Shown here: positions 1 to 64,000 of the stretch, piece after piece
Numbering within the stretch: the stretch's first letter is position 1
Layout: every line of letters begins with the position of its first letter
From: Clostridiales bacterium
GTDB lineage: Bacteria; Bacillota; Clostridia; Saccharofermentanales; Saccharofermentanaceae
Length of the DNA: 64,000 nucleotides
Direction of reading: 5' to 3'
Assembly: GCA_017510605.1 (NCBI GenBank)
Contig: JAFWMQ010000008.1
Span: 82,234 to 146,233, forward strand
Made by a program: the position numbers and the translations under genes
Notes under the pieces: model-generated
Told to the model about the DNA's origin: nothing
Seen by the model: only the letters and a program-made list of their open reading frames with translations
The model's database searches: none

Positions 1-797
1 TTTCCTTCCTTGATTGAATCAATTGCAAAGTTCATGTCGGCAAGTCTTAATTTCATCCACTCGGATGTTATCTCAAAGACTTCGGCTTCTGATACATCGC
101 TTGATCCTATTGTCATTGAATCGTTAAGAAACTTACGGTCAGCGACAATGGTTTTGCCTGTTGAATCATGAGTAAAGATCGAGTGATACGGATGTTCGAT
201 GCTTGCTACGACATAACCGTGGCTCGCAAGTTCCATATACATGGACGCGTTGCTCTGATAGTATCCGAAAGCACCATGACTGAAGATAACCAGAGGTATC
301 TTATCGTCTGTCCCTTCGGGATAAAAGAAATATACAGGGACTTCTCTGTATGAGCCGTCATTTTCGAATTCCTCGATGCGGCCGGTATCGATCATTATTG
401 CATTGGACTGCAGCACATTATATGGTCCGGTCAATACGCGGCCTTCATAATCCGTGAAGAGAAAGGCTGGGAGTATTGAAGTCCCGATAAGTGAAATGCT
501 GAGAAGCGTTCCGAGCACAATTGCCGCCTTCTTTTTGGTTTTGGTGTTTTTGTGGTTGGCCAACATAAAGATAACGGCAGCGGCAAGCCTTACGAGAAGC
601 ACTGCAATAAGGCCTATGAACCTGAAACTTGTATCAATTCCCGGAAGAGCAGCCATAATAAAGAAGAGTATAAGTTCTCCTGCGATAACAATAAGACGCT
701 TTGAAGTCCACTTTTTCACGGTGGTTGTCCTCGTAAGCCCGAAGATCATAAATCCGGTCTCCAGGAGGACCAGGATGGAAAATAGTAATATCGTCAT
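1..797 (-). CDS. Membrane-anchored alpha/beta hydrolase (PAF-acetylhydrolase/dienelactone hydrolase-like), truncated by the window edge
   Basis: Not in the ORF track. Translated by hand from ATG at 797 (SD GAGGTG): MTILLFSILV..., with N-terminal hydrophobic helices, then PLVIFSHGAFGYYQSN...ELASHGYVVASIEHP. Frame stays open to position 1. Confidence 0.85.
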   Translation of the reverse strand, partial: MTILLFSILVLLETGFMIFGLTRTTTVKKWTSKRLIVIAGELILFFIMAALPGIDTSFRFIGLIAVLLVRLAAAVIFMLANHKNTKTKKKAAIVLGTLLSISLIGTSILPAFLFTDYEGRVLTGPYNVLQSNAIMIDTGRIEEFENDGSYREVPVYFFYPEGTDDKIPLVIFSHGAFGYYQSNASMYMELASHGYVVASIEHPYHSIFTHDSTGKTIVADRKFLNDSMTIGSSDVSEAEVFEITSEWMKLRLADMNFAIDSIKEG

Positions 798-1012
798 AAT
801 CTGTCACCTCATTTTCTTTTGTTGAGATGACTATATGACAGCGCCGGGTTCCCGTTCAACAACTCCCGGGACAAGATGCAAAAACCGGCGGTGAGATGTC
901 TGAAAACAGAATTAGCAACTAAATATTCAAAGAAAATTAATCTTTCTTATACTATAATATCTTTAAACGATTACTGTGTTGCTGTATTTTTATGCCTTAT
1001 TCGGGGGTGTTT

Positions 1013-4000
1013 ATGCCGAAACAGGATGAGATTTTTAAATTAATAGCTGAATCTTTGCTGGTGGACTATTCCAGTATTTATTATGTTAATGCAGCCACCA
1101 ATGAGTATTATTGGTACTCGGCAAATCCTGAATTCTATTCGCTGAAGCTTGAGCAGTGCGGAGATGATTTCTTCGAAAACCTTATCCGCGACTGTAAAAA
1201 GGTCATTTATGAAGAGGACCAGCATATTTTTCTGGAAGATATCCAGAAGGAGAATCTTCTCTCTGCAATGAAGATCGGAAGCATGCAGAACATCGATTAC
1301 AGACTGATGATCAATGGTGTTCCCACATGGCATTCTTTGAGGCTGATCCGCGGTCTGGATGAAAATACAGACTATTTTATCCTTGGTGTTATCAATATTG
1401 ATGAAGAATACCACCACAGGGAGCAGGAAAAGGAAATAGCCGAACAGAAAGAGATCTACAACCAGATTACCTCAAGCCTCGCATGGCAGTATGACACACT
1501 TTATTATATTGATCTGGATACAAATACCTTTGTTGAGATCTCTTCTACCGATGAATATAAGAAGCTGAATGTTCCTGCGACAGGAAGTGATTTCTTCGCT
1601 GAAAGCAGAAGAAGCATACGCAAATATGTGCATCCTGAGGATCAGGAGAAGGCACTTAAGCTGCATTATAAGGACACCATGATCAAAAACCTGGCGCATA
1701 GGAATTCTTTTTCATTAACCTGGCGTCTGGTCGTTAATGATCAGGTAAAGAACATCAGACATACAGAGATCATGGCCTATGATAAGAAGCATATTATTGT
1801 CTGTATTGAAAATATAGATGATGAAGTCGCTGCTAACCTTAAGCTGACAGAGACTATGCAGAAAGGTGCCACATATACGCAGATCGCGGTGAGTCTGGCA
1901 TCCCAGTATGACCTGATCTATTACATTGATATTAATTCTACGCATTATAAGGAATATGCTACGCACAAGCTTTATGGTGAATTGGAAATACAGGAAGAAG
2001 GAGACGACTTCTTCGGAAATGCAGATCACAATGCAGACATGGTAATTCACCCTGAAGACAGGGAAAGAATCAAAAATTTCATTAATAGGGATAATCTCAT
2101 TTCCCAGCTCGAAAAGAGCAGACAGCTTGTCCAGGATTACCGTATGGTAGTCGGAAATGCAGAACCTCAATATACCAGAATGACTGTCAGCTGGTCTTCA
2201 GACAAAACGCATCTGATCATATGTATTGAGAACCGTGATGAGTATGTAAAGATCGAGAAAGAGCATCTGCTGGCGATCAATATGGCTAATGAGACAGCCA
2301 GAAAAGACGGACTTACAGGTATCAGAAATAAGACTGCTTTCCAGGAGTTTGAGAAAGAACTTCAGACAGAGATCGATGAGAACAGAAGTGATCTGTACGG
2401 AATCGCTGTCTGCGATCTTAATAACCTGAAACTGATAAATGATACACAGGGTCATAAAGCCGGAGACGAATACATCATTAATTCCTGCAAACTGATATGC
2501 CGTGTATTTGCCCACAGTCCTGTATTCAGGATCGGCGGTGATGAGTTCGTCGTAGTTCTGAGAACGCGGGATTATCAGAATTGTAAAGAGCCGGTAGAAT
2601 CTTTTAAAAGGCAGATAGAAGAGAACATCAGGATCGGATCAGGTCCTATAGTTGCTATAGGCGTGGCAGAGTATCAGCCGGATACTGATACAAATATTGA
2701 TGTTATTTTTAAATGCGCTGACGGCCGGATGTATGAAGATAAAACTCGTTTGAAAGAACTGAAACTTCTTGGCGAATCACATTCACTTAAAGAGTCTTCA
2801 AACGTTAAGACGATTACGGAAGACAGAAGAAAGATGCTTGATTCTCTCTTTAAGTCTTATGATGTGGTTTCAGAGGGAACTTATGTATATCTCTGTGATA
2901 TGAAATACGATTTCTCCAAGTGGTCCAAAAATGCTGTTGATGCATACGGTCTGCCTTCTGAATACATGTATGGCGCTGGAGACATTTGGGAAAACTTCAT
3001 CCATCCTGATGACAGGGAGGCATATCACAAAGGTATAGATGAGATCTTTGCCGGTGCAAGTTCCGGACATGATATGCAGTACCGGGCAAGAAAGGCTACC
3101 GGAGAATATGAAGTTTGTACCTGCAGGGGTGTTGTTATCAGAGACCTTTCCGGAGAACCCGACTATTTTGTAGGCACTATTCGCAATCATGGTTCCCAGG
3201 GACATATTGATTCTTTGACCGGACTTCGAAACCAGTATGGATTCTTCGAGGATCTTGATGGCTATATAAAAAGAAAAGCCACTGCATGTATTTTAATTGT
3301 CGGTATCAGCAAGTTTTCCGAGGTCAATGCAGTTTACGGATATCATTTCGGAAACAGAGTCCTGCAGCTTTTCGCAAGGAAAATATTTGATACTATCGGA
3401 AACAACGGTGCCTGCTACAGAATAGACGGAACGAAGTTTGCCATCATAAGCAATATGCTTTCTCTTGATGATATACGGGAAAAATACCAGGTGTTCCGCA
3501 ATTATTTCAGGGAAGTATTCCAGGTGGATGACAAGAGGGTTTTGCTTGAAACTAATTGCGGCGCGTTGAAGCTCGACCGTTTTGAATTTGATTCCCAGAC
3601 GGTTTATTCCTGCTTAAATTATTCTTACAGTGAGTCCAAGACCCGCTATCAGGGAGATATGGTCGTATTCCATAACGATCTTAATCAGGATAACAGACAG
3701 AGACTTGAGAAGCTTCATGCTATCAGAGCTTCAATAATGCACGGATACAGAGGTTTTTATCTGTTGTACCAGCCGGTGGTTGATGCTAAGACTGAGCAGC
3801 TGATATCTGCTGAAGCTCTTCTCAGATGGAAGAACGATACATATGGCGTAGTTCCTCCTGACCAGTTCATACCGCTTCTTGAATCAGATCCTCTTTTCCC
3901 CGATCTCGGAGAATGGATCATCAGGGAAGCGATCTATGCTGCGAAGAAGATCATAAAGAAGCTGCCGGGTTTTGTTATCAACATCAATTTGTCCTATACC

Positions 4001-4486
4001 CAGCTTCAAAAGCCTGATTTTGTTGATATGGTATTCCGCATACTTGAAGAGATGGGATATCCGGCTGATCACCTTTGCTTTGAGGTTACCGAACGATGCA
4101 GACTGCTTGATGTAAAGCTGATCAAAAATGTTACTGCAAGTCTTAAAGCCAGAGGCATTCTTATTGCGCTGGATGATTTCGGCACCGGATTCTCTTCTGT
4201 CAGTATCGTAAAGGAACTTCCTTTTGACATAATAAAGATCGATCAGGGTTTCGTTGCTAAGATCGAAGATAATAAAGTTGACAGGGAACTGATCAGACAC
4301 TTCGCAGGTTTGGCATCGCTCTTTGGTGCTAAGGTCTGTGTTGAAGGAATCGAGACCGAAGGAATGAGAGATATCCTTCAGAAACTCAATGTCGGGAGCT
4401 TCCAGGGCTACTATTACGCAAAGCCTCTGTTGCTTGATAAATTCTTCGAATGGGAGGCGGAACGCGATGCGCAAAAAAAGACCTGA
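1013..4486 (+). CDS. PAS-containing diguanylate cyclase/phosphodiesterase (PAS-like x2-3, GGDEF, PAS, degenerate GGDEF, EAL)
   Basis: DGLTG...FRIGGDEF (intact); second domain DSLTG...YRIDGTKF (degenerate); EALLRW, DDFGTG, EGIE. PAS-like HPED/HPDD segments. Start chosen at ATG 1013 after GGGGGTG. Confidence 0.93.
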   Translation: MPKQDEIFKLIAESLLVDYSSIYYVNAATNEYYWYSANPEFYSLKLEQCGDDFFENLIRDCKKVIYEEDQHIFLEDIQKENLLSAMKIGSMQNIDYRLMINGVPTWHSLRLIRGLDENTDYFILGVINIDEEYHHREQEKEIAEQKEIYNQITSSLAWQYDTLYYIDLDTNTFVEISSTDEYKKLNVPATGSDFFAESRRSIRKYVHPEDQEKALKLHYKDTMIKNLAHRNSFSLTWRLVVNDQVKNIRHTEIMAYDKKHIIVCIENIDDEVAANLKLTETMQKGATYTQIAVSLASQYDLIYYIDINSTHYKEYATHKLYGELEIQEEGDDFFGNADHNADMVIHPEDRERIKNFINRDNLISQLEKSRQLVQDYRMVVGNAEPQYTRMTVSWSSDKTHLIICIENRDEYVKIEKEHLLAINMANETARKDGLTGIRNKTAFQEFEKELQTEIDENRSDLYGIAVCDLNNLKLINDTQGHKAGDEYIINSCKLICRVFAHSPVFRIGGDEFVVVLRTRDYQNCKEPVESFKRQIEENIRIGSGPIVAIGVAEYQPDTDTNIDVIFKCADGRMYEDKTRLKELKLLGESHSLKESSNVKTITEDRRKMLDSLFKSYDVVSEGTYVYLCDMKYDFSKWSKNAVDAYGLPSEYMYGAGDIWENFIHPDDREAYHKGIDEIFAGASSGHDMQYRARKATGEYEVCTCRGVVIRDLSGEPDYFVGTIRNHGSQGHIDSLTGLRNQYGFFEDLDGYIKRKATACILIVGISKFSEVNAVYGYHFGNRVLQLFARKIFDTIGNNGACYRIDGTKFAIISNMLSLDDIREKYQVFRNYFREVFQVDDKRVLLETNCGALKLDRFEFDSQTVYSCLNYSYSESKTRYQGDMVVFHNDLNQDNRQRLEKLHAIRASIMHGYRGFYLLYQPVVDAKTEQLISAEALLRWKNDTYGVVPPDQFIPLLESDPLFPDLGEWIIREAIYAAKKIIKKLPGFVININLSYTQLQKPDFVDMVFRILEEMGYPADHLCFEVTERCRLLDVKLIKNVTASLKARGILIALDDFGTGFSSVSIVKELPFDIIKIDQGFVAKIEDNKVDRELIRHFAGLASLFGAKVCVEGIETEGMRDILQKLNVGSFQGYYYAKPLLLDKFFEWEAERDAQKKT

Positions 4487-5534
4487 TATTGCATTGATCA
4501 GTGATGAAGTAAACTCCCGCGAGGAACTGCTTGATTCACTGATGAGATATATCAGGCTTTCCAGAGCCGACAGAAGGTTATCTGATTATTATTCCGTAAA
4601 ACGCTTCGGATGCAGTGTTCCGGAGATGTTTTTTACTATGAGCTACCGCTTCAAGATCGAATCTCCGATCCCGATCAATGAGACTTTTTTCATATCCGAG
4701 CCGGATCTTTACTATAACAAAAAAGCGTTTGATGATGGCCAGATCAATCTGTGTTTTGTAATCGGTTATTCCGGGTCAGGTAAGTCTGTTCTTACACGCG
4801 AATATAAAGGTGAGGGAATTGAGAAAGTATCTCTTGATGATCTCGTTTGCGCAAAGGACCATTTTACACTTGATGAACTGAAAGAATCAGGCGATCTTCT
4901 ATATTCGTTCTTCACGGGGATCGGGGAAAAGTATTATATATCCCTGAATGAACGTGATTTCTTTGCGGATAACAGTAAGGTGTTTGTGGATTTCATTAAG
5001 TATGCATGTGATTACGCTCCTTCACATCCGGAGAAGAGGTTTATCTTAGAAGGAATCTGGACTTACCTGTTTTTTGATGATCCTTCTGAATTCAGCGAAT
5101 ATGCTGTTTTTATGAAGGGAACCTCGCTTATCAAATCCAATTTCAGAAGAATGGTAAGAGAAGCCGGCAATAATGTCAGTGAGTCTGTGGACAGGCTGCT
5201 TGAATTCGGGATATATGCCAAAGATACCGCTCTCCGCGATATTAATGTTGACAAGTGGAGACGTTATTTTGAGAAATGTCCGGAGACCATTATCAGGCTC
5301 GAAAACAACAGCTTTACGATCCTTAGCAAGAACATCATGTCGGAGATCTACAACATCAATGAGCTCTTTGTTCACGGCGATGATGAAGGCATCAGGGAAA
5401 TAATGGAGCATACAAAGAAGAGCACGGACATGGATATTTCCGGGAAAGCTATTATTTCTGACGAATGCAGAAAAGCACTCATCGATCTGCAGAAGGTCAC
5501 CGGAAATCAGGATCCCGAAAAACTCAAAGGCTAG
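4467..5534 (+). CDS. Hypothetical P-loop protein, nucleoside/nucleotide-kinase-like
   Basis: Walker A VIGYSGSGKS, then VSLDD and ILEG. SD GGAGG before ATG 4467. Overlaps the upstream stop by 20 nt. Confidence 0.65.
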   Translation: MRKKRPDIALISDEVNSREELLDSLMRYIRLSRADRRLSDYYSVKRFGCSVPEMFFTMSYRFKIESPIPINETFFISEPDLYYNKKAFDDGQINLCFVIGYSGSGKSVLTREYKGEGIEKVSLDDLVCAKDHFTLDELKESGDLLYSFFTGIGEKYYISLNERDFFADNSKVFVDFIKYACDYAPSHPEKRFILEGIWTYLFFDDPSEFSEYAVFMKGTSLIKSNFRRMVREAGNNVSESVDRLLEFGIYAKDTALRDINVDKWRRYFEKCPETIIRLENNSFTILSKNIMSEIYNINELFVHGDDEGIREIMEHTKKSTDMDISGKAIISDECRKALIDLQKVTGNQDPEKLKG

Positions 5535-5621
5535 TACCCGGCTATTACAGATAGTAATTGAAAACCTATGCTTCTTCTATGATATAATTATCTTTGGAGT
5601 AAGAATAAGGGAGGGAATAGT

Positions 5622-6617
5622 ATGAGATTACAGAGCTTAAATTGTCCGAATTGCGGATCCCCTTTAAGAACCGAGAACAACATGCAGATCTGCGACAGCT
5701 GCGGATCCACATTCAAGATCGATTACGATGATTCTGACGTAGCTTACGAGAGATTAAGCAAAGAAGACGAGATCAACAGACAGAGATTTGAGCATGAGAA
5801 AGAAATGCTCGAGACTGAATACCGTCTTCAGGAAGAAGCACGTATCAAGAAGGCAAAGTACGAGAAGTCCGAAGCCCGTAAAAAGGCAGCTGCAAATAAG
5901 GTGAAAGGGTTTATTGCCCTTCTTATCATGCTGGGCATATTCGGCGGCTTTATGCTGCTCGTATATTTCGTTATTAAAGGCGAAGCGATCATCAATACCG
6001 ATAAGATCTACGGAACCACAACTACCGAGACAACAGTTTCTCCTTATCTTATCAGCGCCTCTGATGTGCTTGCTGATGAAGAGTTTATGAAGAATGCGGT
6101 CGCTTCGGTATTTTCCGAGATAAGATCTTCAAGAAAAGGCAATCCGGTTACCACATTTGATATCCCTATAACTGAATGGTATATGGTTGGAGACCCTGAG
6201 ATTTACGACTGCTACCTTCTTGTAAATGAAGATGAGAACAGACTTTGCTTCCTTGTTAAGATCACATATCAGAGTGAAAGAGATGAAGATGATTACAAGG
6301 AAGTTTACGATTGTTTATACCTCAGAAATCTGACTGTCGGAAAAGACGGTAAGATCGCATGTGATTATGCCGTAAGGGATGACAGGGGAGAAGGGGCCAC
6401 CAATTGGACATGGATAGCTGCAGAGGAATCAGATCAGCTTTACAGATCGGCAATTCTCGGTAAATCAGAATTCTCCAGAGAAAAATTCAATCTTCCTGCA
6501 TCGGTAATCCCTACACCGGAGCCTGAAGAAACAGAGTCAGATTCCGATGAAGATTCGGAAGATGATTATGACGACGATTACGACGAAGATTATGATGACG
6601 ATTATGAGGAAGATTAA
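5622..6617 (+). CDS. Zinc-ribbon membrane protein with coiled coil and acidic tail
   Basis: CPNCG...CDSCG, E/K/R-rich helix, one TM segment, C-terminal D/E/Y repeats. SD GGAGGG. Confidence 0.8.
   Translation: MRLQSLNCPNCGSPLRTENNMQICDSCGSTFKIDYDDSDVAYERLSKEDEINRQRFEHEKEMLETEYRLQEEARIKKAKYEKSEARKKAAANKVKGFIALLIMLGIFGGFMLLVYFVIKGEAIINTDKIYGTTTTETTVSPYLISASDVLADEEFMKNAVASVFSEIRSSRKGNPVTTFDIPITEWYMVGDPEIYDCYLLVNEDENRLCFLVKITYQSERDEDDYKEVYDCLYLRNLTVGKDGKIACDYAVRDDRGEGATNWTWIAAEESDQLYRSAILGKSEFSREKFNLPASVIPTPEPEETESDSDEDSEDDYDDDYDEDYDDDYEED
6561..6614 (+). repeat. In-frame low-complexity repeat encoding DDYDDDYDEDYDDDYEED
   Basis: GATGATTATGAC-like 12-nt period read directly. Confidence 0.85.
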
Positions 6618-6649
6618 TCAATTCTTCTGATCGGTACAGAAGCTGTTTT

Positions 6650-7216
6650 ATGAACAAGCATTATTCGGATTATAAGAAGATGTCGGTCCCGGTGAACGAT
6701 CTTGTTTTCGACAAGATACAGGATTGCGACAAAGAATTACTTAAAAAGGTCAGGGGGCAGCACATCAGGGCCAATGCCGGTTTTCTGGTATTGCTGTTTG
6801 TATGTTTTGGCCTGTGCACTTGGTTCTTTGTCCATTTCCTCATAATACCTCCGGATAACATCTTTTATCAGATCATTTCACTTCTGATGCTCGGTGCCGG
6901 AATGTTCATAACCGGTAATGCGATCTATGGGATAATCGGAGGGATCAAGGGTATCCGCAAAGGCATTGTCCTGACTGCTTCCAGGGAACAGGAAGTAAAG
7001 GATGGCAGAAACTATTCTTATCAGTATGTTGTAGATATTTTTTTCGATGACAGGAATGAGACACTGATGAGTTATTCAATCAGTCAGGAAGTGTTTAGTG
7101 AAGTTAACCCGGGTGATGGAGTTATCGTTGTTAAGACAGGCCGCAAGATCAAGGTCCTGCAGGATCCCGAGCGTAAAAATGTAATGAATGTAAGCAATAT
7201 AAAATCAAATGTGTAA
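6650..7216 (+). CDS. Hypothetical protein with two TM helices
   Basis: 188-aa ORF, two hydrophobic segments, co-directional with neighbours. Confidence 0.75.
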   Translation: MNKHYSDYKKMSVPVNDLVFDKIQDCDKELLKKVRGQHIRANAGFLVLLFVCFGLCTWFFVHFLIIPPDNIFYQIISLLMLGAGMFITGNAIYGIIGGIKGIRKGIVLTASREQEVKDGRNYSYQYVVDIFFDDRNETLMSYSISQEVFSEVNPGDGVIVVKTGRKIKVLQDPERKNVMNVSNIKSNV

Positions 7217-7240
7217 TATGGGAGACCCATATATTTTTTT
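7216..7240 (+). terminator. Probable intrinsic terminator
   Basis: ATATGGG-aga-CCCATAT followed by a T7 run. Confidence 0.5.
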
Positions 7241-7300
7241 CTACACATTTAATTTACTTAAAAATGACAAAAGAATATGACAAAGTGTTAAAATTGTCAC

Positions 7301-10300
7301 ATGAGTGAAAAGCGGAACATCACGTTAAAACTGGTGAAGGCCGTTCTGGGAATGGCCATGGCATTCTGCGTGCTTTTATCGTCTGCTCCTGTATTGCTTA
7401 GTGCAGATGATAATATCCCAGCCGATCCTGTGGAGAACCGCGAAGGATATGCAGCATACCTTTACGACAATACCACGGGGCTTCCCACATCAGAGGCAAA
7501 TGCCATAGCCGAGACTTCTGACGGCTTTTTATGGATAGGAAGCTATGGCGGTCTTATCAGATATGACGGAAATTCTTTCGAGAGATATAAGTCTACAACC
7601 GGTATTGCGAGCGTTGTCAGTCTGTTCGTTGACAGCACTGACAGACTTTGGATAGGAACCAATGACAACGGTGCTGCTGTAATGGACAGAAAAGGCAATG
7701 TAAAGATGTACGGAAAGAAGGACGGACTGCCTTCGGCTTCCGTAAGGGATTTTGCCGAAGGTCCCGGCGGTGAGATCTATGTAGCCACAACACAGGGTGT
7801 GGCTTTTGTGGATCAAGGCGGCAAACTTTCACTGATCGATGATTCCATGATCAATTCCGAATATGTCAGACGCCTCGAAACAGGTGCTGACGGTGTTACC
7901 TATGCTTTGACAATGGAGGGCAGTGTCTTTACGCTTGTGAACGGCGCGTTGGAACGTTTCTACAATGCGGATGATATTGGAATCGAAGGTATTCATGCAC
8001 TGACAGTAGATCCTTATAATCCCGGATATCTGTATCTCGGTACTAAGGGTTCGAAAATATGGTATGGAAGCCTTTCGGAAGGCTTCCCGAAGGACAAGAG
8101 GATCAATGTGGAGCCTCTCGAATATATTAACTCGATCATCTGCAAAAAAGACAGGATCTGGGTATGTGCTAATAATGGTGTTTGTGTCTACAAGGATGGA
8201 GATGAAAAACCCGAAATCCTTGAGAACATTCCGATGAATTCAAATATTGAAGGTCTGATATCCGATTATCAGGGAAATCTCTGGTTCGTATCATCAAGAC
8301 AGGGCGTAATGAAGATCGTCCCTAACCAGTTTACCAATGTTTTCGACCAGTATGATCTTCCCGAGACTGTTGTTAACACTACATGTTATTACGATAACAT
8401 GCTCTTTATCGGTACTGATTCCGGACTTATAGTTCTTGATGATGAAGGCGAGGTAAGCAGGATCAATATTAACAACGCCGTTACAGCATCAGGTGAACAC
8501 CTGGGCAATCTTGAACTTATATCGATGCTGAAAGGCATCAGGATACGATCGATAATAAAAGACAGTCATGACAGAATATGGATATCCACATATGGTGATA
8601 ATTCGCTGATCAGATTTGATCATGGTGATGTAAAGACCTTCGGAGTTGATGACGGTATGCCCTCCAAGCGTATCAGGGCAGTTTCCGAGTGCAGAGACGG
8701 TTCTTATCTTGTTGCCTGCACCGGAGGTCTTGTCGTTATACGTGATGATAAGGTAGACAAGGTCTATGATGCTTCTTCCGGCATTGGCAATATAGAGGTC
8801 CTTACTGTAGCTGAAGGAACGAATGGCGATATGCTGGTCGGTACCGACGGTGACGGCATCTATGTAGTGGGCGCTTCCGGAACTAAGCATCTTGATACAA
8901 CCAACGGCCTTTTCTCCGACGTCGTTATGAGGATCAAGAAAGATACCATGCGTGAAATCTATTGGATCGTAACGAGTAATTCGGTTGCATACATGACTGC
9001 TGATTATGAGATACATTCGATAATCAATTTCCCGTACTCCAACAACTTTGATATCTATGAGAATTCAAAGGGAGAACTGTGGGTATTGAGCAGTAACGGT
9101 ATTTATGTTGTCAGTGTTGATGAGATGCTCGAAAACGATGAGATCGAACCTGTATTTTACGGAATAGCAAACGGTCTTCCTGTTATTACCACGTCTAACT
9201 CCTACAGCTGCGTTACCGATGACGGCTATCTCTACATCGCCGCTTCTACAGGTGTCGCAAAGGTCAATATAGAGAAGCAGTTCGAGACTGTCGATAACAT
9301 TAAGATGACGGTTCCGTATATAGATGCAGACGGTGTGAAAATGTACCCGGATGATGATGGTGTCATAACCGTGCCGCTCGATGTAAAAAAGATTACCGTT
9401 TATCCTTATGTTTGTACGTATACGCTGATGGATCCGACTGTAACGTACAGTCTGCTCGGATTTGATTCAAATACTACGACCATTCACAGAAGCGATCTTA
9501 CTCCTATTGATTACACCAACCTCCGTGGCGGTACGTATGTCTTTAAGATGGTCATTTCGGATGCCATGGGACACGGAAGCAATGAGTATACTCTTACCAT
9601 AAACAAACAGATGGCTATCTACGAATACGCATGGTTCATCATCTGTGTTTCACTTCTGGTACTAGGCTTAATTGCTGTTCTCGTGTACCTTTACGTCAGA
9701 AAGAAGACCAAGAAGCTCTTAAAGAAACAGGAAGAGAACAGACTCCTCATCAGAGAGATCGTAGAAGCTTTCGCAAAGACGATCGATATGAAGGACAAAT
9801 ATACAAACGGTCACTCCAAGAGAGTTGCCGAATATACCGCGATGCTTGCGCGCGAACTCGGATACAATGAAGAAGCCGTTGAGAAGTATTACAACATCGC
9901 ATTGCTCCATGATATCGGTAAGATCGGTGTTCCCGGAGAAGTGCTCAATAAAGCCGGCAAGCTGGATGATGATGAATTCCAGACTATTAAGTCCCACACA
10001 TCTCTCGGATACAACGTTCTGAAAGATATCAGCATCATGCCTGAGCTTTCAGTCGGTGCTGAGGCACACCACGAGAGACCTGACGGAAAAGGCTATCCTA
10101 ACGGCCTCAAGGGTGATGAGATTCCGCGTGTCGCCCAGATAATCGGTGTTGCAGATGCTTTTGACGCGATGTATTCCAACCGTCCTTACAGAAACAGAAT
10201 GAATTTCGAGAAGGTCGTATCGATCATCAAAGGCGCTTCCGGCACGCAGCTTACAGAAGATGTAGTCGATGCATTCTTAAGGATCGTCGACCGCGGAGGC

Positions 10301-10510
10301 TTCAGAGCCCCTGATGATGTCGGCGGAGGCACGACAGAGGATATCGACAACATCCATAAGAAGTTCGAGAAGGAAGAGAAAGAAAAAGCCGAAGAAAAAG
10401 CAAAAGAACAGGCAAAGACTGACGGGAAGCCTGAAGATAAGGCGCCGGAAAAGGCTGAGGAAGAGAAAAAGCCTGACAATAAAAAATCCGAAGAGTCCGG
10501 AGAAAAATAA
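7301..10510 (+). CDS. Membrane-bound HD-GYP c-di-GMP phosphodiesterase with extracellular beta-propeller/Y_Y_Y sensor
   Basis: Signal-peptide-like N-terminus; repeated DSxxxLWIGT and DGLPS propeller motifs; YTNLRGGTYVF; TM; HSKRVA, LLHDIGK, HHERPDGKGYP, ADAFDAM; K/E-rich tail. Confidence 0.92.
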   Translation: MSEKRNITLKLVKAVLGMAMAFCVLLSSAPVLLSADDNIPADPVENREGYAAYLYDNTTGLPTSEANAIAETSDGFLWIGSYGGLIRYDGNSFERYKSTTGIASVVSLFVDSTDRLWIGTNDNGAAVMDRKGNVKMYGKKDGLPSASVRDFAEGPGGEIYVATTQGVAFVDQGGKLSLIDDSMINSEYVRRLETGADGVTYALTMEGSVFTLVNGALERFYNADDIGIEGIHALTVDPYNPGYLYLGTKGSKIWYGSLSEGFPKDKRINVEPLEYINSIICKKDRIWVCANNGVCVYKDGDEKPEILENIPMNSNIEGLISDYQGNLWFVSSRQGVMKIVPNQFTNVFDQYDLPETVVNTTCYYDNMLFIGTDSGLIVLDDEGEVSRININNAVTASGEHLGNLELISMLKGIRIRSIIKDSHDRIWISTYGDNSLIRFDHGDVKTFGVDDGMPSKRIRAVSECRDGSYLVACTGGLVVIRDDKVDKVYDASSGIGNIEVLTVAEGTNGDMLVGTDGDGIYVVGASGTKHLDTTNGLFSDVVMRIKKDTMREIYWIVTSNSVAYMTADYEIHSIINFPYSNNFDIYENSKGELWVLSSNGIYVVSVDEMLENDEIEPVFYGIANGLPVITTSNSYSCVTDDGYLYIAASTGVAKVNIEKQFETVDNIKMTVPYIDADGVKMYPDDDGVITVPLDVKKITVYPYVCTYTLMDPTVTYSLLGFDSNTTTIHRSDLTPIDYTNLRGGTYVFKMVISDAMGHGSNEYTLTINKQMAIYEYAWFIICVSLLVLGLIAVLVYLYVRKKTKKLLKKQEENRLLIREIVEAFAKTIDMKDKYTNGHSKRVAEYTAMLARELGYNEEAVEKYYNIALLHDIGKIGVPGEVLNKAGKLDDDEFQTIKSHTSLGYNVLKDISIMPELSVGAEAHHERPDGKGYPNGLKGDEIPRVAQIIGVADAFDAMYSNRPYRNRMNFEKVVSIIKGASGTQLTEDVVDAFLRIVDRGGFRAPDDVGGGTTEDIDNIHKKFEKEEKEKAEEKAKEQAKTDGKPEDKAPEKAEEEKKPDNKKSEESGEK

Positions 10511-11343
10511 TGCGTAAAGTATACGTCAGTGTGATACTGCTTGTCGCCGCGCTGACAGCCTTCATTTTGTTTAACCATTTCATGTATAAAAACCGTTCGA
10601 AGAAAGATACCGGCACCGGTACTTCGGTCACCGAACCGTATCTGACTGAGCCTGTTCAGACTGATGCAGAAGTATCTCTTGTATCAGAAACGGAAATAAC
10701 TGCTTCAGAACAGACAACAACCGTTCCGGTTATCACGTCAGAAGAGGAGACAACTGCTATCACCCCTTCTTCTGAGACAACACAGTTCTATGAGATAAAG
10801 GACGGCAACTACAGAGCTGCATTCGATGACATCATCATAGCGGGTGACAGTCTGGTAAAAGCCATAGAAGAATATGGCATTCTTGATGATGACCAGGTCC
10901 TGGCCGAGATCGGTGCCCACACATGGCATCTGAGTAATGTAACGGATCAGATCGTGGCATCAAATCCAAGATATCTGATACTTCATTACGGTGAGAACGA
11001 ACTTGATGAAGCAGAAAACGCGGTATATTTCATTAACAGATATAAAGAATGTATTGAGCGGCTCAAAGAAGAACTTCCCGATACGGAGATATTTGTCGGA
11101 AGTATCTTCCCCGTTCAGGAGAAAGCTTATTACAGCGAGCCTTATACGGTTAACATTCCGTACTACAATGAGCTCCTTAAAGAGATGGCTGAGGAACTGG
11201 GTGTTCACTTCATAGATTATGACCCGTGGTGGGACACTCTCAATACAGATTATTATGAGCCCGACGGCATCCATCCGGTCAGGAGTTTTTACACCGAAGA
11301 GTATCTGCCGTATGTGTACAATCTGGTGTTGAACACAAAATAA
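10510..11343 (+). CDS. SGNH/GDSL-family hydrolase, membrane-anchored, with T/E-rich linker
   Basis: IIAGDSL, GENE, DGIHP motifs; N-terminal TM. Confidence 0.85.
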   Translation: MRKVYVSVILLVAALTAFILFNHFMYKNRSKKDTGTGTSVTEPYLTEPVQTDAEVSLVSETEITASEQTTTVPVITSEEETTAITPSSETTQFYEIKDGNYRAAFDDIIIAGDSLVKAIEEYGILDDDQVLAEIGAHTWHLSNVTDQIVASNPRYLILHYGENELDEAENAVYFINRYKECIERLKEELPDTEIFVGSIFPVQEKAYYSEPYTVNIPYYNELLKEMAEELGVHFIDYDPWWDTLNTDYYEPDGIHPVRSFYTEEYLPYVYNLVLNTK

Positions 11344-11432
11344 ATAACAGGCAGTGTTTTTATCTGTCATTACATTCCGAATCCGTATTGTTGTCATGCC
11401 GAGAAAGTATGCCGTCATGAGTTAGTTTGCAT

Positions 11433-11452
11433 TTATACTGAAATCAGTATAA
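11433..11452. promoter_or_regulatory. 20-bp inverted repeat abutting the SD of the next gene
   Basis: TTATACTGA-aa-TCAGTATAA; the right arm runs into AAGGAGG. Confidence 0.55.
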
Positions 11453-11463
11453 GGAGGCTTGCC

Positions 11464-14034
11464 ATGGCTGCATTTGACAGGGTTTTAAGCGGTATCCCGG
11501 AGATGGATAAAGCATTCGATAATATCAGGCTCGGCGACAATGTCGTCTGGCGTGTGTCGGACCTTGATCAGTTCAAACTGTTCATGGAACCTTATGTCGA
11601 GCAGGCTATAAAGGATAATCGCAACATCATCTATTTCAGGTTCGCAAGCCATGAACCTCTTGTTGAAGACCGGTCTGAAGTAAAGACCGTCACGATTCCT
11701 CTGTCGCACAGATTTGAGACATTCACTGTTGATATCCATAACGTCATCGAAAAAGAAGGCTTTGATGCTTTCTATGTTTTCGACTGCCTGTCGGAACTCC
11801 AGACGGCGTGGGCGACGGACCTTATGATGGGCAACTTCTTCAAGGTAACGTGCCCGTTCCTTTTCATACTTGATACGGTGGCTTTCTTCCCGATAATCAG
11901 AGGAAAGCATTCCGTCGACGCGATCAATAAGATCCTTAATACTACACAGCTATTCATTGATGTATATTCGGACAGCAGAAATATCTATGTGCGTCCCGAG
12001 AAAGTATGGAACAGGGATTCTGATACGATGTTCCTTCCGCACACATATGAGCCTGATACGGGGATGTTCCAGCCTATCTTAGACGGCGTCAAATCCAGCA
12101 GGTTCTATCAGACACTGGGGCAGGCGCAGCGTTCTTCAGAAGAACAGTTTTCCGACTCGTGGGACAGGTTCTTTAACCGCACGAAGATCCTTCACGAGGC
12201 TCAGGCTGACATCACCGAAGAGTGCAGCAGGATGTGCAACATCATGATGACGCGCGATGAGAAGATGCGTGAGATGGTGAAGAAGAATTTCACTCCGGAA
12301 GATTATTTTGCCGTGAGAGATCACATGATCGGAACCGGCATGATCGGAGGCAAATCGTGCGGCATGCTCCTGGCGAGAGCGATAATCAGGAATAAGGAAC
12401 CTGACATCGCGGACTACCTTGAACCTCATGATTCTTTCTATGTCGGCTCGGATCTTTACTACACATATATCGTTGACAACAACTTGTGGGACCTGAGGAT
12501 AAAGCAGCGTACCGATGAAGGATATTTCACGCTTGCCGAAGAATTTGCGGATAAGATAATGGAAGGTGAGTTCTCAGGCCCGATGAGGGAACAGTTCTTA
12601 AGGATCATTAAGTACTACGGTCAGGATCCGTACATTATAAGGTCGAGCAGTATTCTCGAGGATGGATTTGGCAATGCTTTTGCGGGCAAATATGAGTCTG
12701 TCTTCTGCGTTAACAGAGGATCTCTCGAAGAACGCCTTGCAGAGTTCGAAAACGCTATCAAGACAGTCTACGCGAGCTCGATGAGCCTGTCGGCACTTGA
12801 TTACCGCAAGAGAAGAGGGCTCGATAAAAGAGACGAGCAGATGGCTCTCCTGATACAACGCGTATCGGGTTCTTATTACGGGTCTTTCTACATGCCGTGT
12901 GCCGCCGGCGTCGGCTATTCTTACAGCCCGTACAGGGTTATGAAAGACTCGGATCCGACGGCCGGAATGTTAAGGCTCGTTATGGGTCTCGGCACATCCG
13001 CAGTCGACAGGACCGAAGGTTCTTATCCGCGCATCGTAAATCTTGATATGCCCGAGAAATCATCCTATTCTTCATCTGCCGACAAGCACAAGTTCTCGCA
13101 GGGCAAAGCCGAGGTCATCAACATGACTTCGCACACACTGGAAAAGCTCGCTTACGACAAGCTTGAATCCGATATTCCCAGATACCTTGAGAATGTTCTT
13201 CTCGAGCACGATTACGAGGCAGAATCCAGACTCCGCGAGATGGGAAGACCGAGGCAGATCAAGTTCATATCGTGCAAAGGCCTCGTTGCAAATAAACAGC
13301 TCATGGAGCAGATGAAGAGGATGCTCCGCTGCATTCAGGATGAATACGATTATCCTGTCGATACGGAGTTTACGATCAACATCTCAGATAACGGCGATTA
13401 CTCTATAGATCTTCTGCAATGCCGTCCGCTTCAGATCCAAAAGACTTCATCGGGTACGGTCATTCCGGAAGGCATTCCCGAAGATAATATCCTTCTCGAG
13501 AGCAAAGGCTCTTCGATGGGCATGTCGAAGGCATCCGAACTTGACATAGTCGTATATGTTGATCCTGTAAATTACTACAACATGCCATACAAGGATAAGC
13601 CCGCAGTCGCAAGGCTCATAGGTAAACTTAACTGGCATTACAGAGATCTTGGAAAGCACATGATGCTCATAGTTCCTGGACGTGTCGGAACTACGTCTCC
13701 CGAACTTGGCGTTCCTACTGCTTTTGCTGATATAAGTGCATTTGAGATCATTTGCGAGACAGAAGAATCGAGAGCCGGATATAATCCCGAGCTGTCTTAC
13801 GGAAGCCATATTTTCCAGGATCTCGTGGAAGCTGAGATACTTTATACTGCGGTGTTTAATAACTCTAAGACCATTCATTTTCATCCTGAGAAACTTGACA
13901 GTTCTCCTGATGTTATAGGTGAGTTTACTGAGGGGCAGGACCTCTCTGACATAGTGCATGTTTTCGATGTGGCGGGAAGGGGCTGTAAGGTCTATAACGA
14001 TATAGCAAATGAGCATCTGGTGATTACCTGCTGA
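11464..14034 (+). CDS. PEP/pyruvate-binding (PPDK_N, ATP-grasp) domain protein with RecA/KaiC-like N-terminus; not a complete PpsA/PpdK
   Basis: IGGKSCG, IIRSSSILEDGFGNAFAGKYES, MALLIQRVSG, GLGTSAV, LLQCRPL. No phospho-His swivel or PEP-binding barrel recognisable. Confidence 0.82.
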   Translation: MAAFDRVLSGIPEMDKAFDNIRLGDNVVWRVSDLDQFKLFMEPYVEQAIKDNRNIIYFRFASHEPLVEDRSEVKTVTIPLSHRFETFTVDIHNVIEKEGFDAFYVFDCLSELQTAWATDLMMGNFFKVTCPFLFILDTVAFFPIIRGKHSVDAINKILNTTQLFIDVYSDSRNIYVRPEKVWNRDSDTMFLPHTYEPDTGMFQPILDGVKSSRFYQTLGQAQRSSEEQFSDSWDRFFNRTKILHEAQADITEECSRMCNIMMTRDEKMREMVKKNFTPEDYFAVRDHMIGTGMIGGKSCGMLLARAIIRNKEPDIADYLEPHDSFYVGSDLYYTYIVDNNLWDLRIKQRTDEGYFTLAEEFADKIMEGEFSGPMREQFLRIIKYYGQDPYIIRSSSILEDGFGNAFAGKYESVFCVNRGSLEERLAEFENAIKTVYASSMSLSALDYRKRRGLDKRDEQMALLIQRVSGSYYGSFYMPCAAGVGYSYSPYRVMKDSDPTAGMLRLVMGLGTSAVDRTEGSYPRIVNLDMPEKSSYSSSADKHKFSQGKAEVINMTSHTLEKLAYDKLESDIPRYLENVLLEHDYEAESRLREMGRPRQIKFISCKGLVANKQLMEQMKRMLRCIQDEYDYPVDTEFTINISDNGDYSIDLLQCRPLQIQKTSSGTVIPEGIPEDNILLESKGSSMGMSKASELDIVVYVDPVNYYNMPYKDKPAVARLIGKLNWHYRDLGKHMMLIVPGRVGTTSPELGVPTAFADISAFEIICETEESRAGYNPELSYGSHIFQDLVEAEILYTAVFNNSKTIHFHPEKLDSSPDVIGEFTEGQDLSDIVHVFDVAGRGCKVYNDIANEHLVITC

Positions 14035-14498
14035 TGGATATTGATTACAGATGGACAGACGGAAGCGATGAGGATTTCCACCGCTTTTACCTTAAGACTG
14101 AGGACTACTACAGCAGTATTGTAGGGGGCTTACAGAACCGTGCTGCATTTGTTCCTTATAACATTTCGGAGAGTATTACGGATGTCCTTATCGCGGAAGT
14201 TGACGGCTGTGCTGTCGGATGTGCCGGCTTAAAAGCATATTCTGATACTGAAGTGGAAATAAAACGAGTCTGGGTAGAGCCTGAATACAGAAAGAATCAT
14301 ATCGCAGAAAAGATGATGGACCTTCTTGAATCGAAGGCGGTTGAACTCGGGTTTGAAAAAGCGGTCCTTCAGACGAGACCTCAAATGGAAGCAGCTGTCA
14401 GCATGTATCTTAAACGCGGATACGTGCTCATCGATAACTATCCTCCGTACGATAAACTTGACGGCGCCATCTGCTTTTCGAAAGATTTGATGAAGTAA
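14034..14498 (+). CDS. GNAT N-acetyltransferase
   Basis: EIKRVWVEPEYRKNHIA; AVSMYLKRGY. Confidence 0.88.
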   Translation: MDIDYRWTDGSDEDFHRFYLKTEDYYSSIVGGLQNRAAFVPYNISESITDVLIAEVDGCAVGCAGLKAYSDTEVEIKRVWVEPEYRKNHIAEKMMDLLESKAVELGFEKAVLQTRPQMEAAVSMYLKRGYVLIDNYPPYDKLDGAICFSKDLMK

Positions 14499-14568
14499 TT
14501 TATCACTTGCAATTGATATAATAGATAGCGGTTAGGCATTGATGTCTTAGCGCAAAGGGGGAATGCGT

Positions 14569-14967
14569 ATGAAACGTGAATTGGGAATTGCAAGATGCGG
14601 TCTGGCATGCTGCCTGTGTTCTGAAAACGTAACATGCAAAGGCTGTAAGCTGGACGGTTTTAAGGATCTCTCATGGTGCAAAGATGCAGAGTGGTGCGAG
14701 AACAGAAAGTGCTGCATAGCAAATGATATTCCCGGCTGCTGGGCATGCACTGAAAGTGACTGCAGAAAAGGTCTGTTCAAGGACAAGATAAAGGCCCGCG
14801 GATTCTCGGAATATGTGCGCCGTTATGGTATGGATGCGCTGCTTGAACGCCTTGAGATAAATGAGAAGAACGGAATCGTCTATCACAGGGAAGGAATAAT
14901 GGGCGATTACGACGAGTTTGATGATCTGGAAGAGTTGATCAGATTCATCAGTACAGGAGAAAGATAA
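14569..14967 (+). CDS. Cys-rich DUF3795-like protein
   Basis: ARCGLACCLC...CKGC...CC...C...C pattern; start chosen on SD spacing. Confidence 0.7.
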   Translation: MKRELGIARCGLACCLCSENVTCKGCKLDGFKDLSWCKDAEWCENRKCCIANDIPGCWACTESDCRKGLFKDKIKARGFSEYVRRYGMDALLERLEINEKNGIVYHREGIMGDYDEFDDLEELIRFISTGER

Positions 14968-14978
14968 GGGGTATTAAG

Positions 14979-15977
14979 ATGGGTATAGACAGAAAGTGTC
15001 CGTCATGCGGCGGTACTATGATCTTCATCCCCGGATTTGACAGTCTTCAGTGTCAGTCTTGCGGACACAAAGAGGTCATTCCTGAACTCATATCTAAGGT
15101 TCCGGTAGAGGAGATGGACTTCCTTACCGCGCAGAATACTGCGAGCCATGACTGGGGTATGGAAGCAAAGGTTGTCCAGTGCAAACAGTGCGGTGCTGAG
15201 ACTATTCAGAACAAACTTCAGCTTTCGGGTATGTGTCCGTTCTGCGGATCAACTACAGTTGATACCGCAGATCCTGAGAAAGATATTATGGCACCGATGG
15301 GAGTTATTCCGTTCAAGATTACGGAGAACCGCGCATATTATATTTTCAAGGACTGGATCAAGGACAGATTCCTGGCTCCGGAACTTCTCGCAAAAGATGC
15401 ACAACTAAACAAGTTTTATGGTATTTATGTTCCGCTCTTTACGTTCGATGTTCTTACCGTAAACCGTTTTACCGGCCACTATAATGAGGGTAACAGGGTG
15501 CTTTTTAAAAGCGGCAAATTCCAGCATCAGGTTGATGATTTTCCTGTTGTTGCAAGTAAGCAGCTGGCTTCCGATAAACTGCTGTTATCTGTTCTGAAGG
15601 ATTACCGCACGAGAGAGGCAAAGCCTTACACTTCTGATGCTTTGGCCGGTTTTCCCTGTGAACATTATTCCATCGGTCTGATTGATGCGTGGAACAGTTT
15701 GGGCAAAGAAATGAGATTCTACCTTGAGAATCAGGTGCAGAAAAGTGATCCGTCTAAATATATTATGGGTATTGAGATGGCAACTGACTATTACAATCTG
15801 AGATATAAATACCTGATCGTACCGGTCTGGATCAATTCGTTTTTCTACGATAACAGGCTTTTCACAATAGTTATTAACGGTCAGACGGGAAAGATCGACG
15901 GTCAGTGGCCGAAGTCTTTCGGAACTTTTGCGAAGAAGACAGCTTTATTCTTCCTTGGATCATTCGGGTTGGGTTGA
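14979..15977 (+). CDS. Multi-zinc-ribbon protein with C-terminal anchor, paralog of 34736..35821
   Basis: Four CxxC pairs; IPFKI, YVP, VPVW, NGQTGKIDG shared with the paralog. Confidence 0.8.
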   Translation: MGIDRKCPSCGGTMIFIPGFDSLQCQSCGHKEVIPELISKVPVEEMDFLTAQNTASHDWGMEAKVVQCKQCGAETIQNKLQLSGMCPFCGSTTVDTADPEKDIMAPMGVIPFKITENRAYYIFKDWIKDRFLAPELLAKDAQLNKFYGIYVPLFTFDVLTVNRFTGHYNEGNRVLFKSGKFQHQVDDFPVVASKQLASDKLLLSVLKDYRTREAKPYTSDALAGFPCEHYSIGLIDAWNSLGKEMRFYLENQVQKSDPSKYIMGIEMATDYYNLRYKYLIVPVWINSFFYDNRLFTIVINGQTGKIDGQWPKSFGTFAKKTALFFLGSFGLG

Positions 15978-15980
15978 TTT

Positions 15981-16463
15981 ATGATCAGACAGATCGAAAA
16001 GAAAGATATTCAGGATTGCATAAACGTGATAAGGGAAAGCTTTATGACTGTTGCAAAGCAGTTTGATATCACGCCTGAGAACGCGCCCAGGTTTACTGCA
16101 TATGCAACTGATGAAGCAAGGCTCCTTTATTGGATGGACAACCAGCACCGCCCCATGTACGGTTACTTTGAAGACGGTAAATTAGTCGGTTACTATAACC
16201 TTTACCTGCCGGGCGATAATGTATGTGAATTGGGAAGTCTTTGTGTGCTGCCTAACAAAAGGCACAGCGGTATCGGAGATGCTCTTTTGAATGATTCCAT
16301 GTCGCGTGCCAAGGATTTGGGATGCACGGTAATGAAACTCAGCATTGTTGAAGAGAACACCATTCTTCGCAAGTGGTATGAGCAGTACGGATTCATTCAT
16401 ACAGAGACTAAGAAATTTGATTTCTTTCCGTTCACTTGCGGTTATCTTGAGAAAGAACTTTAA
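15981..16463 (+). CDS. GNAT N-acetyltransferase
   Basis: LCVLPNKRHSGIG; KWYEQYGF. Confidence 0.88.
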   Translation: MIRQIEKKDIQDCINVIRESFMTVAKQFDITPENAPRFTAYATDEARLLYWMDNQHRPMYGYFEDGKLVGYYNLYLPGDNVCELGSLCVLPNKRHSGIGDALLNDSMSRAKDLGCTVMKLSIVEENTILRKWYEQYGFIHTETKKFDFFPFTCGYLEKEL

Positions 16464-16481
16464 CGATTTCGGAGGTCACTT

Positions 16482-16898
16482 ATGAGGTTAGACGGTTTCG
16501 GATTACTTGTTGAAGATATGGCGTCAATGGTACGCTTTTACAGAGACGTGCTCGGGTTTGAGATCAAAGAAGCTGAAGACACTTCCAATGTTTATCTCGT
16601 AAAAGACGGCACGCTGTTTCTTCTCTATGGCCGCAAGGATTTCGAGAACATGACTGGCCGCAGATATGAATACGTTAGAGGCCTTAACGGACACACTGAG
16701 ATTGCGCTCTATGTCGATACTTTTGATGAAGTCGATGAGGCTTTTAAGAGGATAGTTGAGAACGGCGGAAAAGCTGTGCTTGAACCGACTACTGAACCTT
16801 GGGGCCAGAGGACATGTTACATTGCCGATCCTGAAGGCAATCTTATCGAGATAGGTTCATGGGATAAGCCTTATGAGATAAAAGACGAGGGACACTGA
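16482..16898 (+). CDS. VOC/glyoxalase family protein
   Basis: FYRDVLGF; EPWGQRTCYIADPEGNLIEI. Confidence 0.92.
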   Translation: MRLDGFGLLVEDMASMVRFYRDVLGFEIKEAEDTSNVYLVKDGTLFLLYGRKDFENMTGRRYEYVRGLNGHTEIALYVDTFDEVDEAFKRIVENGGKAVLEPTTEPWGQRTCYIADPEGNLIEIGSWDKPYEIKDEGH

Positions 16899-16899
16899 T

Positions 16900-17211
16900 A
16901 TGGCTTCAAGCAAAGAATATCTGGGTTTTGTTTTGGAACAGCTTTCTGAATTGGAAGACATCTCCTACCGTGCGATGATGGGGGAATATGTCATATATTA
17001 TCGCGGCAAAGTCATGGGCGGGATCTATGATGACCGTTTCCTCGTAAAGCAGACTAAGTCTTCATTGAAGATGATGCCTGACGCTGATCTGGAGCTCCCT
17101 TATGAAGGCGCGAAAGAGATGATCATGGTGGATGAAGTTGATAACAGGGATTTCTTAAAAGATCTTTTCGAAGCCATGTATGATGAGCTTCCGGTTCCGA
17201 AGAAAAAGTGA
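16900..17211 (+). CDS. TfoX/Sxy N-terminal domain protein
   Basis: YRAMMGEYVIYYRGKVMGGIYDDRFLVK; PYEGAKEM. Confidence 0.88.
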   Translation: MASSKEYLGFVLEQLSELEDISYRAMMGEYVIYYRGKVMGGIYDDRFLVKQTKSSLKMMPDADLELPYEGAKEMIMVDEVDNRDFLKDLFEAMYDELPVPKKK

Positions 17212-17698
17212 GTTTTTAAGAATGTTTTTGGTATATGAAATGTGCTTCGAAAAGAAGGTCATACCTTCTCCTGATATAGAATGCATTCCTTTTGAAGATA
17301 AGGTATTTGAAGATTATCAGGAACAGTATAAAGAAGCATATAATGCTGCATTTCACCCGATGAGGGAAGCACTTGGGATCAGACCGTATGACTGGTTTTC
17401 GGAAGGCGGAGCGGTTCTCAAAGAGAATAGTGATATCTTTCTTCTGATAAATGACGGAGAGTTTATCGGTTCGGTTGGTTGTTACGGCAATGAAGTCGAT
17501 GACCTTTTTGTAGGGGAAGGATATCTTGGAAAAGGATACGGCAGAAAGCTTCTAATATGGGCAATGAATAATATCATATGCAAAGGTAACGATAAGATCG
17601 TTCTGCATGTCGCAGAGTGGAATGAAAAAGCGGTGCGGATGTATCTTAACGAAGGCTTTGTGATCGTACGGAAAGAAGAGATGCAACATGATCTGTAA
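17180..17698 (+). CDS. GNAT N-acetyltransferase (true start probably downstream, e.g. 17222)
   Basis: LFVGEGYLGKGYGRKLL; NEKAVRMYLNEGF. Confidence 0.8.
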   Translation: MMSFRFRRKSEFLRMFLVYEMCFEKKVIPSPDIECIPFEDKVFEDYQEQYKEAYNAAFHPMREALGIRPYDWFSEGGAVLKENSDIFLLINDGEFIGSVGCYGNEVDDLFVGEGYLGKGYGRKLLIWAMNNIICKGNDKIVLHVAEWNEKAVRMYLNEGFVIVRKEEMQHDL

Positions 17699-18995
17699 GA
17701 TAATGAAGGACAGCGGGAATAAAGCTTATATCAAAGACTTAGAGCGCCTTGACCGTTCTTTGATATCCGATGATATCACCGTTGTTAATGATGTGAATTA
17801 TTCAGGTGATGAAGATTCTGAACACACGTTTGATATCTATTACAGAAACGATGAAAAACTAAAGCCGGTGCTGATCGATATTCACGGAGGAGGCTTTATT
17901 TCACACGACAAGAAAGTCGACAGTGTTTTCGCAAATGTTATGGCACAAAAAGGCTTTGTTGTTTTTGCTCTGAATTACAGACTTGCTTATCCTGAGCACA
18001 ATGTTTTCGATCAGATAGAAGACATTGATAAAGCTTCAAGATGGGTCGTGAAAAATGCTTCGGTTTATGAGGGCAGCATAACGGATCTCTTCATCGCAGG
18101 TCATTCATCAGGAGGCGTTAACGCTGTTGCTGAAACTTTTCTTTGTATAGATTTCCAAATGCGTTCTGCATATGGTCTGGCTGACAGAAATTTCCGTTAT
18201 AGCGGTCTGATCCTCGATTGCGGTCTCATGCATTTTTATAAGAACAGTGTTGCTTATAATGGAATGCGTGATATGGTTTTCCCAAAGGGTTATAAGAATG
18301 ACCCGCGTTACGGATTCCTTGTTTTTGAGAAGAACGGTTTGATCAGCAGGCTCCCCAAGACAGCAATCATCACGAATGATTCAGATGAACTTAAGAATAT
18401 GTCTTATTATTTCGATGAACTGCTCGCGAAAAAGAACGTTTCCCACAAGCTGTTTGATAAAGGTTCAGAAGGTCACATGGGAATCGTGTTTAAGCCGGTA
18501 ACGGATGGTTCAAATCTTATGGATGATGTTATTTCTTTTTTGATTGATGATATCAATCTGGTAAAGTATGACAATACATATAAGCAGCACGTTTTTGAAT
18601 TCACAGGCCGGTGCTTTGAAGAGCTTGGCAAGAAGTTCGAGCCTTCGGGAAGACACGCGTCTTACAACAATATCGAAAATGCTTTTGAAGTTTTCTATTG
18701 TCTGACTGTTAAGGATAATGTTATAGGGACTGTTGCGTTGAAGAAGATCGATGATTATACAGTTGAGATCAAAGCATTATATCTCGACAGCAGTTACAGG
18801 GGGAAGGGACTTGGAAGCCGCCTGATAAAAAAAGTAATCGATGAGGCAAAGAATCGCGGATTTAAGAGCATTGTCCTGGATTCGATGTCGCAATATAAGG
18901 AAGCTTTAAGGCTGTACGGGAAGTTTGGGTTCAGGGACACTGAAAGATATAACGATAACGTGTATGCTGACGTGTTCATGAAGCTGGAACTGTGA
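17688..18995 (+). CDS. Alpha/beta hydrolase (HSL/Abhydrolase_3-like) fused to a C-terminal GNAT domain
   Basis: DIHGGGF, AGHSSGG, then LYLDSSYRGKGLG and ALRLYGKFGF in one frame. Confidence 0.85.
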   Translation: MICKIMKDSGNKAYIKDLERLDRSLISDDITVVNDVNYSGDEDSEHTFDIYYRNDEKLKPVLIDIHGGGFISHDKKVDSVFANVMAQKGFVVFALNYRLAYPEHNVFDQIEDIDKASRWVVKNASVYEGSITDLFIAGHSSGGVNAVAETFLCIDFQMRSAYGLADRNFRYSGLILDCGLMHFYKNSVAYNGMRDMVFPKGYKNDPRYGFLVFEKNGLISRLPKTAIITNDSDELKNMSYYFDELLAKKNVSHKLFDKGSEGHMGIVFKPVTDGSNLMDDVISFLIDDINLVKYDNTYKQHVFEFTGRCFEELGKKFEPSGRHASYNNIENAFEVFYCLTVKDNVIGTVALKKIDDYTVEIKALYLDSSYRGKGLGSRLIKKVIDEAKNRGFKSIVLDSMSQYKEALRLYGKFGFRDTERYNDNVYADVFMKLEL

Positions 18996-19005
18996 AAGGA
19001 ATGAA

Positions 19006-19755
19006 ATGGCACAGCAGAATATTTACGACAATGATAGATTCTATGAGAATTTCAAAGGCTTAAGAAGCGACGGGATCAACTTCAATGACGTTATCGAGAC
19101 GCCAATAATCACCGCAATGCTTCCTGATCTTAAAGATAAGAAGATCCTTGATATCGGCTGCGGAATGGGTCAGCATGCGATGCAATATTCAAAGGCCGGT
19201 GCTTCATCGGTCCTGGGTATTGATATCTCTGAGAAGATGCTTGCATTTGCGTGTGAGAATAATACCGCGGATAACATCACATACCGCAGACTTGCGTTTG
19301 AGGATCTTGAACAGATAGATGAGAAGTTTGATGTAATTACGAGTTCTCTGGCTTTCGATTATTCTGAGGACTTTGCATTGCTTATGAAGAAGATATTTGC
19401 CCTTTTGAACGATGGTGGGCATCTGGTATTCTCGATGTCCCATCCGATCTCGACCGCATATGATGGTGTTTATGACAGATATACGAGAACTGCGGAAGGC
19501 GAGAGGCTCTATGCAAATCTTCACAACTACAGCATAGAGGGAGAGCGTCATTTTAAATGGGTAGTTGATGATTACGAAGTCTATCACCGTAAAATATCGA
19601 CGCTGATCAACAGCATTGCTTCGGCAGGTTTCATCCTTGAAGAATGTCAGGAATCGATGGTGCCGGATGATATCCTTAAAGAGCATCCGGATATGTTCGG
19701 AGGTGTCGTTCACCAGCCGGACTTCATATTTTTCAGGTGCAGAAAAGAAAAATAA
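19006..19755 (+). CDS. Class I SAM-dependent methyltransferase
   Basis: ILDIGCGMG; GIDIS; FDVITSS. Confidence 0.92.
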   Translation: MAQQNIYDNDRFYENFKGLRSDGINFNDVIETPIITAMLPDLKDKKILDIGCGMGQHAMQYSKAGASSVLGIDISEKMLAFACENNTADNITYRRLAFEDLEQIDEKFDVITSSLAFDYSEDFALLMKKIFALLNDGGHLVFSMSHPISTAYDGVYDRYTRTAEGERLYANLHNYSIEGERHFKWVVDDYEVYHRKISTLINSIASAGFILEECQESMVPDDILKEHPDMFGGVVHQPDFIFFRCRKEK

Positions 19756-19781
19756 AGAGGAGCCCTGAGGCTCCTCTTTTT
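19754..19781. terminator. Bidirectional intrinsic terminator
   Basis: AAAGAGGAGCC-ctga-GGCTCCTCTTT(TT) between convergent genes. Confidence 0.88.
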
Positions 19782-19800
19782 CTATCCCTTATTATTCCGT

Positions 19801-20010
19801 TCAATCTTTCCTGTATTCCAATATGTCACCCGGCTGGCAGTCCAGTGCATCGCATATTGCTTCAAGTGTTGAAAACCTTATGGCTGATATCTTGCCGTTT
19901 TTCATTTTCGAGAGGTTGACGTTCGATACGCCGACCTTATCGGATAAATCGTTCAGTGAGATCTTGCGGTCTGCCATTACTCTGTCTAATCTTAATATAA
20001 TCTGTCCCAT
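19801..20010 (-). CDS. XRE/Cro-like HTH regulator (YozG-like)
   Basis: SLNDLSDKVGVSNVNLSKMKNGK...LDCQPGDIL; typical partner of DUF2975. Confidence 0.9.
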   Translation of the reverse strand: MGQIILRLDRVMADRKISLNDLSDKVGVSNVNLSKMKNGKISAIRFSTLEAICDALDCQPGDILEYRKD

Positions 20011-20020
20011 AAGAGCCTCC

Positions 20021-20611
20021 TTACAAAGTCTCGTCTGACTGGATCTGTAAGGTCTTGCCGTAATCGAGGATTGTATTTACTGCCCATGTCATGAGCAGGC
20101 CCAACAATCCAAGCCCTGCGTTTGTCGTGAAGAACAGAAGACCGCTCGATACAATAAGCACGAGGGTTACTCTCTTCCTTATCTTGTCTGTAAAAGGCGT
20201 GTCTTCCTTTTCAATCATTGTAAAGACGGAATTGATCAGCTTAAGCAATACGGCAACGGTCGCTGCAAATATACCCATAGCTAATGTGTAAATACCGTAC
20301 ATTATGCAGTTGGGATGGTCATCTATTGCTTCCTGGAGAGCTGGAATATCTGACTCCAGATCATCTGCATCCGCAAGATCGATGTTAAACAGTTTTGCAC
20401 TTACGAGTTTATCGGTAGTGCTGGCATATCCCGATTCCCGAGCCTCAATGAGCATATCATCAAACTTTCTCCCTGATTGAAAAATCCAAATGCTTGCGAC
20501 CAGGCCTGAGATACAACCAATGACGGCAATGATAAACAGGATGTTCGAAACGACTTTCCCGGCATGACAGCTCTTCTTTATCTTAGCTATCTTTACATTC
20601 TCTTCATTCAT
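20021..20611 (-). CDS. DUF2975-like membrane protein
   Basis: TM helices, DTPFT, C-terminal GKTLQIQSDETL. SD AAGGAG 9 nt before ATG 20611. Confidence 0.82.
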   Translation of the reverse strand: MNEENVKIAKIKKSCHAGKVVSNILFIIAVIGCISGLVASIWIFQSGRKFDDMLIEARESGYASTTDKLVSAKLFNIDLADADDLESDIPALQEAIDDHPNCIMYGIYTLAMGIFAATVAVLLKLINSVFTMIEKEDTPFTDKIRKRVTLVLIVSSGLLFFTTNAGLGLLGLLMTWAVNTILDYGKTLQIQSDETL

Positions 20612-20659
20612 AAATCCAAACTCCTTATGCATTAATCTATCACCTTCGAAGATGGCTTC

Positions 20660-20712
20660 ACTATACTCCGGGAATTAATCTTTGTCAACAAGAAATTAAC
20701 GATAAACGTTAA
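20660..20712 (-). promoter_or_regulatory. Sigma-A promoter and probable XRE operator
   Basis: Minus strand TTGACA (20683-88), 17 nt, TATAGT (20660-65). Palindrome TTAACG-N5-CGTTAA at 20696-20712. Confidence 0.7.
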
Positions 20713-20760
20713 AAATTATTCGAGTAGCGTTGTGGCGGGTTGCTGTGTTCTTCCTGTGCA

Positions 20761-20861
20761 GTTGTATAGCCAATGTTTGGCTGTACCTTACATTTGCAGT
20801 GAAAAAAAGCTGGAAACAGGTCGAAAATTACTGCAATTGTTTGGCATATCCATACAGTTGC
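20761..20861 (+). repeat. 101-bp direct repeat, copy 1 (hairpin-forming)
   Basis: Ungapped manual alignment to 22079..22179 gives 83/101 identical. Confidence 0.93.
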
Positions 20862-21145
20862 AATAACAGTTTTGATACCATCAACATTAATCAGCGTTAT
20901 TGAACGATATAGATAGCTTTTTGAGATCTCCTGCCTGCGAAAGCCAGATGCGGTTAAGTTCGCTAATTGACTTCTCAGATTCAAATCTGACGATGTAATT
21001 GTAAATTTTGCAACAAATGTAAAATTGCCCCCCTGAATTTGAGACTTTTTGAAAAAAGTTGAGACTAGTCTCACGGGTAATGTGAACATAGGGAGTTCAT
21101 AATATATGTGTAAGGAATAATACTTGAAAGCAGGAGGTTGACAAT

Positions 21146-22012
21146 ATGGAAAGAATAATTCTTCCTATGAAAGTGCATGCCGTTAAACTTGAATACAGAA
21201 GACTCATACTTGATAAAATGATTCACGGATATTTTTGCGTAAGGAGAGGGAAGAAGACAGTTGTTATAACTCATGATCCTGAAAACCCTCGTTTTACAAC
21301 AAGGCATCCGAGGTTTCTTTGTATTTCCTCCAAGCTCGGAAAGATATATTCGGAGAAGATCATCAGTTATCTCCGGATCAAGTCCGAATATGATTCTTTA
21401 CTCAACAGTTGGAATGCAACATATTGTATTGCTCCGCCAAGAGTTAATTTCCCGATAAATCAGTATTATGATCCTCACTATATGAATAATGAATACTTCA
21501 ATAATCAAAAGGCGAATCTCGGACATTATGTTCCTGATAATCCGACTTTCAGTGAAGACGGAGAGTTAAAGTCAAAGAACGAATTAATGGCTGCTGGACT
21601 GCTACATCAAATGGGAATTCCGATTAAGTATGAAACTGAGATTTATATAGAAGAAACAGATGAGAAGATAAATCCGGATTATCTTATCAGTTTCTATGAG
21701 ATTGACAGATGTGCATATCTGGAAGTGTTAGGTATGAATGACAAAGGAGATTACGCTGTCAGGACATCTTCTAAGATTAACAGTTACTCAAAGGGTCAGT
21801 ATAGACCTGGCAGGGAAGTGATCTATGTTCATATGTATGATAAGTACAATTTTGACGGCGTATATTTTGTGGAGCAGGTATTATCTGCGTTCGACAGTCT
21901 GATACCTGACAGTGCGTTGGAATGGGATTCTAATCTACGGAATATACAAGTCTCTTCCGCTGAAGAAGTGAACAATCAAACACTTAATGATCAAACAGTA
22001 CCTGCTTGTTGA
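21146..22012 (+). CDS. Hypothetical protein with C-terminal PD-(D/E)XK/Vsr-like nuclease motif
   Basis: LKSKNE...LLHQMGIPIKYE...INPDY...YLEVLGM. SD AGGAGG. Visibly AT-rich relative to neighbours. Confidence 0.65.
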   Translation: MERIILPMKVHAVKLEYRRLILDKMIHGYFCVRRGKKTVVITHDPENPRFTTRHPRFLCISSKLGKIYSEKIISYLRIKSEYDSLLNSWNATYCIAPPRVNFPINQYYDPHYMNNEYFNNQKANLGHYVPDNPTFSEDGELKSKNELMAAGLLHQMGIPIKYETEIYIEETDEKINPDYLISFYEIDRCAYLEVLGMNDKGDYAVRTSSKINSYSKGQYRPGREVIYVHMYDKYNFDGVYFVEQVLSAFDSLIPDSALEWDSNLRNIQVSSAEEVNNQTLNDQTVPAC

Positions 22013-22078
22013 GAAGTGAGGAGTTATTGTATTTGTGATGGTAAAGCAGGGCCGATGATGCTATGAAGTTTGAGCCTG

Positions 22079-22179
22079 GTTGTATAGCAAATGTTCGGCA
22101 GTGCCTTATATTTGCAGTGAAAAACAGTCGAAAAGAGATTAAAAATCACTGCAGCTGTTCGGCATAGCCATACAGTTGC
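22079..22179 (+). repeat. 101-bp direct repeat, copy 2
   Basis: Same length as copy 1, with identical GTTGTATAGC and CATACAGTTGC ends. Confidence 0.93.
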
Positions 22180-22215
22180 CGTGACAGAATTCATTAAGTC
22201 AGTTTTATAATGTTC

Positions 22216-22932
22216 TCACTTCCACGGTCTGGCCTTGCCGATCCAGCCGTTGGCTTTCCAATACTTATAATCGGTATATTCCGGATTGTCTTTCCCCAGC
22301 TTTGTCTGAAGTATGCGGCAGGCATAGAATTTGCACTTTGCCATAATGCCGGCGTGAGCAGGCTTTCCGTAATCGATGAGCGCGAACTTGCGGGCAGTCT
22401 TTGCTATGCTTTTTAACATTGAAGAGCGTTTTTTCTCCGGAAGCTTATCCCAGACTATTTCTCCCATGAGCTTATAACTGCACTTTTTGATATAGCTTAC
22501 ACCCCACCAGGAGAGGCTGTCCTTTATGTCTTTGGCGGTAGAGTTTTCTCCTGAACCGAGACATTGCGTGATGATGACGGCGCGCTTTCCGAACATCTCT
22601 TTGGCCGGGCGGTGAGGCATCCATCTGTAGCCGAAATGATCGAGCATTGCCTTCATAGCGCCTGTAGCATGGAACACATATGCCGGGGAAGTAAATACGA
22701 AAAGATCAGCTTCCAGCAGCGCCTTTTCTATCGGCTGGACATAGCATGCATCCTTGCATAATTCCGGTTCTTTCCTGAAGCATGTCGTGCATCCTGAGCA
22801 GAAGCCCGGACAGTCTTTTGGAAGATAGAATTCCGTTATTTCCGCCTTGCCTCTGAAAGGTTCAAGAAATGCTTCTTTGAGCCTGTATGTGACGCCTCTT
22901 TTTTCTGTTCCGTTTATTACTGTTATCTTCAT
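22216..22932 (-). CDS. Flavodoxin-like NADPH-dependent FMN reductase family protein (Fe-S flavoprotein-like)
   Basis: ITVINGTEKRGVT; CSGCTTC; FTSPAYVFH. Confidence 0.85.
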   Translation of the reverse strand: MKITVINGTEKRGVTYRLKEAFLEPFRGKAEITEFYLPKDCPGFCSGCTTCFRKEPELCKDACYVQPIEKALLEADLFVFTSPAYVFHATGAMKAMLDHFGYRWMPHRPAKEMFGKRAVIITQCLGSGENSTAKDIKDSLSWWGVSYIKKCSYKLMGEIVWDKLPEKKRSSMLKSIAKTARKFALIDYGKPAHAGIMAKCKFYACRILQTKLGKDNPEYTDYKYWKANGWIGKARPWK

Positions 22933-22956
22933 ATCCAGCTCCGGTGTTCTCGAAAA

Positions 22957-23652
22957 TCAGGCAGCCTTCCAGGGCCTTGTCTTGCCGAGCCAGCCCTGAT
23001 CCTGCCAATACTTTTTCTCTTCTTCTCCTGCGCCCATCCCTTTGTTCTGCATCATGCGCATCATGGAAAAGAGGAAGCGCGTCTTTATTCCTGCACGGAC
23101 ACTCGAAGTTTTGAGCTTTTTAGCAAGTGCTGCCATGTCTTTATTTATCTTTTCCTTGAGTTCAGGCTTTACCTGGTCCCAATTTGCGGCCTGAATAGCT
23201 TTGCCGTAACTCTTTATGTACGGAATGCCCCAATAGAGAAGCGTATTTGTAACGTCTTTTACGGCCGATTTTGCGCCTGCTCCTGCAGCGGTCGAGATGA
23301 CGACGGCCTTTTTGGAGAACATGGATGCGCGCGGTTTATGAGACATCCAATAGGTGAAGGTGAGATCGATAAATGCCTTCATCGGAGCAGATGAGCGCAT
23401 GCAGTAGGTAGGCGTGGTAAAGATGAGAATATCTGATCTTTCTACCACATCCATAATCCGTTTTTTCTCATCGAAATATGGGCACAGCGATTCGTCTTTT
23501 ATGCAGCTGCAGCAACCCGAACAGAAATGATTTAAGTCCCTCGGCAGAAAGAATTCGTGAACCTCATTCTCTCCCAGGTTATCAACAAGGATCTTTCCGA
23601 TGTTATATGTGCTGCCTTTATGATTCTGTCCGTTAATAACAGTAATGATCAT
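22957..23652 (-). CDS. Flavodoxin-like FMN reductase family protein, tandem paralog
   Basis: ITVINGQNHKGST; CSGCCSC; TTPTY. Shares the GWxGKxRPWK end with its neighbour. Confidence 0.85.
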   Translation of the reverse strand: MIITVINGQNHKGSTYNIGKILVDNLGENEVHEFFLPRDLNHFCSGCCSCIKDESLCPYFDEKKRIMDVVERSDILIFTTPTYCMRSSAPMKAFIDLTFTYWMSHKPRASMFSKKAVVISTAAGAGAKSAVKDVTNTLLYWGIPYIKSYGKAIQAANWDQVKPELKEKINKDMAALAKKLKTSSVRAGIKTRFLFSMMRMMQNKGMGAGEEEKKYWQDQGWLGKTRPWKAA

Positions 23653-24269
23653 CAGCTGTTCCTCCCGTAAAGTCTGTCGAACTGTTTGATATGCCCGTCC
23701 AGCAATTTCAGCGCTTCAGGTTCCCTGTCAGGTTCCCTGTCGCAGATGGTCATCAGATAGTAGATCGGTGCGTAGAAGTGCAGTGTCATGATCTGAACGT
23801 TATCTGTCTTCAAAACGCCTGCCGTTACCATGAATCCGAAAAGCATTCCCTGATAAGAAAGCGGATCATCAACATAAAGTTTTGAATAGACTTTTGCGAG
23901 TTCCATATCGTGGAACTGCTCTAATGTAAGCATCTTTCTGAACTTTTTGTTGTAATCATCGTGAAGATAGTAGAGGAAGAATTCGCGTCCGAGCTTCAGC
24001 AGCCGGTCTTCGGAAAGGCTCTTATAGATCCCTGCATCTGCTGCAGCATCAGTACCATTTATCTGCATGGCTTTTGCCTGTTCTTCGAATCTGCGGTTCA
24101 TTTCTTCAATGATCGCATCGAAGATCGCCCTCTTATTCTTATAGTGCTTATAAAGTGACGGCGCCTTGATCCCCACGCGGTCGGCTATGTCACCGACAAA
24201 GACATTGGCATATCCTTTCTCAGAGAAAAGTGTAAGAGCTTCGTCAAGTATCCGTTGTTTGGTATTCAT
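23652..24269 (-). CDS. TetR/AcrR family regulator
   Basis: RILDEALTLFSEKGY...IADRVGIKAPSLYKHY. Confidence 0.93.
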   Translation of the reverse strand: MNTKQRILDEALTLFSEKGYANVFVGDIADRVGIKAPSLYKHYKNKRAIFDAIIEEMNRRFEEQAKAMQINGTDAAADAGIYKSLSEDRLLKLGREFFLYYLHDDYNKKFRKMLTLEQFHDMELAKVYSKLYVDDPLSYQGMLFGFMVTAGVLKTDNVQIMTLHFYAPIYYLMTICDREPDREPEALKLLDGHIKQFDRLYGRNS

Positions 24270-24295
24270 ATTGTCCTCTCATAATTATTTTCGAG

Positions 24296-24346
24296 TTGGC
24301 TAATTCGAATTAGCCAAAGTATAGCTAATCTGAATTAGCTTGTCAA
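24296..24346 (-). promoter_or_regulatory. Sigma-A promoter with two TetR-type operators
   Basis: Minus strand TTGACA (24341-46), 17 nt, TATACT (24318-23). Perfect 22-bp palindrome TTGGCTAATTCGAATTAGCCAA (24296-317) and AGCTAAT-N4-ATTAGCT (24323-340). Confidence 0.85.
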
Positions 24347-24491
24347 GAACCGTTTTTGTTTTCTGTAAAATATTCGTCGTATTTTTCACTTTTGAATTCG
24401 AAAAAGTTATAATAAATAGAATGGAATGAGCGGACATAAGAGGATTATCAAATTGCCTGCTTCCCTAAGTGAATAACGGAGGATAAGAAAA

Positions 24492-24917
24492 ATGGAAAAC
24501 AACGAGAACAATAATCAGCAGACGCAGTATCAGCCGGTTCAGCCGCAGTATCAGCAGGTGCAGCCGGGATACCAGTATCCGCAGCAGTATCAATATCAGC
24601 GGTTCGATCCAAACTATGCTGTTTTAGTAAAGGATTTTCTTACTAAGGCGATAGTTTCATGTGCGATATCGTCGCTCCCTATTGGAAGCATCATAGCGCT
24701 TAACATGGCAACTAAAAACAGAAAAGCGCTTCTTGAATACCTGGATAAAGGCGGACTTCACACTGAGAAGATCAAAGTGTGCTCAGCTCTGAGCCGCGGC
24801 GGACGTTATGCCGGAATCGGTTTCACGATATTCTGGGGCATATATATGATCTACTTCGCCATCTGGACGGTAGCTACCATTGTTGCTGTTATTGCGGGAA
24901 TTTCGGGTCAGATATGA
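24492..24917 (+). CDS. Hypothetical membrane protein with Q/P/Y-rich N-terminus
   Basis: QYQPVQPQYQQ repeats, two hydrophobic segments, SD GGAGG. Confidence 0.75.
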   Translation: MENNENNNQQTQYQPVQPQYQQVQPGYQYPQQYQYQRFDPNYAVLVKDFLTKAIVSCAISSLPIGSIIALNMATKNRKALLEYLDKGGLHTEKIKVCSALSRGGRYAGIGFTIFWGIYMIYFAIWTVATIVAVIAGISGQI

Positions 24918-25147
24918 AGTCATTACTGATCAAGGATACGACAAGAGAAGAACGCGAAAAGATCGTTGCCGGATCCATCGGTTATATCGATGGATCCTGT
25001 GACGGCTGCATGGCAGGACTGGCCGAGATGTATCAGGATTATATTGATGGTAAGCGCGAGATAAAAGATATCAACATGTCCTTTAAAGCTTCATATGAAT
25101 CCGGTCTGGACGGGCCGGCCAAAAGCGGATGCGGTTACGCTGATTAA
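24914..25147 (+). CDS. Small uncharacterised CxxC protein (77 aa)
   Basis: MKSLLIKDTTREERE...SCDGC...YQDYIDG; ATGA overlap with the upstream stop. Confidence 0.7.
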   Translation: MKSLLIKDTTREEREKIVAGSIGYIDGSCDGCMAGLAEMYQDYIDGKREIKDINMSFKASYESGLDGPAKSGCGYAD

Positions 25148-25165
25148 TCGGGAATTAAGACGGAT

Positions 25166-25582
25166 ATGATCATAAAACGCATCAGTGAAGAAGACAGCAG
25201 GATAGGTGAATTTATCCATGAAGAATTCGTCTTCTACGGCAAACAGAATGAAGTGGAACTTAACTACGATGAGTTCTGTTTTGTTGCCGAGAATGATGAC
25301 GGAAAGATAGCCGGAGTTATCACAGGGCGTGCTTACTATAATGAAGTTCATATCGGCGATCTGATCGTTGACAGGAACTTTAGAAGAAGCGGCATCGGCC
25401 GTATGCTCGTCGGAACTGTTGAAGATCAGTACAGAGGAAAAGGATACGATAAGATAACTCTCACGACATTCGGTTTCCAGGCTCCTGAGTTTTATAAAAA
25501 ACTCGGATACGAACTTGAATTTATCCGTGAGGATAAAGATCCTAAACTCTGCAAGTATTTCCTGGCAAAGACACTGAACTGA
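25166..25582 (+). CDS. GNAT N-acetyltransferase
   Basis: LIVDRNFRRSGIG; TFGFQAPEFYKKLGY. Confidence 0.9.
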   Translation: MIIKRISEEDSRIGEFIHEEFVFYGKQNEVELNYDEFCFVAENDDGKIAGVITGRAYYNEVHIGDLIVDRNFRRSGIGRMLVGTVEDQYRGKGYDKITLTTFGFQAPEFYKKLGYELEFIREDKDPKLCKYFLAKTLN

Positions 25583-25606
25583 TCTATTTCTTTCGGGAAG
25601 GAATTT

Positions 25607-26236
25607 ATGAATAATCCGTGGGAAGATATCAGACTGGATGATTATGAGAATCACATGAAGCTTGATTCCGTAATGCAGCTACAGACTATGAATTCCATGA
25701 TGAAGGATCAGTTCGGAGCTTATCCTGTAAAGACTGCGATGGTGCTTGGAGTTGCAGGTGGAAACGGCCTGGAGCATATCTGCCCTGAAAAGTATCAGAA
25801 AGTGTATGGTGTTGATATCAACGGGGATTATCTTTGCGCGGTAAAAGAAAGGTATAGTGATCTGTCTGATATATTGATTTGTCTTAAGATAGATCTGATA
25901 AAAGAAGCGGATAAACTTCCTCATGCGGATCTGGTGATCGCAAATCTTCTGGTCGAATATACCGGTTATGATGCATTTGTTTCGGCAATTCGGAAAGTTG
26001 ATCCTTCATATGTATCCTGCGTGATCCAGATCAATACGGATGAAGCACAGTGGGTATCTGATTCGCCGTATCTTCATGCATTTGACAGACTTGACGAAGT
26101 GCATCACCAAATGGAAGAGAATGCTCTTACTGATTCAATGTCTGATGCAGGATACGCGAAAATATTGCATAGCAGGGAAATGCTGCCAAACGGTAAGGCT
26201 CTTGAAAGGATGGATTATCGGAAAAATGATCTGTGA
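25607..26236 (+). CDS. Class I SAM-dependent methyltransferase
   Basis: MVLGVAGGNG; GVDIN; ADLVIANL. Confidence 0.8.
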   Translation: MNNPWEDIRLDDYENHMKLDSVMQLQTMNSMMKDQFGAYPVKTAMVLGVAGGNGLEHICPEKYQKVYGVDINGDYLCAVKERYSDLSDILICLKIDLIKEADKLPHADLVIANLLVEYTGYDAFVSAIRKVDPSYVSCVIQINTDEAQWVSDSPYLHAFDRLDEVHHQMEENALTDSMSDAGYAKILHSREMLPNGKALERMDYRKNDL

Positions 26237-26987
26237 ACTGAAAGACACTTCTAAAGTCATAAGTATTTTCGACGGGTGGGAAGAAACGCTGATATGGTCG
26301 TGCCTTCAGAACGTCATGGGTAAGGTCTTCGTAACCGATAGCGAAACACCTGAGTCAGCCATGGCCTTTGTCGGCTGTTTCGCTTTTCTCGCGGGAGTGC
26401 CTGATAAAGATCTGGTTTTGGGTAAGCCTGAAGGTTTTGTGATTATGGTGCCTCAGAATGATGCATGGTCTTCACTTATCGAAGAGTGCTACCCGGATGC
26501 GAAAAAGAGAACGCGTTATGCGATAAAGAAAGACACTGAGTTCGATGTGAGTTTTCTTGAGAAAACAGTCTCCGGACTACCTGACGGATATGAATTACGA
26601 AAGATAGATTCTCATCTATATGATCTTTGCCAGAAGGATCCGGTTACAAATGACTTCGTTTCTGCTTTCGGCAGCAAGGAGAAATACTTGGAACTCGGGC
26701 GCGGCATGCTTATCCTGAAGGATGGAAAGATCGTGTCAGGAGCTTCATCTTATACAAGATATAAAGAAGGAATTGAGATCGAAGTTGATACTGTCCCTGA
26801 AGAAAGACGCAAAGGACTTGCGATGATCGCGTGTGCCGCACTTATTCTTAACTGTCTTAATGAAGGTCTCTATCCCAGCTGGGATGCACAGAACATGAAT
26901 TCGGTTCATATGGCTGAGAAATTAGGTTATGAATTCTATCATGAATATACGGCTTATGAGGTTGCGCCGGAGTGCAGGACCCATTGA
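26226..26987 (+). CDS. GNAT family acetyltransferase (GNAT_acetyltran type)
   Basis: IEIEVDTVPEERRKGLA; YPSWDAQNMNSVHMAEKLGY. Start reset to ATG 26226. Confidence 0.88.
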   Translation: MICELKDTSKVISIFDGWEETLIWSCLQNVMGKVFVTDSETPESAMAFVGCFAFLAGVPDKDLVLGKPEGFVIMVPQNDAWSSLIEECYPDAKKRTRYAIKKDTEFDVSFLEKTVSGLPDGYELRKIDSHLYDLCQKDPVTNDFVSAFGSKEKYLELGRGMLILKDGKIVSGASSYTRYKEGIEIEVDTVPEERRKGLAMIACAALILNCLNEGLYPSWDAQNMNSVHMAEKLGYEFYHEYTAYEVAPECRTH

Positions 26988-27034
26988 CAATCTAACGACT
27001 GTTAGATAAAATCTCTCTAACAATCGTTAGAGAG
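26984..27034 (+). promoter_or_regulatory. Sigma-A promoter with two TetR-type operators
   Basis: TTGACA (26984-89), 17 nt, TAAAAT (27007-12). Palindromes TCTAAC-N4-GTTAGA (26991-27006) and CTCTCTAAC-N4-GTTAGAGAG (27013-34). Confidence 0.85.
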
Positions 27035-27048
27035 GCGGTTTCCGGATA

Positions 27049-27654
27049 ATGAATACAAAAGAAAAGATCATGGATGTGGCGCTGCACATGTTCTCGGAGA
27101 GGGGATATGAGGCAGTCTCTATAAGGGATATCTGCGGGGAAGTCGGCATCAAGGAGAGTACGCTTTATTATCATTTTAAGAATAAGAAGGACATACTCGA
27201 TTCGCTTATTGAAAAGTTCAGAAATCACATCGACGGACTCCTCGGCCATATCGATGAGATACCGGGTGATGGCAAGCAGATGAAAGTCAAAAAGAACGAT
27301 ATTGCTTCCTCGAAGATCATGGATACATACATGATGGACAGTTACCTTTTCGATCCGTTCTGCAACCTCATGATACGTCTCATGATGATCGAGCAGTTCC
27401 ATAATGAAGACATACGCGCGCTCTATGAGAAGACCCTTTTTACGGATCCATATGAGATCTACATGAATGTGTTCAGGAGACTGGCAAAGCAGGGAGCTTT
27501 TCCGAAAGAACAGGCTGAGAACATAGTGCGTCAGTATCATGCTTACATGACGATGCTGACATTCAAATATCTGCTTAACGGTGAACTTACCGAGGCACGG
27601 AAAAAAGCCTATGCAAAAGAGGTCCATTCATTGATGGGCGGATTTAATCCATGA
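27049..27654 (+). CDS. TetR/AcrR family regulator
   Basis: KIMDVALHMFSERGYEAVSIRDICGEVGIKESTLYYHF. Confidence 0.93.
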   Translation: MNTKEKIMDVALHMFSERGYEAVSIRDICGEVGIKESTLYYHFKNKKDILDSLIEKFRNHIDGLLGHIDEIPGDGKQMKVKKNDIASSKIMDTYMMDSYLFDPFCNLMIRLMMIEQFHNEDIRALYEKTLFTDPYEIYMNVFRRLAKQGAFPKEQAENIVRQYHAYMTMLTFKYLLNGELTEARKKAYAKEVHSLMGGFNP

Positions 27655-28856
27655 AGAAGATCGCGATGTTTACGATGGGCACCAGAGGTGATGTCCAGCC
27701 GTATATCTATCTTTCGAAAGAACTGATGAAGAACGGATACGACGTGACTTTGGGCTCGCATCCGTGCTGGCGTGGACTTGTTGAAGACTCCGGAATACAT
27801 TTCGAGCCGATAGGACCTGACATCGATATCGAGAAAGAGGCTGCCGTGATACGCGGAAAATCGCATAATGCGATGATGAGCCTCATTAAGTGCATGAACT
27901 TCATAATGAAGATAATCCGGAACTCGACAGAAGAGGTTTATGAAGTCTGCAAGGGAAAAGATCTGATAGTTGTTACCCACAGCCAGATGGGAGCGGTTGA
28001 AGCCGGTGTTATCGGAATACCGACAGTTAATGTAACGCTTCAGACGGAGATGATCGGTGAGAAGCTCAGAAAACAGACGGTTAAGGATAAGCTCGTGGGC
28101 GGGATGATAGCGAAGCAGGTCGCAAAACCCTATAACAAGATACGCAAAAAGTATGGTCTAAAGAAGATCAAATCCGCAGATGAGATCATGTCAGATAAGC
28201 TGAATCTTATTCCGGTAAGTAAATATGTTATTGAACGTAATCCATACTGGGAAGCCAAGAATGTCATCACGGGCTACTGGTTCGATGAGGATGAAAGTTA
28301 TACCCCTGATGACAGTCTGGAAGAGTTTATGAAGGCGGGAGATAAACCGGCAATTCTGGCTTTAGGTGCTATGTCATTTGAAGCAGAGTCTGAGAAGAAA
28401 AAACTCGATATGTTCGTTAACGCTTTTGCGAAAACCGGATGCCGCGCGGTCATCCAGGGCTTCCAGAAAACACTCAAAGATTATAAACTCCCTGACACCA
28501 TGATCGCCGTGGGAAGTGTCCCTCACAGCTGGCTGTTCAGACAAGGTAAGTTTGTCATTCATCATTGCGGATTCGGAACTGCTGCTTCATCAATGATCTA
28601 CGGCATTCCGTCCATTCCTGTACCGCATGTTTTGGACCAGCTGGGATTTGCGATGCAGCTCGAGAAGATAGATGTTGCGACGAAACATATAGATGCAAAA
28701 GACCTGTGTGAAGAACGTATCATCTCAGCTATCAAAGAGATGAACAGCACTTATGCAGTAAAAAAACAGAACGCCGAGTCGATCTCGGGAAAGATCAGTT
28801 CAGAGCTCGGAACAGCCGAAGCCGTAAGACTCATAAGCGGGGTTATCGGCAGATAA
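27651..28856 (+). CDS. GT1/GT28-like UDP-glycosyltransferase (sterol/macrolide glycosyltransferase-like)
   Basis: TMGTRGDVQPY; VPHSWLF; HHCGFGT; DQ motif. Confidence 0.88.
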   Translation: MKKIAMFTMGTRGDVQPYIYLSKELMKNGYDVTLGSHPCWRGLVEDSGIHFEPIGPDIDIEKEAAVIRGKSHNAMMSLIKCMNFIMKIIRNSTEEVYEVCKGKDLIVVTHSQMGAVEAGVIGIPTVNVTLQTEMIGEKLRKQTVKDKLVGGMIAKQVAKPYNKIRKKYGLKKIKSADEIMSDKLNLIPVSKYVIERNPYWEAKNVITGYWFDEDESYTPDDSLEEFMKAGDKPAILALGAMSFEAESEKKKLDMFVNAFAKTGCRAVIQGFQKTLKDYKLPDTMIAVGSVPHSWLFRQGKFVIHHCGFGTAASSMIYGIPSIPVPHVLDQLGFAMQLEKIDVATKHIDAKDLCEERIISAIKEMNSTYAVKKQNAESISGKISSELGTAEAVRLISGVIGR

Positions 28857-28930
28857 GAATAAGTTTGCTCATTCACTTCAAATGTGAAACAATTAACCAT
28901 AGCAAATATTTTTCGAAAAGAGTGTCACCA

Positions 28931-29995
28931 ATGACAAAAGTAATTGTCGGAATGTCGGGCGGAGTTGACAGCGCTGTTGCAGCATATCTTTTGAAGCAAC
29001 AGGGCTATGAGGTAATGGGTGTTACGCTCCGGACATGGGGTTCTGATGAAGAAGGTGACAGCAGATGCTGCGAGATCGATGAAGCAAGGCGCATCTGTGA
29101 GATATTGGACATAAAATATCATCCCCACAACTGCACTTCACTTTTCAAAGCGAAAGTCGTTGATCCGTTTGTTGATGCGTATCTTGAAGGCATGACGCCT
29201 AATCCGTGCATAGAGTGCAACAGGTTTGTTAAGTGGGCGAAGCTCATGGAACTTGCGGATATCTTCGAAGCACAGTATGTTGCGACAGGCCACTACGCAT
29301 TTTTGGAGAAGCTGTCCAACGGAAGATACACAGTCCGTAAGGCTGCGCACATCGGCAAAGACCAGACATATATGCTCTATAAACTGACTCAGGAACATCT
29401 GGCACGGACCATTATGCCTCTCGGGAAATACACCAAGGATGAGGTCCGTGCGATAGCAGAGAAAGCGGGACTTCCATGCGCACACAAGGAAGATTCGCAG
29501 GAGATCTGTTTTGTAACTGAAGGAAGATACACGGATTTCATCGGCGAACACACTGAGAAATCATTGCCGGGTGAAGGTGATTTTGTCGATGAGGAAGGAA
29601 ATGTCCTTGGAAAACACAAGGGTATTTACCAGTACACTGTCGGACAGCGGAAAGGGCTTGGCATAGCATTAGGATATCCTGCTTTTGTCACCAAGATCTG
29701 TCCTGAAAACAACACGGTTGTGTTAGGTACAGAAGAGTCTCTGATGTGTGATTCTTTCTTTTGCAGGGATGTTAATTTCCTGAGCATTCCGGTACCGCAG
29801 ACCGGTGATAAGGTCAGATGTTTGGCGAAGGCAAGATATCATCAGACAGAGCGTCCTGCCACTCTTGAGATGATGGAAGACGGGCGGATCAAAGTCACAC
29901 TTGACGAAGCGGTTAAGGGTGTATCTCCGGGTCAGTCGGCAGTTTTCTATGATGAGAACGGGTGTGTGGTTGGCGGCGGGCTGATCGTACAGTAA
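28931..29995 (+). CDS. mnmA: tRNA 2-thiouridine(34) synthase
   Basis: GMSGGVDS, NPCIECN, ATGHYA, KDQTYML, DSQEICF, GQRKGLG, PGQSAVFY. Confidence 0.96.
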   Translation: MTKVIVGMSGGVDSAVAAYLLKQQGYEVMGVTLRTWGSDEEGDSRCCEIDEARRICEILDIKYHPHNCTSLFKAKVVDPFVDAYLEGMTPNPCIECNRFVKWAKLMELADIFEAQYVATGHYAFLEKLSNGRYTVRKAAHIGKDQTYMLYKLTQEHLARTIMPLGKYTKDEVRAIAEKAGLPCAHKEDSQEICFVTEGRYTDFIGEHTEKSLPGEGDFVDEEGNVLGKHKGIYQYTVGQRKGLGIALGYPAFVTKICPENNTVVLGTEESLMCDSFFCRDVNFLSIPVPQTGDKVRCLAKARYHQTERPATLEMMEDGRIKVTLDEAVKGVSPGQSAVFYDENGCVVGGGLIVQ

Positions 29996-30008
29996 CAGGA
30001 GGATTTTG

Positions 30009-30449
30009 ATGGATAAAGAGTTAGTTGATTTTCTCATCAGGGCAAAACAGGCAACATATGCCGGCAAGGGTGCCGAGACGGTTTCTTCCAGAGTAGGTTC
30101 GCATGACCTCATCTATAGAGAAGGTCAGTATATGTACTATGACACATATCTCGGAGGGGACAAATTCGCTGGTGAAGAAGCTCTATGGATATCTGAGATT
30201 CCTTTTTGGAGCATGAACTATGTCGGACGTGTCATTGGTGATAACTTCAGCGGAGATTTCCTGAAGGAAGCACTGCTCCGTGTTCCTGAGGATAAGCCTT
30301 TCAGGGGACCATCAGAATATACTGATGGAGACTACACTTATAAATGTGATATTGACGGCGGTTACGAATGGTTCCAGGGAAAGGAGATCATAAGCCTTAA
30401 AGGCAATTTGATCTACGAGTGTTATTTCCACGGCGGCCTGATAAAGTAA
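30009..30449 (+). CDS. DUF5680-like hypothetical protein
   Basis: FLIRAKQATYAG; FAGEE; WSMNYVG; PFRGP; FHGG. Confidence 0.75.
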   Translation: MDKELVDFLIRAKQATYAGKGAETVSSRVGSHDLIYREGQYMYYDTYLGGDKFAGEEALWISEIPFWSMNYVGRVIGDNFSGDFLKEALLRVPEDKPFRGPSEYTDGDYTYKCDIDGGYEWFQGKEIISLKGNLIYECYFHGGLIK

Positions 30450-30483
30450 CGCAGAACCTGCTTTGTGAACTGAGGTGTTACAG

Positions 30484-30900
30484 ATGCGGATACCGAAGAT
30501 CAATTCGATACATTACGGCGGAATATGGATAGCGGTAAGTCTTCTCATCGGTGCCGTTGTTCCGCTGATCCTGTGGCTCGTTTTTCGCAAGCTGTTTATC
30601 GTTCCTGTCATTATCGGTGCAGTGATCCTGGCTGTATTTATAGTCGTGTTCTGCATTGAGATGCGTCAGGATAATTCGAAAGTTCCATATTATGAAAAAA
30701 ATCTGAAGAATGAGATAAAGTTTGATCCGGAGACGCAGTATGCGGTCATCAGAAGTTCGATATGTACAGGTGAGAAAGTTGCCGGGTTCAAGAATAAGAA
30801 AGACGGACATTTCACTGAAGTAATGGTGATAAGAACGCCCGATGACGAGCGGCGGTTCAAGTCGATATACGGATTGGAGAATGTGCGCACCGAATATTAA
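30484..30900 (+). CDS. Hypothetical protein, two TM helices plus small soluble domain
   Basis: VIRSSICTGEKVAGFK...FTEVMVIR. Confidence 0.75.
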   Translation: MRIPKINSIHYGGIWIAVSLLIGAVVPLILWLVFRKLFIVPVIIGAVILAVFIVVFCIEMRQDNSKVPYYEKNLKNEIKFDPETQYAVIRSSICTGEKVAGFKNKKDGHFTEVMVIRTPDDERRFKSIYGLENVRTEY

Positions 30901-30946
30901 GACGGCAAAATTATGGGTGATTGAGCCGGCATGAGGATGCAAAGCT

Positions 30947-31192
30947 TTTTGCCTATGTTTTTCGCGATTTTTGATAGGCAAAACCCTGTACGGTGCCTGT
31001 CCACAAGATTCGGGGTCACGTCCGGAAACAGATTCCGACTCACCGTCCGACTTTTCGCGCGCGAAAACACGGAGAAAAAGTCGGAATTCCCAAAATCCGA
31101 CTTTTCTTCCGACTTTTTAGGCTTTACAGGTCGGATTTTTCCGGCTGAACGATGCCGCTTTACAGGTCGGATCTCCTCGACTGAATGAAGCC
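30947..31192. repeat. REP-like palindromic/iterated intergenic element (TCCGAC core)
   Basis: Seven TCCGAC/GTCGGA cores, a 16-bp palindrome TTTTCGCGCGCGAAAA, a 10-bp-stem hairpin and a 36-bp tandem duplication. Confidence 0.75.
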
Positions 31193-31223
31193 CTGCCTGA
31201 TCGATCCGCTTTTCCGCGCGTGA

Positions 31224-32354
31224 TCAGATGTACGTTCCCAGATAAGCGAACTCGGTAGGTTCGGCATCAAGTTCGCAGAGGAGCGCGATAACTTCTTCGG
31301 AATATACGGATGCTTCGAAATCAAGATAGAACATGAATTCAAAATCTTTTCCGGATATCGGGCGGGATTCGATCTTTGTAAGATTAAGTCCCAATGATGA
31401 GAACTTTGCGAGTGTGTCTGCAAGAGCACCGGGGGTGTGACCCAGAGCGAGCATGACGGAAGTCTTGGAAGCACCGGGGAAAATCATGAGCTCCTTGGTG
31501 ATGCAGATGAAACGTGTGTAATTGTTGTCTGTGTTCTGGATATCATCGCGGATCGATTCAAGACCATAGAGCTGCTGGCAGTCTGAAGATGAGATAGCAG
31601 CAACGTCTTTGCGGCCGGAATCAGCGACGCTCTTTGCAGCAACAGCAGTGTTCTCGACGATGTTGACTTTGATATCCGGGTGCTCTTTAAGGAATTTGCT
31701 GCATTGGCCGATGGCCTGGTTGTGTGAATAAACTTCGCGGATATCTTCGAATCTTGTTCCGTGATTTGCGAGGAGCTTGTGGCTGATCCTGAGTTTGTAA
31801 TCTCTTACGATATGGAAATTGTGGCCGACCATGAGGTCATAAACCTGGGTGACGGAACCGAATGAACTGTTCTCGATAGGGAGGATGCCGAATTTGCAAA
31901 GGCCGGATTCGACTGCCTGGAAAACACCGTCGAAAGTTCTGAAATACATGATGTTTGCGTGACGGAAGATCTTATCTGTCGCAATCTGGGAGTAAGCTCC
32001 CTCGATGCCCTGGCAGGCAACCATTGGTGATTTGGGGAATTCATTAGGGGTAGTCTCTAACGCTTTGTGGATCTGGTCTGCTAGTCCGGTGCGGGTTCCG
32101 TACTCTGTGTTGCGGTAGGAGTGGCTCAGGTTAAACATCGTGGAGAAAAGAACGCGTTCGTAATTATCGATCAGTGAGTTTGAACTCTCAAGTCCTGCAA
32201 GGTAACTTCGCTCATAGCGTCTGCTCTTTAATGCTATCTCGGATTTGCTCAAAGTCTCATTTGCCGCTTTGCTTGCTTCCAAGCGCTCAGCGAAAAGTTC
32301 CTTGATCTGTTCGTCGATCTCTTCAATTCTTTTTCCAGCCTGCTTCTGTGTCAT
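31224..32354 (-). CDS. pheA: Chorismate mutase/prephenate dehydratase
   Basis: N-terminal CM-like domain; ACQGIEGAYS, LPIENS, SHNQAIGQC, NYTRF, LTKIESRP, FYLDF (ACT). Confidence 0.93.
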   Translation of the reverse strand: MTQKQAGKRIEEIDEQIKELFAERLEASKAANETLSKSEIALKSRRYERSYLAGLESSNSLIDNYERVLFSTMFNLSHSYRNTEYGTRTGLADQIHKALETTPNEFPKSPMVACQGIEGAYSQIATDKIFRHANIMYFRTFDGVFQAVESGLCKFGILPIENSSFGSVTQVYDLMVGHNFHIVRDYKLRISHKLLANHGTRFEDIREVYSHNQAIGQCSKFLKEHPDIKVNIVENTAVAAKSVADSGRKDVAAISSSDCQQLYGLESIRDDIQNTDNNYTRFICITKELMIFPGASKTSVMLALGHTPGALADTLAKFSSLGLNLTKIESRPISGKDFEFMFYLDFEASVYSEEVIALLCELDAEPTEFAYLGTYI

Positions 32355-32372
32355 TGTCTTTTCCTCCGTGAT

Positions 32373-32407
32373 ATAAAAAGCCCCGCAGTCTTGTTCACTG
32401 CGGGGCT
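32373..32407 (-). terminator. Attenuator terminator in the pheA leader
   Basis: Minus strand AGCCCCGCAGT-gaacaag-ACTGCGGGGCT-TTTTAT. Confidence 0.92.
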
Positions 32408-32448
32408 CTGATAATCGTAAACCAAGTTAAATATTTACATGCAGTGAA

Positions 32449-32514
32449 CTAATTACCCCTATTCGTAAAGGCAAAAAAGAAAAAGTCACGCCATGTAAAT
32501 GCAAATTTGTTCAT
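32449..32514 (-). CDS. Phe-rich leader peptide MNKFAFTWRDFFFFAFTNRGN (PheL-like)
   Basis: 7 of 21 codons are Phe, including four consecutive; sits directly upstream of antiterminator and terminator. Confidence 0.88.
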   Translation of the reverse strand: MNKFAFTWRDFFFFAFTNRGN

Positions 32515-32521
32515 GGGGGTA

Positions 32522-32549
32522 ATTATATACCACATTTCAGATTTGTAAA
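32522..32549 (-). promoter_or_regulatory. Promoter of the pheA leader
   Basis: TTTACA (32544-49), 16 nt, TATAAT (32522-27); 7 nt to the leader ATG and no SD. Confidence 0.7.
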
Positions 32550-32622
32550 CACATTCGCGGTTATTTGTCTGAAAACTCGCCGTAATATTAAAAAATACTA
32601 ATTTATGCTACAATTACTCCCT

Positions 32623-33972
32623 ATGAAGAAACTACGGGTATTTACAGCAATTCTTTTTTGCAAGATCATCAGGGCTCTTGCAAGGCTTTTCGGGCGCGGA
32701 TCGAGCCTGCCCGGCAAATATGCCCTTAAGATATGTCCTGATATCCTGTCATGCTTAAAACTTCCGGAGTTATCTGTTGCTGTTACCGGCTCGAACGGTA
32801 AGACTTCCACGGTCGAGATGATCGCTCACATTCTTAAGAGCAACGGCCTTAAAGTCGCTTATAACAAGGAAGGCTCTAACCAGATCGAAGGAGTCGTAAC
32901 TTTTCTCATCGGTGATTCCACATTAGGAGGAAAAGTAAAGAGCGATGTTATTTTGCTCGAAGCTGATGAGAGATATTCAAGGCATATCTTCAAACATTTC
33001 CATCCGAAATATTTCGTTATAAACAACCTGTACAGGGATCAGATGACGAGGAACGGCCATCCAGAATGGATCAAAAGTATTATAGGTGATGCGATCTACG
33101 ATGATATGACACTGATACTCAACAGTGATGATCCGCTGGTCGCAAGCTTTGGCAAGGACAGGGAAGGCACGATCTATTTCGGCGCTGACAGACTTGCTGC
33201 TGACAAAACGGTTCATGAGGGAATCTACAATGACGGTAAATATTGTCCTGTCTGCAAAAAGCCTATGGAATACGAGTACTACCACTACAATCACATCGGA
33301 AAGTTCAGGTGTACATCCTGCGGCTTCGCAAGGCATGATACTGATCACTCCCTTACCGGTATGAATGAAGCAGACGGCAGGGCTTCTATAACGATAGACG
33401 GAAAATACGATATACCTGTTTTCTTTACAGGCATTTACCATTGCTATAACATTCTCGCGGCTTTCACTGCTTCGGTCGCGGCCGGAATCGCTCCGGAAAA
33501 AGCAGCTGAATCGCTCGGAGGATATGTCCTTAAGTCAGGACGTATTTCCGATTTTACTTTGGGAAACTTAGAGGGCAGACTGCTTCTTTCCAAGCATGAG
33601 AACTCGGTGTCCTATGACCGCTCGATCGATGTTGTTGTAAACGACAAGCGAAGGAAGAGCGTCATGATAATAGTTGACGCGATAAGCCGCAAATATTACA
33701 CCTCGGATTCGAGCTGGCTTTGGGATATTAATTTCGAGAAACTGATCGGTGCGGATATTGATAAGATCATTCTCGCAGGCCAGTATTGTGACGATCTGGC
33801 TGTCAGGTTTGAACTGGGAGGCGCGGACAGTTCGAAAACAGTATTTTTCGAGACTGTTCAGGAAGCGGCAGATTACTGCAGAAATAACCTTGATTCGTTC
33901 CTTTATGTCATCACATGTTTCTCCGACAAGGATAAGATCCTTTCTATCGTTACAAGGAGGGAACTTGCATGA
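32623..33972 (+). CDS. murT: Lipid II isoglutaminyl synthase subunit MurT (Mur ligase with DUF1727)
   Basis: VTGSNGKTS, LEADE, NLYRDQMTRNG, CPVC...CTSC insert, DSSWLWD; overlaps a gatD-like gene. Confidence 0.88.
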   Translation: MKKLRVFTAILFCKIIRALARLFGRGSSLPGKYALKICPDILSCLKLPELSVAVTGSNGKTSTVEMIAHILKSNGLKVAYNKEGSNQIEGVVTFLIGDSTLGGKVKSDVILLEADERYSRHIFKHFHPKYFVINNLYRDQMTRNGHPEWIKSIIGDAIYDDMTLILNSDDPLVASFGKDREGTIYFGADRLAADKTVHEGIYNDGKYCPVCKKPMEYEYYHYNHIGKFRCTSCGFARHDTDHSLTGMNEADGRASITIDGKYDIPVFFTGIYHCYNILAAFTASVAAGIAPEKAAESLGGYVLKSGRISDFTLGNLEGRLLLSKHENSVSYDRSIDVVVNDKRRKSVMIIVDAISRKYYTSDSSWLWDINFEKLIGADIDKIILAGQYCDDLAVRFELGGADSSKTVFFETVQEAADYCRNNLDSFLYVITCFSDKDKILSIVTRRELA

Positions 33973-34685
33973 AGATCCTGTATCTCTATCCGGATTTTAT
34001 GAGCCTTTACGGTGATAACGGAAATGTCAGGATCATGGAGCGCAGGCTCAGGGATCAGGGCTTTGACGTTGAGACCGCAAGAGCCACGATCACTGATGAT
34101 CTTATCAGTTTTGAAGATATTGATTTTGTCTATATGGGTTCTGGTTTTGAGTCCAACAGGAATCTTGCAGCCGTTCATCTTGCCCGTTTCAAAGATCAGT
34201 TGATCAAAGCGGTTGATGACGGAGTCCCTATGCTTTTTACAGGCAACAGTTATGACATTCTCGGCAGCGGGATCAGGACTTTTGACGGAAGTGTTGTTGA
34301 AGGCCTCGGGTTATTTGACTATTCGTTCACCGAGCAGCTCGAAAAAAGATATACCGGCGATGTTGTACTGAAAGACCCCGGAACCGGTGAACTGTATGCC
34401 GGATTCGTAAACCGTGCCGGTGTTCCGGATGACCCTTCCTGTTTTGAATTTGAAGTCATAAAAACAATCGGAAATGTACCCATGAGAAAAGACGGTGTCC
34501 GCAAGAATAATCTTCTCGGTATCAGCCTTATCGGCCCTGTTCTTCTCAAGAATCCGAAGATCGCAGAATCATTTGTAAAGACCATATGTGAGCGCAAAGG
34601 CTCGGAATACAAAGAGATCAGTTATCCTCACTCGGAAAGAAGCCACGATAAAACATACAAAGCACTTCTCAGCGCTGAAGACTGA
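33969..34685 (+). CDS. gatD: GatD/CobQ-like glutamine amidotransferase homologue with catalytic residues substituted
   Basis: LYPDFMSLYGDNGNV, YMGSG, GPVLLKNP conserved; the nucleophile and His positions read G and I. Confidence 0.8.
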   Translation: MKILYLYPDFMSLYGDNGNVRIMERRLRDQGFDVETARATITDDLISFEDIDFVYMGSGFESNRNLAAVHLARFKDQLIKAVDDGVPMLFTGNSYDILGSGIRTFDGSVVEGLGLFDYSFTEQLEKRYTGDVVLKDPGTGELYAGFVNRAGVPDDPSCFEFEVIKTIGNVPMRKDGVRKNNLLGISLIGPVLLKNPKIAESFVKTICERKGSEYKEISYPHSERSHDKTYKALLSAED

Positions 34686-34735
34686 TTATCTAAGATACTT
34701 GATTTATGTTATACTAATAAATCGGGAGGGATAAT

Positions 34736-35821
34736 ATGGCTGATACAATTAAATGCCCCAATTGCGGGTCTAATCTCACACTTAATGCTGACACTCAAAA
34801 ACTTGAATGTCCTAATTGCGGATCCACATTTGATCCCAATTCGCTTGCTGTAACGGTAGAAGAACTTGAAGCGAAGAAAGCAGAACCTACTGATCCTGCA
34901 CAGTCACAGCAGCCTCAGGGAGAAGAGCAGCCTCAGGGTGCTCCTGAACAGACCGAATTTGTATGCAATGCTTGCGGAGCCAAACTTGTAACTGACGCAC
35001 ATACTGCTGCAACTTTCTGTGCGTTCTGCGGATCTCCTGCACTTGTCGGAAAGAGACTGACCGAGCAGTTCCAGCCTCAGTACATGATTCCTTTCAAATA
35101 CTCAAGAAGCTCTGCCGAAGATGCTTTTTTCAAGTGGGCAGGCAAAGGCAAATGGACACCGTTCGGATTTGTTTCAAAGAAGAGCGTCCAGAAGATGACA
35201 GGTCTTTATGTCCCTTTCTGGCTCTTCAATATTAAAGCAACTATCGATGCGCACGGAACGGGCGATAAGATCCACTATAAAGGCAATGACGAGATCATCG
35301 AGACATTTTCTTTTGACAGGAATGCATCGCTCAGCTGGAGCCATGTACCGCTTGACGGTGAGACTAGGATCGATGACGCTCTGATGGAAGCTATCGAACC
35401 GTTCGATTTTAATGCCCTCATACCATACGACTACAGATATCTTCCGGGGTTCTATGCAGACAGGTTCGACCAGTCTCCCCAAGATCTTGCCGGCCGCGCA
35501 ACAAAGCGTGGAATGGACGGAATCGATAAGGCTCTCAAGGGTTCCTTGAAGGGTACTTTCGACAGATTTAACATCAAGGAGAACAAGAGCAGGATAGATT
35601 CGATGGAAGCAAACTATGCATTGCTCCCTGTATGGTTCCTGTCATACAAATACCGCAACAAGTTTTATTATTTTGCCATGAACGGACAGACCGGCGAAGT
35701 AGCAGGAAAGATCCCTGTAAGCCCGGTTAAGAAGATGATGTTCTTCTTTATCGTTCTCGGTATTCTGGCCGTCATTACAAGATTTGTCTTGGGCCTTATC
35801 ATGAGGGGGTTCTGGGGATGA
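34736..35821 (+). CDS. Multi-zinc-ribbon membrane-anchored protein
   Basis: CPNCG, CPNCG, CNACG, CAFCG; NGQTGEVAG; C-terminal TM. Confidence 0.82.
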   Translation: MADTIKCPNCGSNLTLNADTQKLECPNCGSTFDPNSLAVTVEELEAKKAEPTDPAQSQQPQGEEQPQGAPEQTEFVCNACGAKLVTDAHTAATFCAFCGSPALVGKRLTEQFQPQYMIPFKYSRSSAEDAFFKWAGKGKWTPFGFVSKKSVQKMTGLYVPFWLFNIKATIDAHGTGDKIHYKGNDEIIETFSFDRNASLSWSHVPLDGETRIDDALMEAIEPFDFNALIPYDYRYLPGFYADRFDQSPQDLAGRATKRGMDGIDKALKGSLKGTFDRFNIKENKSRIDSMEANYALLPVWFLSYKYRNKFYYFAMNGQTGEVAGKIPVSPVKKMMFFFIVLGILAVITRFVLGLIMRGFWG

Positions 35822-36705
35822 GTGATAATCTTGATATTAATGAAATGAATCAGTCTCAGGAGAAGGCCACGAAGCTCTCAGTCTTATCCGAGCTTAACGG
35901 AGCTTCTATCGGTGTAGGCATCGCGCTTATCTGCGTAATAATTGCAAGCGTTATGTTTTATATCTTTATGAACCTGTCGCCTAAAAAGACCGTTAAGGTC
36001 ATTGACGATGCCAATCTTTTTACGAGCCAGGAACTCGACAATATTACCGAAGAAGCGAAAAGACTTTCTAAAGAGAAAGATATCAACGTAGTCATCGTTA
36101 CTACTAAGGACAAAGGCAATAAATATTCGAATTCTGATGATGATGAGAAGAGATTTGCCGAAGATTTTTATATGGATCACGTAAAGACGGTTCCGCTTCA
36201 GAATAATTCGGGAGTCTGCATCCTGATCGATGTTACGCTCGATTATCAGGGCGGAAGATTCTTCTGGCTTTACACATACGGAACCGCCCACTTTGCTGTT
36301 GATGATGACGATTGTTACAGACTTTTCAGGAAATACATAACGCAGCTTGGAAACGGGGAATACGGTACCGCTGTTGAAGGTATCACTAAAGATCTCAAAT
36401 CATTCTCGTACCAGAATTACGGAGCCATAGTTTTCTTTACGATCGTTATTCCGATAGGATTGGCTTTGGTTATTACTGCTCTTGCATCTCCTAAGAGAAG
36501 ATTGGATAAGATGCCTGCGATCAGTACTTATTCCATTCCCGGAACCAACAAAGTCGAAAAACATGATGTTTTCAAGAGTAAAAAGGTTATTCACCATGAA
36601 TCTTCGTCAAGCGGCGGAGGAGGCGGCTTCTCCGGCGGTGGCGGAGGCGGTTTCTCCGGTGGCGGAGGCGGCGGCTTCTCCGGCGGTGGCGGCGGACGCT
36701 TCTGA
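35818..36705 (+). CDS. TPM (DUF477) domain membrane protein with Gly-rich tail
   Basis: VIDDANLF, VVIVTT, GVCILID; C-terminal SSSGGGGGFSGG...GRF. Confidence 0.85.
   Translation: MSDNLDINEMNQSQEKATKLSVLSELNGASIGVGIALICVIIASVMFYIFMNLSPKKTVKVIDDANLFTSQELDNITEEAKRLSKEKDINVVIVTTKDKGNKYSNSDDDEKRFAEDFYMDHVKTVPLQNNSGVCILIDVTLDYQGGRFFWLYTYGTAHFAVDDDDCYRLFRKYITQLGNGEYGTAVEGITKDLKSFSYQNYGAIVFFTIVIPIGLALVITALASPKRRLDKMPAISTYSIPGTNKVEKHDVFKSKKVIHHESSSSGGGGGFSGGGGGGFSGGGGGGFSGGGGGRF
36613..36702 (+). repeat. In-frame 3x (G5-6-F-S) repeat
   Basis: GGCGGxTTCTCCGGxGGx units read directly. Confidence 0.85.
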
Positions 36706-36748
36706 TGTGTTAAAATACCGCGTAATTTTGTATTAGCGAAGGATTATT

Positions 36749-37474
36749 ATGCTCAGCATCGTCGTGCCTGCCTATAACGAAGGCGAACACATCTATGATA
36801 ATCTCATGATCATTGACAAGGCGCTCAGTGCGTTTACGTCAGATTATGAGATCATAGCGGTCAACGACGGCAGCAAGGATAATACCGGCAGCGAAGTCAG
36901 GCGCGCGGCTTCCGATAACAGCAGGATTAAAGACTTCGGTTATGATGACAACCGCGGTAAAGGCGGAGCGGTAGCCTGGGGTGCCGTAAACAGCAAAGGT
37001 GATATCGTTGGATTCATTGATGCCGATCTTGACCTGTCACCTGATCTTATCAGCGGCTATTTTGTGGAAATGAGCGTTGATGGTGCAGATATCGTCATCG
37101 GCTCGAAGATGCATAAGGATTCCAAACTCGAATATCCTTTTGCCAGAAAAGTATTCTCTTTCTGCTATTACATCATGTTAAAGGTCCTGTTCGGCCTTAA
37201 GTGCCATGATACTCAGACCGGTCTTAAGCTCTACAAGGGTTCGCTCATAAGAGAGATCGCTCCCTTAAGGAGAATTGACGGGTACGCATTCGATATAGAA
37301 CTTTTGGCACTGGCTACCAAGAAGAAGGCCAAGCTTGTGGAAATGCCTGTCGAGCTAAACTACACAAGAGGACAGTCTTTTGGAAGGATCAAGTTCAAGG
37401 ATGTTTGGAAGATGTTCACCGATACCTGGAAGATCTGGTGGAATCTGAGAATTAAGAAGAATTATTTTAAGTGA
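36749..37474 (+). CDS. GT2 glycosyltransferase (polyprenol-phosphate glycosyltransferase-like)
   Basis: SIVVPAYNE, VNDGSKD, GKGGAV, FIDADL, DTQTGLK, FDIELL. Confidence 0.92.
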   Translation: MLSIVVPAYNEGEHIYDNLMIIDKALSAFTSDYEIIAVNDGSKDNTGSEVRRAASDNSRIKDFGYDDNRGKGGAVAWGAVNSKGDIVGFIDADLDLSPDLISGYFVEMSVDGADIVIGSKMHKDSKLEYPFARKVFSFCYYIMLKVLFGLKCHDTQTGLKLYKGSLIREIAPLRRIDGYAFDIELLALATKKKAKLVEMPVELNYTRGQSFGRIKFKDVWKMFTDTWKIWWNLRIKKNYFK

Positions 37475-37682
37475 GCCCTGAATCAGGAATCCCTATAAAA
37501 AAATTAACGAAATCTGACCAGTTGTGATAGCATGCGGACAGAACGCAAATTGCCACACTTTTTTGCGCATTTTGACATGAAAACGAAATGAATTGATAAG
37601 GCAAAAATATCCATGTTGAGTTATACTATCTGCGGCGAAAATCGCCTTTGATATTATCAAATCTTTAGAGGTTCAAATAGCT

Positions 37683-38258
37683 TTGCGATTTGCAAAACGT
37701 ATAACGGAATATAAACTTGCAAAAGACCTGTTTACCCGTGGCAAAGATATCATCTTAAGCCCTGAGGCACAGGAAATGAAGAAGTATATCCAGCATGGCG
37801 AGACTACTGTTTTCGAGCACTGTGTGGCAGTTGCCAAGTACAGTCTTCTTATTGCTTATTTTCTCGAGAGAACACTTAAGATCGGAGTGGATAAGGACAG
37901 CCTCGTAAAGGGCGCGCTCCTTCATGATTACTTCCTTTACGATTGGCATTTCAAAGATCATCCGAACAGATTCCACGGATTCACGCATCCTTCAGTTGCC
38001 AGAAATAATGCTGACAGGGATTTTGAACTTAATGACGTTGAGAGGGACATTATAGCCAAGCACATGTTCCCGCTGACACCTTTCCTTCCCATGTACCGTG
38101 AGAGTTTTATCGTAAGTATTGCTGATAAGTGGTGCGCTTTGGCAGAGACATTTAAGATCGACGTATCTTCCTACATTATTTATCGTATCAATTTTGGTAT
38201 TGCCCTTGCCAACGGCGATTATTCCATCGATTACGGAGAGACCGCAATAGAGGTCTGA
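37683..38258 (+). CDS. HD-domain phosphohydrolase
   Basis: EHCVAVA, LLHDYFLYDWH, HGFTHP, IAKHMFP; TTG start. Confidence 0.85.
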   Translation: MRFAKRITEYKLAKDLFTRGKDIILSPEAQEMKKYIQHGETTVFEHCVAVAKYSLLIAYFLERTLKIGVDKDSLVKGALLHDYFLYDWHFKDHPNRFHGFTHPSVARNNADRDFELNDVERDIIAKHMFPLTPFLPMYRESFIVSIADKWCALAETFKIDVSSYIIYRINFGIALANGDYSIDYGETAIEV

Positions 38259-38300
38259 TCCGGCTTGTAGTTACGGACTGTTCTTACGTATAATATCTTC

Positions 38301-38792
38301 ATGCGTATCGAGAATCTCACAACACTGATCTACATTACCAGGGGCAGCGATTGTCTCTTTATCAGAAAGACCAGAAAAGGTGATATGAACCTTGATAAGT
38401 ATCTCGGTATCGGAGGCCACTTCGAATCTGATGAATCTCCCGAAGAATGTGTATTAAGGGAGTTGTATGAAGAATCCAAGATCTCTTCAGACTCACTTGG
38501 TGATTTCTCTTACAGAGGCCTCATCACGTTTATCTCTTCTGAATACCCGACAGAATACATGCACGTTTTCACGGCGTCTTTACCGGAAGTTTTTGACCTT
38601 CCCGTAACGGACAATGATGAGGGTGAACTCTGCTGGGTACCATTGTCAGATATTAAAGAACTTCCGATCTGGGAAGGTGACAAGATAATGTTTGATCATC
38701 TGTTTGGCTGTAAAAAGGACTCAGGATTCTTTTCTATGAAATTCCGCTATGAGGGTGACAGGCTTGTCTCACACGAAGAGACAAGCTGGTAA
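38301..38792 (+). CDS. NUDIX hydrolase (8-oxo-dGTP diphosphatase-like)
   Basis: Nudix box GGHFESDESPEECVLRELYEES; IWEGD. Confidence 0.9.
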   Translation: MRIENLTTLIYITRGSDCLFIRKTRKGDMNLDKYLGIGGHFESDESPEECVLRELYEESKISSDSLGDFSYRGLITFISSEYPTEYMHVFTASLPEVFDLPVTDNDEGELCWVPLSDIKELPIWEGDKIMFDHLFGCKKDSGFFSMKFRYEGDRLVSHEETSW

Positions 38793-38800
38793 TCGGGTTG

Positions 38801-39024
38801 TTGTCAGCTAATGACAAATGTGTTATATTTCACCTGATCAAATCTAAAGAAAGGCGCTTCTTATATGCATTGGATTACACCTAACATCCATCTTATGTTT
38901 GGTTCCATCAAGGGGTCCTATGGGAGAAGTCTGCCTGTTTGTAGGAAATAAACACCTTAAGATCAACTTAAAAATAGATGGCTTCTCCTTTGTTCTTAAT
39001 TAGGATCAAGGAGATTTTTTATTT
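38801..39024 (+). promoter_or_regulatory. Promoter plus leader-peptide attenuator of the MFS gene
   Basis: TTGTCA, 17 nt, TATATT; uORF 38865-38951; hairpin 38984-39014 covering SD AAGGAG, followed by a T-run; alternative pairing GGAGAAGTC/GGCTTCTCC. Confidence 0.65.
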
Positions 39025-40119
39025 ATGTCGAAATTAAATATCAAAAGGCAGCTGGGTCTGCTGTACATATCAAACTTCATGTTCAACATCTCAATCGCCG
39101 GCGCGGCGTGGGTGTTGCTGCTGGTATCTGACGGTTATTCGCTGGTTCAGGTAGGCTTTGCGGAAACAGTGTTCCATATAGTGAGTCTTATGGCCGAGAT
39201 CCCGTCAGGCATGTTCGCGGATGTTTTCGGGCGGAAAAAGAGTCTTATCTTAAGCTGTGTTATGTCAATGATGTCAGCAGCCGTCAGGGGTTTCCTGCCG
39301 GGTTTTCCGTGCGTTCTCATATCGATCGCATTTTCCGCTCTGTCCTATAATTTCATCTCCGGAAGTGACAGCGCAATAGCTTACGATTCCCTCGTCGAGG
39401 AAGGACAGCAGGACAAGTACGACAAATACATATCCACTCAGACGGCAATCTACCGGATATCAAACGGCATTGCCACACTGTTTGCAGGCGTGGCTGTGAT
39501 CATGGGCAACAGAAATGCGCAGATGCTTTCGATCGGAATATCTCTAGTAAACATGACCTTCCTTCTTTTCCTGCGCGAAAACAAAGTCATCCTGAAAAAG
39601 AGCGGTGATTCTCTTGGCAAACGCATAAAATATGTTTACTCGGGCGCTTTCGGATTTCTCAAAGGCAACAGGAAAGTCGCCGGATTGATATTCAGAAATG
39701 CTCTTGTGGGCGGTATTGATGTCCTTCTTTTATTCTTCCTTCAGGCGAAGCTTCCTATGACGGGAATTCCTGACTGGACTCTGGGGCCGTTGCTTTTCAT
39801 TATGTCGATGGGCGGCATATTTGGCGCGCTTGCCGCGCGTAAGGTGAAGAAGACTACACTCAGTAAATTATTCGTTTTCTGCATCTCGCTCGCGCTGATA
39901 GGTTTGGTAAGCGAATTTACGGGTGTATGGTATCTGATGACATTAGGAGGATTTCTGACCGCTTTTGCGGATGACCTCATACAGATCAGATCCGACATCG
40001 CTCTTAATCAGATGGTTCCTGCAGAACAGAGGGCTACATTGATATCGGTCAACTCGTTTTGCTTCTCGTGTATCATGATCGTCATGTCACCTCTGGCAGG
40101 GTATGTTTTCTCCATATGA
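39025..40119 (+). CDS. MFS transporter
   Basis: Multiple TM helices; EIPSGMFADVFGRKKS (motif A-like); EQRATLISVNS. Confidence 0.92.
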   Translation: MSKLNIKRQLGLLYISNFMFNISIAGAAWVLLLVSDGYSLVQVGFAETVFHIVSLMAEIPSGMFADVFGRKKSLILSCVMSMMSAAVRGFLPGFPCVLISIAFSALSYNFISGSDSAIAYDSLVEEGQQDKYDKYISTQTAIYRISNGIATLFAGVAVIMGNRNAQMLSIGISLVNMTFLLFLRENKVILKKSGDSLGKRIKYVYSGAFGFLKGNRKVAGLIFRNALVGGIDVLLLFFLQAKLPMTGIPDWTLGPLLFIMSMGGIFGALAARKVKKTTLSKLFVFCISLALIGLVSEFTGVWYLMTLGGFLTAFADDLIQIRSDIALNQMVPAEQRATLISVNSFCFSCIMIVMSPLAGYVFSI

Positions 40120-40191
40120 TCGGAATAAATCTGAATAATCAAATAATGGTATAATTTTTCCATTATGGAGAATTGTAGGAGGAGAATTAGC

Positions 40192-40878
40192 TTGAGGAAA
40201 AAAGCATTGAAGATACAGGCAGTGCTTGTCATCATGGCGATGGCATTATCCATCGTTTTCACCGGGTGCAGCAATATTAATCCGGAAATGAAGATTACGA
40301 TCGACGGCAAGGATTTCCAATTGGACTGTAAGGTCAAAGATATCCTTGACGCAGGTTTTGAATTGGGCGAAACAGGTCACAAAAGCAGCATAATCAAGGA
40401 GTTTCCTGATCTTGAAGCGAGAACCATGATTTCTTCCAGCTTCTACATTTTCAAGGACGGCGTTCCGGCTAATGTCGGCATCGGTGTTTACAACAAGTCT
40501 TACCAGGCAGAGAAATTTGAAGAATGTACCGTATACGAATTCAAATATGACTGTGACCAGTATGCGTACAGGGCTAATGAGGGCAAATGCCTCGATGTAA
40601 AGTTTAATGGCATCGATTTCCATTTTACTGACAGACAGCAGGTTATAGGTGATCTTGAAGGCCAGGGATTCAAATTCGATGAGAAGGATAAGACAAACTT
40701 CCTTGCCAATAATGATCCGTATTCGGATTCGCTCATGAGTGCAAAGGGCCTTTTTGAGCGTCATCTTACTATATTCAATAACTACGATTACGAATCGGGA
40801 AACAGGTTTATCAACGGATTTGAATTTGCGATAAAGCTTGATTATGATACCAGCGGGGCATGGACAGAGCCCAAATAA
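40192..40878 (+). CDS. Hypothetical lipoprotein
   Basis: TTG start after AGGAGG; lipobox VFTGC. Confidence 0.72.
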   Translation: MRKKALKIQAVLVIMAMALSIVFTGCSNINPEMKITIDGKDFQLDCKVKDILDAGFELGETGHKSSIIKEFPDLEARTMISSSFYIFKDGVPANVGIGVYNKSYQAEKFEECTVYEFKYDCDQYAYRANEGKCLDVKFNGIDFHFTDRQQVIGDLEGQGFKFDEKDKTNFLANNDPYSDSLMSAKGLFERHLTIFNNYDYESGNRFINGFEFAIKLDYDTSGAWTEPK

Positions 40879-40885
40879 ATGCTAT

Positions 40886-41500
40886 ATGAAGATTTACGAT
40901 ATCTCACAGGAAGTATTCGGCTGCGCAGTCTATCCGGGAGATCCTTCTCCGGAGAGAATTGAGATGCTGAAGATCAGTGACGGGGCAGTCTGTAATCTGA
41001 CAGCTCTGAAGATGTGTGCTCACAACGGAACGCACGTTGATGCTCCGTACCACTTTATTGGTGACGGAAGGACAATAGATCAGGTCGACATTAAGAGATT
41101 CATCGGCTATGCCTTTGTTGCTTCCCATGAAGGTGACCTTACTGCAGAAGACGCAGCGAAAATAATTGCTTCCGCAAAAAAGGCTTCAGATAATTCAGAC
41201 ATCAACGATTGCGATTGTTATAACAGGATCCTTGTAAAGGGGAATGTAACCGTTACAGAGGAAGCAGCAAAGGTATTTGCAGATAATAATATCCTGCTTT
41301 ATGGCAATGAATCCCAGACAGTCGGACCTCTTGAATCGCCGATGGCTGTTCACCTGATAATGCTCGGAGCAGAGATCGTGCTTCTTGAAGGCATTAGATT
41401 AGGCGAGGTAAGTGAAGGCATCTATTTACTTAATGCATCTCCGATCAATCTGGGCGGCTCTGACGGAGCGCCATGCAGAGCTGTTCTGATGGAAATCTGA
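40886..41500 (+). CDS. Cyclase family metal hydrolase (kynurenine formamidase-like)
   Basis: VYPGDP, HNGTHVDAPYHF, VHLIML, LLEG, DGAPCRAV. Confidence 0.9.
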   Translation: MKIYDISQEVFGCAVYPGDPSPERIEMLKISDGAVCNLTALKMCAHNGTHVDAPYHFIGDGRTIDQVDIKRFIGYAFVASHEGDLTAEDAAKIIASAKKASDNSDINDCDCYNRILVKGNVTVTEEAAKVFADNNILLYGNESQTVGPLESPMAVHLIMLGAEIVLLEGIRLGEVSEGIYLLNASPINLGGSDGAPCRAVLMEI

Positions 41501-41522
41501 ACTGAATAAGGGGAGCCTTTTT

Positions 41523-41957
41523 ATGATCGATTACGAGATAACTGATAAGATCACACCGGAAGAGTATATGGAATTGAGAAGGAAAGTCGGCTGGGGAGAA
41601 TTCCCGCTGGAGCAGGCTTCTAAGGGACTGGCAGGTTCATTTATCCTTATCTGTTATCGTGTTGACGGAAAGCCTGTAGGACTCGGCAGGGCAATCTCAG
41701 ACAACGGTTATGTGGTTTATATTGCCGATGTTATAGTGGTTCCGGAATACCAGGGACAGGGTCTTGGAAGAATGATAATGAATACGCTTCTGAATAAGAT
41801 CAAGGAGTCCCTGGAACCCGGATACAGGGTCATGATCAGTCTTCTTGCGGCAAAAGGAAAAGAGGGTTTCTATAAGAAGTTCGGCTTTGTCCAACGACCT
41901 GACGAGGATTTCGGATGCGGTATGCATCAGTGGTATGAGAAAACACCGCAGCAGTAA
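41523..41957 (+). CDS. GNAT N-acetyltransferase
   Basis: DVIVVPEYQGQGLG; KEGFYKKFGF. Confidence 0.9.
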   Translation: MIDYEITDKITPEEYMELRRKVGWGEFPLEQASKGLAGSFILICYRVDGKPVGLGRAISDNGYVVYIADVIVVPEYQGQGLGRMIMNTLLNKIKESLEPGYRVMISLLAAKGKEGFYKKFGFVQRPDEDFGCGMHQWYEKTPQQ

Positions 41958-42063
41958 AAATGTGAATAAGGATAATTTTCGATAAACAAGTCTCTGAATA
42001 GTGTCACCTTTGGTTTTGCGGAGTATAATAAAGTAATAAATATTTTAGTTTTAGAGGGTATCT

Positions 42064-43473
42064 TTGGTGGACTATAAGGATTTTGTTGCAAGTTTTAAAC
42101 GTGTAGCCTGTGTTATCTCTGTTAACCTTAAAGAAGAGCATAATGACAACAGATACATAATTATCGATGCAAATGATGCTTACAAGAGGACTGTCGTTAA
42201 GTCATTGGATGACTTTATGACAAATGTTCCTTATACAAGGTATATCAAGAAAGCATCTAATTTCGAGGACCTCTGCGACACTTGTGTTATCTCAAATATA
42301 CCTATCCATACATATTTTGATATTGAATTATACAATGCCTGGATGGAAGTGTTCCTGATGCCTTTGGAATCAGGAGATCCGGACAAGGGCCTTCTCCTGT
42401 TTTCTTATGAGATGAATCCCAAGGCTGATGTTGATAAACTTGCCGATATCTCTTCCGAGACCGCAACGAATGTCATCAAGACATGTCTGAAGCTTCGCGA
42501 GACACCTGATTTCGGGGAAGCAATGAAAGCTGTAATCAAAGACATACGCAGGCAGTGCGGATCGCCAAGATGCAGTATCCTTCTGACCGATTACGAGAAA
42601 AGAGAATACTCGCTTCTTTGTGAAGATTATGACGAGTCTGATCCGAACCAGATGCCGATGTCGGTTTTCCTCGACGAAGAATTTTATAAGGTAATCGAGA
42701 CATGGCCAAAGCTGATTGATAAGAGTAACTGTTTCATCATTTCTAATGAAAGAGATATGGATGAGGCCTCTAAGATCGCTCCCGAGTGGATCAGTTCATT
42801 AAGAAGCGTCGGTGTTGAAAGGATTGTCATCTATCCGCTCAGATCAGATAACAAAACTATCGGTTATATATGGGCAGGCAATTTTGCAGCAGAGAAGACT
42901 CTTATGATCAAAGAGACGCTCGGCCTTACTGCATTTATCCTTTCAGCAGAGATTGCAAATGAACAGAATATACGCAAGATGAAGATTATGAGTTCCACCG
43001 ATCTTCTTACGGGAGTATATAACCGTAATGCGATGAATAACAGGATCAGCGAGGACGTCAACGGCAATAACGTGATCAGGAAGCCCTTCGGAGTTTTCTT
43101 CATTGACGTTAACGGTCTTAAGACTATTAATGATACACAGGGACACATCGCAGGAGATAATCTCCTTAAAGATGTAGCGTCTGCGCTTAAGGAACTTGAT
43201 AACAAAAATATGGAGATCTACAGGGTCGGCGGCGATGAATTCATGATCATTCTGCCAAATACGACTCCTGCTGAATTCCTGAGCCTGGAAGAACAGCTAA
43301 AGGCAAATTGCGAGCGGCCTAACAGGGCTCATTTTGCAGTCGGTTCATGTCACAGTGACGAGAATGATGATATCCGCAGAGCAATGCAGAAGGCTGATGC
43401 CAGGATGTATGATGTCAAGGAAGAATACTATTCAAGACATCCTGAATACGAGTGGCATAACAAACCTGTATGA
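42064..43473 (+). CDS. GAF-containing diguanylate cyclase
   Basis: DLLTGVYNR, DVNGLKTIND, YRVGGDEF, ADARMY. Confidence 0.92.
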   Translation: MVDYKDFVASFKRVACVISVNLKEEHNDNRYIIIDANDAYKRTVVKSLDDFMTNVPYTRYIKKASNFEDLCDTCVISNIPIHTYFDIELYNAWMEVFLMPLESGDPDKGLLLFSYEMNPKADVDKLADISSETATNVIKTCLKLRETPDFGEAMKAVIKDIRRQCGSPRCSILLTDYEKREYSLLCEDYDESDPNQMPMSVFLDEEFYKVIETWPKLIDKSNCFIISNERDMDEASKIAPEWISSLRSVGVERIVIYPLRSDNKTIGYIWAGNFAAEKTLMIKETLGLTAFILSAEIANEQNIRKMKIMSSTDLLTGVYNRNAMNNRISEDVNGNNVIRKPFGVFFIDVNGLKTINDTQGHIAGDNLLKDVASALKELDNKNMEIYRVGGDEFMIILPNTTPAEFLSLEEQLKANCERPNRAHFAVGSCHSDENDDIRRAMQKADARMYDVKEEYYSRHPEYEWHNKPV

Positions 43474-43483
43474 CGCTGATAAA

Positions 43484-46066
43484 TTACCTGAACTTTTCGA
43501 GCCTGATGAGATGTTCCTCGTCAGGTTCTTTTATGCCGTTCTTGTAGTTATATCCCATCCTGAGATAGAAAGGAACACCGGTGATGGAAGCGGGTATTTC
43601 TATCCTTTTTGCTCTTAAGAAGAACTCGTCTTTCTCCAGAGCGTTGATTATAAAATGTCCGACGCCCATATGCTGGTATTCAGGCAATACGAAAATCGTG
43701 AAAAGACTGCTCTCATCTTCCTTGCCCCAATAAGGTCCGATGGCACCGCATCCTATGATAGAACCTCCGAGTTCAACCACATAGAAATGTGTCCATGATG
43801 CCATCTCAAGGAGATGCTCGGGAGTCTCTGAAGCAATCAGCTGATCCATCAATTCCTTAGGATAATCCTTGGTGTTGGATATGCTGATAGTCTTCCTGAT
43901 AAGTTGTGAGACCTGTTCAGCATCACGTTCTTCAATACGTCTTATGGACAGGCTTCTATTCTGATCCGGTGCAGGTGCAACCGGGACAGGCGCTGCAGTA
44001 TCTGTCCTGACATTTTGATCCTGTGCCTGAGGCTTTGCTTTAGGAGCGTTCGTAAGTATCCTCGACTCGTATTCTTCCTTGGGCATAGGCTTGGAATAAT
44101 AGTAACCCTGGATCATATTGCATCCTTCTGCGGCAAGGAAATCAACCTGTTCCTGGTCTTCGACGCCTTCAGCAACAGTCGTCATGTTAAGCTTCTTGGC
44201 AAGCTGCAGTGCTTCAGCTACAACGATCTCGGTTCTTTCATTGTCTTTATCTCCCTTGAAGAAACCGGCATCGAGTTTCAGGATATCAAGAGGCATATCC
44301 TTAAGGGAATTCAGGGAAGAATAACCGGAACCGAAGTCATCCATGGAGACAAGGAATCCGTATTCCTTCAGTTTTCTGATCGTTGAGAGCATTAATTTCT
44401 TATCATCGAAGAATGCGCTCTCCGTTAACTCAATCTCGATCAGATCATGCGGAGCCCCTTCCTTGTCGACCATATCCCTGAGCTGTTCGGCAAGGTTTGT
44501 TTCTCCGAAATGGGCACGTGATACGTTGACGGATACCGGCACACAATTCTTTCCTTCATCCAGCCACTTTTTCTGGTCTCTTGCAACATGGGAAACCATA
44601 TAGTGATCGATCTCTGTAATGAAGCCGCTGTTCTCGAAAATAGGTATAAATTCACCCGGAGCAACAAAGCCCATATCATCGGATATCCATCTGATAAGAG
44701 CCTCAGCACCCATAAGTTCATTGGTGCGCGGATTATATTTGGGCTGGTAGTAGATCTTGAATTCTTCCTTCTCGATGGCTTCTCTCTGTCTCTCGGTAAC
44801 CTTATCGATCCATTTCTCGTCTTCAACAAGTTTCTGGTCGAAGAACGCGATTCCCGTATCATCATTGCCTTCAAGTGTCATCCGTGCAGAGGATGCGTTA
44901 TTGTAGAGAAGATCTATATCCGCATTCTTTCTGACAGAGGCATCAATCATGCAAATACCGGCCTGGAACTTGAAGTCGTGATCACCGCCGATGGATTCAA
45001 GACGCTTGATTATCGTCATGAGTTTCTCGCGGGCATGCTCAGGGTTATCTGCCAGCATAAGGATAGGGAAATTCGCTATAGTGCTGTGAGCACATGCTTC
45101 GCGGCGTTCATCAAGAGAACCGTTAATTATTTTCCACAGATTTTTAAGAGTCGTCTCACCTGCCTCAACGGAGTGGCAGAGAACGTAGTTCCTGTATCTG
45201 ACGAAAGAAAGACTTACCATCGCATACTGGTGATTGCCGCGTCTTTTACGCAGAAGTTCCATACTTCTTATGGCAAACCAGAACCAGTTGTGGTCTTTGG
45301 TGATATTGTCGCTGAAAACGAGTTTTCTCATTTTCCGGTTGTTTTTGTGTGTCCTTAATATGTTGGATAAAAGAACAATGAAGATAATGATGACGACAAT
45401 ATAGGCGGCTCCGAAGAAACCTGCAAAATAACCCATATCATCAAGAGAAAGCTCAAAATATGTTTTAAATGCTATTGTCTCAGCGCCGTCCTTCACTATA
45501 AATGCGGTCCAATAAGGAATATAGACCGTTCTGTCTTTGTATAGCTTTTTGAGCATATCCATTGAACCGATGACATCATTAAAATTGGGAATGATCTTAT
45601 TTTCCGTGACGGTAACATATTCTGTATCCCTGTCAGAGAAGAAATATACCGGCATTGCGAGCATATCCTCAAAAGCATCCGTGCGTAATTCCTCATCGCC
45701 GATCCTGATAACACTTACGGTTTCATTATCCTCATCTTTTTCGATCTTTGTCAGATTAGCTGTTGCTTCACCATGCGACCGGATGATATTCATATCACTG
45801 TCGGCGATAATCCAGTCGTAACCTGAGCTGTTGAGGGTATTTATAACGGTTCCTTTCTGTGCTATTGGAGCTTCATCGTAGAGCTTGGCGAGCACACGTG
45901 TGCTGTCAATATCCGCCTTGCCTTTGAGTGATGAAGTATAAGAAGAGAAAAATTCATAAGCCAGTTTTATTAGAAAGCATGAAAATATGAATATTAACGT
46001 ATAAACGATAAGCGGAAATACTATCCTGTTCTTTGGAAGCTGATATCTTTTTGATCTTTTTGCCAT
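43484..46066 (-). CDS. Membrane sensor, degenerate GGDEF, EAL phosphodiesterase, GNAT fusion
   Basis: Two TM; EALIRW, DDFGSGYSSL, EGVE; P/A/Q linker; IFVLPEYQHMGVG and FYLRMGY. Confidence 0.88.
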   Translation of the reverse strand: MAKRSKRYQLPKNRIVFPLIVYTLIFIFSCFLIKLAYEFFSSYTSSLKGKADIDSTRVLAKLYDEAPIAQKGTVINTLNSSGYDWIIADSDMNIIRSHGEATANLTKIEKDEDNETVSVIRIGDEELRTDAFEDMLAMPVYFFSDRDTEYVTVTENKIIPNFNDVIGSMDMLKKLYKDRTVYIPYWTAFIVKDGAETIAFKTYFELSLDDMGYFAGFFGAAYIVVIIIFIVLLSNILRTHKNNRKMRKLVFSDNITKDHNWFWFAIRSMELLRKRRGNHQYAMVSLSFVRYRNYVLCHSVEAGETTLKNLWKIINGSLDERREACAHSTIANFPILMLADNPEHAREKLMTIIKRLESIGGDHDFKFQAGICMIDASVRKNADIDLLYNNASSARMTLEGNDDTGIAFFDQKLVEDEKWIDKVTERQREAIEKEEFKIYYQPKYNPRTNELMGAEALIRWISDDMGFVAPGEFIPIFENSGFITEIDHYMVSHVARDQKKWLDEGKNCVPVSVNVSRAHFGETNLAEQLRDMVDKEGAPHDLIEIELTESAFFDDKKLMLSTIRKLKEYGFLVSMDDFGSGYSSLNSLKDMPLDILKLDAGFFKGDKDNERTEIVVAEALQLAKKLNMTTVAEGVEDQEQVDFLAAEGCNMIQGYYYSKPMPKEEYESRILTNAPKAKPQAQDQNVRTDTAAPVPVAPAPDQNRSLSIRRIEERDAEQVSQLIRKTISISNTKDYPKELMDQLIASETPEHLLEMASWTHFYVVELGGSIIGCGAIGPYWGKEDESSLFTIFVLPEYQHMGVGHFIINALEKDEFFLRAKRIEIPASITGVPFYLRMGYNYKNGIKEPDEEHLIRLEKFR

Positions 46067-46141
46067 TTCTGATCTACCCCTGAATTCCTTATAATTGCAT
46101 TATATCACGCAGGAAAAGCGATTTTCGTATAGATAAAGATA

Positions 46142-46220
46142 TTTAAGAAATAATTAAGGGTGAGGGTCACAATTAAGGTTATGTTAAGGTTTAGCGGGTT
46201 ATATGTTAAGGTTGTTTAAG
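46142..46220 (+). promoter_or_regulatory. Three pairs of NTTAAG direct repeats (response-regulator box-like)
   Basis: Hexamers at 46142/46153, 46172/46183 and 46205/46215 (periods 11, 11, 10). Confidence 0.6.
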
Positions 46221-46259
46221 TATTATTATCTTGCGAATACGAAAAAGGGGAGTAGGAGT

Positions 46260-48257
46260 ATGAAAAGAATTGCAATAACGCTTATTGCTTCTGTTTTGGC
46301 TGCCACCATCTTAACCGGGTGTGGCGCTGCAGTTGTTCCGACGGAATCATCTGAGGAGACTGCGGTTAAAGAATTGCCGCCGGCGAGAGCCCAGGATGAC
46401 TATTACAGATTCATCAATCAGGACAGATTTGATATCTCTGAGTTTGAATACGGTGATAAGTCAGTTGAACTGGCTTTCAATGACAAGCCAATTAAAGACC
46501 AGATCGAGGAGATCATCGATGATGTGGCAGCCGGAAGCGGGTATGCCAAAGGAAGCGAAGAAGACGTCATTAAGCACGCATATGATTATTTCACGGCTTA
46601 TGATTTTGAGAAAGAACCGATTCCTGAAGATCTGATGGCAATGATAGAAGAAATAAACGGTGCATCTACGGTTGATGAACTTCTGGAAGCTGAAGCGAAG
46701 ATGTACAGGGATTATGGTTCTTCCGGCATCATTAACTTTACGGTCGACACAAATTATTTTAGTCCTCAGGAAAACATCTTAATGATTGTGCAGCTTGATA
46801 GAGTTCTTGGTACTAAGTTTGTTGATATACGTGACAGACAATATGCTTTGGATGATGTGATGGATTATGCCAAGTTGATCATGAGCACACTCGGTTATGA
46901 TAAAGAGACTTCCGAGAAGATCGGTAAGGAGCTGGCATATCTGACTCTTGATCTGTATGGCGAAACAGATCTTGAGATTACTGAAGCGCTTATGGGTTTT
47001 GAATATATGCAGGTTTATTCTGCTGATCAGGTAAAAGAGATATTAAGTAATGTTGATCTTGATAAGTATATGACAACAGTCGGTTTTGATACCTCAACGG
47101 TCAATTCATATATCCTGAATGATGAGAATCAGCTCAGGGCTATTAATTCCATTCTTGTTGATGAGAATTTAGATGCATTAAAGGCCTGGGAATTAGGAAT
47201 TCTTTACGGACATTACGCAAGATATATCGCTCCGCATTATCCGCAGCTTGCCGGAATAATAAAAAGAAATTATGATTCGATTCACGATCAGGCAATAGAT
47301 GAGATCATGGGAACATTCGTTGATGAGACAGATCCTCTTTATGTTGAGCGTTATTACACGCCTGAGATGGATGAGGCTTTAAGGAGTATGTGTGACGATA
47401 TAAGGGCAGGTTACAGAAAACTTATATCAGGTGCTGACTGGTTAAGCGAGCCGACCAGAAAAGAACTCCTTCAAAAACTTGAGAATATTGTATATGTTAC
47501 CGGAACAGATCTAAAGAGACATGACAATTCAAAGTATGCCGATATTTATGGCGATAACTACTATGAACTCTACATTAACTATTGCAAGATCAAAACACAG
47601 AAGATGATCGACAGTCTTAATGAACCTGTATCAAGGCTTGAGATAACTATGCCGATGCAGATGATGAATGCCTGCTATCATTTTTCAAAGAATAACATAA
47701 CGATAACCGCTGCGATAACCAGTGCGCCTTTCTTTGACGTGAATGCCGATTACTATACAAATCTCGGCGGTCTGGGAATGATAATCGCGCATGAAATGGG
47801 ACATGCTTTTGACAGCAACTGCATCCTGTTCAATTCAAAGGGCGAGTATAACCCGTCATGGATTCCTGATGCCGATATGCAGACGCTTCTTGCGCGAAAC
47901 GAGAAGGCAATAGCATATTTCGAAGATAACTTTACGGTATTCGGAATATACCATGTTAATGGTGAGAAAACACTGGGAGAGAACTATGCGGATCTGGGTG
48001 CTGTAGAGTGCATTGTCTCATTAACAAAGACGAAGGAAGACAGGATAAAGCTTTTCGAGAATTATGCTACGGTATGGTGCTCAATGGAAACAGATGATCT
48101 GGTTATAAACCTGATTGCATACGATGAGCACAGCCCGGAGATTATAAGAGTAAATGCTGTCCTCTCATCCATAGATGAATTCTATGAAACATATGATGTC
48201 CGCGAGGGCGACGGAATGTACATCGCACCTGAGAAGCGGATCTCACGCTGGTATTGA
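46260..48257 (+). CDS. M13 (neprilysin/PepO-like) metallopeptidase lipoprotein
   Basis: Lipobox LTGC; DDYYRFIN; NACY; AHEMGHAFD; GENYADLG; RVN. Confidence 0.93.
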   Translation: MKRIAITLIASVLAATILTGCGAAVVPTESSEETAVKELPPARAQDDYYRFINQDRFDISEFEYGDKSVELAFNDKPIKDQIEEIIDDVAAGSGYAKGSEEDVIKHAYDYFTAYDFEKEPIPEDLMAMIEEINGASTVDELLEAEAKMYRDYGSSGIINFTVDTNYFSPQENILMIVQLDRVLGTKFVDIRDRQYALDDVMDYAKLIMSTLGYDKETSEKIGKELAYLTLDLYGETDLEITEALMGFEYMQVYSADQVKEILSNVDLDKYMTTVGFDTSTVNSYILNDENQLRAINSILVDENLDALKAWELGILYGHYARYIAPHYPQLAGIIKRNYDSIHDQAIDEIMGTFVDETDPLYVERYYTPEMDEALRSMCDDIRAGYRKLISGADWLSEPTRKELLQKLENIVYVTGTDLKRHDNSKYADIYGDNYYELYINYCKIKTQKMIDSLNEPVSRLEITMPMQMMNACYHFSKNNITITAAITSAPFFDVNADYYTNLGGLGMIIAHEMGHAFDSNCILFNSKGEYNPSWIPDADMQTLLARNEKAIAYFEDNFTVFGIYHVNGEKTLGENYADLGAVECIVSLTKTKEDRIKLFENYATVWCSMETDDLVINLIAYDEHSPEIIRVNAVLSSIDEFYETYDVREGDGMYIAPEKRISRWY

Positions 48258-48273
48258 TATGGGGTGATTAGAA

Positions 48274-50736
48274 ATGAATATTGTTTTGAAAAATTCACTT
48301 AAAAATATATTCTGCAAACCATTCAGGACGATCCTTGTCGTATTTGCGATCTTTGTGTGCAGCCTCTGTGCAATGCTCTGCTTTGATCTTGGAAGCTGTC
48401 TTACTAAGATACTGACCAGTTATCTTGGAAGTGTATCAAGAGCGGATTTTATTGTTGTATCCGGAGGAAGCGATCTCTCATCTCTTCCGGAAGGTTTCCC
48501 TGAAGCGGACTATATGACCATAGTCTTGAATAGCGAGATATTATATAAAAAAGTTGACGGCGAGTATTGTTATGTATCTACGGATGATCTTGACATATAC
48601 GGTCTTGATATCGATGAAGCTGTTGACATGAAATTTGTGTCCAATATGGATATCGGATACGGTGAGATGTATGTATCCAAGGATTATGCCGAAGATTTCG
48701 GATATGAAGTCGGTGATAAGATCACCATTCACGACAGAGCAAGTAATGAAATAGAACTTACTATAGGCGGTGTGTTTCCCGAGGATACAAAGAATCCTCT
48801 TTTGGCGGATTATTGTGCCATAGTTAACCTGGAGACAAGCGATCTTATCTCATGCGGATACAGGGAAGCAGATATTCTTCTTATCGATCTTCACGATAAC
48901 AGCAGGATCGAGGAAGCAAAGGATCTTATAAAGGATACATATCCTGATGTAGAAACAATGGATCTTTTCCTTTCTGATGAAGATATGGCTCTGATGAATG
49001 AGATCCGCGCTGTTTTCTATCTCATGTTTGCCATTACATTCCTTCTCGTGATCTTTGTTACTGCTTCTATCTGCAACAGGATCGTAAATGAACGCATGTC
49101 TTATATCGGCACACTAAGAAGCTTAGGCATGAGCACGTCACGCACGGTTCGTATCCTTCTGCTCGAAAATATTCTCTATGCACTTCTGGGAAGTGTACCG
49201 GCTGTTGTCTTTTATGCGCTTATAAGAGACGGTATGCTCGATACCTTATTTACACTCGAAAACGAGAACGGCGCTATTCAGTTTGATATGCCTTCATTAC
49301 CCGTATCACTTATTATCGGTGTTGTTTTAGGTGCCGTGCTGATAGAATGTCTTATTCCGCTTAAGGCAATTCTTAAGGCATTGAAGACTTCGATCAGAGA
49401 TATCATTTTCGATAACAGGGATACTGAATACAGGTTCAGCAGATTAACTTTTGTTTCAGGCCTGATCCTGCTTGTGACAGCTATAGTTACTTTCTTCTTA
49501 CGCAAAAATATTATCTGCGCTATTTTGTGCCTTCTTTCCGCTGTCGTTGCACTCGCGTTCCTGTTCCCCAGATTGTTGAAACTCATATCAAAGGGAGTGC
49601 AGAAGATTGCTGACAAGAACGAGAAATCAGCATGGTCGCTTGCTGCAGTTGAGGCGATATCACGTAAAAGCACTGTCGGAAGCGGTGTCCTCAGTGCAAC
49701 TGCAGCTGCAATGTGTGTAGTTGTGTATGCAGTGTCAACTGCGATGGCAGGCACGATCAGCACCATACCCTACGATTGCAATGTGGTAATGGAAACAAGT
49801 AAACTTGGCAAGTACTACACCTATGTAGAACATCTTGAAGGTGTTACGGATGTTGAGTTTATTTATGGTTCCCTTCAGGAAATAAAGGTAGATACAGACG
49901 AGAAGAATACAGTTGTCAAATTCTATGGTTATCCGGACGGCGGATACAAGTGTTTTAAAGGTTTTACTGACCTTCCCGAAAGTATTGAGTCAGGTAAAAT
50001 CGTTATCGATAAGAAGTTTGCTACCCGTAAGGGATATTCAATAGGAGATTCTGTAAAGATAACAATAAATCCTGAGGGAGCTTTGCCGATCGAAAGGGAA
50101 TATAAGGTTCAGGCTATAACTGAAGGCAATCCTTATGACTCAGGAATAATAGGTCTTGTTTTCTCTGAAAAGGAGTATAAGACGCTGTTCCTTGATTATC
50201 CGGGAGGCTTACTTATAAAGTGTGATGATCCTGAGAATATAAAGGAAACTCTTGAGATATACGGAAAAGGAACATATAACAAAGTACAGACAATTGAAGA
50301 GATCATTGAAGAAACGGAAAGCAATAATTCCAAAACAATTGCAGTAATTACCGTAATAATTGCAATCTCTCTCGGTATGACTGCGATAGGTATGATCTCC
50401 AACCAGCTCCTGGGCTTTGAGGGAAGAAAGAAAGAATGTGCCATACTTCTGGCAACTTCAATGAATAAAGCCAAACTTTCAGGAATCCTTTTGAAGGAAG
50501 TTCTTATAACATCAATAACAGCGGCAGGTATCGGAACTATCGTCGGCTCGGTATTAACATTCGTATTACAGGCAGCAATGAATAATTCAGAGGTCCTGGT
50601 ATTGGATGTACAGGTCGATCCGGTTAAGAATATTCTGTTCTTCATCATGATGACGGTTGTGTTCACGGCAACGGTACTCTTCCCGATAAGGAACCTCAGA
50701 AAGATGAAGATATCGGAACAGCTTAAGTATGAGTGA
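48274..50736 (+). CDS. ABC transporter permease, double FtsX/MacB-like
   Basis: Two FtsX-like TM blocks (IGTLRSLG; ECAILLATS) with large extracellular loops. Confidence 0.88.
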   Translation: MNIVLKNSLKNIFCKPFRTILVVFAIFVCSLCAMLCFDLGSCLTKILTSYLGSVSRADFIVVSGGSDLSSLPEGFPEADYMTIVLNSEILYKKVDGEYCYVSTDDLDIYGLDIDEAVDMKFVSNMDIGYGEMYVSKDYAEDFGYEVGDKITIHDRASNEIELTIGGVFPEDTKNPLLADYCAIVNLETSDLISCGYREADILLIDLHDNSRIEEAKDLIKDTYPDVETMDLFLSDEDMALMNEIRAVFYLMFAITFLLVIFVTASICNRIVNERMSYIGTLRSLGMSTSRTVRILLLENILYALLGSVPAVVFYALIRDGMLDTLFTLENENGAIQFDMPSLPVSLIIGVVLGAVLIECLIPLKAILKALKTSIRDIIFDNRDTEYRFSRLTFVSGLILLVTAIVTFFLRKNIICAILCLLSAVVALAFLFPRLLKLISKGVQKIADKNEKSAWSLAAVEAISRKSTVGSGVLSATAAAMCVVVYAVSTAMAGTISTIPYDCNVVMETSKLGKYYTYVEHLEGVTDVEFIYGSLQEIKVDTDEKNTVVKFYGYPDGGYKCFKGFTDLPESIESGKIVIDKKFATRKGYSIGDSVKITINPEGALPIEREYKVQAITEGNPYDSGIIGLVFSEKEYKTLFLDYPGGLLIKCDDPENIKETLEIYGKGTYNKVQTIEEIIEETESNNSKTIAVITVIIAISLGMTAIGMISNQLLGFEGRKKECAILLATSMNKAKLSGILLKEVLITSITAAGIGTIVGSVLTFVLQAAMNNSEVLVLDVQVDPVKNILFFIMMTVVFTATVLFPIRNLRKMKISEQLKYE

Positions 50737-50756
50737 TAAGTATGGAGGATAATAAA

Positions 50757-51431
50757 ATGAATAAAATAATTGAAGTAAACAACGTCAGCAAAACATTCGG
50801 AAAGAACGGAAATCTGAATCAGGTTTTGAATGGTGCATGCATGTCCGTAGATCAGGGTGAATTCGTCTCGCTCATGGGTGCATCAGGTTCCGGTAAATCA
50901 ACACTGTTGTATCTAATCGGAGGATTGGACAGAGCTTTCGAAGGAAACATCTCTTTATGCGGTAAAGATATCGGATCTATGAAAGACAAAGAACTCTCAA
51001 ACTTAAGACTCAATAACATGGGATTTGTGTTCCAGTTTTATAATCTTGTCATGAACCTTAATGTTGCTGATAATATCCTGCTTCCTCAAACCATAAACGG
51101 GAAAAAGAGATCGGAATTAAAGAGTGCGTTAGATGAGATCCTGGAGATCACAGGATTAACAGAAAAGAGAAAAGCAATGCCTAATACATTATCCGGAGGA
51201 CAGCAGCAGAGAGTTGCTATTGCAAGAGCAGTAATAGGTAATCCGTCGATAATTCTTGCAGACGAACCTACGGGTAATCTTGATGCTCAATCTACGGTCG
51301 AGATAATGGAACTGTTCAAGAATCTGAACAGGGAAAAGAATATGACGATCCTTCAGGTAACACACTCCGAACAGTGCGCCGGATACGGAACAAGAACTGT
51401 ACGTCTTGAGGACGGAAAGACTATAGGATAA
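50757..51431 (+). CDS. ABC transporter ATP-binding protein (LolD/MacB-like)
   Basis: [36 protein letters not shown]. Confidence 0.96.
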
Positions 51432-51461
51432 TACCCTCACTACCCCAAGATATAGAAACAG

Positions 51462-51495
51462 AAAGCAGCTCATGCCACGGCAGGGCTGCTTTTTG
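51462..51495 (+). terminator. Intrinsic terminator
   Basis: AAAGCAGC...TGCC-ac-GGCA...GCTGCTTTTT. Confidence 0.75.
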
Positions 51496-51505
51496 TATTT
51501 ACAAC

Positions 51506-51551
51506 TTGACAATGTAAAGATTGAGCTTATAATCAATGTTGACAGTGTCAA
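51506..51551 (+). promoter_or_regulatory. Sigma-A promoter with two TTGACA-N-TGTCAA operators
   Basis: TTGACA (51506-11), 16 nt, TATAAT (51528-33). Perfect TTGACAGTGTCAA at 51539-51 and imperfect TTGACAATGTAAA at 51506-18. Confidence 0.8.
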
Positions 51552-51566
51552 GATTGGAGCGAAATC

Positions 51567-52643
51567 GTGAGAAAGAATATTATGATAATACTGTTGTGTG
51601 TAGCCGGATTCGTGCTTGCGTTATTTACTGTCTGGGCTTTAATAAGTCCGGGCCGTATACGGACATATAATGAACCGGGCAGTCTGTCTGAAAAGTTTGT
51701 TATGGATATAAACGGTGCTCCAAACGGATTTTTCATTAATAGTAAAAACCTTGATAATCCTGTTTTGCTGTTTGTATCAAGCGGTCCCGGTACTGATGAC
51801 TATGTATTTACGGATAAATACAAAGATATGCATATTGAAGATGAATTTACGATTGTATACTGGGATTACCGTTATATGGGAATTGCTTATAACGGCGATA
51901 TGGATATTGACAGTGTAAATATCGATAACCTTTTGAATGATACATATACTGTAACCGAATATCTTAAGGAGCGGTTTAACAAAGAGAAGATCTTTATCAT
52001 GGGTTTCTCCGGAGGATCCAAGATCGCATTAATGGAAGCAGAACAGCATCCTGAAAATTACTATGCTTATATAGGCATGGCTCAATGCGTAACTGATTCT
52101 GAAGAAAACGATACCATAATGTATGACTTCATGAAGGGAGTTTTCGAAGAGCGCTGCGATAAGAGAAGACTAAATAAACTTGAAGACTCGGTCATTCATC
52201 TTGACAGTGGTAATATTAAGTGTAAGGATTGGTATGCATATGTTAATCTTTTGCATGATGCGGGCGGAGGAACGATACATAACAAATCTGAATTTGAAGG
52301 TATAACCTGGCCGATCATTACGTGCAGTTGTTATACGCTCAAAGAAAAGATCAATTATGTTATCGGAATGAAAAAATACCGTACGACACCACTCTGTTCT
52401 GAACTTGATGATTTCGATTACAGAAAGAGCATTATTGATATGAAGATCCCTGTTTTCTTTATCAGCGGTGAATACGATTATAACTGTCCCTGGAAACTTG
52501 CAGAGGAATATTGTGATCTTCTGAACGCACCTCAAAAGAAGTTTTACAGGATTTCAGGTTCTGCACACAGTCCTTTGTGGGAGAATGTTGAAGATACACA
52601 TAATGCACTTAAGGAGATAAAGGAGATGACGCTTAATGGCTGA
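51567..52643 (+). CDS. Alpha/beta hydrolase (proline iminopeptidase-like), N-terminal TM
   Basis: LLFVSSGPG, VYWDYR, GFSGGS, GEYDY, SAHSP. Confidence 0.87.
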   Translation: MRKNIMIILLCVAGFVLALFTVWALISPGRIRTYNEPGSLSEKFVMDINGAPNGFFINSKNLDNPVLLFVSSGPGTDDYVFTDKYKDMHIEDEFTIVYWDYRYMGIAYNGDMDIDSVNIDNLLNDTYTVTEYLKERFNKEKIFIMGFSGGSKIALMEAEQHPENYYAYIGMAQCVTDSEENDTIMYDFMKGVFEERCDKRRLNKLEDSVIHLDSGNIKCKDWYAYVNLLHDAGGGTIHNKSEFEGITWPIITCSCYTLKEKINYVIGMKKYRTTPLCSELDDFDYRKSIIDMKIPVFFISGEYDYNCPWKLAEEYCDLLNAPQKKFYRISGSAHSPLWENVEDTHNALKEIKEMTLNG

Positions 52644-53211
52644 CACTTATCATCATGGCAATCTCAGACAGGCATTGATCGATGCCGGAATAAAGATTAT
52701 TAATGAGAGCGGAGAAGAAAACCTGTCACTTCGTAAAGTTGCCGCAGCATGTAATGTCTCGCACGCTGCACCTTATGCTCACTTTAAGGATAAGGAAGAG
52801 CTTATCAATGCTATCAAGAATAATGTTACGGAAAGGTTCATGGAAGAACTTGAGACTGCAGTAAACGGAAAGATAAGTGCTGATGAAGCAATTATTGCTA
52901 TGGGCAAGACATATGTTACTTTCTTCAGCAATAATCCCGATTATTATGTTTTCCTTTTTGGCAAGCAAAACATTACTGCACATCTTCAGATGAATAAGGA
53001 ATACAAGAATGATTACCCGCCGTTTTTGCTCTTGCGCAGAATGTATTTGAAGCATCTGGAAGAATCAGGTCAGGAGAAGACATTTGAAGAACAGGAGATA
53101 GAACTGATCAAGATATGGTCGATCGTTCACGGCATGGCATCTATTGCATGTATGAAAGGTATAAAATCATCGATAGACTGGAATAACCTGGATGAGAGAC
53201 TTCTTGTCTGA
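52636..53211 (+). CDS. TetR family regulator (WHG-type C-terminus)
   Basis: YHHGNLRQALI; LSLRKVAAACNVSHAAPYAHF; IWSIVHG. Confidence 0.93.
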   Translation: MADTYHHGNLRQALIDAGIKIINESGEENLSLRKVAAACNVSHAAPYAHFKDKEELINAIKNNVTERFMEELETAVNGKISADEAIIAMGKTYVTFFSNNPDYYVFLFGKQNITAHLQMNKEYKNDYPPFLLLRRMYLKHLEESGQEKTFEEQEIELIKIWSIVHGMASIACMKGIKSSIDWNNLDERLLV

Positions 53212-53225
53212 TAAATGAAAGGATA

Positions 53226-53636
53226 ATGGATATGAATATAATCTATAAAGATACTCACGATTTCACGGAAGACCAGCTTAAGGACCTTTTCCTCTCAGTC
53301 GACTGGTCTTCAGGGCATTTCCCCGATAAACTGGTGACAGCAATGAAAAACTACAAAGCTGTTTATTCAGCCTGGGACGGAGATAAGCTTGCCGGTATGA
53401 TCTGTGCAATGGATGACGGAATAATGAATGCTTATGTTCATTATCTTTTGGTCAATCCGGAATATCACGGACAAGCTATTGGCAGAACACTAGTTGATTT
53501 GGTGAAAGAACATTATATAGATTATCTGCGTATATGCGTAATTGCTTACGATACTGCAGTAGAGTTTTATAAAAGATGCGGATTTGAGATAAGCGAAGGC
53601 GCTTCTCCTATGTGCATCACATCGCTTTGGACTTAA
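53226..53636 (+). CDS. GNAT N-acetyltransferase
   Basis: LLVNPEYHGQAIG; FYKRCGF. Confidence 0.9.
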   Translation: MDMNIIYKDTHDFTEDQLKDLFLSVDWSSGHFPDKLVTAMKNYKAVYSAWDGDKLAGMICAMDDGIMNAYVHYLLVNPEYHGQAIGRTLVDLVKEHYIDYLRICVIAYDTAVEFYKRCGFEISEGASPMCITSLWT

Positions 53637-53652
53637 CGGGGAGGGAAGTTAG

Positions 53653-54132
53653 ATGGGTCTGTTCGATAATATCGGTAAAAAAGGAAATGCGGGTGAACTG
53701 AGATCATTCAGTTATAGTCCCGGATATTGCGATATGATGGGGGCAGGTCATCGAGACTGTCTCGAAAAGAACGACGAAGGACAATGGGTCTTTATCAGCA
53801 GAAACCGTGAGAATCACAGTGAACCGTTTATGGTTACGACTTATGCTGTGGATGAAGTAGCAGCTGCAAGATTTGAGTCTTTTCTTAAGGAAAGAAATCT
53901 TATTTCACTATCAAAACGGTTGGACAGCAAAGAGTTCGTTACCGATTACAGTCCGTGGAGTTATGGAATAGTTTTTGACTGTTCAAAGATCGGTGGAAGC
54001 AGCTTTGATGACTACTGTATCTCGCAGTATCGAGTATACTCAAAAAAAGATACGGAACTGTTAAAAGAAATCAGGGACATGTTCTATGCCCTCAAGGGAG
54101 ATGTAATCTCTGAAATTGAAGAAAAGGATTGA
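53653..54132 (+). CDS. Hypothetical protein
   Basis: 159-aa ORF with SD GGGAGG, co-directional with neighbours. Confidence 0.7.
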   Translation: MGLFDNIGKKGNAGELRSFSYSPGYCDMMGAGHRDCLEKNDEGQWVFISRNRENHSEPFMVTTYAVDEVAAARFESFLKERNLISLSKRLDSKEFVTDYSPWSYGIVFDCSKIGGSSFDDYCISQYRVYSKKDTELLKEIRDMFYALKGDVISEIEEKD

Positions 54133-54142
54133 AGCTGACAAG

Positions 54143-54595
54143 ATGACTATCAGTAAAGCAAAGTATGACGATCTTCAGGAGATACTGGATCTGCAGTATC
54201 TTGCTTATCAGAGTGAAGCAAGGTTGTTCGGAAATAAGGATATTCCTCCCCTGAAGCAGACGCTCGATGAATTAAGAGAAGAATATAACAACGGTCTGAT
54301 CTTGAAGATGGTTTCTGATGACAAGATCATCGGTTCGGTCCGTGCTCATGAGAAGGATGGTACTGCATACATCGGCAAACTGATGGTTCATCCTGATCAT
54401 AGGTGTAAAGGCTTCGGGAGCATGCTGTTAGATGAGATAGAAAATTATTATCCCGACAAGCGCTATGAACTTTTCACGAGTACGAGGAGTGAAGATAATA
54501 TCCGCCTGTATCAAAAACACGGCTATAAGATCTTTGACCGTAAAGAGATCAGTGACGAACTGGTGTTCGTGTATCTGGAGAAGATATCGAAATAA
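54143..54595 (+). CDS. GNAT N-acetyltransferase
   Basis: LMVHPDHRCKGFG; NIRLYQKHGY. Confidence 0.88.
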   Translation: MTISKAKYDDLQEILDLQYLAYQSEARLFGNKDIPPLKQTLDELREEYNNGLILKMVSDDKIIGSVRAHEKDGTAYIGKLMVHPDHRCKGFGSMLLDEIENYYPDKRYELFTSTRSEDNIRLYQKHGYKIFDRKEISDELVFVYLEKISK

Positions 54596-54599
54596 ATTA

Positions 54600-55034
54600 T
54601 TACTGCACTTTTTTATATATTGTTCCGTCATATGCCCATGAGGCATAAATATAATTGTCAGTGCCTTTGATCTCCCAGACATACATTGGTTCAATATTCT
54701 TATCATCCGGTTTGGAATCAAATAAGACTCTGCCTAATAGTCTTCCTTTATCCGAGGAATGATAGACATTATCGTAATTTGCTTTGTAGGTATCTTCGCC
54801 GATGGTTATTATTTCATATTCGCTTCCGCTGAATGTGCCTATGGTTTTGTTCAGTTCATAATTTAATAGGGCAATCGAAGCAATAAAAGTAAAGATTATG
54901 GCGCATGGGATGATTATGGCGATTCGCCGCTTATTCCCGCCGGCCTTTATTCCTTTAACCATTAAAATGATCCCGGGAACAATAAGTGACGGTAAAAGAG
55001 CTGACAACGTAAAGGAAAACATGATAACTCCCAT
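54600..55034 (-). CDS. Hypothetical membrane protein
   Basis: Two TM helices; ATG 55034 follows the upstream stop closely. Confidence 0.65.
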   Translation of the reverse strand: MGVIMFSFTLSALLPSLIVPGIILMVKGIKAGGNKRRIAIIIPCAIIFTFIASIALLNYELNKTIGTFSGSEYEIITIGEDTYKANYDNVYHSSDKGRLLGRVLFDSKPDDKNIEPMYVWEIKGTDNYIYASWAYDGTIYKKVQ

Positions 55035-55035
55035 A

Positions 55036-55356
55036 TTATGTTTCCGAGAAGAACTTTTTCTTATCCTTTTCGGCTTCGCGGACTGCTTCAATCATGCGGA
55101 TGTGTTTCTCACGTCTGTTCCTGGCTATGAAAGCTCCAAGGATAAGGAGTACGGCAGATAAAACAGCCGGAGCCATTCGGAAGCAGTCGATGTAAAAGTT
55201 TGCTGTGTCAACGTCCATCTTTCGCTCAACGACAAGCATATAGAAATATATATTGGCCATTACATAGACTATGCACATCAGTACAAATAGGATCGGAGCT
55301 GTTATTACAAACGGTTTATAAAATCTGAAAAAAGGTGCTGTGTCGTTGTATTCCAT
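55036..55356 (-). CDS. Hypothetical protein, two TM helices
   Basis: SD AGGAGG before ATG 55356. Confidence 0.7.
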   Translation of the reverse strand: MEYNDTAPFFRFYKPFVITAPILFVLMCIVYVMANIYFYMLVVERKMDVDTANFYIDCFRMAPAVLSAVLLILGAFIARNRREKHIRMIEAVREAEKDKKKFFSET

Positions 55357-55545
55357 TTTCTGCCTCCTTTGTGATGTGTTGTGATCAAGTATCTTCGAAA
55401 ATGATATATACTCAGTTTCCGTCTTCATAAGAGATGGATATTATGTTTCCGGTGTTGAGGTAATCATACACCTTGATAATTTGTTTTGCAACAAAAATTT
55501 ATCGAATTTCAATAAAATTTTGTTGTTTGTTCGAATAACACGCTT

Positions 55546-55692
55546 CTGAGCAATGTATATGATTTTTCAGTCAAGGACAGAAAAGAAAACGATGTCAGCC
55601 TTGAGGAGTATAAAGGTAAAGTGCTTCTTATAGTCAATAATGCGACAGGATGCGGCTTTACACCGCGAAGTAAGTTGTTTTCGAAAGATTAA
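55546..55692 (+). pseudogene. Glutathione peroxidase N-terminal remnant
   Basis: Reads (L)[39 protein letters not shown], then unrelated RSKLFSKD*. The start position is CTG and there is no SD. Confidence 0.85.
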
Positions 55693-55744
55693 CAATAAAG
55701 AAAGATGTGACGTGTATAATCTTCTAAAAGGAGAATTTTGATCT

Positions 55745-56929
55745 ATGCAGCAACGCAGAGGAATTTCTATCCTGGGATATGGATGCATGAGATTTACAAA
55801 GAGCGGCGGTTCCATCGACTTTGAGAAAGCCGATAAAGAATTCATGCGCGCTTTTGAGCTCGGTGTCAATTATTTTGATACCGCCTATATCTATCCCGGA
55901 AGCGAAGATGTAGTCGGACGTATTATCGAGAAGAACGGGATCAGGGACAAGATCAATCTTGCAACCAAACTGCCTCAATACCTCATTACAAACCGCGCGG
56001 GTCTAGATAAGTATTTCAACGAGGAACTGAAGCGCTTAAGAACAGATTATGTTGACTACTATCTGATGCATCACATGACGGATCTTGCACAATGGGAAAA
56101 GCTCAAAGCGGTCGGTATTATCGAGTGGATAGAGGAAAAAAAGAAGAGCGGCCAGATAAGGAATATCGGTTTCTCATTCCATGGTGATACCGATACATTT
56201 AAGAGCATTTTGTATGCATATGACTGGGATATGTGTCTCGTCCAGTACAATTATTTTGACGAGCATACCCAGGCCGGACGCGCAGGCATAAAGGCTGCAG
56301 CTGAAAAGGGATTGAAAGTGTTCATCATGGAGCCTTTAAGAGGCGGCAAATTAGTTGATCTTCTGCCCGAGAAAGCCAAGCGTGAGATCGCAAATGAACC
56401 TCACGGCAGGACTCCTGCCGAATGGGCATTCAGATGGCTTTGGGATCAGCCTGAGATCACATGCGTTCTTTCAGGAATGAACTCCATTGATATGATCGAG
56501 GAGAACTGCAGGATCGCATCAGAAGCTAAGGCCGGGGATTACGGTCCTGAAGAGAAAGCTTTTATCGAGAAGATAAAGTCATATATCATCGAGAGCACAA
56601 AGGTTAACTGCACCGGTTGCAGATACTGCATGCCGTGTCCCAAGGGTGTTGACATCCCTGCGATATTCTCGTGCTATAACCATATGTATTCAGAGAATAA
56701 GAGTTCGGGAAGACTCGAATATTTCCAGACGGTCGCATTGAGGATGACTCAAGCCGATGCTTCGCTGTGTGTTCAGTGCGGCAAGTGCGAAAAGCATTGT
56801 CCGCAGAGCATCCCGATCAGGGAAAAACTGAAAGAAGCGGATAAGCATCTCCGGCCATGGTGGCAGAAGATCTATCTGAAGGCTGCAAAGCGTGCCATGA
56901 TCGGAAAGAAAAAGAAATCAACGTCCTGA
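55745..56929 (+). CDS. Aldo/keto reductase with C-terminal 4Fe-4S ferredoxin domain
   Basis: LGYGCMR, NYFDTAYIY, DYYLMH, IGFSFH, MEPLRGG; CTGCRYCMPC and CVQCGKCEKHCP. Confidence 0.92.
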   Translation: MQQRRGISILGYGCMRFTKSGGSIDFEKADKEFMRAFELGVNYFDTAYIYPGSEDVVGRIIEKNGIRDKINLATKLPQYLITNRAGLDKYFNEELKRLRTDYVDYYLMHHMTDLAQWEKLKAVGIIEWIEEKKKSGQIRNIGFSFHGDTDTFKSILYAYDWDMCLVQYNYFDEHTQAGRAGIKAAAEKGLKVFIMEPLRGGKLVDLLPEKAKREIANEPHGRTPAEWAFRWLWDQPEITCVLSGMNSIDMIEENCRIASEAKAGDYGPEEKAFIEKIKSYIIESTKVNCTGCRYCMPCPKGVDIPAIFSCYNHMYSENKSSGRLEYFQTVALRMTQADASLCVQCGKCEKHCPQSIPIREKLKEADKHLRPWWQKIYLKAAKRAMIGKKKKSTS

Positions 56930-57036
56930 TGTATATCCGGGAAACGGAACTAAACATAATGAAACGTGACTTCTTTTAAAACTAACTGTTACTTCGATTG
57001 CTTTTGCCATCTTAAGATGTTAACGTATGCTTGATA

Positions 57037-57111
57037 GTTCTGAGTGCGGAAGGCATGTCCTGACGCGGAAGGCTTTAAGTAAATCTTTCTATACTTAAAT
57101 TGCTTCAGAAC
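57037..57111 (+). ncRNA. Candidate structured 5' leader RNA of the hydrogenase maturation operon
   Basis: Closing stem GTTCTGAG/TTCAGAAC, two GCGGAAGGC units, stem TTTAAGTA/TACTTAAA; begins at the predicted TSS of TTGCCA-16-TATGCT. Confidence 0.45.
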
Positions 57112-57142
57112 CTTGTTTGCCTATAGGGCGAAAGGAGGTCAA

Positions 57143-57400
57143 ATGGAGACGAGAGTTGCTATTATCGGCATTATTGTCGAGAATCCCGAATCAGTTTCGC
57201 AGATCAATGACATACTCCACGATGTGAGGGATTATGTCGTCGGAAGGATGGGTATTCCTTATCGTGAAAGGAATATCTCTATCATTAGTGTCGTTGTCGA
57301 TGCTCCCGAGAATCTGATAAGTTCGGTATCCGGCAAACTCGGCATGCTCGACGGCGTTTCTGCAAAGATAACGTATTCGAGACTTGCCAAGAATGACTGA
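57143..57400 (+). CDS. TM1266-family iron-only hydrogenase system regulator (ACT-like)
   Basis: RVAIIGIIVE...INDILHD...GRMGIPYRE...ISVVVDA...GKLG; first gene of the hydEGF operon. Confidence 0.88.
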   Translation: METRVAIIGIIVENPESVSQINDILHDVRDYVVGRMGIPYRERNISIISVVVDAPENLISSVSGKLGMLDGVSAKITYSRLAKND

Positions 57401-58472
57401 CATCCGTGACATAACAGAAAAGCTTTTTGCGGCTGAAAATCTCACTCGTGATGAGATCATCTGTCTTCTCGAAAACCAGACTACTGAACTGCAGTCTTAT
57501 CTTGCGGAAAAAGCTTCGGCAACAGCAAGAAAATACTACGGAAACAAGGTCTTTGTAAGAGGTCTCATCGAGTTCACCAACTACTGCAGGAACAACTGTT
57601 ATTACTGCGGTATCAGGTGCGGCAACAAAAACGCTTCCAGGTACAGGCTTACCAAAGAAGAGATCATTGAGTGTGCATCACACGGTTACGAGCTCGGATT
57701 CAGGACGATAGTTCTTCAGGGCGGTGAAGATGCGTATTTCACGGATAAGATGATGACGGATATCATCCGTTCGATCAAGAAAGATCATCCGGATGTTGCG
57801 GTCACGTTATCGATAGGCGAGAAGAGCTATGAATCCTACAAAGCTTTTTTCGATGCAGGCGCTGACAGATATCTTCTGAGGCATGAGACAGCTGATTTCG
57901 GTCATTATGCAAAACTCCATCCGTCTAATCTTTCTGCAGAGAACAGGCAGAATTGCCTGTACAACCTGAAGAAGATAGGTTTTCAGACAGGAGCAGGATT
58001 CATGGTGGGTTCGCCTTATCAGACGAATGAGAATATTGCAGATGATCTGTTGTTCCTGAAAAAACTTGATCCTGAGATGATCGGCATAGGACCGTTTATT
58101 CCTCATAAGGATACGGTGTTTGCAGAAGAGAAAGCAGGCGAACTGGATCAGGTCCTTTACCTGCTCAGCATAATAAGACTGATGCTTCCGACGGTTCTGC
58201 TTCCGGCTACGACGGCGCTCGGAACGATAGATCCCAGAGGAAGGGAGCTCGGTATCCTCGCAGGCGCAAACGTCGTAATGCCGAATCTGTCCCCCGTGGG
58301 TGTCAGAAAAAAATATGACCTGTACGACAACAAGATCTGCACAGGCGAAGAAGCGGCCGAATGCATGAATTGTCTAAAGAACAGGATAAGTAACATAGGC
58401 TACGGGATCGTCACCGACAGGGGCGATAACATCAGATTCATTAATAACAAAAATACTACGAAAGAAGGTTAA
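57393..58472 (+). CDS. hydE: [FeFe]-hydrogenase maturation radical SAM protein HydE
   Basis: RGLIEFTNYCRNNCYYCG, YLLRHETA, GPFIPH, PATTALG, GANVVMPN, YDNK. Confidence 0.95.
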   Translation: MTDIRDITEKLFAAENLTRDEIICLLENQTTELQSYLAEKASATARKYYGNKVFVRGLIEFTNYCRNNCYYCGIRCGNKNASRYRLTKEEIIECASHGYELGFRTIVLQGGEDAYFTDKMMTDIIRSIKKDHPDVAVTLSIGEKSYESYKAFFDAGADRYLLRHETADFGHYAKLHPSNLSAENRQNCLYNLKKIGFQTGAGFMVGSPYQTNENIADDLLFLKKLDPEMIGIGPFIPHKDTVFAEEKAGELDQVLYLLSIIRLMLPTVLLPATTALGTIDPRGRELGILAGANVVMPNLSPVGVRKKYDLYDNKICTGEEAAECMNCLKNRISNIGYGIVTDRGDNIRFINNKNTTKEG

Positions 58473-58476
58473 TTAT

Positions 58477-59892
58477 ATGTACGATCCTAAATCAATGAAA
58501 GCAGAAGAATTTATCGACGACAGCGAGATACTCGAATCTCTGAAATATGCCGATGAGAATAAGAATAATGTTGAATTAATCGATGAGATACTGGAGAAGG
58601 CCAGAGAGCGTAAAGGTCTTTCGCACCGCGACGCATCAGTACTGCTCGCTTGTGAGATCCCCGAGAAGAACGAAGAGATCTATGCTCTCGCAGAGCAGAT
58701 AAAGAAGGATTTCTATGGCAACAGGATAGTGCTTTTCGCGCCCCTGTATCTGTCAAATTACTGCATCAACGGATGTATCTACTGTCCTTATCACGGAAAG
58801 AACAAGACTATTCCGAGAGTTAAGCTTACACAGGAACAGATCAAGGCAGAGGTTATCGCTTTGCAGGACATGGGACACAAGAGACTTGCGATCGAAGCCG
58901 GCGAGGATCCTGTAAATAACCCTATCGAATATATCTTGGAGAGCATTAAGACGATATATTCCATCAAGCACAAGAACGGTGCGATCAGACGTGTAAACGT
59001 CAACATCGCTGCTACTACCGTAGAGAATTACCGTAAGCTTCACGAGGCAGGAATCGGAACATACATCCTTTTCCAGGAGACCTACCACAAAGAGTCTTAT
59101 GAGATCCTTCATCCGACAGGACCCAAGCATGATTATGCCTACCACACAGAAGCAATGGACAGAGCTATGGAAGGCGGAATCGATGACGTAGGTTTGGGCG
59201 TCCTCTTTGGTCTTGATAAATACCGCTACGAGTTTGCCGGGATCCTCATGCACGCAGAGCATCTGGAAGCGGTTCACGGTGTCGGTCCGCATACGATCTC
59301 CGTTCCGAGACTTTGCCCTGCAGATGATATCGATGTAAATGATTTCTCCAACGCGATCGACGACGATACATTTGCGAAAATCGTTGCATGCATAAGGATT
59401 GCTGTTCCTTACACCGGCATGATCGTTTCGACACGTGAATCACAGAAGTCCAGAGAACGAGTTCTCCACCTCGGCATCTCACAGATCTCGGGTGGTTCCA
59501 GAACATCTGTCGGCGGATACACACATGAGGAAAGAGTTGATGAGACAGCCCAGTTCGACGTATCCGATACGCGTTCTCTCGATGAAGTCATGAAGTGGCT
59601 GATCGACATGGATTACGTTCCGTCTTTCTGTACGGCATGCTACCGTGAAGGCAGGACCGGCGACAGGTTTATGGCACTCTGCAAGGCTAAGCAGATCCAG
59701 AACTGCTGCCTGCCGAATGCACTCATGACACTTAAGGAATACCTTGTCGATTATGCTTCCCCCGAGACGCGCGAAGTCGGCGAGAAACTTATCGAGAAGA
59801 ACATCCCTGACGTAACAAATGAGAAGGCACGTGCAGTTCTCCGCGACAGACTTGTTGCGATCGAGAACGGAGAGAGAGACTTCAGATTCTAA
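58477..59892 (+). CDS. hydG: [FeFe]-hydrogenase maturation radical SAM protein HydG
   Basis: FAPLYLSNYCINGCIYC, LFQETYH, HTISVPR, SFCTACYR...C, RDFRF. Confidence 0.96.
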   Translation: MYDPKSMKAEEFIDDSEILESLKYADENKNNVELIDEILEKARERKGLSHRDASVLLACEIPEKNEEIYALAEQIKKDFYGNRIVLFAPLYLSNYCINGCIYCPYHGKNKTIPRVKLTQEQIKAEVIALQDMGHKRLAIEAGEDPVNNPIEYILESIKTIYSIKHKNGAIRRVNVNIAATTVENYRKLHEAGIGTYILFQETYHKESYEILHPTGPKHDYAYHTEAMDRAMEGGIDDVGLGVLFGLDKYRYEFAGILMHAEHLEAVHGVGPHTISVPRLCPADDIDVNDFSNAIDDDTFAKIVACIRIAVPYTGMIVSTRESQKSRERVLHLGISQISGGSRTSVGGYTHEERVDETAQFDVSDTRSLDEVMKWLIDMDYVPSFCTACYREGRTGDRFMALCKAKQIQNCCLPNALMTLKEYLVDYASPETREVGEKLIEKNIPDVTNEKARAVLRDRLVAIENGERDFRF

Positions 59893-59923
59893 AATCAGTG
59901 CTTGTGAAGATTTGAGGTAAAAC

Positions 59924-61063
59924 ATGGAAAGAACACACATTGCTTTTTTCGGGCGCCGTAATGCAGGCAAGTCGAGTCTGGTGAACAGATTTACTTCGCA
60001 GGAATTGTCCATCGTTTCTGATGTGGCCGGAACTACGACCGACCCCGTCAGGAAGACGATGGAACTGCTGCCGCTGGGTCCTGTTGTTATAATTGACACT
60101 CCGGGTATAGATGATGAAGGCGCGCTCGGTAATCAGAGGATCGAGCGGAGTTTAAGAGTTATCGATGAGACCGATATCGCGATCCTTGTTGTCGACGGAA
60201 GTATCGGTCCGGGAGAGGATGAGAAACAGCTGATCGATGTCTTTGTTAAGCGTAAGATTCCTTACCTGGTCGTTGTGAATAAGAGTGATCTCGGCAATGT
60301 TTCCGCGCCTGAAGATGCAATGACCGTAAGTGCTCTGGACGGCTCCGGAATCAATGAGCTAAAAGAGCGGGTTGCTGTTATCATCAAAGAACGCAAGGTC
60401 CGTCCGCTCGTGTCTGATCTTGTTGAAGAAGGCGATATTGTTGTTCTCGTTGTTCCTATAGATAAATCTGCACCAAAAGACAGACTGATCCTGCCGCAGC
60501 AGATGGTCATCCGTGATCTTCTCGGAAAGGGCGCGATCCCTGTAGTGGTAAAAGATACTGAACTTGATATCGCTCTTTCAAAAGTCGGTAAGGTCAGGAT
60601 GGTGATCACTGACAGCCAGGTTTTCGGGAAGGTATCAAAGATCGTTCCTTTGGATATTCCGCTGACGTCGTTCTCGATCCTTATGGCCAGATTCAAAGGC
60701 ATACTCGATCAGTCGATCGGGGGAGCGAATATGCTGGACAGTCTCGGGAACGGAGCTAAGATCCTCATCAGTGAGGGATGTACCCATCACCGTCAGTGCG
60801 AAGATATCGGAACGGTCAAACTTCCTAATTGGATCAGGGAATATACAGGAAAGGATTTCGAGTTCTCATTTACATCAGGACTTGAGTTCCCGAAGGATCT
60901 GTCTTCATTCGATCTCATAATCCACTGCGGCGCATGCATGCTCGGCGAGACTGAGGTAGCAAGCCGCTATAGAAAGGCCGCAGATCAGGGCATACCTATG
61001 ACCAACTACGGAATTGCGATCGGAAAGATGAAGGGAATCCTCGACAGGGTAATCAGCTTCTGA
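59924..61063 (+). CDS. hydF: [FeFe]-hydrogenase maturation GTPase HydF
   Basis: GRRNAGKSS, GTTTDPV, DTPG, NKSD, EGCTHH, IHCGACM. Confidence 0.95.
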   Translation: MERTHIAFFGRRNAGKSSLVNRFTSQELSIVSDVAGTTTDPVRKTMELLPLGPVVIIDTPGIDDEGALGNQRIERSLRVIDETDIAILVVDGSIGPGEDEKQLIDVFVKRKIPYLVVVNKSDLGNVSAPEDAMTVSALDGSGINELKERVAVIIKERKVRPLVSDLVEEGDIVVLVVPIDKSAPKDRLILPQQMVIRDLLGKGAIPVVVKDTELDIALSKVGKVRMVITDSQVFGKVSKIVPLDIPLTSFSILMARFKGILDQSIGGANMLDSLGNGAKILISEGCTHHRQCEDIGTVKLPNWIREYTGKDFEFSFTSGLEFPKDLSSFDLIIHCGACMLGETEVASRYRKAADQGIPMTNYGIAIGKMKGILDRVISF

Positions 61064-61108
61064 AGCCACCCGTGTCGCTGACAGTGAAAATACGATACAA
61101 TAGTCCGT

Positions 61109-62200
61109 ATGATACTGCCTGATTACAAAAACTCGATCGCGAATCTGCCGAATTCGGTATTGAAATATTTCGGCGTGGAGACTGTGGGTGATACGTTGCC
61201 CATTTTCGATACGCTCCTCGAAAAAACCTACAAAAATGTTGTAGTCCTTCTTCTTGACGGTTTGGGAATAAGCACGATACATGAGCACCTCAAGGAAGAC
61301 GGCGCGTTCCTTACGCATCTTAAGGGTGAATACAGTTCAACATTTATCGCGACAACTGTAGCGGCAACGACATCTGCTCTTTCGGGGCTTCAGCCCTGCG
61401 AGCATTCATGGCTTGGATGGGATTGTTATTTTCCGCAGATCGATAAGACGGTTACGGTTTATCTTAATAGTGTCACCGGAACAAAAACACCTGCTGCCGA
61501 TTACAATGTTGCCTGGAAATACATACCGTATGAGAATGTTATCGAGAGACTGAATAAAGCCGGTCACAAAGCATATGCCGTGACTCCGTTTTTTCCTCCG
61601 AATCCGCAGACATTTGAAGAGATCATCGAACATATAAAAGATCATTGCAAAGAGCCTGAGCGGAAATACATCTATGCGTACTGGCCTTCTCCTGATGATT
61701 TTCTTCACCTCTACGGAGGGGGCTCGAAAGAGGTCTTCGATAATATGAAATACCTTGAAGATAAAGTGAGTGCTCTTGCAGATGAACTTGAAGACACGCT
61801 CCTTGTCGTCACGGCTGACCACGGTCACATAAACTCAGACAGCGCTATGATCAATGATTATCCGAAGATCACGGAGTGTCTTGAGAGAATTCCTTCATTC
61901 GAACCGCGTGCGCTAAATTTCTTTGTAAAAAAGGGAAAAGAAGAACAATTCAAAGACGAGTTCAACAAGGAATTCGGAGACAAATTTGTTCTGATGACAC
62001 GCGAAGAAGTCTTTGATAAAAAACTCTTTGGAACCGGCAAAGAACATCCCAGGTTCCGCAGCATGGTCGGTGATTATATTGCGATCGCCGTTAGCGACCT
62101 GTCGCTCTACTATACCGATGAAGAGACTTTGAAGTCGGTTCATGCAGGCATGACTGAAAATGAGATGAAAATACCGTTCATTGTTTTCGGGGAAAAATAA
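61109..62200 (+). CDS. Alkaline phosphatase superfamily (type I phosphodiesterase/nucleotide pyrophosphatase-like)
   Basis: VLLLDGLG, ATTVAATTS, PDDFLHLYG, VTADHGH, HAG. Confidence 0.88.
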   Translation: MILPDYKNSIANLPNSVLKYFGVETVGDTLPIFDTLLEKTYKNVVVLLLDGLGISTIHEHLKEDGAFLTHLKGEYSSTFIATTVAATTSALSGLQPCEHSWLGWDCYFPQIDKTVTVYLNSVTGTKTPAADYNVAWKYIPYENVIERLNKAGHKAYAVTPFFPPNPQTFEEIIEHIKDHCKEPERKYIYAYWPSPDDFLHLYGGGSKEVFDNMKYLEDKVSALADELEDTLLVVTADHGHINSDSAMINDYPKITECLERIPSFEPRALNFFVKKGKEEQFKDEFNKEFGDKFVLMTREEVFDKKLFGTGKEHPRFRSMVGDYIAIAVSDLSLYYTDEETLKSVHAGMTENEMKIPFIVFGEK

Positions 62201-62212
62201 TACCGGATATTC

Positions 62213-62923
62213 TCACCTGAGTTTTTTCGCGAGCCTGCCTGTAAGATCATATAATGCATATTCGATTATCAGGACCGCTGTGATTAATATGACAAGACCT
62301 GCTAAATAAAGACTCTTTCCCGTAAAGTTGTGAATCCATTCCAAAGGCGAATTCTGAGGCGGGTAGCTGAGGAACATATAGTTCTGGCCGGACCTGGTGT
62401 TAAGAAGATATATCGGAGGTACCACGATGAGAAGAAACAGGTACGGATACCAGAAATGCCTGAAAGATGCGTGTGCCTTGCCTTTGACAAGAAAGGCCAG
62501 AGGGATAAAGACCAGTAATGAATGAGTCAGGAAACACAGCAGAGGAAGATATGACCAGAAGGGTCTGTATGTCCAGTCTGGAAAGAGCAATGCAGCAACG
62601 GATCCCGGCATGATGAGAATAAGTGATATCTCAGTAAAGAATGATCGTGCTTTCCCGTGTGTGAATGATGCCGCGAGATTAACAAAAATACCGAGGTTGC
62701 ACAGGTGGAACGGCAGAAAGCCCATAATATCGCCGCCTTCACGTACGAGCAGGATATCCTGAACTGTCTCACCGATCAGGGTTATGAACGACAGGATAAG
62801 CACGGTGAGATCAGCAGTTTTGTCTGAGCTCCTTCGTAAGATCAGAAGCCCTATGGTTATCGCAACAGTTATTGTAATGAGCATACCGATGTGCTCAGGA
62901 CAGAAATGCTCGAAAAAATTCAT
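62213..62923 (-). CDS. YwaF/TMEM164-like integral membrane protein
   Basis: LPFHLCNL, ALLFPDW, THSLL, NYMFL; multiple TM helices. Confidence 0.8.
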   Translation of the reverse strand: MNFFEHFCPEHIGMLITITVAITIGLLILRRSSDKTADLTVLILSFITLIGETVQDILLVREGGDIMGFLPFHLCNLGIFVNLAASFTHGKARSFFTEISLILIMPGSVAALLFPDWTYRPFWSYLPLLCFLTHSLLVFIPLAFLVKGKAHASFRHFWYPYLFLLIVVPPIYLLNTRSGQNYMFLSYPPQNSPLEWIHNFTGKSLYLAGLVILITAVLIIEYALYDLTGRLAKKLR

Positions 62924-62969
62924 CGCGGTAAACGCTTTCTTTTTGAAATAATTGTATCACGAGGGGAAT

Positions 62970-63088
62970 GGGGTAAATAGTTCAGGTAAAAGTTCAGGTA
63001 GCAGCCTGAAGAATTACCTAAAAAAAAGAGTAAATCAGACGAAATTCGGGTAAAAGTTCAGGTAGTAGCCTGAACTTCTACCTGAACT
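62970..63088. repeat. REP-like iterated inverted-repeat element (AGTTCAGGTA core)
   Basis: Two 64-bp-period units, each with two forward and two inverted core copies. Confidence 0.8.
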
Positions 63089-63198
63089 ATCAAGGAACCG
63101 GTTGGATGAAAACTAATGTCTTTTGTGCATTTCCACAGATTGCAAAACATATAATATAAATTATATTGTAGTCAAACAAAATCAACTTTGAGGTTTAT

Positions 63199-64000
63199 AT
63201 GAATAAAAGCAGTAAGACGTTGTTTATTACACTCGGCGCGACCTTTGTCCTTATGGCATTACTGGTTGCCTATTCAACACGTCTGATGTATACATCCTCT
63301 TATTCATATATCAATGAACTGGGCAACGATAAGACAGCGGCTGTCACAGCCGACATGGAAAACTACCTGGAGACCGCCAGATCAGTTCTCTGGGTGGCAG
63401 CAGATACCGTTGACCATATGGTTGCGAACGGAGCGACTAACGAGGAAATAGTTGAATATATCACCCGTGAGTCAGCAAATACTGCTTCACAGTTCGACGA
63501 AACATATACGGGAATTTATGGTGTCATTAACGGTGAATATGTGGACGGCGTCGGCTGGACACCTCCGGATGACTACGATCCCACGGCAAGAGACTGGTAT
63601 AAGGATACTGTTGCTGCAGGCGGTCAGCCGCTTGTCGTATCTCCTTATGTAGATGCTCAGACCGGGAATGTGATAATCTCTGTGTGCAAGGCGCTTACAG
63701 ACACGAATAACGTTCTGGGACTTGATCTTACGCTTACCGGTGTTCAGGAAACTGTAGAGAATATACAGATAAACGGCAGCGGTTACGCTTTTGTCCTTAA
63801 TTATGACGGAACAGTCGTAGCTCACAGCGACAGCGCAGAGAAAGGTAAAAACTACAGTGAGATCCCTGAGAAAACAGCTCTTTTCGAGAAGGGATTAAGT
63901 GTCGATAAGGGCAACTTCGATATGGAGATCGACGGTAAGAAATGCACTGTGTTTGTTGATGAGGTTCTTAACCAGTGGCATCTGTTTATCGTTGTCGAGA
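63199..64000 (+). CDS. Membrane sensor with dCache_1 domain, truncated by the window edge (output domain unseen)
   Basis: Not in the ORF track. ATG 63199; N-terminal TM; YDPTARDWY, SPYVDAQTG, VLGLD, GYAFV...VAH. Confidence 0.9.
   Translation, partial: MNKSSKTLFITLGATFVLMALLVAYSTRLMYTSSYSYINELGNDKTAAVTADMENYLETARSVLWVAADTVDHMVANGATNEEIVEYITRESANTASQFDETYTGIYGVINGEYVDGVGWTPPDDYDPTARDWYKDTVAAGGQPLVVSPYVDAQTGNVIISVCKALTDTNNVLGLDLTLTGVQETVENIQINGSGYAFVLNYDGTVVAHSDSAEKGKNYSEIPEKTALFEKGLSVDKGNFDMEIDGKKCTVFVDEVLNQWHLFIVVE

Follow-up and report, generated by a model that had tools for sequence, protein, structure and literature searches.

A predicted PD-(D/E)XK gene family associated with 64-nt-period palindromic repeat arrays in rumen Clostridia

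The locus and its flanking repeats

The locus described here lies in the 64-kb stretch of DNA that was analysed as a whole (the window), and consists of one protein-coding gene with its promoter elements, set between two copies of a direct repeat:

20761 to 20876, no strand assigned: upstream two-unit palindrome array (copy 1), a direct repeat with 22079 to 22194, in a 64-nt register
20763 to 20770, 20774 to 20781, 20785 to 20792 and about 20794 to 20802: half-sites a1, a2 (TGTTTGGC), a2' and a1' of copy 1 unit 1
20838 to 20845: half-site a2 (TGTTTGGC) of copy 1 unit 2, which lies 64 nt beyond unit 1
21040 to 21073, plus strand: three operator-like TGAGACT boxes, two direct (21040-21046 and 21060-21066) and one inverted (21067-21073)
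21098 to 21103, plus strand: CATAAT, a -10-like hexamer
21132 to 21137, plus strand: AGGAGG, likely ribosome-binding site
21146 to 22012, plus strand: coding sequence of a 288-aa protein whose family is unannotated (ORF list, with RNA contigs covering the gene)
22079 to 22194, no strand assigned: second array of two palindrome units, downstream (copy 2), oriented like copy 1
22092 to 22099 and 22156 to 22163: half-site a2 (TGTTCGGC) in copy 2

The first-pass annotation of this DNA had described a pair of 101-nt hairpin repeats, and every element of the match was reproduced: 20761-20861 and 22079-22179 are identical at 83 of 101 ungapped positions, start 1318 nt apart and agree fully at both ends, over 10 nt on the left (GTTGTATAGC) and 11-12 nt on the right (CCATACAGTTGC). 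This is far above what was obtained with shuffled sequence, in which the best ungapped 101-nt match had 53 identities (three window shuffles, offsets of 200 to 5000). The match extends to 20876 and 22194 with 92 of 116 identities. No other repeat family in the window comes near this one in length. Each copy is predicted to form a long, imperfect hairpin (-33 and -38 kcal/mol, z-scores of -4.1 and -4.9), so that the folding part of the description stands, but the unit proves to be a two-unit array of 64-nt compound palindromes and not a single hairpin. The internal 64-nt register aligns with that of the orthologous arrays in loci L001, L042 and L044, and the two flanking arrays are duplicates of the same two units, not two halves of one split array. 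An Rfam search at a permissive threshold over 19500-23500 gave no match on the repeats.

The gene at 21146-22012 is the only sizeable ORF between the two copies, its start being 284 nt from copy 1 and its end 66 nt from copy 2, and its translation contains the motifs KSKNE...KYET...NPDY...LEVLGM. The ORF list and the base composition (GC of 0.375 for the gene vs 0.436 for the window) agree with the earlier picture of a single AT-rich gene on the strand opposite to both flanks, given that the neighbours at 20021-20632 and 22216-22932 are both on the minus strand and this gene on the plus strand. Inspection of nearby ORFs also upheld the reported absence of mobility functions, since neither a transposase nor a recombinase was found near the gene, nor a tyrosine recombinase in the region.

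The promoter elements are shared by much of the family. In the majority of family loci the TGAGACT module stands at -52 to -132 relative to the start codon; it is inverted in the clade with downstream arrays, and the CATAAT hexamer is kept at -34 to -48 from the start codon across the family. Conservation of the TGAGACT boxes shows that some factor recognizes a constant site in these loci; this factor could be the nuclease-type protein itself, which would leave the arrays with no assigned reader. The gene is transcribed, as RNA contigs lie over it, one of them beginning at 21131.

Fold and conservation of the protein

Two domains could be delimited in the 288-aa product:

21146 to 21430, plus strand: N-terminal alpha/beta domain, aa 1-95 (AF2 model, pLDDT 89)
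21560 to 21931, plus strand: predicted PD-(D/E)XK nuclease core, about aa 139-262 (profile matches, Foldseek, conservation)

The window protein had no match in Pfam or NCBIfam and only weak ones in PHROGs, a single-sequence search of the PDB gave nothing meaningful, and ten distant family members matched no Pfam family. A profile built from 70 members matched the nuclease domain of Bax1 in the PDB (6p66_B, E 2.1e-5, over about 70 residues), Pfam DUF790 was matched by two members (E 3e-6), and there was a match to the C-terminal region of PDC-S68 in PADLOC (E 1.4e-10). The AF2 model of the core has a pLDDT of 70-90, and its top 50 Foldseek neighbours, none better than E 0.02, are almost all PD-(D/E)XK proteins, including R2 RLE, TT1808, lambda exonuclease, XisH (probability 0.95), cap-snatching endonucleases, MGME1 and Cas4. 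These matches support the nuclease fold proposed at first pass and the placing of the protein, by sequence and model comparison, in a Bax1/DUF790-like branch of the PD-(D/E)XK superfamily.

The more specific assignment to Vsr/DUF559 was not retained, as it found no match in Pfam, NCBIfam or PDB sequence searches and Bax1/DUF790 is the characterised nuclease domain closest to it in sequence. The likeness to Vsr/DUF559 is at the motif level only, in the order E ... (F/Y)PD(F/Y) ... E-x-x-G on a restriction-endonuclease-like core, with no Pfam or PDB match at any threshold tried. Among characterised proteins, only Bax1 (DUF790), a structure-specific endonuclease associated with XPB (PDB 6p66), is significantly similar to the core in sequence; it has the S..E, PDF and E..G motifs in common with the window family. 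It differs in being about 470 aa long, with extra domains, and in working with the XPB helicase, whereas the window family has no helicase neighbour and possesses an unrelated, novel N-terminal domain and attached repeat arrays.

The conserved residues of the core are S143 and E146 (in KSKNE), E163 (KYET), D178 (NPD), and E193 and G196 (LEVLG). Among the 70 members, which are 15-60% identical, D178 and G196 do not vary, and conservation is 90% or more at S143, E146, E163 and E193. The last motif reads E-x-x-G, another residue standing in for the canonical Lys, and K142 and K144 of the first helix are shared by all of a set of 27 close homologues. That the acidic, catalytic-type residues stay at least 90% conserved down to 15-20% identity suggests an active enzyme.

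The N-terminal domain consists of a helix (aa 2-24), a three-stranded sheet (27-33, 36-43 and 56-59) and a second helix (63-93), and is joined to the core by a linker that is poorly modelled. Searched alone with Foldseek, it had no PDB neighbour (best E 0.24). Its residues 26-62 form the most variable stretch between paralogues, and are a candidate reader of the array sequence.

The family is abundant in rumen Clostridia. Close homologues number over 213, clustering at 50% identity gives 1786 representative clusters, and no homologue was found in the phage, plasmid and viral collections searched. The gene keeps its neighbours from one species to another, as in XRE/membrane protein - gene - flavodoxin and DUF218 - gene - YjbR.

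Arrays beside homologous genes

Repeats were found within about 450 nt of the gene in approximately 30 of 33 homologous loci. Arrays with a period of 62-66 nt, mostly exactly 64, are adjacent to the gene in these loci and absent elsewhere in about 240 kb of flanks. The core proposal of the first-pass annotation, in which an orphan nuclease gene of the restriction fold belongs with the repeats that flank it, had been staked on homologues generally carrying such repeats, and it is borne out by these loci together with the fold evidence above. Arrays may precede the gene, follow it or do both (both sides in seven loci, one side in about 23), and in seven loci the gene stands between array units of the same orientation. 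Many arrays are found solely on the downstream side or between genes that converge, as is copy 2 of the window. The first pass had proposed to check whether paralogues are each bracketed by their own repeats: the repeat sequence is indeed private to each gene copy, but bracketing is just one of three arrangements.

At locus L036, whose protein is 28% identical, the palindrome GACCGCATnnnTGCGGTC occurs at 1695, 1759 and 1823, exactly 64 nt apart, and once more after the gene; its spacers are unrelated to one another, the sole such case, in an array of three repeats. Arrays were not visible in four of five distant homologues examined, for which the contigs are short. Inverted hairpin modules of about 110 nt also enclose the gene with its promoter in L007 and L012.

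These arrangements bear on the possibility that the 1318-bp segment is an IS, MITE or cassette, excised or transposed by recombination between the direct repeats, which we consider barely credible. The direct repeats do bracket a single gene, and the inverted modules of L007 and L012 enclose gene and promoter in a similar manner. However, the excisable unit suggested earlier left no trace in the assembled contigs of eight runs, where neither a deletion nor a circle junction was seen (contigs hide rare forms); near-identical copies elsewhere are absent, as are recombinases and transposases, arrays are one-sided in most homologues, the family was missing from the mobile-element collections cited above, and by inspection the repeat ends carry no integron core sites (RYYYAAC / GTTRRRY).

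Across the family, an array unit consists of four half-sites, two direct and two inverted, followed by a spacer; units recur every 64 nt (62-66), and half-site centres are spaced by 12, 10, 12 and 30 nt. In 28 units from 15 loci, arm complementarity was 6.7 of 8 positions for the inner pair and 7.0 of 8 for the outer pair, and a1 equalled a2 at 6.7 of 8, vs 2.1, 4.4 and 3.7 of 8 in shuffled counterparts. The arrays have 2-5 units that are 70-90% alike, with spacers mostly conserved between units, giving 8 to 20 half-sites per locus. A period of 64 bp is close to six helical turns, and the four half-sites of a unit share one face of the helix; the same half-site is repeated within one arm and the spacing is strict even where the spacer differs, both of which fit DNA helical phasing. 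Mismatches between the arms on the sense strand comprise 20 G.T and 16 A.C, similar counts that indicate no wobble bias, and there are left and right half-sites that are conserved yet non-complementary, in the window lineage (at two central positions) and in L032. Taken at the sequence level, the evidence points to recognition of double-stranded DNA rather than of RNA or a single-stranded hairpin.

A nuclease with flanking ncRNA partners was one of the readings offered at first pass. It seems to us distinctly unlikely that the arrays act as RNA, with the 64-nt repeat RNAs being bound or processed by the protein in the manner of type III toxin-antitoxin systems, or controlling the nuclease mRNA from its 3'UTR. 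A tandem array beside a nuclease-type gene does recall toxIN and cptIN (PMC3401426), and RNA contigs run unbroken from the gene into downstream arrays, in the window from the gene 3' end into copy 2 (a metatranscriptome contig of exactly 21931 to 22144) and at L031 from 3217 to 3575. Besides the stable folds predicted for the window copies (z of about -4 to -5), the sense orientation folds better in 23 of 35 arrays (antisense in 12) and has 220 vs 157 G.U pairs, a comparison that is too weak and confounded by G+T skew, the arm-mismatch count being cleaner. On the other hand, arrays on the upstream side are separated from the gene by its own promoter module, with no terminator between copy 1 and the gene, a half-site occurring twice in one arm would be purposeless for a hairpin, and the mismatch counts, the conserved non-complementary half-sites, the modest likeness between units and the blank Rfam search also speak against an RNA function. 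The toxIN, cptIN and tenpIN loci, frequent in gut Firmicutes, share with the window family a short locus-specific tandem array beside a nuclease-type gene. In them, the array invariably precedes the gene and is followed by a terminator, the repeats are 34-45 nt long and near-identical, and the protein has the ToxN/AbiQ fold. The window family, in contrast, has arrays on either or both sides, 64-nt units only 70-90% alike and a promoter of its own. A type III system was rejected on the placement of the arrays, the missing terminator and the PD-(D/E)XK fold, with no ToxN/AbiQ match in PADLOC, Pfam or NCBIfam.

Arrays are also found apart from the gene, and one of these lies in the window:

62977 to 63090, no strand assigned: solo two-unit array of a different flavour, that is, half-site sequence (GTTCAGGT twice, then GCCTGAAG/ACCTGAAC; period 64), with no nuclease gene beside it

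This array is located in a divergent promoter region, as is copy 1, and a second unit of its flavour was found elsewhere in the same genome, so that this flavour is present at two or more loci. In relatives, the orthologous sites contain the array, are empty or hold another flavour. Solo arrays thus come and go between close relatives. Those of two units or more are infrequent, at about one per 150-300 kb examined, with one in the 64-kb window and none in about 240 kb of flanks, and gene-linked arrays are at least as common in the sequence examined. The flavour of the window locus is not scattered apart from the gene, since four metagenomes held only the two copies at this locus; REP-like dispersal of this repeat was accordingly rejected, any dispersal being far below REP levels.

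PD-(D/E)XK and Vsr-like folds occur among known homing endonucleases (I-Ssp6803I and I-Bth0305I), and the gene could be regarded as a parasite of that kind, directed at a single flavour and inserted in or beside pre-existing arrays that were made and spread by another mechanism, whence units on either side of it; we consider this very unlikely. It would be in agreement with the existence of gene-free arrays that turn over independently of the gene, and with the seven loci in which the gene stands between units of the same orientation. Against it, the positions of the gene are syntenic across species, the paralogues are only about 60% identical, giving no sign of recent homing, the flanking arrays of the window duplicate the same two units where insertion would have split an array, and solo arrays do not outnumber gene-linked ones.

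Array recognition and comparison with known systems

The half-site sequence differs among paralogues and orthologues, with all positions changing together. Paralogues in one genome have different flavours (L001 vs L002, L012 vs L013), the half-site of the L007-type paralogue is TTCACGGC, and all eight half-sites have changed in concert when the window lineage is compared with L001. In Mantel tests, array similarity was weakly correlated with protein similarity over aa 1-25 (r 0.23, p 0.013) and aa 26-62 (r 0.17, p 0.037), with r about 0 for the nuclease core. The protein of L026 is a mosaic in which aa 26-62 are L032-like, with the GAACGGC half-site as in L032, and the remainder is L011-like.

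The reading that we favour, with a confidence slightly short of even, is that each protein recognizes its own array as DNA, in a partnership similar to that of REP/RAYT but with a different enzyme. The two-part module would comprise the gene of a sequence-specific protein with the PD-(D/E)XK fold and one or two adjoining arrays of its sites. The protein may dimerize through its two long N-terminal helices and bind half-sites cooperatively, in double-stranded DNA or in extruded cruciforms, the variable aa 26-62 would read the half-site sequence, and the Bax1-like core would nick or cut inside or beside the array. Chromosomal arrays that can be cleaved by their own nuclease would need some form of control.

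An alternative is a protein that binds DNA without cutting it, the fold being a mere scaffold or a DNA-binding domain: the arrays would be autoregulatory clusters, operator or enhancer-like, of a regulator or architectural protein, and the solo arrays further parts of its regulon. Many arrays are upstream, copy 1 and the solo array are in divergent promoter regions, phased palindromic half-sites are typical of operators, and variation in flavour goes with the N-terminal domain, not the nuclease core. We nevertheless judge this alternative unlikely, because E146, E163, D178 and E193 remain so highly conserved among the most distant members, many arrays (copy 2 among them) are only downstream or between convergent ends, 8 to 20 half-sites would be excessive for autoregulation, and separate operator-like TGAGACT boxes already exist at the promoter. 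Even if it did no more than regulate itself, the protein would stand for a new family of DNA-binding proteins whose operators are of unusual design.

Cognate DNA recognition, the favoured reading, finds its closest parallel in REP/RAYT, an analogy already drawn at first pass that holds for the logic of the partnership and fails for the HUH enzyme and for high-copy dispersal. In both, a nuclease-type gene that is inherited vertically and usually present once has palindromic repeats of its own on its flanks, and a genome may contain several paralogues, each with a private flavour. The repeats form regularly spaced, BIME-like tandem arrays, also occur away from the gene and are polymorphic in presence between relatives. 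RAYT (TnpA-REP), however, is an HUH Y1 transposase, whereas the window protein has the PD-(D/E)XK fold and no Y1_Tnp/HUH match; REPs number in the hundreds, whereas the window flavour has two copies at its locus and the solo flavour two loci; and the GTAG/CGTC tag of REPs is not present here, where units have four half-sites in a strict 64-bp phase.

Plasmid centromere and iteron arrays (sopC-SopB, parC-ParR) are similar in having helix-phased units of palindromic sites beside the gene for the binding protein, with varying specificity, but the loci of the window family are on chromosomes and have neither an NTPase partner nor a replicon, and their product has a nuclease fold with catalytic-type residues. 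Three further candidates were rejected: a CRISPR array (2-5 units, mostly conserved spacers and no cas genes nearby), an integron attC/CALIN element (the ends GTTGTAT ... GTTGCAA / GTTGCCG do not fit RYYYAAC ... GTTRRRY, and there is no integrase) and an IS or MITE (the flanking repeats are direct, with no transposase and no other copies).

CRISPR-Cas, REP/RAYT, type III toxin-antitoxin and TIGR-Tas systems were each first noticed as an odd repeat beside an odd gene, and the present pairing, if functional, would join these gene-plus-repeat systems. Literature searches found no description of such a partnership. Paralogues with differing half-sites and a short variable segment that tracks them would be a ready series for the study of DNA reading by a small domain.

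Breaks made by the protein, followed by repair, would explain the homogenization of flanking arrays, the gain and loss of units, and the seeding or loss of solo arrays, whose turnover at fixed intergenic sites bears on the birth and loss of bacterial repeats. A stronger version, possible but doubtful in our estimation, is that a PD-(D/E)XK nuclease with an exchangeable N-terminal reader creates, homogenizes and occasionally seeds private 64-bp-phased arrays, and would constitute a new class in Clostridia. It would then be a functional analogue of REP/RAYT derived from a different enzyme, and would offer a natural series of matched readers and DNA sites. As to the flanking copies themselves, they are about 94% alike in L042 (by eye) vs 82% in the window, and in one strain the first 46 nt of copy 2 are the same as those of copy 1.

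The window gene and its protein family

The two repeat copies bracketing the gene in the window are identical at 83 of 101 positions without gaps (92 of 116 when extended to 20876 and 22194) and are spaced 1318 nt, the top 101-nt match in shuffled windows being 53 (n = 3, offsets 200-5000). Each copy forms a long imperfect hairpin (z = -4.1 and -4.9), and the only sizeable ORF between them encodes a 288-aa protein. This gene has a GC content of 0.375, against 0.436 for the window, and lies on the opposite strand from both flanking gene sets, which comprise XRE regulator and membrane protein genes on one side and those for two flavodoxin-like proteins and a TetR regulator on the other. The descriptive points made in the first-pass annotation are all correct.

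Features of the window discussed in the text
20761-20861, copy 1 of the repeat, upstream of the gene
21040-21073, TGAGACT boxes at 21040, 21060 and 21067
21098, CATAAT hexamer
21146-22012, plus strand, gene encoding the 288-aa protein
22079-22179, copy 2 of the repeat, downstream of the gene
62213-62923, minus strand, YwaF/TMEM164 gene, left neighbour of the solo array
62977-63090, second array, without a nuclease gene beside it (solo array)
from 63200, dCache sensor (histidine) kinase gene, right neighbour of the solo array

The 288-aa protein has no Pfam or NCBIfam match up to an E value of 10. Its close homologues number more than 213, none of them named, and come from rumen and gut Clostridia (Saccharofermentans, "Clostridiales" and Lachnospiraceae MAGs); a profile run against 1.8 billion representative proteins recovered 1786 family clusters at E <= 1e-3, most of them full-length proteins of 240-290 aa; none of ten tested members had a Pfam family. 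A profile built from 70 diverse members matched the Bax1 nuclease domain (PDB 6p66_B, E 2.1e-5) over a block with the pattern S..E / PDF / E..G, two family members matched Pfam DUF790 (the Bax1 family), residues 141-223 matched the PADLOC candidate PDC-S68 (E 1.4e-10), and the AF2 model (pLDDT 75) gave weak Foldseek matches, nearly all to PD-(D/E)XK nucleases. D178 and G196 do not vary, and at least 90% of members keep S143, E146, E163 and E193, down to 15-20% identity. Together, these matches and the residue conservation support the nuclease fold proposed in the first-pass annotation, although its Vsr/DUF559-type assignment has to be replaced, the closest characterised relative being Bax1. 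Judging from the sequences, the active site of the family looks intact. The N-terminal domain, modelled as two long helices with a three-stranded sheet between them (pLDDT 89), had no PDB neighbour in a structure search. Family genes are solitary, have ordinary chromosomal genes as neighbours and keep their positions from species to species; the family was not found in the phage, plasmid and viral collections searched.

Association and anatomy of the arrays

Among 33 homologous loci fetched for the survey, about 30 carry repeats no more than about 450 nt from the gene, on its upstream side, its downstream side or both, and no such repeats were found elsewhere in about 240 kb of the flanks of these loci. 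Most of these loci have arrays on one side only, and two-sided arrays occur in seven (the window, L001, L013, L016, L019, L027 and L029).

Each 101-bp repeat of the window is a two-unit palindrome array, with TGTTTGGC found at 20774 and 20838 in copy 1 and TGTTCGGC at 22092 and 22156 in copy 2; it folds into a hairpin because its units are palindromic and similar to each other. A unit consists of two direct half-sites, a1 and a2, followed by the inverted a2' and a1'; successive centres are separated by 12, 10 and 12 nt, and about 30 nt lead from the last half-site to the next unit, giving a period of 64 nt at most loci (range 62-66). In 28 units from 15 loci, complementarity was 6.7/8 for the inner arms (shuffled 2.1) and 7.0/8 for the outer arms (shuffled 4.4), and a1 equalled a2 at 6.7/8 positions (shuffled 3.7). 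Beside a homologue only 28% identical (L036), the 17-bp palindrome GACCGCATnnnTGCGGTC occurs at 1695, 1759 and 1823, with one further copy 3' of the gene; its 47-nt spacers are mutually unrelated, yet the spacing is still exactly 64. No array was seen on the short contigs of four other distant homologues. At L040:1852-1915, six tandem 10-nt units (CGCGAAGACT) lie upstream of the distant homologue P0220 in place of a 64-nt array.

Nearly all family genes have upstream a CATAAT hexamer and two TGAGACT boxes in direct orientation at a distance of 20 nt, in many cases accompanied by a third, inverted one; this TGAGACT module is inverted as a whole in the clade with arrays only downstream.

Half-site flavours and possible mode of recognition

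The half-site sequence, or flavour, varies between loci, and differs between paralogues within one MAG or contig (L001/L002 and L012/L013).

Half-site flavours by locus
GTTCGGC: window
GTACGGC: L001
TTCACGGC: L007
ATACGGC: L008, L019
GAACGGC: L026, L032
CCAGGC: L011
GTTCAGTC: L006
TTCAGTT: L009, L045
TTGTACA: L003
TTGAGGC: L027

In the divergence of the window lineage (window, L042 and L044) from the orthologue L001, the eight half-site positions all changed jointly. Flanking arrays in one genome also evolve in concert, their similarity being about 94% in L042 (judged by eye) and 82% in the window. A metagenome strain (run X3) has 22079-22124 identical to 20761-20806 over 46 nt, where the window has 5 differences, and this has the appearance of recent gene conversion between the two copies. 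Array similarity correlated with identity over residues 1-25 (Mantel r 0.23, p 0.013) and 26-62 (r 0.17, p 0.037) of the protein and not with that of the nuclease core (r ~0). Over residues 26-62, the mosaic homologue L026 has 76% identity with L032 and 46% with L011, whereas outside this segment it is 91-100% identical to L011, except at residues 63-95 (64%); it shares the GAACGGC half-site with L032. These comparisons are suggestive of residues 26-62 reading the array.

The L011 array (3805-4070) has two flavours, CCAGGC in units 1-2 and GAACGGC in units 3-4, and the switch inside unit 3 points to replacement of units or to an exchange by recombination between arrays. The homologue at L013:3001-3822 is probably a pseudogene, since codon 21 is an in-frame stop; its flanking arrays are still well formed and 89% alike.

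An RNA partner, as in type III TA-like or 3'UTR control, is a rival reading, given that downstream arrays are co-transcribed with the gene (assembled RNA contigs cover 21931-22144 in the window and 3035-3659 in L031, spanning gene and array) and that the sense orientation folds better in 23 of 35 arrays, an excess for which G+T skew can account. Three points favour recognition as DNA: the half-site is directly repeated within one arm, which is superfluous for a hairpin; the spacing corresponds to a whole number of helical turns and persists where sequence varies; and arm mismatches on the sense strand, with 20 G.T and 16 A.C, have no wobble bias. Moreover, left and right half-sites in L032 and the window lineage are conserved yet non-complementary, which also argues against RNA.

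Solo arrays, interpretation and other repeats

The solo array of the window is built on the same plan as those beside the gene, with two units, a 64-nt period and the half-site GTTCAGGT. Relatives with 87%, 76% and 72% YwaF identity lack an array at this intergenic site between YwaF and dCache genes, and L054 (83%) has a three-unit array of another flavour (TTCCCGAC) there. Gain, loss and replacement of arrays therefore do not depend on the gene. Metagenomes carrying the window genome contain a second contig, at equal depth, on which a solo-flavour unit lies in different flanks, so that one flavour can occupy more than one locus; the family promoter module occurs at three or more loci in these metagenomes. 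No further copy of the window-gene flavour was found in the metagenomes searched.

What the data show is the association of gene and arrays, the anatomy of the arrays, the co-variation of arrays and protein, the nuclease homology and the turnover of solo arrays. They best support reading gene and arrays as a cognate pair, in which a sequence-specific nuclease-fold protein would recognize, as DNA, arrays of its own sites. We infer that the protein binds and cleaves them and may contribute to their spread; nicking or cutting, with subsequent repair, would drive array turnover. Rivals to this pairing, besides the RNA partner, are a regulator that does not cut, a homing-type gene invading arrays already present, and an excisable unit as raised in the first-pass annotation. 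The REP/RAYT analogy of the first-pass annotation, with HUH-enzyme genes flanked by cognate REP hairpins, holds for the logic of the pairing, but the system does not belong to that family, as it lacks both an HUH enzyme and high-copy dispersal. No description of the family or of such arrays was found in Pfam, NCBIfam, Rfam, PADLOC, PDB or the papers searched.

Other repeats were also observed. In L007 (2700-2830 and 3800-3930) and L012, gene and promoter lie between inverted copies of a compound hairpin module about 110 nt long (GCACCTGC..GTCAAGGG..CCCTTGAC..GCAGGTGC + AGAGTTGGGG..CCCAACTCT), which is present downstream only in L002, L006, L008 and L013; this module could represent a repeat family of its own, a terminator or a substrate for inversion. 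In the window, two tandem 36-nt repeats (31121-31192) come after a 56-nt palindrome (31032-31087), none of them related in sequence to the 64-nt arrays. At 36613-36703, a 24-nt unit (GGCGGAGGAGGCGGCTTCTCC) recurs in tandem and probably encodes a Gly-rich repeat.

Follow-up and report, generated by a model that had tools for sequence, protein, structure and literature searches.

We analysed a 64-kb stretch of DNA (hereafter the window) and found, immediately upstream of pheA, an element that is very probably a Phe-sensing, ribosome-mediated transcription attenuator of this gene, judging from sequence comparison, folding and simulation. The element lies on the minus strand and leads from a promoter through a short Phe-rich leader ORF, three alternative helices and a U-tract into pheA (Table 1). 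The original prediction had listed a promoter followed by an ORF with seven Phe codons and three mutually exclusive pairings, and each of these elements was found where it had been placed, with exact complementarity in all three pairings.

The downstream gene had been taken for pheA in a clostridial host, and both identifications held. The pheA product matched the Pfam PDT model (5e-58) together with an ACT domain, as well as the NCBIfam prephenate dehydratase model (2e-63), with a weak match to CM_mono (4e-4) at its N-terminus, and the model of the bifunctional chorismate mutase/prephenate dehydratase (P-protein) aligned over residues 8-375 of PheA. The source genome of the window is Saccharofermentans, class Clostridia; the genomes nearest to it, MAGs as well as isolates, are Saccharofermentans from rumen and gut, and their PheA identities reach 99%. 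The attenuator has a single downstream gene, pheA. Only ~20 nt separate the end of the terminator from the start of pheA, which leaves no space for a separate promoter, and since the sole good promoter precedes the leader and pheA has none of its own, transcription of pheA has to cross the terminator. On the other side of the leader lies murT, followed by a gene for a GatD-like amidotransferase; as murT is divergent, the terminator does not serve the upstream gene.

Table 1. Features of the pheA leader and its neighbours, in window coordinates.
Feature	Position	Strand	Description
Leader element	32373-32549	minus	promoter, leader ORF, three alternative helices, U-tract, then pheA
-35 box TTTACA	32544..32549	minus	TTTACA or TTTACT, with a spacer of 16-17 nt, in 37/41 relatives
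-10 box TATAAT	32522..32527	minus	last base 7 nt before the leader ATG; TATAAT in 40/41 relatives
Leader ORF (pheL-like)	32449..32514	minus	21 codons plus TAG (32451-32449); MNKFAFTWRDFFFFAFTNRGN; 7 Phe
Region 1, AUUUACAUGGCGUGAC	32485..32500	minus	inside the ORF (codons 5-10); anti-antiterminator strand
Four-Phe-codon run UUU UUC UUU UUU	32473..32484	minus	codons 11-14; proposed stall site
Region 2, GUUCACUGCAUGUAAAU	32433..32449	minus	partner of region 1 or region 3; begins at the final base of the stop codon
Region 3, GCAGUGAAC	32393..32401	minus	antiterminator partner; upper end of the terminator 5' arm plus some loop bases
Terminator hairpin 3:4, GAGCCCCGCAGU / ACUGCGGGGCUU	32378..32408	minus	12 bp, GC-rich, 7-nt loop
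U-tract UUUUUAU	32373..32379	minus	expected attenuated 3' end; T-rich tail conserved in the alignment
pheA Shine-Dalgarno GGAGG	32363..32367	minus	8 nt 5' of the pheA ATG (32354)
pheA	31224..32354	minus	376 aa; prephenate dehydratase, ACT and weak N-terminal chorismate-mutase-like domain
murT start	TACAAT 32609-32614; ATG 32623		divergent from pheA; extended -10, no SD

The element is conserved as a whole in a restricted group of genomes. Scanning a genome collection with PheA yielded 80 loci, and we aligned the 41 leaders for which the upstream sequence could be used and PheA identity was 59% or more (L001-L036, L038-L040 and L055, plus the window). Promoter, ATG, Phe-rich ORF, helices and terminator preceded pheA in all 41, which belong to the Saccharofermentans/'Mageeibacillus' group (PheA identity 59-99%), so the search for Phe-rich ORFs upstream of pheA in Clostridia, proposed as a check at the outset, was positive throughout this range. 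Loci with PheA identity of 56% or less had no leader, and in all of these pheA directly follows aroC. A covariance model of the leader gave nothing significant in 40 more distant Oscillospirales pheA loci, and detected one copy only in the 64-kb window (156.9 bits). We also scanned metagenomes with a gapped DNA pattern, which was too loose: 8 of 120 loci were true copies, all before pheA and of the same family, and they added nothing new on the spread of the leader. Two isolates of the Hungate collection, Ruminococcaceae bacterium YAD3003 and AB4001, carry the element, which makes experiments feasible.

The promoter of the leader agrees with the consensus at 11 of 12 positions, has a 16-nt spacer and is the top promoter-like site within 31000-34000. 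In the window, TATAAT and the ATG at 32514 are separated by the sequence TACCCCC; of the 41 leaders, 34 have 6 nt between -10 box and ATG, 6 have 7 nt (the window included) and 1 has 9 nt. Transcription is expected to start at a purine 7-8 nt past the -10 box, and the leader mRNA would thus be expected to begin with AUG, its predicted 5' end being the A of the ATG or the nucleotide before it. SD-like tetramers (GGAG, GAGG, AGGA or AAGG) at -16 to -4 of the leader ATG were found in 0/41. The original prediction had remarked on an ATG only 7 nt past TATAAT and on the missing SD; both traits are general, with a spacing of 6-7 nt in 40/41 genomes. We consider it probable that the leader mRNA is truly leaderless.

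The neighbouring gene offers independent support for such starts in the Saccharofermentans lineage. In 22 relatives, murT is SD-less and has an extended -10 box (TGnTAnAAT) 7-9 nt before the ATG that opens its conserved N-terminus (MK[I/L][R/K]VFTAIL...). In the window, annotation pipelines probably misplace this start at 32605, rather than at 32623. Several other genes of the window likewise start 6-9 nt past a -10-like box with no SD, and the genes at 7301, 38301, 61109 and 40165 look similar. Leaderless genes, murT being one example, seem to be unusually common in this lineage for Clostridia.

Transcripts of the locus are present in public data: bovine rumen metatranscriptome assemblies contain the leader together with pheA. 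In run X1, summed contig depth was 240-1020 over the leader (32378-32507), 60 upstream of 32520 and 126-370 over pheA, and it fell from about 240 to 60 across 32508-32520, contig depth being an unreliable measure. The contigs are unstranded and derive from a mixture of strains, and one of them (32449-32843) spans both promoters, so that, with such a poor measure, the profile is not decisive. It is compatible with a start near 32514 followed by partial termination, to which it lends weak support.

The contig that crosses the promoter region would also fit a Phe attenuator that is not leaderless, with transcription starting further upstream and translation beginning either at an SD-less internal AUG or at an in-frame ATG at 32535. 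Firmicutes as a whole would favour this reading, leaderless genes being predicted for ~4% of their genes, mostly in Lactobacillales and Mycoplasma (PMC3160421). However, the ATG at 32535 falls between the two promoter boxes and most relatives lack it, and we rejected it as the real start. The near-consensus promoter, the narrow range of distances between its -10 box and the ATG, the lack of any SD-like sequence in the alignment, and the same arrangement at murT and at several other genes of the window also speak against an upstream start, which we regard as unlikely.

The leader ORF stands out for its Phe content. Among the 726 small ORFs of the window (ATG-started, 15-40 aa, six frames), it ranks first both in Phe count and in Phe fraction. 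Its ATG is invariant in 41/41 genomes, yet the peptides are diverse: there are 28 distinct sequences of 17-29 aa, each with 5-9 Phe, and the central Phe cluster appears in variants such as FFFFAF, FSFFAF, FTFFAF and FFFGFGFF. What is kept across these differing peptides is only the Phe positions and the bases that form structure. TTT and TTC triplets are concentrated in the reading frame (261 in frame versus 69 and 102 in the other two, over the 41 sequences), and isolated TTT triplets are all in frame. Indels in the alignment measure 3 and 9 nt within the ORF and are of any length 3' of it. The stop codon changes identity (TAG, TAA or TGA) while lying 5-9 nt before the core of region 2 in 39/41 leaders; the two exceptions are L025, with a stop 18 nt before region 2, and L038, whose ORF runs through region 2. 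Such a coding pattern is predicted by selection on translation, and selection for U-rich RNA alone would be insufficient to produce it.

The diversity of the peptides also bears on a simpler reading of the locus, in which the leader would be a free-standing sRNA or a gene for a small hydrophobic protein, followed by a constitutive terminator, with pheA expressed by unregulated leak-through. The leader peptide is indeed hydrophobic, and the leader is seemingly more abundant than pheA in the metatranscriptome contigs. Nevertheless, a gene with a function of its own is hard to reconcile with 28 different peptides in 41 genomes in which little besides Phe positions and structural bases is kept, and with a position that is always immediately before pheA. 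Moreover, a constitutive terminator would have no use for the conserved antiterminator described below, loop bases included. We find this reading extremely improbable.

The RNA of the leader can adopt alternative folds. Folding of the whole leader gave -48.8 kcal/mol (z = -6.4; 0/200 shuffles as good), and its minimum free energy structure combines helix 1:2 with the terminator; without the terminator, the fold is no better than that of shuffled sequences (z = -1.04). Helix 1:2 pairs AUUUACAUG (32500-32492) with CAUGUAAAU (32441-32433), plus GUGAC with GU-UCAC. Helix 2:3 pairs GUUCACUGC (32449-32441) with GCAGUGAAC (32401-32393), 9/9 bases being complementary, and it forms when the leader is folded without regions 1 and 4. 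The sequence GUUCACUGC-AUGUAAAU follows the leader stop codon at once.

We measured the support for each helix across the 41 leaders. The terminator was recovered by RNAalifold unaided, with 95.9% of cells paired, compensatory change in 6/12 pairs and covariation that 0/500 shuffles reached. Helix 2:3 was paired in 100% of cells, with two compensatory pairs, and again 0/500 shuffles reached the observed covariation; the compensatory change is from GC to UA in five sequences. The core of region 2, UCACUGC, which pairs with GCAGUGA, is invariant or nearly so, and the loop bases GUGA are invariant. Terminator loops usually drift, and the invariance of these bases therefore argues for the alternative 2:3 pairing.

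Support for helix 1:2 is weaker than for 2:3 and 3:4. In the MAFFT columns, 86.9% of cells were paired, no better than in shuffles (the covariation test was not significant), and RNAalifold did not call this helix over the 41 leaders. In folds of individual sequences, the region-2 core pairs with nt 23-28 of the ORF in 41/41, and the outer stem takes a different form by lineage: AUUUACAUG/CAUGUAAAU, GGUUUACA/UGUAGACC, GUCUUU/AAAGAC and ACAUUUUU/AAAAAUGU. Duplex energies for 1:2 were more favourable within the same sequence than across clades for clades A, B and D, clade C being the exception. RNAalifold identified no conserved complex fold besides the hairpins. Two further hairpins were considered. 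A small one in the 3' half of the ORF (UUGCCUUUA/UAGGGGUAA) was rejected as a conserved or pause element (79% paired, not above shuffles). Another, UGUAAAU/GUUUACG, lies within the antiterminator in the fold of the window, and its sequence is limited to the closest clade.

We then simulated the footprint of a ribosome on all 41 leaders, masking 28 nt and folding transcripts truncated at the terminator's 3' arm. A ribosome whose A site lay over the central Phe codons allowed helix 2:3 to form in 41/41 sequences, the window included. One whose A site lay over the stop codon blocked this helix in 40/41, the exception being the leader with the distant stop (L025). With no ribosome mask, helix 1:2 was favoured in 22 of the truncated leaders and helix 2:3 in the other 19; given this split, termination of an untranslated leader would rest on the order and kinetics of co-transcriptional folding, and not on thermodynamics.

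These results suggest the following sequence of events. RNA polymerase would start at the A of the leader ATG or 1 nt before it, and a 70S ribosome would load on the AUG at the very 5' end, without the help of a Shine-Dalgarno sequence, and translate the 21 codons. When Phe-tRNA(Phe) is scarce, the ribosome would stall at the FFFF(A)F cluster (codons 11-16), with its footprint covering region 1. Region 2 (GUUCACUGC) would then be free to pair with the emerging region 3 (GCAGUGAAC), and with region 3 held in helix 2:3 no terminator stem would form, allowing the polymerase to continue into pheA. When Phe is ample, the ribosome would reach the UAG, which abuts region 2, and mask this region, so that the 3:4 hairpin and the U-tract would release a transcript ending near 32373-32375. 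If the ribosome is absent, region 1 would pair with region 2 and the terminator would again be free to form. The start site of transcription, the translation of the leader ORF, the stalling and the Phe-dependent read-through are predictions of this scheme.

A switch could in principle be worked by an agent other than the ribosome (a protein binding the U-rich tract, an RNA that binds a small molecule or an uncharged tRNA acting on it), the ORF being incidental. The Phe codons double as a plain U-rich tract, and the weak covariation support for helix 1:2 would fit such a switch. So would the biology of the phylum: T-boxes, riboswitches and RNA-binding proteins are common in Bacillota, which are classed at the phylum level as having 'runaway' transcription, with polymerases outpacing ribosomes (PMC13323073). 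Against this stand the coding features of the leader, namely the invariant ATG at its fixed distance from the -10 box, the in-frame bias of TTT, the indels in multiples of 3 within the ORF, and the stop codon that changes identity yet holds its distance to region 2. T-box and riboswitch models gave no match either, and the alignment holds no conserved complex fold besides the hairpins. We therefore judge a non-ribosomal switch to be very unlikely. Phe-sensing ribosome-mediated attenuation of pheA on a leaderless leader-peptide mRNA would, in our assessment, account best for the data as a whole, and we hold this explanation with considerable confidence.

We compared the element with known RNA families using cmscan. 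All 4227 Rfam families, T-box included, gave no match at gathering score anywhere in the 64 kb, and a permissive search (E up to 10) over 32200-32750 found no T-box. This agrees with the absence of a T-box motif noted beforehand, and rules out a T-box, a riboswitch or another known leader. There were nine weak Rfam matches (E up to 10), among which Phe_leader (RF01859) was the only leader family; over 32200-32750 it scored 16.7 bits (E = 4.5) against a gathering score of 55, with only the terminator aligned. The trpB motif reached 23.4 bits against 59, also via the terminator only. Homology to E. coli pheL is thus ruled out. Because the Phe_leader match is limited to the terminator, the likeness to pheL is mechanistic and not homologous, which fits the independent evolution that the original prediction had proposed. 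The element represents a new and apparently convergent RNA family, not contained in Rfam, that would work by a known mechanism.

The closest mechanistic counterpart is the pheL-pheA system, in which attenuation is documented for 53 gammaproteobacterial genes (PMC3082878). Both systems place a Phe-rich short ORF and regions 1-4 before the same gene (PMC3082878), and in E. coli, as here, an intrinsic terminator lies directly before pheA and the stop codon lies beside region 2. Unlike E. coli pheL, the leader described here has no SD, lies at the inferred 5' end of its mRNA, encodes an unrelated peptide and belongs to a Clostridia host.

Leaderless mRNAs are common in Actinobacteria, and sensory leader peptides on such transcripts are already known there; the leaderless start is thus a twist on a known theme and not a new principle. 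In Corynebacterium glutamicum, RBS-less leader peptides lie on leaderless transcripts of ilvB, trpL, leuA and aroF (PMC4046766; also Morbach 2000, as cited therein). Like the present leader, these are leaderless leader peptides attenuating genes of amino-acid biosynthesis, and the aroF leader contains Phe-Tyr-Phe. In contrast, phylum, gene and sequences are different here, and the signal consists of Phe only, with 5-9 Phe codons. In mycobacteria, leaderless poly-Cys short ORFs attenuate translation (bioRxiv 10.1101/834739); they share with this leader a leaderless sensory ORF on which a stalled ribosome remodels downstream RNA in response to one amino acid. Their output is translation, through unmasking of the RBS, whereas the output here would be an intrinsic transcription terminator, the pheA SD not being sequestered.

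Control of amino-acid genes in Firmicutes is usually exerted by T-boxes. Like the leader of pheA, T-box leaders decide between terminator and antiterminator before an amino-acid gene and report on tRNA charging. In contrast to them, this leader has no specifier loop or T-box sequence, and charging would be sensed via the ribosome instead of by direct binding of the tRNA. Ribosome-mediated attenuators do occur in the phylum: the earliest Firmicutes leader peptides to be noted were those for His in bacilli (PMC2965389), His leader peptides were later predicted in the B. cereus group, Peptostreptococcaceae and Erysipelotrichales (PMC9413887), and a Leu leader peptide was shown for S. aureus ilv (PMC5794164). 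As with the pheA leader, they take the place of the T-box expected in Gram-positive bacteria, are confined to particular lineages and seem to have independent origins; the amino acid and the gene are others here, and a leaderless start is not among the features described for them in the parts of these sources that we consulted. The original prediction had called this type of control rarely described. This stands for Phe, since a literature search, which was not exhaustive, retrieved no Phe leader peptide at pheA in Clostridia or Saccharofermentans; it does not extend to leader peptides in Firmicutes, given the His and Leu cases, nor to leaderless leader peptides, given those of Actinobacteria.

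Runaway transcription in Bacillota is an argument against coupling, unless the polymerase is held up within the leader. Since transcription and translation are thought to be uncoupled in this phylum, a terminator switch driven by the ribosome could work there only with pausing or local coupling, and this makes the pheA leader a natural test case. One way in which initiation, too, could be tied to the polymerase is that, in this independently evolved attenuator, the 70S ribosome loads on the 5'-AUG as soon as it leaves the polymerase, an idea that we advance tentatively and consider somewhat doubtful. If true, Bacillota would have their first documented amino-acid attenuator that is both leaderless and of the terminator type, and the pheA leader could belong to a larger group of leaderless short ORFs with a sensory role in the Saccharofermentans lineage.

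More broadly, the pheA leader indicates that Proteobacteria are not alone in having evolved the classical control of pheA by a leader peptide, and that it also arose in a lineage of Clostridia where a T-box would be expected. The element would join a terminator-type output to a leaderless start, a combination known until now mainly from Actinobacteria, in a leader gene of 21 codons that will escape annotation pipelines.

In loci L041-L080 of our PheA genome-collection scan, which belong to more distant Oscillospirales and to the Chloroflexi Flexilinea and Leptolinea, pheA lies 3' of aroC (chorismate synthase), directly or past a short spacer, and no leader precedes it. In the Saccharofermentans group, the presence of the attenuator (the predicted Phe-rich leader and terminator) coincides with pheA having become a transcription unit of its own. 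The intergenic region 3' of pheA (30990-31220, minus strand) contains inverted repeats built from multiple GTCGGA/TCCGAC copies. A terminator-like hairpin is found there, and pheA therefore looks monocistronic.

Features around the pheA locus
Feature	Position	Strand	Remark
DUF5680 protein	30006-30449	+	near pheA locus
Terminator-like hairpin GAAAAGUCGGA...UCCGACUUUUUC	about 31074-31106	-	one of the GTCGGA/TCCGAC inverted repeats
Variant GTTTTCAGACA of upstream motif	32566-32576	-	counterpart of relatives' GTTTTCGAACA
murT ORF (Mur-ligase middle domain and MurT_C)	32605-33972	+	first ATG of ORF at 32605
murT extended -10 box TGcTACAAT	32609-32614 (hexamer)	+	8 nt before ATG 32623
361-aa protein, N-terminal TFIIB-type zinc ribbon	34736-35821	+	near pheA locus

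Many relatives carry a conserved motif, GTTTTCGAACA, upstream of the leader promoter. It includes the palindrome TTCGAA and precedes the -35 box by about 20 nt (for example in L002, L003, and L005), and it is missing in relatives with a different upstream neighbor (L010, L016-L019). The motif might serve as an operator or as an UP-like element, or it might belong to the shared divergent control region. A single metatranscriptome contig (bovine rumen run X1, depth 60) covers 32449-32843, running from the stop codon of the leader through the two divergent promoters and into murT; being unstranded, it could stem from DNA carry-over, read-through, or antisense RNA.

The divergent murT probably starts at ATG 32623, which follows the extended -10 box and has no SD, rather than at the first ATG of its ORF. 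In 22 relatives, TGnTAnAAT is likewise followed after 7-9 nt by an ATG that opens a conserved MK[IL][RK]VFTAIL N-terminus, so that a leaderless start of murT seems to be conserved. Across the whole window (1-64000), no Rfam family reached its gathering score, with no tRNA, riboswitch, or T-box, and the DUF5680 and zinc-ribbon proteins appear unrelated to the attenuator.

Four further long ORFs, starting at 7301, 38301, 61109, and 40165 (plus strand), each begin 6-9 nt past a -10-like hexamer (TAAAAT, TATAAT, TACAAT, or TGgTATAAT), and none of these starts has an SD. The Saccharofermentans lineage of Clostridia may be unusually rich in leaderless genes.

Follow-up and report, generated by a model that had tools for sequence, protein, structure and literature searches.

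The window, by which we mean the whole 64,000-nucleotide stretch of DNA analysed, comes from a rumen Clostridia bacterium and encodes a MurT/GatD pair whose GatD has lost both catalytic residues, the cysteine and the histidine, and this Cys-less variant most likely takes ammonia directly. Together, the two genes would specify an enzyme of two subunits that amidates the D-glutamate of lipid II and whose GatD no longer hydrolyses glutamine, and we assign a probability of roughly 55% to the reading that the protein is a predicted glutaminase-dead scaffold for an ammonia-dependent MurT. Cys-less GatD forms a large, old family, of which no description was found in the non-subscription literature searched. 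The pair and its motifs are located as follows:

32605..33972, + strand, murT homolog, 455 aa (Pfam, S. aureus MurT match)
32788..32805, + strand, MurT P-loop GSNGKT, G62-T67, with Lys66 equivalent to S. pneumoniae Lys59 (conservation)
33034..33060, + strand, MurT interface/channel loop RDQMTRNGH, R144-H152 (RDQ[LM]DRxGE in canonical MurT)
33244..33321, + strand, MurT Cys4 zinc ribbon, C214, C217, C236 and C239 (the four Cys 94-100% conserved)
33706..33726, + strand, MurT DSSWLWD, with D368 equivalent to S. aureus D349 and D374 to S. aureus D355 (alignment)
33969..33972, + strand, ATGA, overlap of the murT stop with the gatD start (sequence)
33969..34685, + strand, GatD homolog without Cys and His, 238 aa (Pfam, S. 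aureus GatD match, AF2, Foldseek)
34137..34151, + strand, GSGFE (G57-E61), replacing the canonical GGGxD oxyanion strand (family alignment)
34239..34247, + strand, T91-G92-N93, replacing the canonical I-C94-G nucleophile elbow (family alignment)
34347..34349, + strand, R127, equivalent to S. aureus R128, the glutamine-capturing Arg (kept in 97% of the Cys-less family and 100% of canonical GatD)
34530..34538, + strand, I188-G189-P190, replacing canonical H189-G-P (family alignment)

The first open reading frame (32605-33972) matched the Pfam profiles Mur_ligase_M (45 bits) and MurT_C (PF08353, DUF1727; 67.9 bits vs. a cut-off of 25) as well as S. aureus MurT (6gs2_B, E = 4.9e-54). The ATG at 32623 is a possible true start of murT; relatives begin with MKIRVF. 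The second frame (33969-34685) matched GATase_3 (Pfam PF07685, 49.6 bits vs. a cut-off of 27) and S. aureus GatD (5n9m/6gs2, E = 5e-29, 29% identity over the full length), and it scored far under the cut-offs of the NCBIfam equivalogs NF052463 (120.2 vs. 450 bits) and NF045636 (78 vs. 400 bits). Its AF2 model (pLDDT 96.1) aligned in Foldseek with a TM score of 0.88 to S. aureus GatD (5n9m_A), and according to this model the class I GATase fold of CobB/CobQ-like (GATase_3) type is fully kept. The protein thus has the same fold as the GatD of the known lipid II isoglutaminyl synthases MurT/GatD (S. aureus 5n9m/6gs2, S. pneumoniae 6fqb, S. pyogenes 9sq9), likewise with murT directly upstream. The overlapping stop and start codons point to translational coupling, murT was the upstream neighbour in 79 of 80 related loci, and natural fusions of MurT with Cys-less GatD exist in the family. 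A search of the same genome for a second, canonical GatD/MurT found none; a single MurT_C is present, and the two other matches to PF07685 are weak and below the cut-off. The genome also encodes Amt. Scans for promoters and terminators returned no more sites than in shuffled sequence.

In the HMMER alignment with S. aureus GatD, LTICGGYQFLG is paired with MLFTGNSYDILG and LLGTYLHGP with LLGISLIGP, which places Gly92 at the position of Cys94 and Ile188 at that of His189. Both codons (GGC at 34242-34244 and ATC at 34530-34532) were checked in the sequence, and the loss of the two catalytic residues claimed by the original prediction is thereby confirmed. Among 144 family sequences the elbow reads T (90%), G (93%) and N (92%), vs. 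100% Cys in canonical GatD (n = 34); none of 151 family sequences has a Cys in the nucleophile column, and the His site holds L, I, T or V, never H. Two further elements of the canonical pocket are missing, the GGG oxyanion strand, whose second and third Gly, 100% conserved in canonical GatD, vary among the Cys-less proteins (with the Asp of GGGxD replaced by Glu in 96%), and the FENH motif. In contrast, the family retains the LYGDxGN loop, the R128 equivalent and the GPxLxKNP segment that contacts MurT (G and P 99%, N195 98%, P196 97%), and the N-terminal LYPD..LYGDNGN, described at the outset as intact, was found in the window's protein. About 63 positions are conserved in canonical GatD; 18 of these are kept in the Cys-less family, 5 are swapped for another conserved residue and 40 are unconserved, with only 3 newly conserved positions, a pattern that fits the loss of an active site and not the gain of a new one. 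These substitutions predict that the Cys-less GatD has no glutaminase activity. It might still be an amidohydrolase that uses another nucleophile, either Thr91 or a Ser at the Cys site, or another amide donor, given that Thr91 is 90% conserved beside the former nucleophile position and that Ser occupies the Cys site in 9 of 151 sequences. We consider this highly improbable, as the protein has no His or other evident general base, the oxyanion GGG is gone, V, I or F replaces Thr91 in 11 of 151 sequences, and the S. aureus C94S variant is inactive.

The loss of catalytic residues, together with the low NCBIfam scores, could also indicate a pair in decay or without function, a reading that is barely credible because the selection analysis already contradicts it. 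The median dN/dS of Cys-less GatD is 0.13, indicating purifying selection; synonymous sites are saturated, yet the protein remains 65-76% identical, and at least 75 loci have uninterrupted reading frames. The depth and monophyly of the family and the intact active site of MurT likewise speak against decay. Relative to MurT, however, the selection on Cys-less GatD is relaxed, with a GatD/MurT divergence rate ratio of 1.55 compared to 1.09 in canonical pairs.

The MurT partners keep the P-loop Lys, N92, E119/D121/E122, R144-D145, the four zinc-binding Cys, R313, K330/N333, D368 and D374. In the 69 MurT partners of Cys-less GatD, the G, G and K of the P-loop are 100% conserved, and conservation of the P-loop, the Mg-binding acidic residues E119/D121/E122, the acceptor-contacting N92 and R144-D145 ranges from 94% to 100%. 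D368 (88%) and D374 (100%) are similarly retained, and the zinc insert and DSSWLWD, described as intact in the original prediction, are present in the window's MurT. In S. aureus, D349 is the third residue of the triad and part of the gate facing GatD. The changes are found elsewhere: in the loop RDQ[LM]DRxGE, which lies at the GatD interface and on the ammonia path (Morlot 2018), the canonical-invariant Asp is replaced by T, A, P or S and the canonical-invariant Glu by His (81%). Overall, the canonical LNDNxADGR motif and DRxGE loop are missing, with VDAISRKYYTS and TRNGH in their place here, and the changed canonical-invariant positions are D137, E141, N341, N343, D346 and G347. Judged by these alignments, MurT keeps its ATP, Mg and acceptor residues, whereas its GatD-facing loops are changed. 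As LNDNxADGR has been proposed to lie near the stem peptide, its replacement means that the acceptor or the nucleophile might differ.

Although the original prediction treated the protein as a single case, it belongs to a family with approximately 2,900 representatives, and both Cys and His were absent from all of the best 150 cluster representatives (50% identity) examined. In a sample of 399 Clostridia genomes, 217 had a GatD homolog, 28 of them of the Cys-less type. Mapping of the substitution across taxa, an approach suggested with the original prediction, extended the Cys-less type from Clostridia to Erysipelotrichaceae and other Bacilli gut MAGs. The signature TGN plus [IL]GP is present in 10 of 25 congeneric genomes (52-75% identity) and recurs in a second, distant subclade, its family-wide form being TGN plus [ILVT]GP. 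Its occurrence in congeners, in the distant subclade and in 150/150 family representatives shows that the Cys and His substitutions are due to neither chance nor sequencing error. A single tree branch with 100% support separates Cys-less from all sampled canonical GatD, the MurT partners are likewise split at one branch, and the GatD and MurT trees are congruent; the family is monophyletic and deep. No genome with both the canonical and the Cys-less type was found among 41 relatives or the 399 class-level genomes, and genomes carry one pair each, apart from some with two divergent Cys-less pairs. That the two types never occur together argues that both do the same job. The named carriers of the Cys-less type are rumen and gut organisms, in line with the ammonia-rich habitat originally proposed; they include the cultured Ruminococcaceae bacterium AB4001 and YAD3003, and almost all cluster members come from metagenomes. 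However, the canonical pair is found in rumen species of this genus as well, so that the habitat can be seen as permissive only.

A scaffold role for GatD with direct use of ammonia, the core of the original prediction, remains the best-supported interpretation in light of the lost pocket motifs, the kept fold, the purifying selection, the intact MurT and the precedent of a laboratory mutant. Replacing Cys94 of S. aureus GatD with Gly, the same residue that is found at the nucleophile position here, abolished glutamine-dependent activity and kept NH3-dependent lipid II amidation at pH 8.5 (Münch et al. 2012, PMC3266927). The C94G mutant still has its His and the rest of the pocket, whereas in the natural family the remodelling extends over the entire pocket and the MurT loops opposite. 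The same study requires one amendment to the original prediction, which had MurT using free ammonia in vitro: it is the MurT/GatD complex that does so, whereas S. aureus MurT alone is inactive and needs GatD even with ammonia (PMC3266927). Use of ammonia by the S. aureus complex was confined to pH 8.5 and was not seen at pH 7.5 (PMC3266927); an ammonia enzyme working at neutral pH would need adaptations.

In the Cys-less pair, GatD keeps its fold together with the surfaces by which MurT is held and activated, namely the LYGDxGN loop, whose Tyr plugs the channel entrance, and the GPxLxKNP segment, and MurT keeps its full ATP-dependent carboxylate-activating site. For the reaction we infer the following route. 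With lipid II as the probable acceptor, MurT would convert the alpha-carboxyl of D-Glu into an acyl phosphate, which would be attacked by free ammonia that may enter via the former glutaminase pocket and then pass the acidic MurT gate formed by D368 and D374. Help with binding or deprotonating ammonium at neutral pH may come from the remodelled loops of MurT, among them the newly conserved His152. A general loss of glutaminases in this genome was considered and ruled out: its TrpG/PabA-like protein, CarA, GuaA, PyrG and HisH keep GxCxGxQ and HPE, i.e. the catalytic Cys and His. The organism has thus not switched to ammonia generally.

The main rival to the ammonia reading is that MurT adds a different amine. 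MurT would then attach a non-ammonia amine to the D-Glu alpha-carboxyl, with glycine, diamino acids and polyamines as candidates, and the Cys-less GatD would act solely as a structural or specificity subunit. Such substitutions of D-Glu exist, including glycine-substituted D-Glu and the cross-links of group B peptidoglycan; in Micrococcus luteus, free glycine is added to D-Glu at the lipid stage in an ATP-dependent reaction, and group B peptidoglycan occurs in Erysipelotrichaceae, which also carry the Cys-less type. Several features of the pair fit this reading, such as the exchange of canonical-invariant residues in the MurT cleft and on its GatD side for other conserved ones (N341 to D in 90%, N343 to R in 94%, E141 to H in 81%, P317 to S or N, R375 to Y or F), the position of LNDNxADGR near the modelled stem peptide, the conserved Arg, Glu, Thr and Asn that line the dead GatD pocket, and the presence of two divergent Cys-less pairs in some genomes. 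Nevertheless, canonical and Cys-less pairs interchange within one genus and never co-occur, which is more easily explained by the same product, and a switch of peptidoglycan chemotype inside one genus would have to be matched by changes in further enzymes. Moreover, GatD has lost constraint without acquiring a new conserved site, and over 20 Å separate its pocket from the ATP site of MurT, in the closed model too, so that the pocket cannot present a substrate directly. A third gene beside the pair, such as an alternative glutaminase, was also sought across the subclades, and murT was the only neighbour common to them, a further point against this rival. On balance, addition of another amine appears unlikely. 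More specifically, the Cys-less module could be an ATP-dependent ligase, and not an amidating enzyme, that puts an amino acid or diamine on the D-Glu alpha-carboxyl of lipid II. In gut Firmicutes its product would then be the opening link of a group B-type cross-bridge or a stem peptide substituted with glycine or a polyamine. We regard this version as decidedly unlikely.

The strong conservation of R127, E61 and T91-G92-N93 in a dead pocket nevertheless hints at a ligand, as a scaffold alone need not require them. The Cys-less GatD is thus a candidate non-hydrolytic sensor that would use R127, E61, T91 and N93 to bind glutamine or another metabolite of nitrogen status and would exert allosteric control over an ammonia-dependent MurT, which amounts to ammonia-dependent amidation with a regulatory role added. 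The 97% conservation of the glutamine-capturing Arg, the conserved T, G, N and E in a pocket without catalytic residues, and the dependence of MurT activity on GatD even with ammonia are all compatible with sensing. As 40 pocket and neighbouring positions have lost their former conservation and the conserved pocket residues could be structural only, we hold such a function to be quite improbable.

Ammonia-dependent amidation by a pair that retains its inactivated glutaminase subunit would have a parallel in carbamoyl-phosphate synthetase I of ureotelic vertebrates, an ammonia-dependent enzyme whose glutaminase domain lacks the catalytic Cys. In both cases a class I glutaminase module would have been kept as a structural part after the switch from glutamine to free ammonia, but carbamoyl-phosphate synthetase I is an unrelated synthetase of eukaryotes, mitochondrial, with a fused domain in place of a separate subunit and another acceptor. 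A related case is treated in PMC7657897. Another comparison is offered by the archaeal "MurT-like" genes, which encode MurT-family ligases that work without a glutaminase and in the absence of a gatD gene (PMC11915815); here, in contrast, the gatD gene persists, its product is conserved, and fusions to MurT occur.

S. pneumoniae cannot do without MurT/GatD, and work on the complex as a target for antibacterials has covered staphylococci, streptococci and mycobacteria; its description is that of a glutamine amidotransferase. The present analysis adds a large family of gut and rumen Firmicutes that naturally carries the equivalent of the inactivating C94G substitution, and database labels that name these Cys-less proteins "glutamine amidotransferases" stand corrected. 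Inhibitors directed at the glutaminase site are not expected to act on commensals with the Cys-less type. Should MurT add a non-ammonia amine, the module may produce another modification of D-Glu, and under both readings the Cys-less pairs provide a natural system for studying the role of GatD toward MurT beyond the supply of ammonia. If the ammonia reading is true, these organisms may draw on free ammonia to amidate lipid II, and the maturation of their cell wall would then be tied directly to the availability of ammonia in the gut.

The locus holds two genes whose open reading frames have four bases in common (ATGA), and the product of the second, GatD*, carries neither the catalytic Cys nor the catalytic His of GatD.

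Features of the murT-gatD* locus
32605–33972, + strand: murT homolog, 455 aa, with a Mur ligase middle domain, Cys4 zinc ribbon, MurT_C, and DSSWLWD
33969–34685, + strand: gatD homolog (GatD*), 238 aa, Pfam GATase_3 (49.6 bits)
34242–34244, + strand: codon GGC, Gly92 at the site of the nucleophile Cys94
34530–34532, + strand: codon ATC, Ile188 at the site of His189

In a HMMER alignment, the S. aureus GatD elbow LTICGGYQFLG pairs with MLFTGNSYDILG and the histidine segment LLGTYLHGP with LLGISLIGP. Cys94 therefore corresponds to Gly92 and His189 to Ile188, which are exactly the replacements named in the original prediction; the intact MurT partner with a zinc insert that it described is likewise present. 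The closest solved structures to GatD* are the GatD proteins of S. aureus (5n9m, 6gs2; E = 5e-29), S. pneumoniae, and S. pyogenes, and a confident AF2 model (pLDDT 96.1) has GatD chains as its best structural matches (TM 0.88 to 5n9m_A). S. aureus MurT D349, the Asp of GRDTSW, is retained as D368, counted along the alignment. Both proteins score far under their NCBIfam equivalog cut-offs (120 vs. 450 for GatD*, 205 vs. 800 for MurT), and the 2.9-Mb genome contains no other MurT_C match and no other GATase_3 match over the cut-off. Two murT starts are possible, 32605 (MLQLLPMKK...) and the ATG at 32623; MurT begins at the equivalent of the second in several close relatives. Downstream of gatD* (34736–37474) lie genes for a double zinc-ribbon membrane protein (361 aa), a TPM-domain protein (295 aa, Gly-rich C-terminal tail), and a family 2 glycosyltransferase, which are syntenic in 34–36 of 38 Saccharofermentans-clade loci and were not found in other carriers.

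An engineered counterpart of this replacement has been characterized. The S. aureus GatD variant C94G loses all glutamine-dependent lipid II amidation; its complex retains NH3- and NH4Cl-dependent amidation at pH 8.5, and MurT alone and GatD alone are inactive with every donor (Münch et al., PMC3266927). The C94S variant is also inactive, and C94 lies >40 Å from the ATP gamma-phosphate, or ~20 Å in a modelled closed state (Nöldeke et al.). Archaeal MurT-like genes occur without any GatD (PMC11915815), and no description of natural Cys-less GatD homologs was found in the openly accessible papers searched. The best-supported reading of the sequences is the ammonia-dependent interpretation of the original prediction, to which we assign a probability slightly above one half (roughly 0.55): GatD* would be a subunit without glutaminase function, kept because MurT still requires it, and MurT would amidate lipid II with free ammonia. 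The source genome encodes Amt and glutamine synthetases, which fits this reading. An ammonia-rich habitat, also proposed, fits the named carriers from gut and rumen, but canonical pairs share the same genus and habitat and the class I amidotransferases of the source genome other than GatD* keep Cys and His, so that the habitat only permits this reading. Contigs C2 and C17 of the source genome (contamination estimate 4.76%) carry identical matches for PyrG, a 643-aa Amt-containing frame, and a 713-aa glutamine-synthetase-like frame in mirrored order, which reflects either a genuine large repeat or the duplication of a segment in the assembly.

GatD homologs extracted from related genomes and aligned fall into two sharply distinct types. 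The canonical nucleophile elbow [ILV]CGG[YF]Q reads TGN in the second type, the histidine segment HG[PS] reads [IL]GP, the oxyanion strand GGGxD reads GxxxE, and the third motif FENHxG is degenerate. Two Erysipelotrichaceae MAGs (L095, L100) have TGG instead of TGN and Ser at the His position, and the pocket has thus been remodelled further inside the Cys-less family. A GatD homolog is present in 35 of 40 related genomes, all except one with a single copy. Within the window's GTDB genus, 10 species carry the window variant (52–75% identity), five a distant Cys-less variant (~30% identity), seven a canonical pair, and three no GatD homolog. Scanning a single genome for each species yielded 80 loci, with Cys-less carriers among Saccharofermentans and related rumen MAGs, a Ruminococcus MAG, Lachnospiraceae bacterium AC2029, Erysipelotrichaceae, Candidatus Coprovivens, and other 'Bacilli' or 'Tenericutes' gut MAGs; their hosts are cattle, sheep, goats, buffalo, deer, horse, and rabbit. 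Among 1.84 billion cluster representatives, a profile search returned 2,893 relatives at E ≤0.001 (424 at E ≤1e-30), and none of the best 150 of the 2,893 has a Cys at the nucleophile column or a His at the histidine column. Most family members are metagenome proteins. In an even sample of the class (399 genomes), 217 encode a GatD homolog, 28 of which, from at least 12 GTDB families, score above the level separating the types, as verified on 29 extracted loci (at least 159 bits for Cys-less, 155 and 153 bits for canonical). Cys-less GatD is thus a family and not an accident. One member, from a MAG labelled Muribaculaceae/Bacteroidota (L076, CAZJHG010000002.1), is nested in the tree among Candidatus Coprovivens sequences and probably reflects a binning or labelling error, not a transfer.

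Cys-less and canonical proteins lie on two sides of one branch (length 1.0, SH-aLRT 100) in the maximum-likelihood tree of GatD (110 sequences), and the MurT partner tree has the same split (SH-aLRT 99), both trees being quick searches with SH-aLRT as the only support measure. These topologies point to one origin of Cys-less GatD and to its inheritance together with MurT. The murT gene lies directly upstream of gatD* in 79 of 80 loci and is the sole gene conserved beside it across subclades. Three family representatives (P0144, P0165, P0255) are natural MurT-GatD* fusions of ~700 aa; a canonical fusion also exists (L021 in G030, a genome from the same order), and single-chain fusions of either type would lend themselves to structural studies of the complex. 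Among the genomes searched (relatives and the 399 class-level genomes), none was seen to combine a canonical with a Cys-less pair, and in two-copy genomes both pairs are canonical or both Cys-less. Two divergent Cys-less pairs and no canonical one occur in the Clostridia genomes G034 (L032, L115), G324 (L162, L165), and G417 (L161, L163); those of G417 stand in tandem on one contig, the second MurT being represented by a short tblastn match only (query residues 51–181, P-loop GTKGKT). Congeneric canonical pairs occupy a different locus from the window pair, and one of the species that carry the distant Cys-less variant has its pair beside the GT2 and HD genes that also neighbour the window pair.

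In the Saccharofermentans clade, GatD* proteins are 51–76% identical with synonymous sites near saturation, and dN/dS over usable pairs is low (median 0.13, maximum 0.33), so the gene is maintained. Constraint on GatD* is relaxed relative to MurT: at ~68% MurT identity, GatD identity is 69% in canonical vs. 51% in Cys-less pairs, and the median GatD/MurT divergence ratio is 1.09 vs. 1.55. Of ~63 positions conserved at ≥85% in canonical GatD, the Cys-less family keeps 18, including L13, G15, and N19 (LYGDxGN loop), R127, G189, L192, N195, and P196. Five are swapped for another conserved residue (D to E61, I to T91, C to G92, G to N93, Y to I102), and 40 are unconserved, including the second and third Gly of GGG, Q98, E147-N148-H149, Y186, and the His. 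The Cys-less family has only three conserved positions of its own; since a new active site would bring new conserved positions, the pattern suggests that the active site was lost while the scaffold was kept. A pure scaffold leaves the strong conservation of R127, E61, and T91-G92-N93 inside the dead pocket unexplained, which gives room for a predicted ligand-sensing role of GatD*, an option we regard as very unlikely.

The 69 MurT partners of Cys-less GatD keep the P-loop Gly and Lys, N92 (acceptor-carboxylate contact in the literature), the acidic cluster E119, D121, and E122 (Mg binding in the literature), N141, R144-D145-Q146, the four zinc Cys, hinge R313 plus K330 and N333, and D368, W371, and D374. 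Of these, D368 and D374 correspond to D355 and D361 of S. pneumoniae MurT, which lie in a negative gate facing GatD (Morlot et al.). The altered side is the one toward GatD (canonical residues in S. aureus numbering). In the RDQxDRxGE loop, which is at the GatD interface and could form an ammonia path (Morlot et al.), the canonically invariant D137 is replaced by T, A, P, or S and E141 by His (81%); KNP becomes KN[SN], N341 and N343 preceding D349 become D and R, D346 and G347 are variable, and R375 becomes Y or F. The conserved His and Arg thereby gained by MurT at the interface, like the genomes with two divergent Cys-less pairs, are also left unexplained by a pure scaffold; together with the conserved pocket residues they leave room for ligand sensing or for a MurT module predicted to use a different amine nucleophile. 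The latter reading, more novel than ligand sensing, seems unlikely and is rated lower than the ammonia-dependent one because closely related genomes carry canonical and Cys-less types in place of one another, constraint on GatD* has been lost and not gained, and the GatD pocket is too distant from the ligase site for presenting a substrate. If it were true, the module would be a candidate ligase joining an amino acid or diamine to the D-Glu alpha-carboxyl.

Follow-up and report, generated by a model that had tools for sequence, protein, structure and literature searches.

The ON-type adenine riboswitches are built on a three-way junction and act either on transcription (pbuE/ydhL) or on translation (add). 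The 3' strand of their P1 helix is common to the terminator or the ribosome-binding-site sequestor, one aptamer serving either platform. In Bacillus subtilis, PyrR, TRAP and HutP are small oligomeric ligand-sensing proteins, often encoded in the operon itself, that bind the leader and choose between a terminator and an antiterminator. The hammerhead ribozyme is another structured RNA with points of resemblance to the one described here, and its core is made of CUGA-N-GA, stem II and GAA. To our knowledge, the control of the timing of [FeFe]-hydrogenase cofactor assembly is largely unknown.

Here we describe the leader of a TM1266-hydE-hydG-hydF operon located in a stretch of 64,000 nucleotides (the window) from a Clostridiales genome. 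Positions 57036-57145 are very probably a real conserved regulatory leader belonging to a wider motif, and the best overall explanation, which on balance we consider probable, is that of a cis-regulatory switch for the operon. Like the adenine riboswitches, this leader would combine a three-way junction with a shared P1 3' strand, and its motif uses either expression platform depending on the organism. Unlike them, it shows no sequence or Rfam similarity to these riboswitches, it carries a conserved CUGA, a tandem GA/GA in P2 and an RAAGGC sequence, and about half of the family lacks a clear P1. As in the PyrR, TRAP and HutP systems, a small protein, TM1266, is encoded first in most operons with the motif, but its fold is ACT/NikR-C-like (2NZC), the motif persists after loss of the adjacent TM1266 gene and this protein is not known to bind RNA. 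The elements of the locus are the following:

57004..57031, + strand: putative sigma-70-type promoter, TTGCCA (57004-09), 16-nt spacer, TATGCT (57026-31); 9/12 consensus matches
57036..57076, + strand: conserved core, made of AGUUCUGA, hairpin P2 and GAAGGC; consensus of 39 distinct sequences
57037..57043, + strand: P1 5' strand GUUCUGA, with the conserved CUGA; pairs with 57105-57111
57045..57067, + strand: hairpin P2, UGCG-GA-AGG, 5-nt loop, CCU-GA-CGCG, with a symmetric tandem GA/GA internal loop
57068..57073, + strand: RAAGGC tail (GAAGGC), the proposed switch sequence; invariant portion of the second GCGGAAGGC copy
57074..57099, + strand: hairpin P3, UUUAAGUA, 10-nt loop, UACUUAAA; extendable by GGC 57071-73 with GCU 57102-04
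57103..57114, + strand: CUUCAGAACCUU, P1 3' strand or, alternatively, 5' strand of the ribosome-binding-site sequestor
57116..57132, + strand: hairpin P4, directly 5' of the Shine-Dalgarno sequence and bracketed by a CCUU/GGAG helix
57134..57145, + strand: Shine-Dalgarno GGAGG (57134-38) and start ATG (57143-45) of the TM1266-family gene
57143..57400, + strand: TM1266-family gene, 85 aa, first in the operon (TIGR03959, 111.6 bits)
57393..58472, + strand: hydE (HydE, 582 bits); its ATG at 57393 overlaps the TM1266 stop as ATGACTGA
58477..59892, + strand: hydG (HydG, 929 bits)
59924..61063, + strand: hydF (HydF, 521 bits)

The promoter hexamers, outer stem, twin 9-mers, 8-bp stem, Shine-Dalgarno sequence and ATG all lie where an earlier sequence-only reading of this DNA had placed them. 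The outer stem joins GTTCTGAG (57037-44) to TTCAGAAC (57104-11) by seven Watson-Crick pairs and one G.U, the two GCGGAAGGC copies occupy 57046-54 and 57065-73, and the arms of P3 are TTTAAGTA (57074-81) and TACTTAAA (57092-99). Judging from the putative promoter, transcription would start at about 57036-57038, and interspecies conservation sets in at about 57035. The promoter call is weak on its own because our scan returned three promoter-like sites per 1.1 kb against 1.6 expected. Additionally, the leader is covered by RNA-library contigs assembled from public RNA data (X1, 56865-57189; X4, 56803-57157; X2, 57050-57200). X1 shows no differences to the window and reaches upstream of the predicted promoter, which could be due to read-through from the upstream gene or to DNA carry-over. 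A Rex-type operator in the promoter was also considered and discarded, as by eye only a half-site is present in the window and it is not conserved in relatives.

The core (57036-57076) ends 66 nt before the ATG of the TM1266-family gene (TIGR03959), and all of its positions fit the consensus of the 39 distinct sequences. It is the sole match in the genome of our core model, R3 (49.6 bits, E 1.8e-7), a score that is partly so by construction because A7 and A9, the source alignments of R2 and R3, contain the sequence of the window itself, entered either as the window or as its locus, L125, and an E-value that, like all those from covariance models given here, is rough owing to a shortened calibration. 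The core is independently defined by relatives outside the genus. The sequence-only reading had described a structured 5' leader matching none of the SAM-I, TPP, FMN or cobalamin riboswitches, and this is borne out, with no Rfam family matching. The Rfam search that it had proposed returned no match to any family, SAM-III and glnA included, at gathering thresholds in the whole window (Rfam 15). With E values up to 10 on 56880-57250, the only hit was the L31-Firmicutes leader, at 13.9 bits against a cut-off of 33.3 and on the Shine-Dalgarno region, and on 15 distant instances (E up to 1) no family was found at the motif. Searches of the openly accessible full-text literature found no mention of RNA elements preceding hyd maturation genes, and the motif is apparently undescribed. 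The hammerhead ribozyme was examined as a candidate, given that the leader shares with it a CUGA, a stem flanked by GA...GA, a GAA-rich strand and a three-way junction. It was rejected: the spacing of the catalytic core differs because a lower stem of 3-4 bp stands between the GA/GA pair and the CUGA and RAAGGC sequences, and no Rfam hammerhead matched even at the permissive thresholds (E up to 10; E up to 1).

Conservation upstream of orthologous operons, on which the earlier proposal had been staked, was found in 25 of the 99 other genomes of the genus and at further TM1266 loci. The full-length model R1 matched these 25 genomes and the window's own once each (113-143 bits), and no match was found in 43 genomes from seven other genera of the family. 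Among 18 loci with an intact TM1266, mean pairwise identity is 84% in the leader (~57036-57145), 65% at the gene's third codon positions and 38% in the DNA upstream of the promoter; upstream of the leader the DNA is not alignable across the genus genomes. Pattern matches in metagenomes were the same leader in all cases (18/18), and in a wide pattern scan 16 of the 80 stretches examined were the leader, the other 64 being chance matches, mostly in high-GC genomes. The 64-kb window contains the GCGGAAGGC 9-mer three times in exact form, twice within the leader, and allowing one mismatch the 9-mer is not significantly enriched in the window (13 copies against 8.6 expected); two copies within 30 nt are unique in the 2.9-Mb genome. 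As a separate observation, a weak P2-like hairpin (E 0.3-0.6) precedes hydG at L164, L166 and L170.

Beyond the genus, the core, YGUNCUGA - P2 - RAAGGC, whose hairpin has an RA/GA internal loop, recurs widely, and the version in the window is that of one lineage within a motif spread across many Clostridia, some Negativicutes, Peptococcia and other anaerobes. R1 itself finds L217 (31 bits, E 2e-6), in which P1, P2 and P3 covary and P1 carries a compensatory change (GUACUGA/UCAGUAU), and also L232 and L240. A pattern combined with a pairing check detected the motif on the forward strand of 15 of 80 TM1266 loci. R3 detected it 5' of the gene and in sense orientation at 24 of 80 diverse TM1266 loci, with one antisense match and five further loci found by pattern alone. 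In an unbiased sample of the class, 17 of 151 genomes had a single R3 match each, and about 146 genomes of other classes, used as specificity control, gave no new matches. The exact canonical core is present in the genomes of at least 120 species.

P2 covaries strongly across lineages, and six of its seven pairs change on both sides among 40 distinct sequences. Its cells are paired in 92.4% of cases, compared to 67.9% in shuffles and 29-55% with the partner slid, although these pair counts lean towards the structure because the sequences behind R2, R3 and alignment A10 were picked by pattern or model and the alignment was fitted to the structure. The flanks of P2 and its UUCGU loop are conserved in sequence, beyond what pairing demands. 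In the RAAGGC tail the A, A and G are invariant in all 39 distinct sequences, the next G is kept in 38 and the C in 37. P3, in contrast to this shared core, is lineage-specific, and relatives carry other P3 sequences.

These data also change how the repeated 9-mers are to be seen. The twin GCGGAAGGC motifs highlighted by the sequence-only reading are not equivalent units: the first is the 5' arm of P2, and the second consists of the end of the 3' arm plus the RAAGGC tail. Within the genus only AAGGC is invariant in the second copy (GCGT.., GAGG.. and GCAG.. variants occur), and in distant relatives the two halves are wholly different, for example UUCCAAAGG vs GGAGAAAGGC. If the boxes were instead a DNA operator, with the direct repeats recognised by a transcription factor shortly past the promoter, their conservation would reflect recognition at the DNA level and not RNA structure, their position as exact 9-mers 14-42 nt downstream of the -10 box would be a common one, and the high conservation of both copies in the genus would be expected. 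We nevertheless consider this extremely improbable. From species to species the spacing between boxes varies by 3 nt, owing to a P2 loop of 4-7 nt; a C>U change in box 1 of L136 is matched by a G>A in the complementary arm and not in box 2; box 2 is variable at its first four positions; and the boxes of distant relatives are unlike each other while the hairpin arms covary. Furthermore, the motif is bound to the sense strand, with 0/80 reverse-strand detections by pattern and 1/25 antisense by R3.

Folding of the window sequence alone gave -30.8 kcal/mol (z = -1.67), which is not significant, with 12 of 200 shuffles equally stable, so the leader stands above chance because of its conservation and not because of its single-sequence fold. 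P1 is 100% paired in 29 distinct sequences of the clade, where a C>U in one sequence and a partner A>G in two keep wobble pairs both times. RNAalifold proposed a sequestor in which CUUCA pairs with UGGAG (57144-48) and ACCUU with GAGGU (57135-39), and all of these pairs hold in the 29 distinct sequences as well, without covariation. Inside the clade no compensatory change was found in P1, P3 or the sequestor helix, only wobble-compatible transitions, and the clade data fit the two alternative pairings equally well. P2 shows one CG>UA change there (L136) and a loop of 4-7 nt, and the P3 stem shows only U-A to U.G changes, with a loop variable in sequence and length. The best covariation inside the clade is that of P4, where compensatory changes are seen: pair 99:109 appears as five pair types (CG, UA, GC, GU, UG) and pair 97:111 as GC, GU and AU. 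Sequence and length variation is restricted to the three predicted hairpin loops. Pseudoknot pairing of the P2 loop (UUC/UUU) with the tail (GAA/AAA) was considered by eye and dropped, since only about half of the sequences are consistent with it.

In the computed folds of the window sequence, the P1 conformer (-36.7 kcal/mol) and the full sequestor conformer (-35.2 kcal/mol) both leave the Shine-Dalgarno sequence largely paired, which counts against a clear on/off effect. According to the computation, four of the five GGAGG bases are unpaired with a probability of 0.02-0.12, compared to 0.94 for the first G; for the AUG the values are 0.04-0.19. The sequence-only reading had pointed to GGA in loops as possible CsrA sites. 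In such a leader a CsrA dimer would hold the GGA motifs of the two boxes and of the Shine-Dalgarno sequence and block translation, and the three GGA triplets, which fall within 90 nt and include the one of the Shine-Dalgarno sequence, look suited to this. The first, however, is part of the P2 stem and its internal loop and is replaced by CAA, GAA or UGA in relatives, the second lies at the foot of P2, and no GGA is found in a hairpin loop. PF02599 (CsrA) was not matched in the genome of the window, whose completeness score is 100%, while the same search was positive in E. coli, B. subtilis and T. maritima. Canonical CsrA is thereby excluded, and the chance that a CsrA-type mechanism operates here is negligible.

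Regarding the expression platform, an intrinsic terminator follows the core in most lineages. No terminator-like site was found in 56500-57600, and the clade of the window has a helix covering the Shine-Dalgarno sequence and AUG instead. The window leader is a platform variant and not the typical form of the motif because it has no RAAGGC-complementary terminator. In relatives, GCCUU, the complement of the RAAGGC tail, occurs in the downstream terminator. Scored as the complement of AAGGN, it lies downstream in 20 of 46 instances, compared to 10 matches in 92 control windows, and adjacent partners for both P2 flanks occur in 22 of 46 instances versus 13 of the 92 controls. A 6-nt partner of the CUGA flank is barely enriched (25/46 instances, 29 matches in the 92 control windows), and about half of the instances have no clear junction partners. 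At L282 the default would be termination because the terminator (-29.8 kcal/mol) folds more stably than the junction (-25.1 kcal/mol).

Two observations would suit a leader that is conserved but constitutive, its structure serving mRNA stability or processing without responding to a signal: pairing of the Shine-Dalgarno sequence is predicted for either conformer, and one genome of the genus (G113, L157) keeps the same gene order with the leader deleted. We hold this to be very improbable. The same core is combined with two expression platforms, terminators elsewhere and a ribosome-binding-site helix here, and complements of the core flanks are present in the terminators. In addition, some MAGs contain two copies of the motif, one before hydE and one before a transporter binding-protein gene, an arrangement that looks like a regulon.

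In the cis-regulatory switch that we favour, the sensor would be a three-way junction in which P1 (GUUCUGA/UCAGAAC) encloses P2, the GAAGGC tail and P3. We infer that both P2 flanks find their pairing partners further downstream and so form this junction, which in other lineages would compete with a terminator and in the window with a CUUCA-GA-ACCUU / GAGGU-CAAA-UGGAG helix covering the Shine-Dalgarno sequence and the AUG. The folded junction would correspond to the on state, because it competes with the terminator or the sequestor helix; in the unfolded state translation of the first ORF would be blocked, and that of hydE too by coupling. Control at translation initiation is fairly likely for the window's leader. 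The effector would stabilise the junction and would most likely be a small metabolite connected with H-cluster assembly, in which case the leader would be an ON-type riboswitch; we put the case for a metabolite a little short of even, with a protein as the less probable choice.

The identity of the genes behind the motif bears directly on this choice. The motif lies directly upstream of TM1266, hydE, hydG, hydF or an NMT1/SsuA-type ABC transporter. Among 80 of the at least 120 genomes with the canonical core, the next gene is a TM1266-like ORF in 63, hydE in 8, hydG in 1 and an NMT1/phosphonate-type binding protein in 4, and TM1266 also follows directly in 12 of the 15 unbiased matches outside the genus. 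This near-constant neighbour, together with the sequence-conserved flanks and loop of P2, also fits a protein effector. According to this alternative, the TM1266-family protein, small, ACT-like and possibly loaded with a metabolite or metal, binds P2 and its CUGA/RAAGGC flanks and acts by attenuation or antitermination, a proposal that we find rather unlikely, as we do its corollary that bound TM1266 frees or locks the terminator or sequestor in a feedback control like that of PyrR, TRAP and HutP. The genes after TM1266 differ (hydE, hydG or an ABC-transporter binding protein), and in the genomes where the motif precedes another gene, PF21699 genes are found elsewhere (3/3). Both NCBIfam and Pfam list the family as a putative regulator. 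The homolog of known structure, 2NZC (E 3.6e-12), has the ACT/NikR-C-like fold and was deposited as a hypothetical protein, and RNA-binding activity of the family was not found in the openly accessible full-text literature. Against the protein, the motif also stands without an intervening TM1266 before hydE (8 loci), hydG (1), hydF (1) or the transporter (2 operons, plus 4 genes for the binding protein).

Eight further members of the genus likewise speak against the adjacent TM1266 copy being needed. In these, TM1266 is reduced to an ORF of 16-30 codons and hydG is also lost, while the leader is kept under constraint: compared to the window, the leader is 79-92% identical and the first 75 nt of the remnant 62-71%. 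The stop of the remnant overlaps the hydE ATG in the seven readable loci (7/7), the eighth locus being cut short, which shows that the leader is retained where TM1266 has shrunk to a short ORF translationally coupled to hydE. The only TIGR03959 match of these eight genomes is a paralog in a separate AIRS_C / TM1266 / nitrogenase-like operon, which is present too in genomes with the hyd-linked copy.

Taking the metabolite-responsive switch as our working model, we tentatively propose that the core of about 41 nt (CUGA, GA/GA hairpin, RAAGGC), set at a three-way junction, defines a new riboswitch class binding a small metabolite linked to the assembly of the H-cluster. In the same tentative reading, it would switch on both the maturases and an ABC transporter of the NMT1/SsuA type in Clostridia and related anaerobes, and the genus of the window would hold its translational version.

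An RNA switch located before TM1266, hydE, hydG, hydF and one ABC transporter in at least 120 species would give a handle on the signal involved, on the role of TM1266, a putative regulator whose structure is solved but to which no function has been assigned, and on the cargo of the transporter. If the riboswitch reading is true, the identity of the ligand would point to the role of TM1266 and to the transporter substrate. In this regard, the genus of the window offers the translational version of the switch, easier to study in reporter fusions, and its natural deletions (genomes that retain the leader without TM1266 and hydG, and one that has lost the leader) already separate some of the hypotheses. 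Lastly, members of this genus are hydrogen producers of the rumen and gut, so the control of hydrogenase maturation in them bears on hydrogen and methane flux.

The leader (about 57036-57145) stands 5' of a TM1266-hydE-hydG-hydF operon, and the element positions claimed by the sequence-only reading (rows marked "from sequence") were all borne out by reading the window sequence:

55745-56929: upstream gene, aldo/keto reductase with a 4Fe-4S domain
57004-57009 and 57026-57031, + strand: promoter hexamers TTGCCA and TATGCT, from sequence
57037-57044, + strand: 5'-end strand GTTCTGAG, from sequence
57104-57111, + strand: partner strand TTCAGAAC, from sequence
57046-57054 and 57065-57073, + strand: two copies of the 9-mer GCGGAAGGC, from sequence
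57074-57081 / 57092-57099, + strand: 8-bp stem, from sequence
57134-57138 and 57143, + strand: GGAGG and ATG, from sequence
behind the leader, + strand: TM1266-family gene (TIGR03959, 111.6 bits)
after the TM1266 gene, + strand: hydE, hydG and hydF

The hydE ATG at 57393 overlaps the stop of the TM1266 gene. On the 3' side of hydF, a 363-aa ORF (61109-62200, + strand) had no NCBIfam match, and a TP0381/TMEM164-related membrane acyltransferase is encoded on the opposite strand (62213-62923). Taken alone, the window features are weak. The putative promoter has 9/12 consensus matches, with shuffles of the region giving 1.6 such sites, the single-sequence fold of the leader has z = -1.67, and the 9-mer GCGGAAGGC is not enriched within the 64-kb window, its pair being found once in the window's genome. 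Rfam 15 gave no match to the leader in the window or to the motif, in agreement with the earlier view that it does not fit the SAM-I, TPP, FMN or cobalamin consensus. In addition, the window has no terminator at the leader, and RNA-library contigs span the leader and also DNA upstream of the predicted promoter.

BLAST against 40 relatives recovered the leader from six genus members, with homology starting near the -35 box; the alignment collapses upstream of about 57035 and the leader itself is nearly invariant. With a covariance model spanning the full leader (R1), built from 17 distinct leader sequences, the window's genome and 25 of the 99 further genus members each gave a single match of 113-143 bits, and 43 genomes from seven other genera of the family gave none; TIGR03959 is present in 101 of the same 143 genomes. 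One more R1 match, at 16.9 bits, was dismissed as junk. Matching public contigs are labelled as Saccharofermentans, Ruminococcaceae, Oscillospiraceae and Clostridiales rumen and gut MAGs; 16 of the 80 stretches fetched in a pattern scan of public contigs corresponded to the leader, the other 64 matching by chance, and all 18 stretches from a metagenome scan were the leader. Among 18 loci with an intact TM1266 gene, mean pairwise identity rose from 38% upstream through 58% across the promoter to 84% in both leader and gene, third codon positions standing at 65%. The higher identity of the leader compared with third codon positions and upstream DNA indicates that it is under purifying selection.

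Within the clade of leader-bearing members of the genus (29 distinct sequences), sequence and length changes are confined to three apical loops. Helix P4 (57116-57132) shows clear compensatory changes, one of its pairs occurring as five types and another as GC, GU and AU, P2 (57045-57067) shows a single CG>UA change, and P1 (57037-43 / 57105-11) and P3 (57074-99) show only wobble-keeping transitions. An alternative pairing from RNAalifold (5' end with AAGGC, CUUCA with the start-codon UGGAG, and ACCUU with the Shine-Dalgarno) accounts for the same clade data equally well, and the two conformers are nearly isoenergetic (-36.7 vs -35.2 kcal/mol). Judged from these alignments, covariation inside the clade supports only P2 and P4, the remainder being too conserved for testing. 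The proposal that the twin GCGGAAGGC copies are equivalent units did not hold, since they differ in their P2 roles and in conservation: copy 1 forms the 5' side of hairpin P2, and copy 2 consists of the final three bases of the P2 3' arm plus the GAAGGC tail, with its first four bases varying (GCGT, GAGG, GCAG) and AAGGC never varying.

The core of the leader (YGUNCUGA, hairpin P2 with an RA/GA internal loop, RAAGGC) extends well beyond the genus. When 80 diverse TM1266 loci were fetched and searched with R1, significant matches appeared far outside it at L217 (31 bits), L232 and L240, where P1 (GUACUGA/UCAGUAU), both P2 parts and P3 are altered in sequence yet paired. A pairing-checked pattern (CUGA, N0-3, 3 bp, RA, 3 bp, loop, 3 bp, G[AC], 3 bp, N0-2, RAAGG) was found on the sense strand of 15/80 loci, 95-260 nt before the gene, and on the other strand of 0/80. 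For 15 instances compared with Rfam, no family matched. Models of the core alone (R2 and R3), with the window's sequence among their alignment rows, matched 24/80 TM1266 loci upstream on the sense strand, with five further loci found by the pattern only; one antisense match was taken as false. The motif is therefore conserved upstream of orthologous operons, both in the 25 of 99 further genus members and at distant TM1266 loci; a lack of such conservation would have refuted the sequence-only reading. In the alignment of 40 distinct sequences, where fitting to the model inflates the values somewhat, 6/7 P2 pairs change on both sides and 92.4% of P2 cells are paired, vs 67.9% in shuffles and 29-55% with a slid partner. 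Full or near invariance is seen at G2, C5, U6 and A8, throughout AAGGC, and at position two of both internal-loop dinucleotides. Separately, the TM1266-hydG gap of L164, L166 and L170 (about 1770-1885) holds a weak P2-like hairpin (AGAG-AA-AGAA, loop, UUCU-GA-CUCU; R1 E 0.3-0.6), followed by GAAG just before the hydG ribosome-binding site, which may be chance.

In unbiased searches, R3 matched 17 of 151 genomes sampled from the class, one match each. It gave no new match in a phylum-level sample of about 146 genomes from other classes, which also shows the model to be specific. Twelve of the 15 matches outside the genus precede a TM1266-like gene, followed by hydE, hydG or an SsuA/NMT1-type binding protein; one of the other three lies before hydF-hydE and two before a complete SsuC/SaoA/SsuA-like ABC transporter, and all three of these genomes have TM1266-family genes elsewhere. 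At least 120 species genomes contain the exact canonical core, among them Sporomusa ovata, Clostridium frigoris, Ruminiclostridium sufflavum, Caproiciproducens and Mobilitalea. For 80 canonical-pattern loci fetched from these, the next gene was a TM1266-like ORF in 63 (median distance 99 nt), hydE in 8, hydG in 1, a lipoprotein in 4 (three scanned match Phosphonate-bd/NMT1, the fourth being assigned by likeness to those three) and unclear in 4. Two Oscillospiraceae MAGs carry two copies (L308+L353, L320+L348), before hydE and before a binding-protein gene, and such copies before different genes point to a small regulon. Mobilitalea sibirica has two motif copies on two contigs (L322, L226). The core also precedes an SsuABC/NMT1/phosphonate-binding-type ABC transporter, alone or behind a TM1266 gene (L294/L295/L298 in G216 and G296; L285 and L289 in G026 and G196; L308, L310, L348, L366). 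In a full-text literature search, no publication described an RNA element ahead of hydrogenase-maturation genes, and we rate the leader as riboswitch-like or attenuator-like in kind.

In most lineages the core is followed by an intrinsic terminator that is itself sequence-conserved (AUCCUUGUGCCUU..GGUACAAGGAU plus a U run), 20-150 nt downstream (L282, L245, L234, L284, L255, L247, L237, L252 and others). The 5' arm of the terminator is complementary to RAAGGC and the following bases, and GUACUGA has its complement in the loop and 3' arm. Such conservation across distant taxa is unusual for a terminator and fits a second pairing partner for both arms. An exact AAGGN complement lies downstream in 20/46 instances vs 10 matches in 92 control windows, and adjacent partners for both flanks in 22/46 vs 13/92; a strict 6-nt test of the CUGA flank was barely above control (25/46 vs 29 matches in 92 windows). 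At L282, the terminator fold reaches -29.8 kcal/mol and the three-way junction with P1 and P3 enforced -25.1 kcal/mol. Together, the shared complementarity and these energies suggest that junction and terminator would be mutually exclusive, with the terminator winning by default. In the window, the P1 3' strand doubles as the 5' strand of a helix over the Shine-Dalgarno and AUG, which replaces the terminator. Both designs agree in that a folded junction would turn the genes on, presumably through an effector that stabilises it. Should a factor instead recognise the hairpin in a state where the flanks are unpaired, the element would be an off-switch and the sign of regulation would be reversed.

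In 8 of 26 leader-bearing genomes (L130, L134, L140-L142, L145-L147; G021, G059, G066, G067, G070, G074, G114, G115), the leader is followed by a 16-30-codon ORF still starting MET, MEI or MEK and then directly by hydE and hydF, without hydG. The short-ORF stop overlaps the hydE ATG (TAATG, ATGA or similar) in the 7 readable loci, the eighth being incomplete; compared with the window, the leader of 7 loci is 79-92% identical and the first 75 nt of the TM1266 remnant 62-71%. HydG is missing in 5/5 of these genomes checked (completeness 79-99%), and their sole TIGR03959 match is a paralog in a separate operon of AIRS_C (HypE-like), TM1266 (82 aa) and two nitrogenase-component-1-like proteins (432 and 354 aa). 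This operon lacks the leader motif at L179-L182 (G005:C3, G114:C4, G021:C5, G070:C28) and also occurs in a genome with an intact hyd operon. From the retention of the leader over a TM1266 remnant it follows that it would be maintained for an effect on the initiation codon of the first ORF and, through translational coupling, on hydE, and that the adjacent TM1266 gene is dispensable for it. The joint loss of TM1266 and hydG from the operon hints that TM1266 works with HydG; hydE and hydF are kept intact without hydG. A natural deletion of the leader itself occurs in G113 (L157), where gene order is unchanged (aldo/keto reductase, TM1266), the -10 box through P4 is deleted, and only a -35-like sequence and the Shine-Dalgarno region are left upstream of the TM1266 ATG.

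As to the effector, we tentatively place a metabolite first, at a little under an even chance. A single aptamer-like core with two kinds of expression platform, a transporter within the regulon, motifs preceding hydE, hydG, hydF or a transporter with no intervening TM1266 gene, and persistence of the motif after loss of the linked TM1266 all favour it. A TM1266-family protein is a less likely effector, favoured by its being a near-constant neighbour of the motif, its presence in every motif-bearing genome checked (three informative cases only) and the sequence conservation of flanks and loop. TM1266 has a homolog in 2NZC, whose deposition names it a hypothetical protein, and we found nothing in the published literature on its function. 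Another factor, or none, takes the remaining probability. The window adds a translational variant and natural deletions to this element, and the substrate of the transporter may be a clue to the signal.
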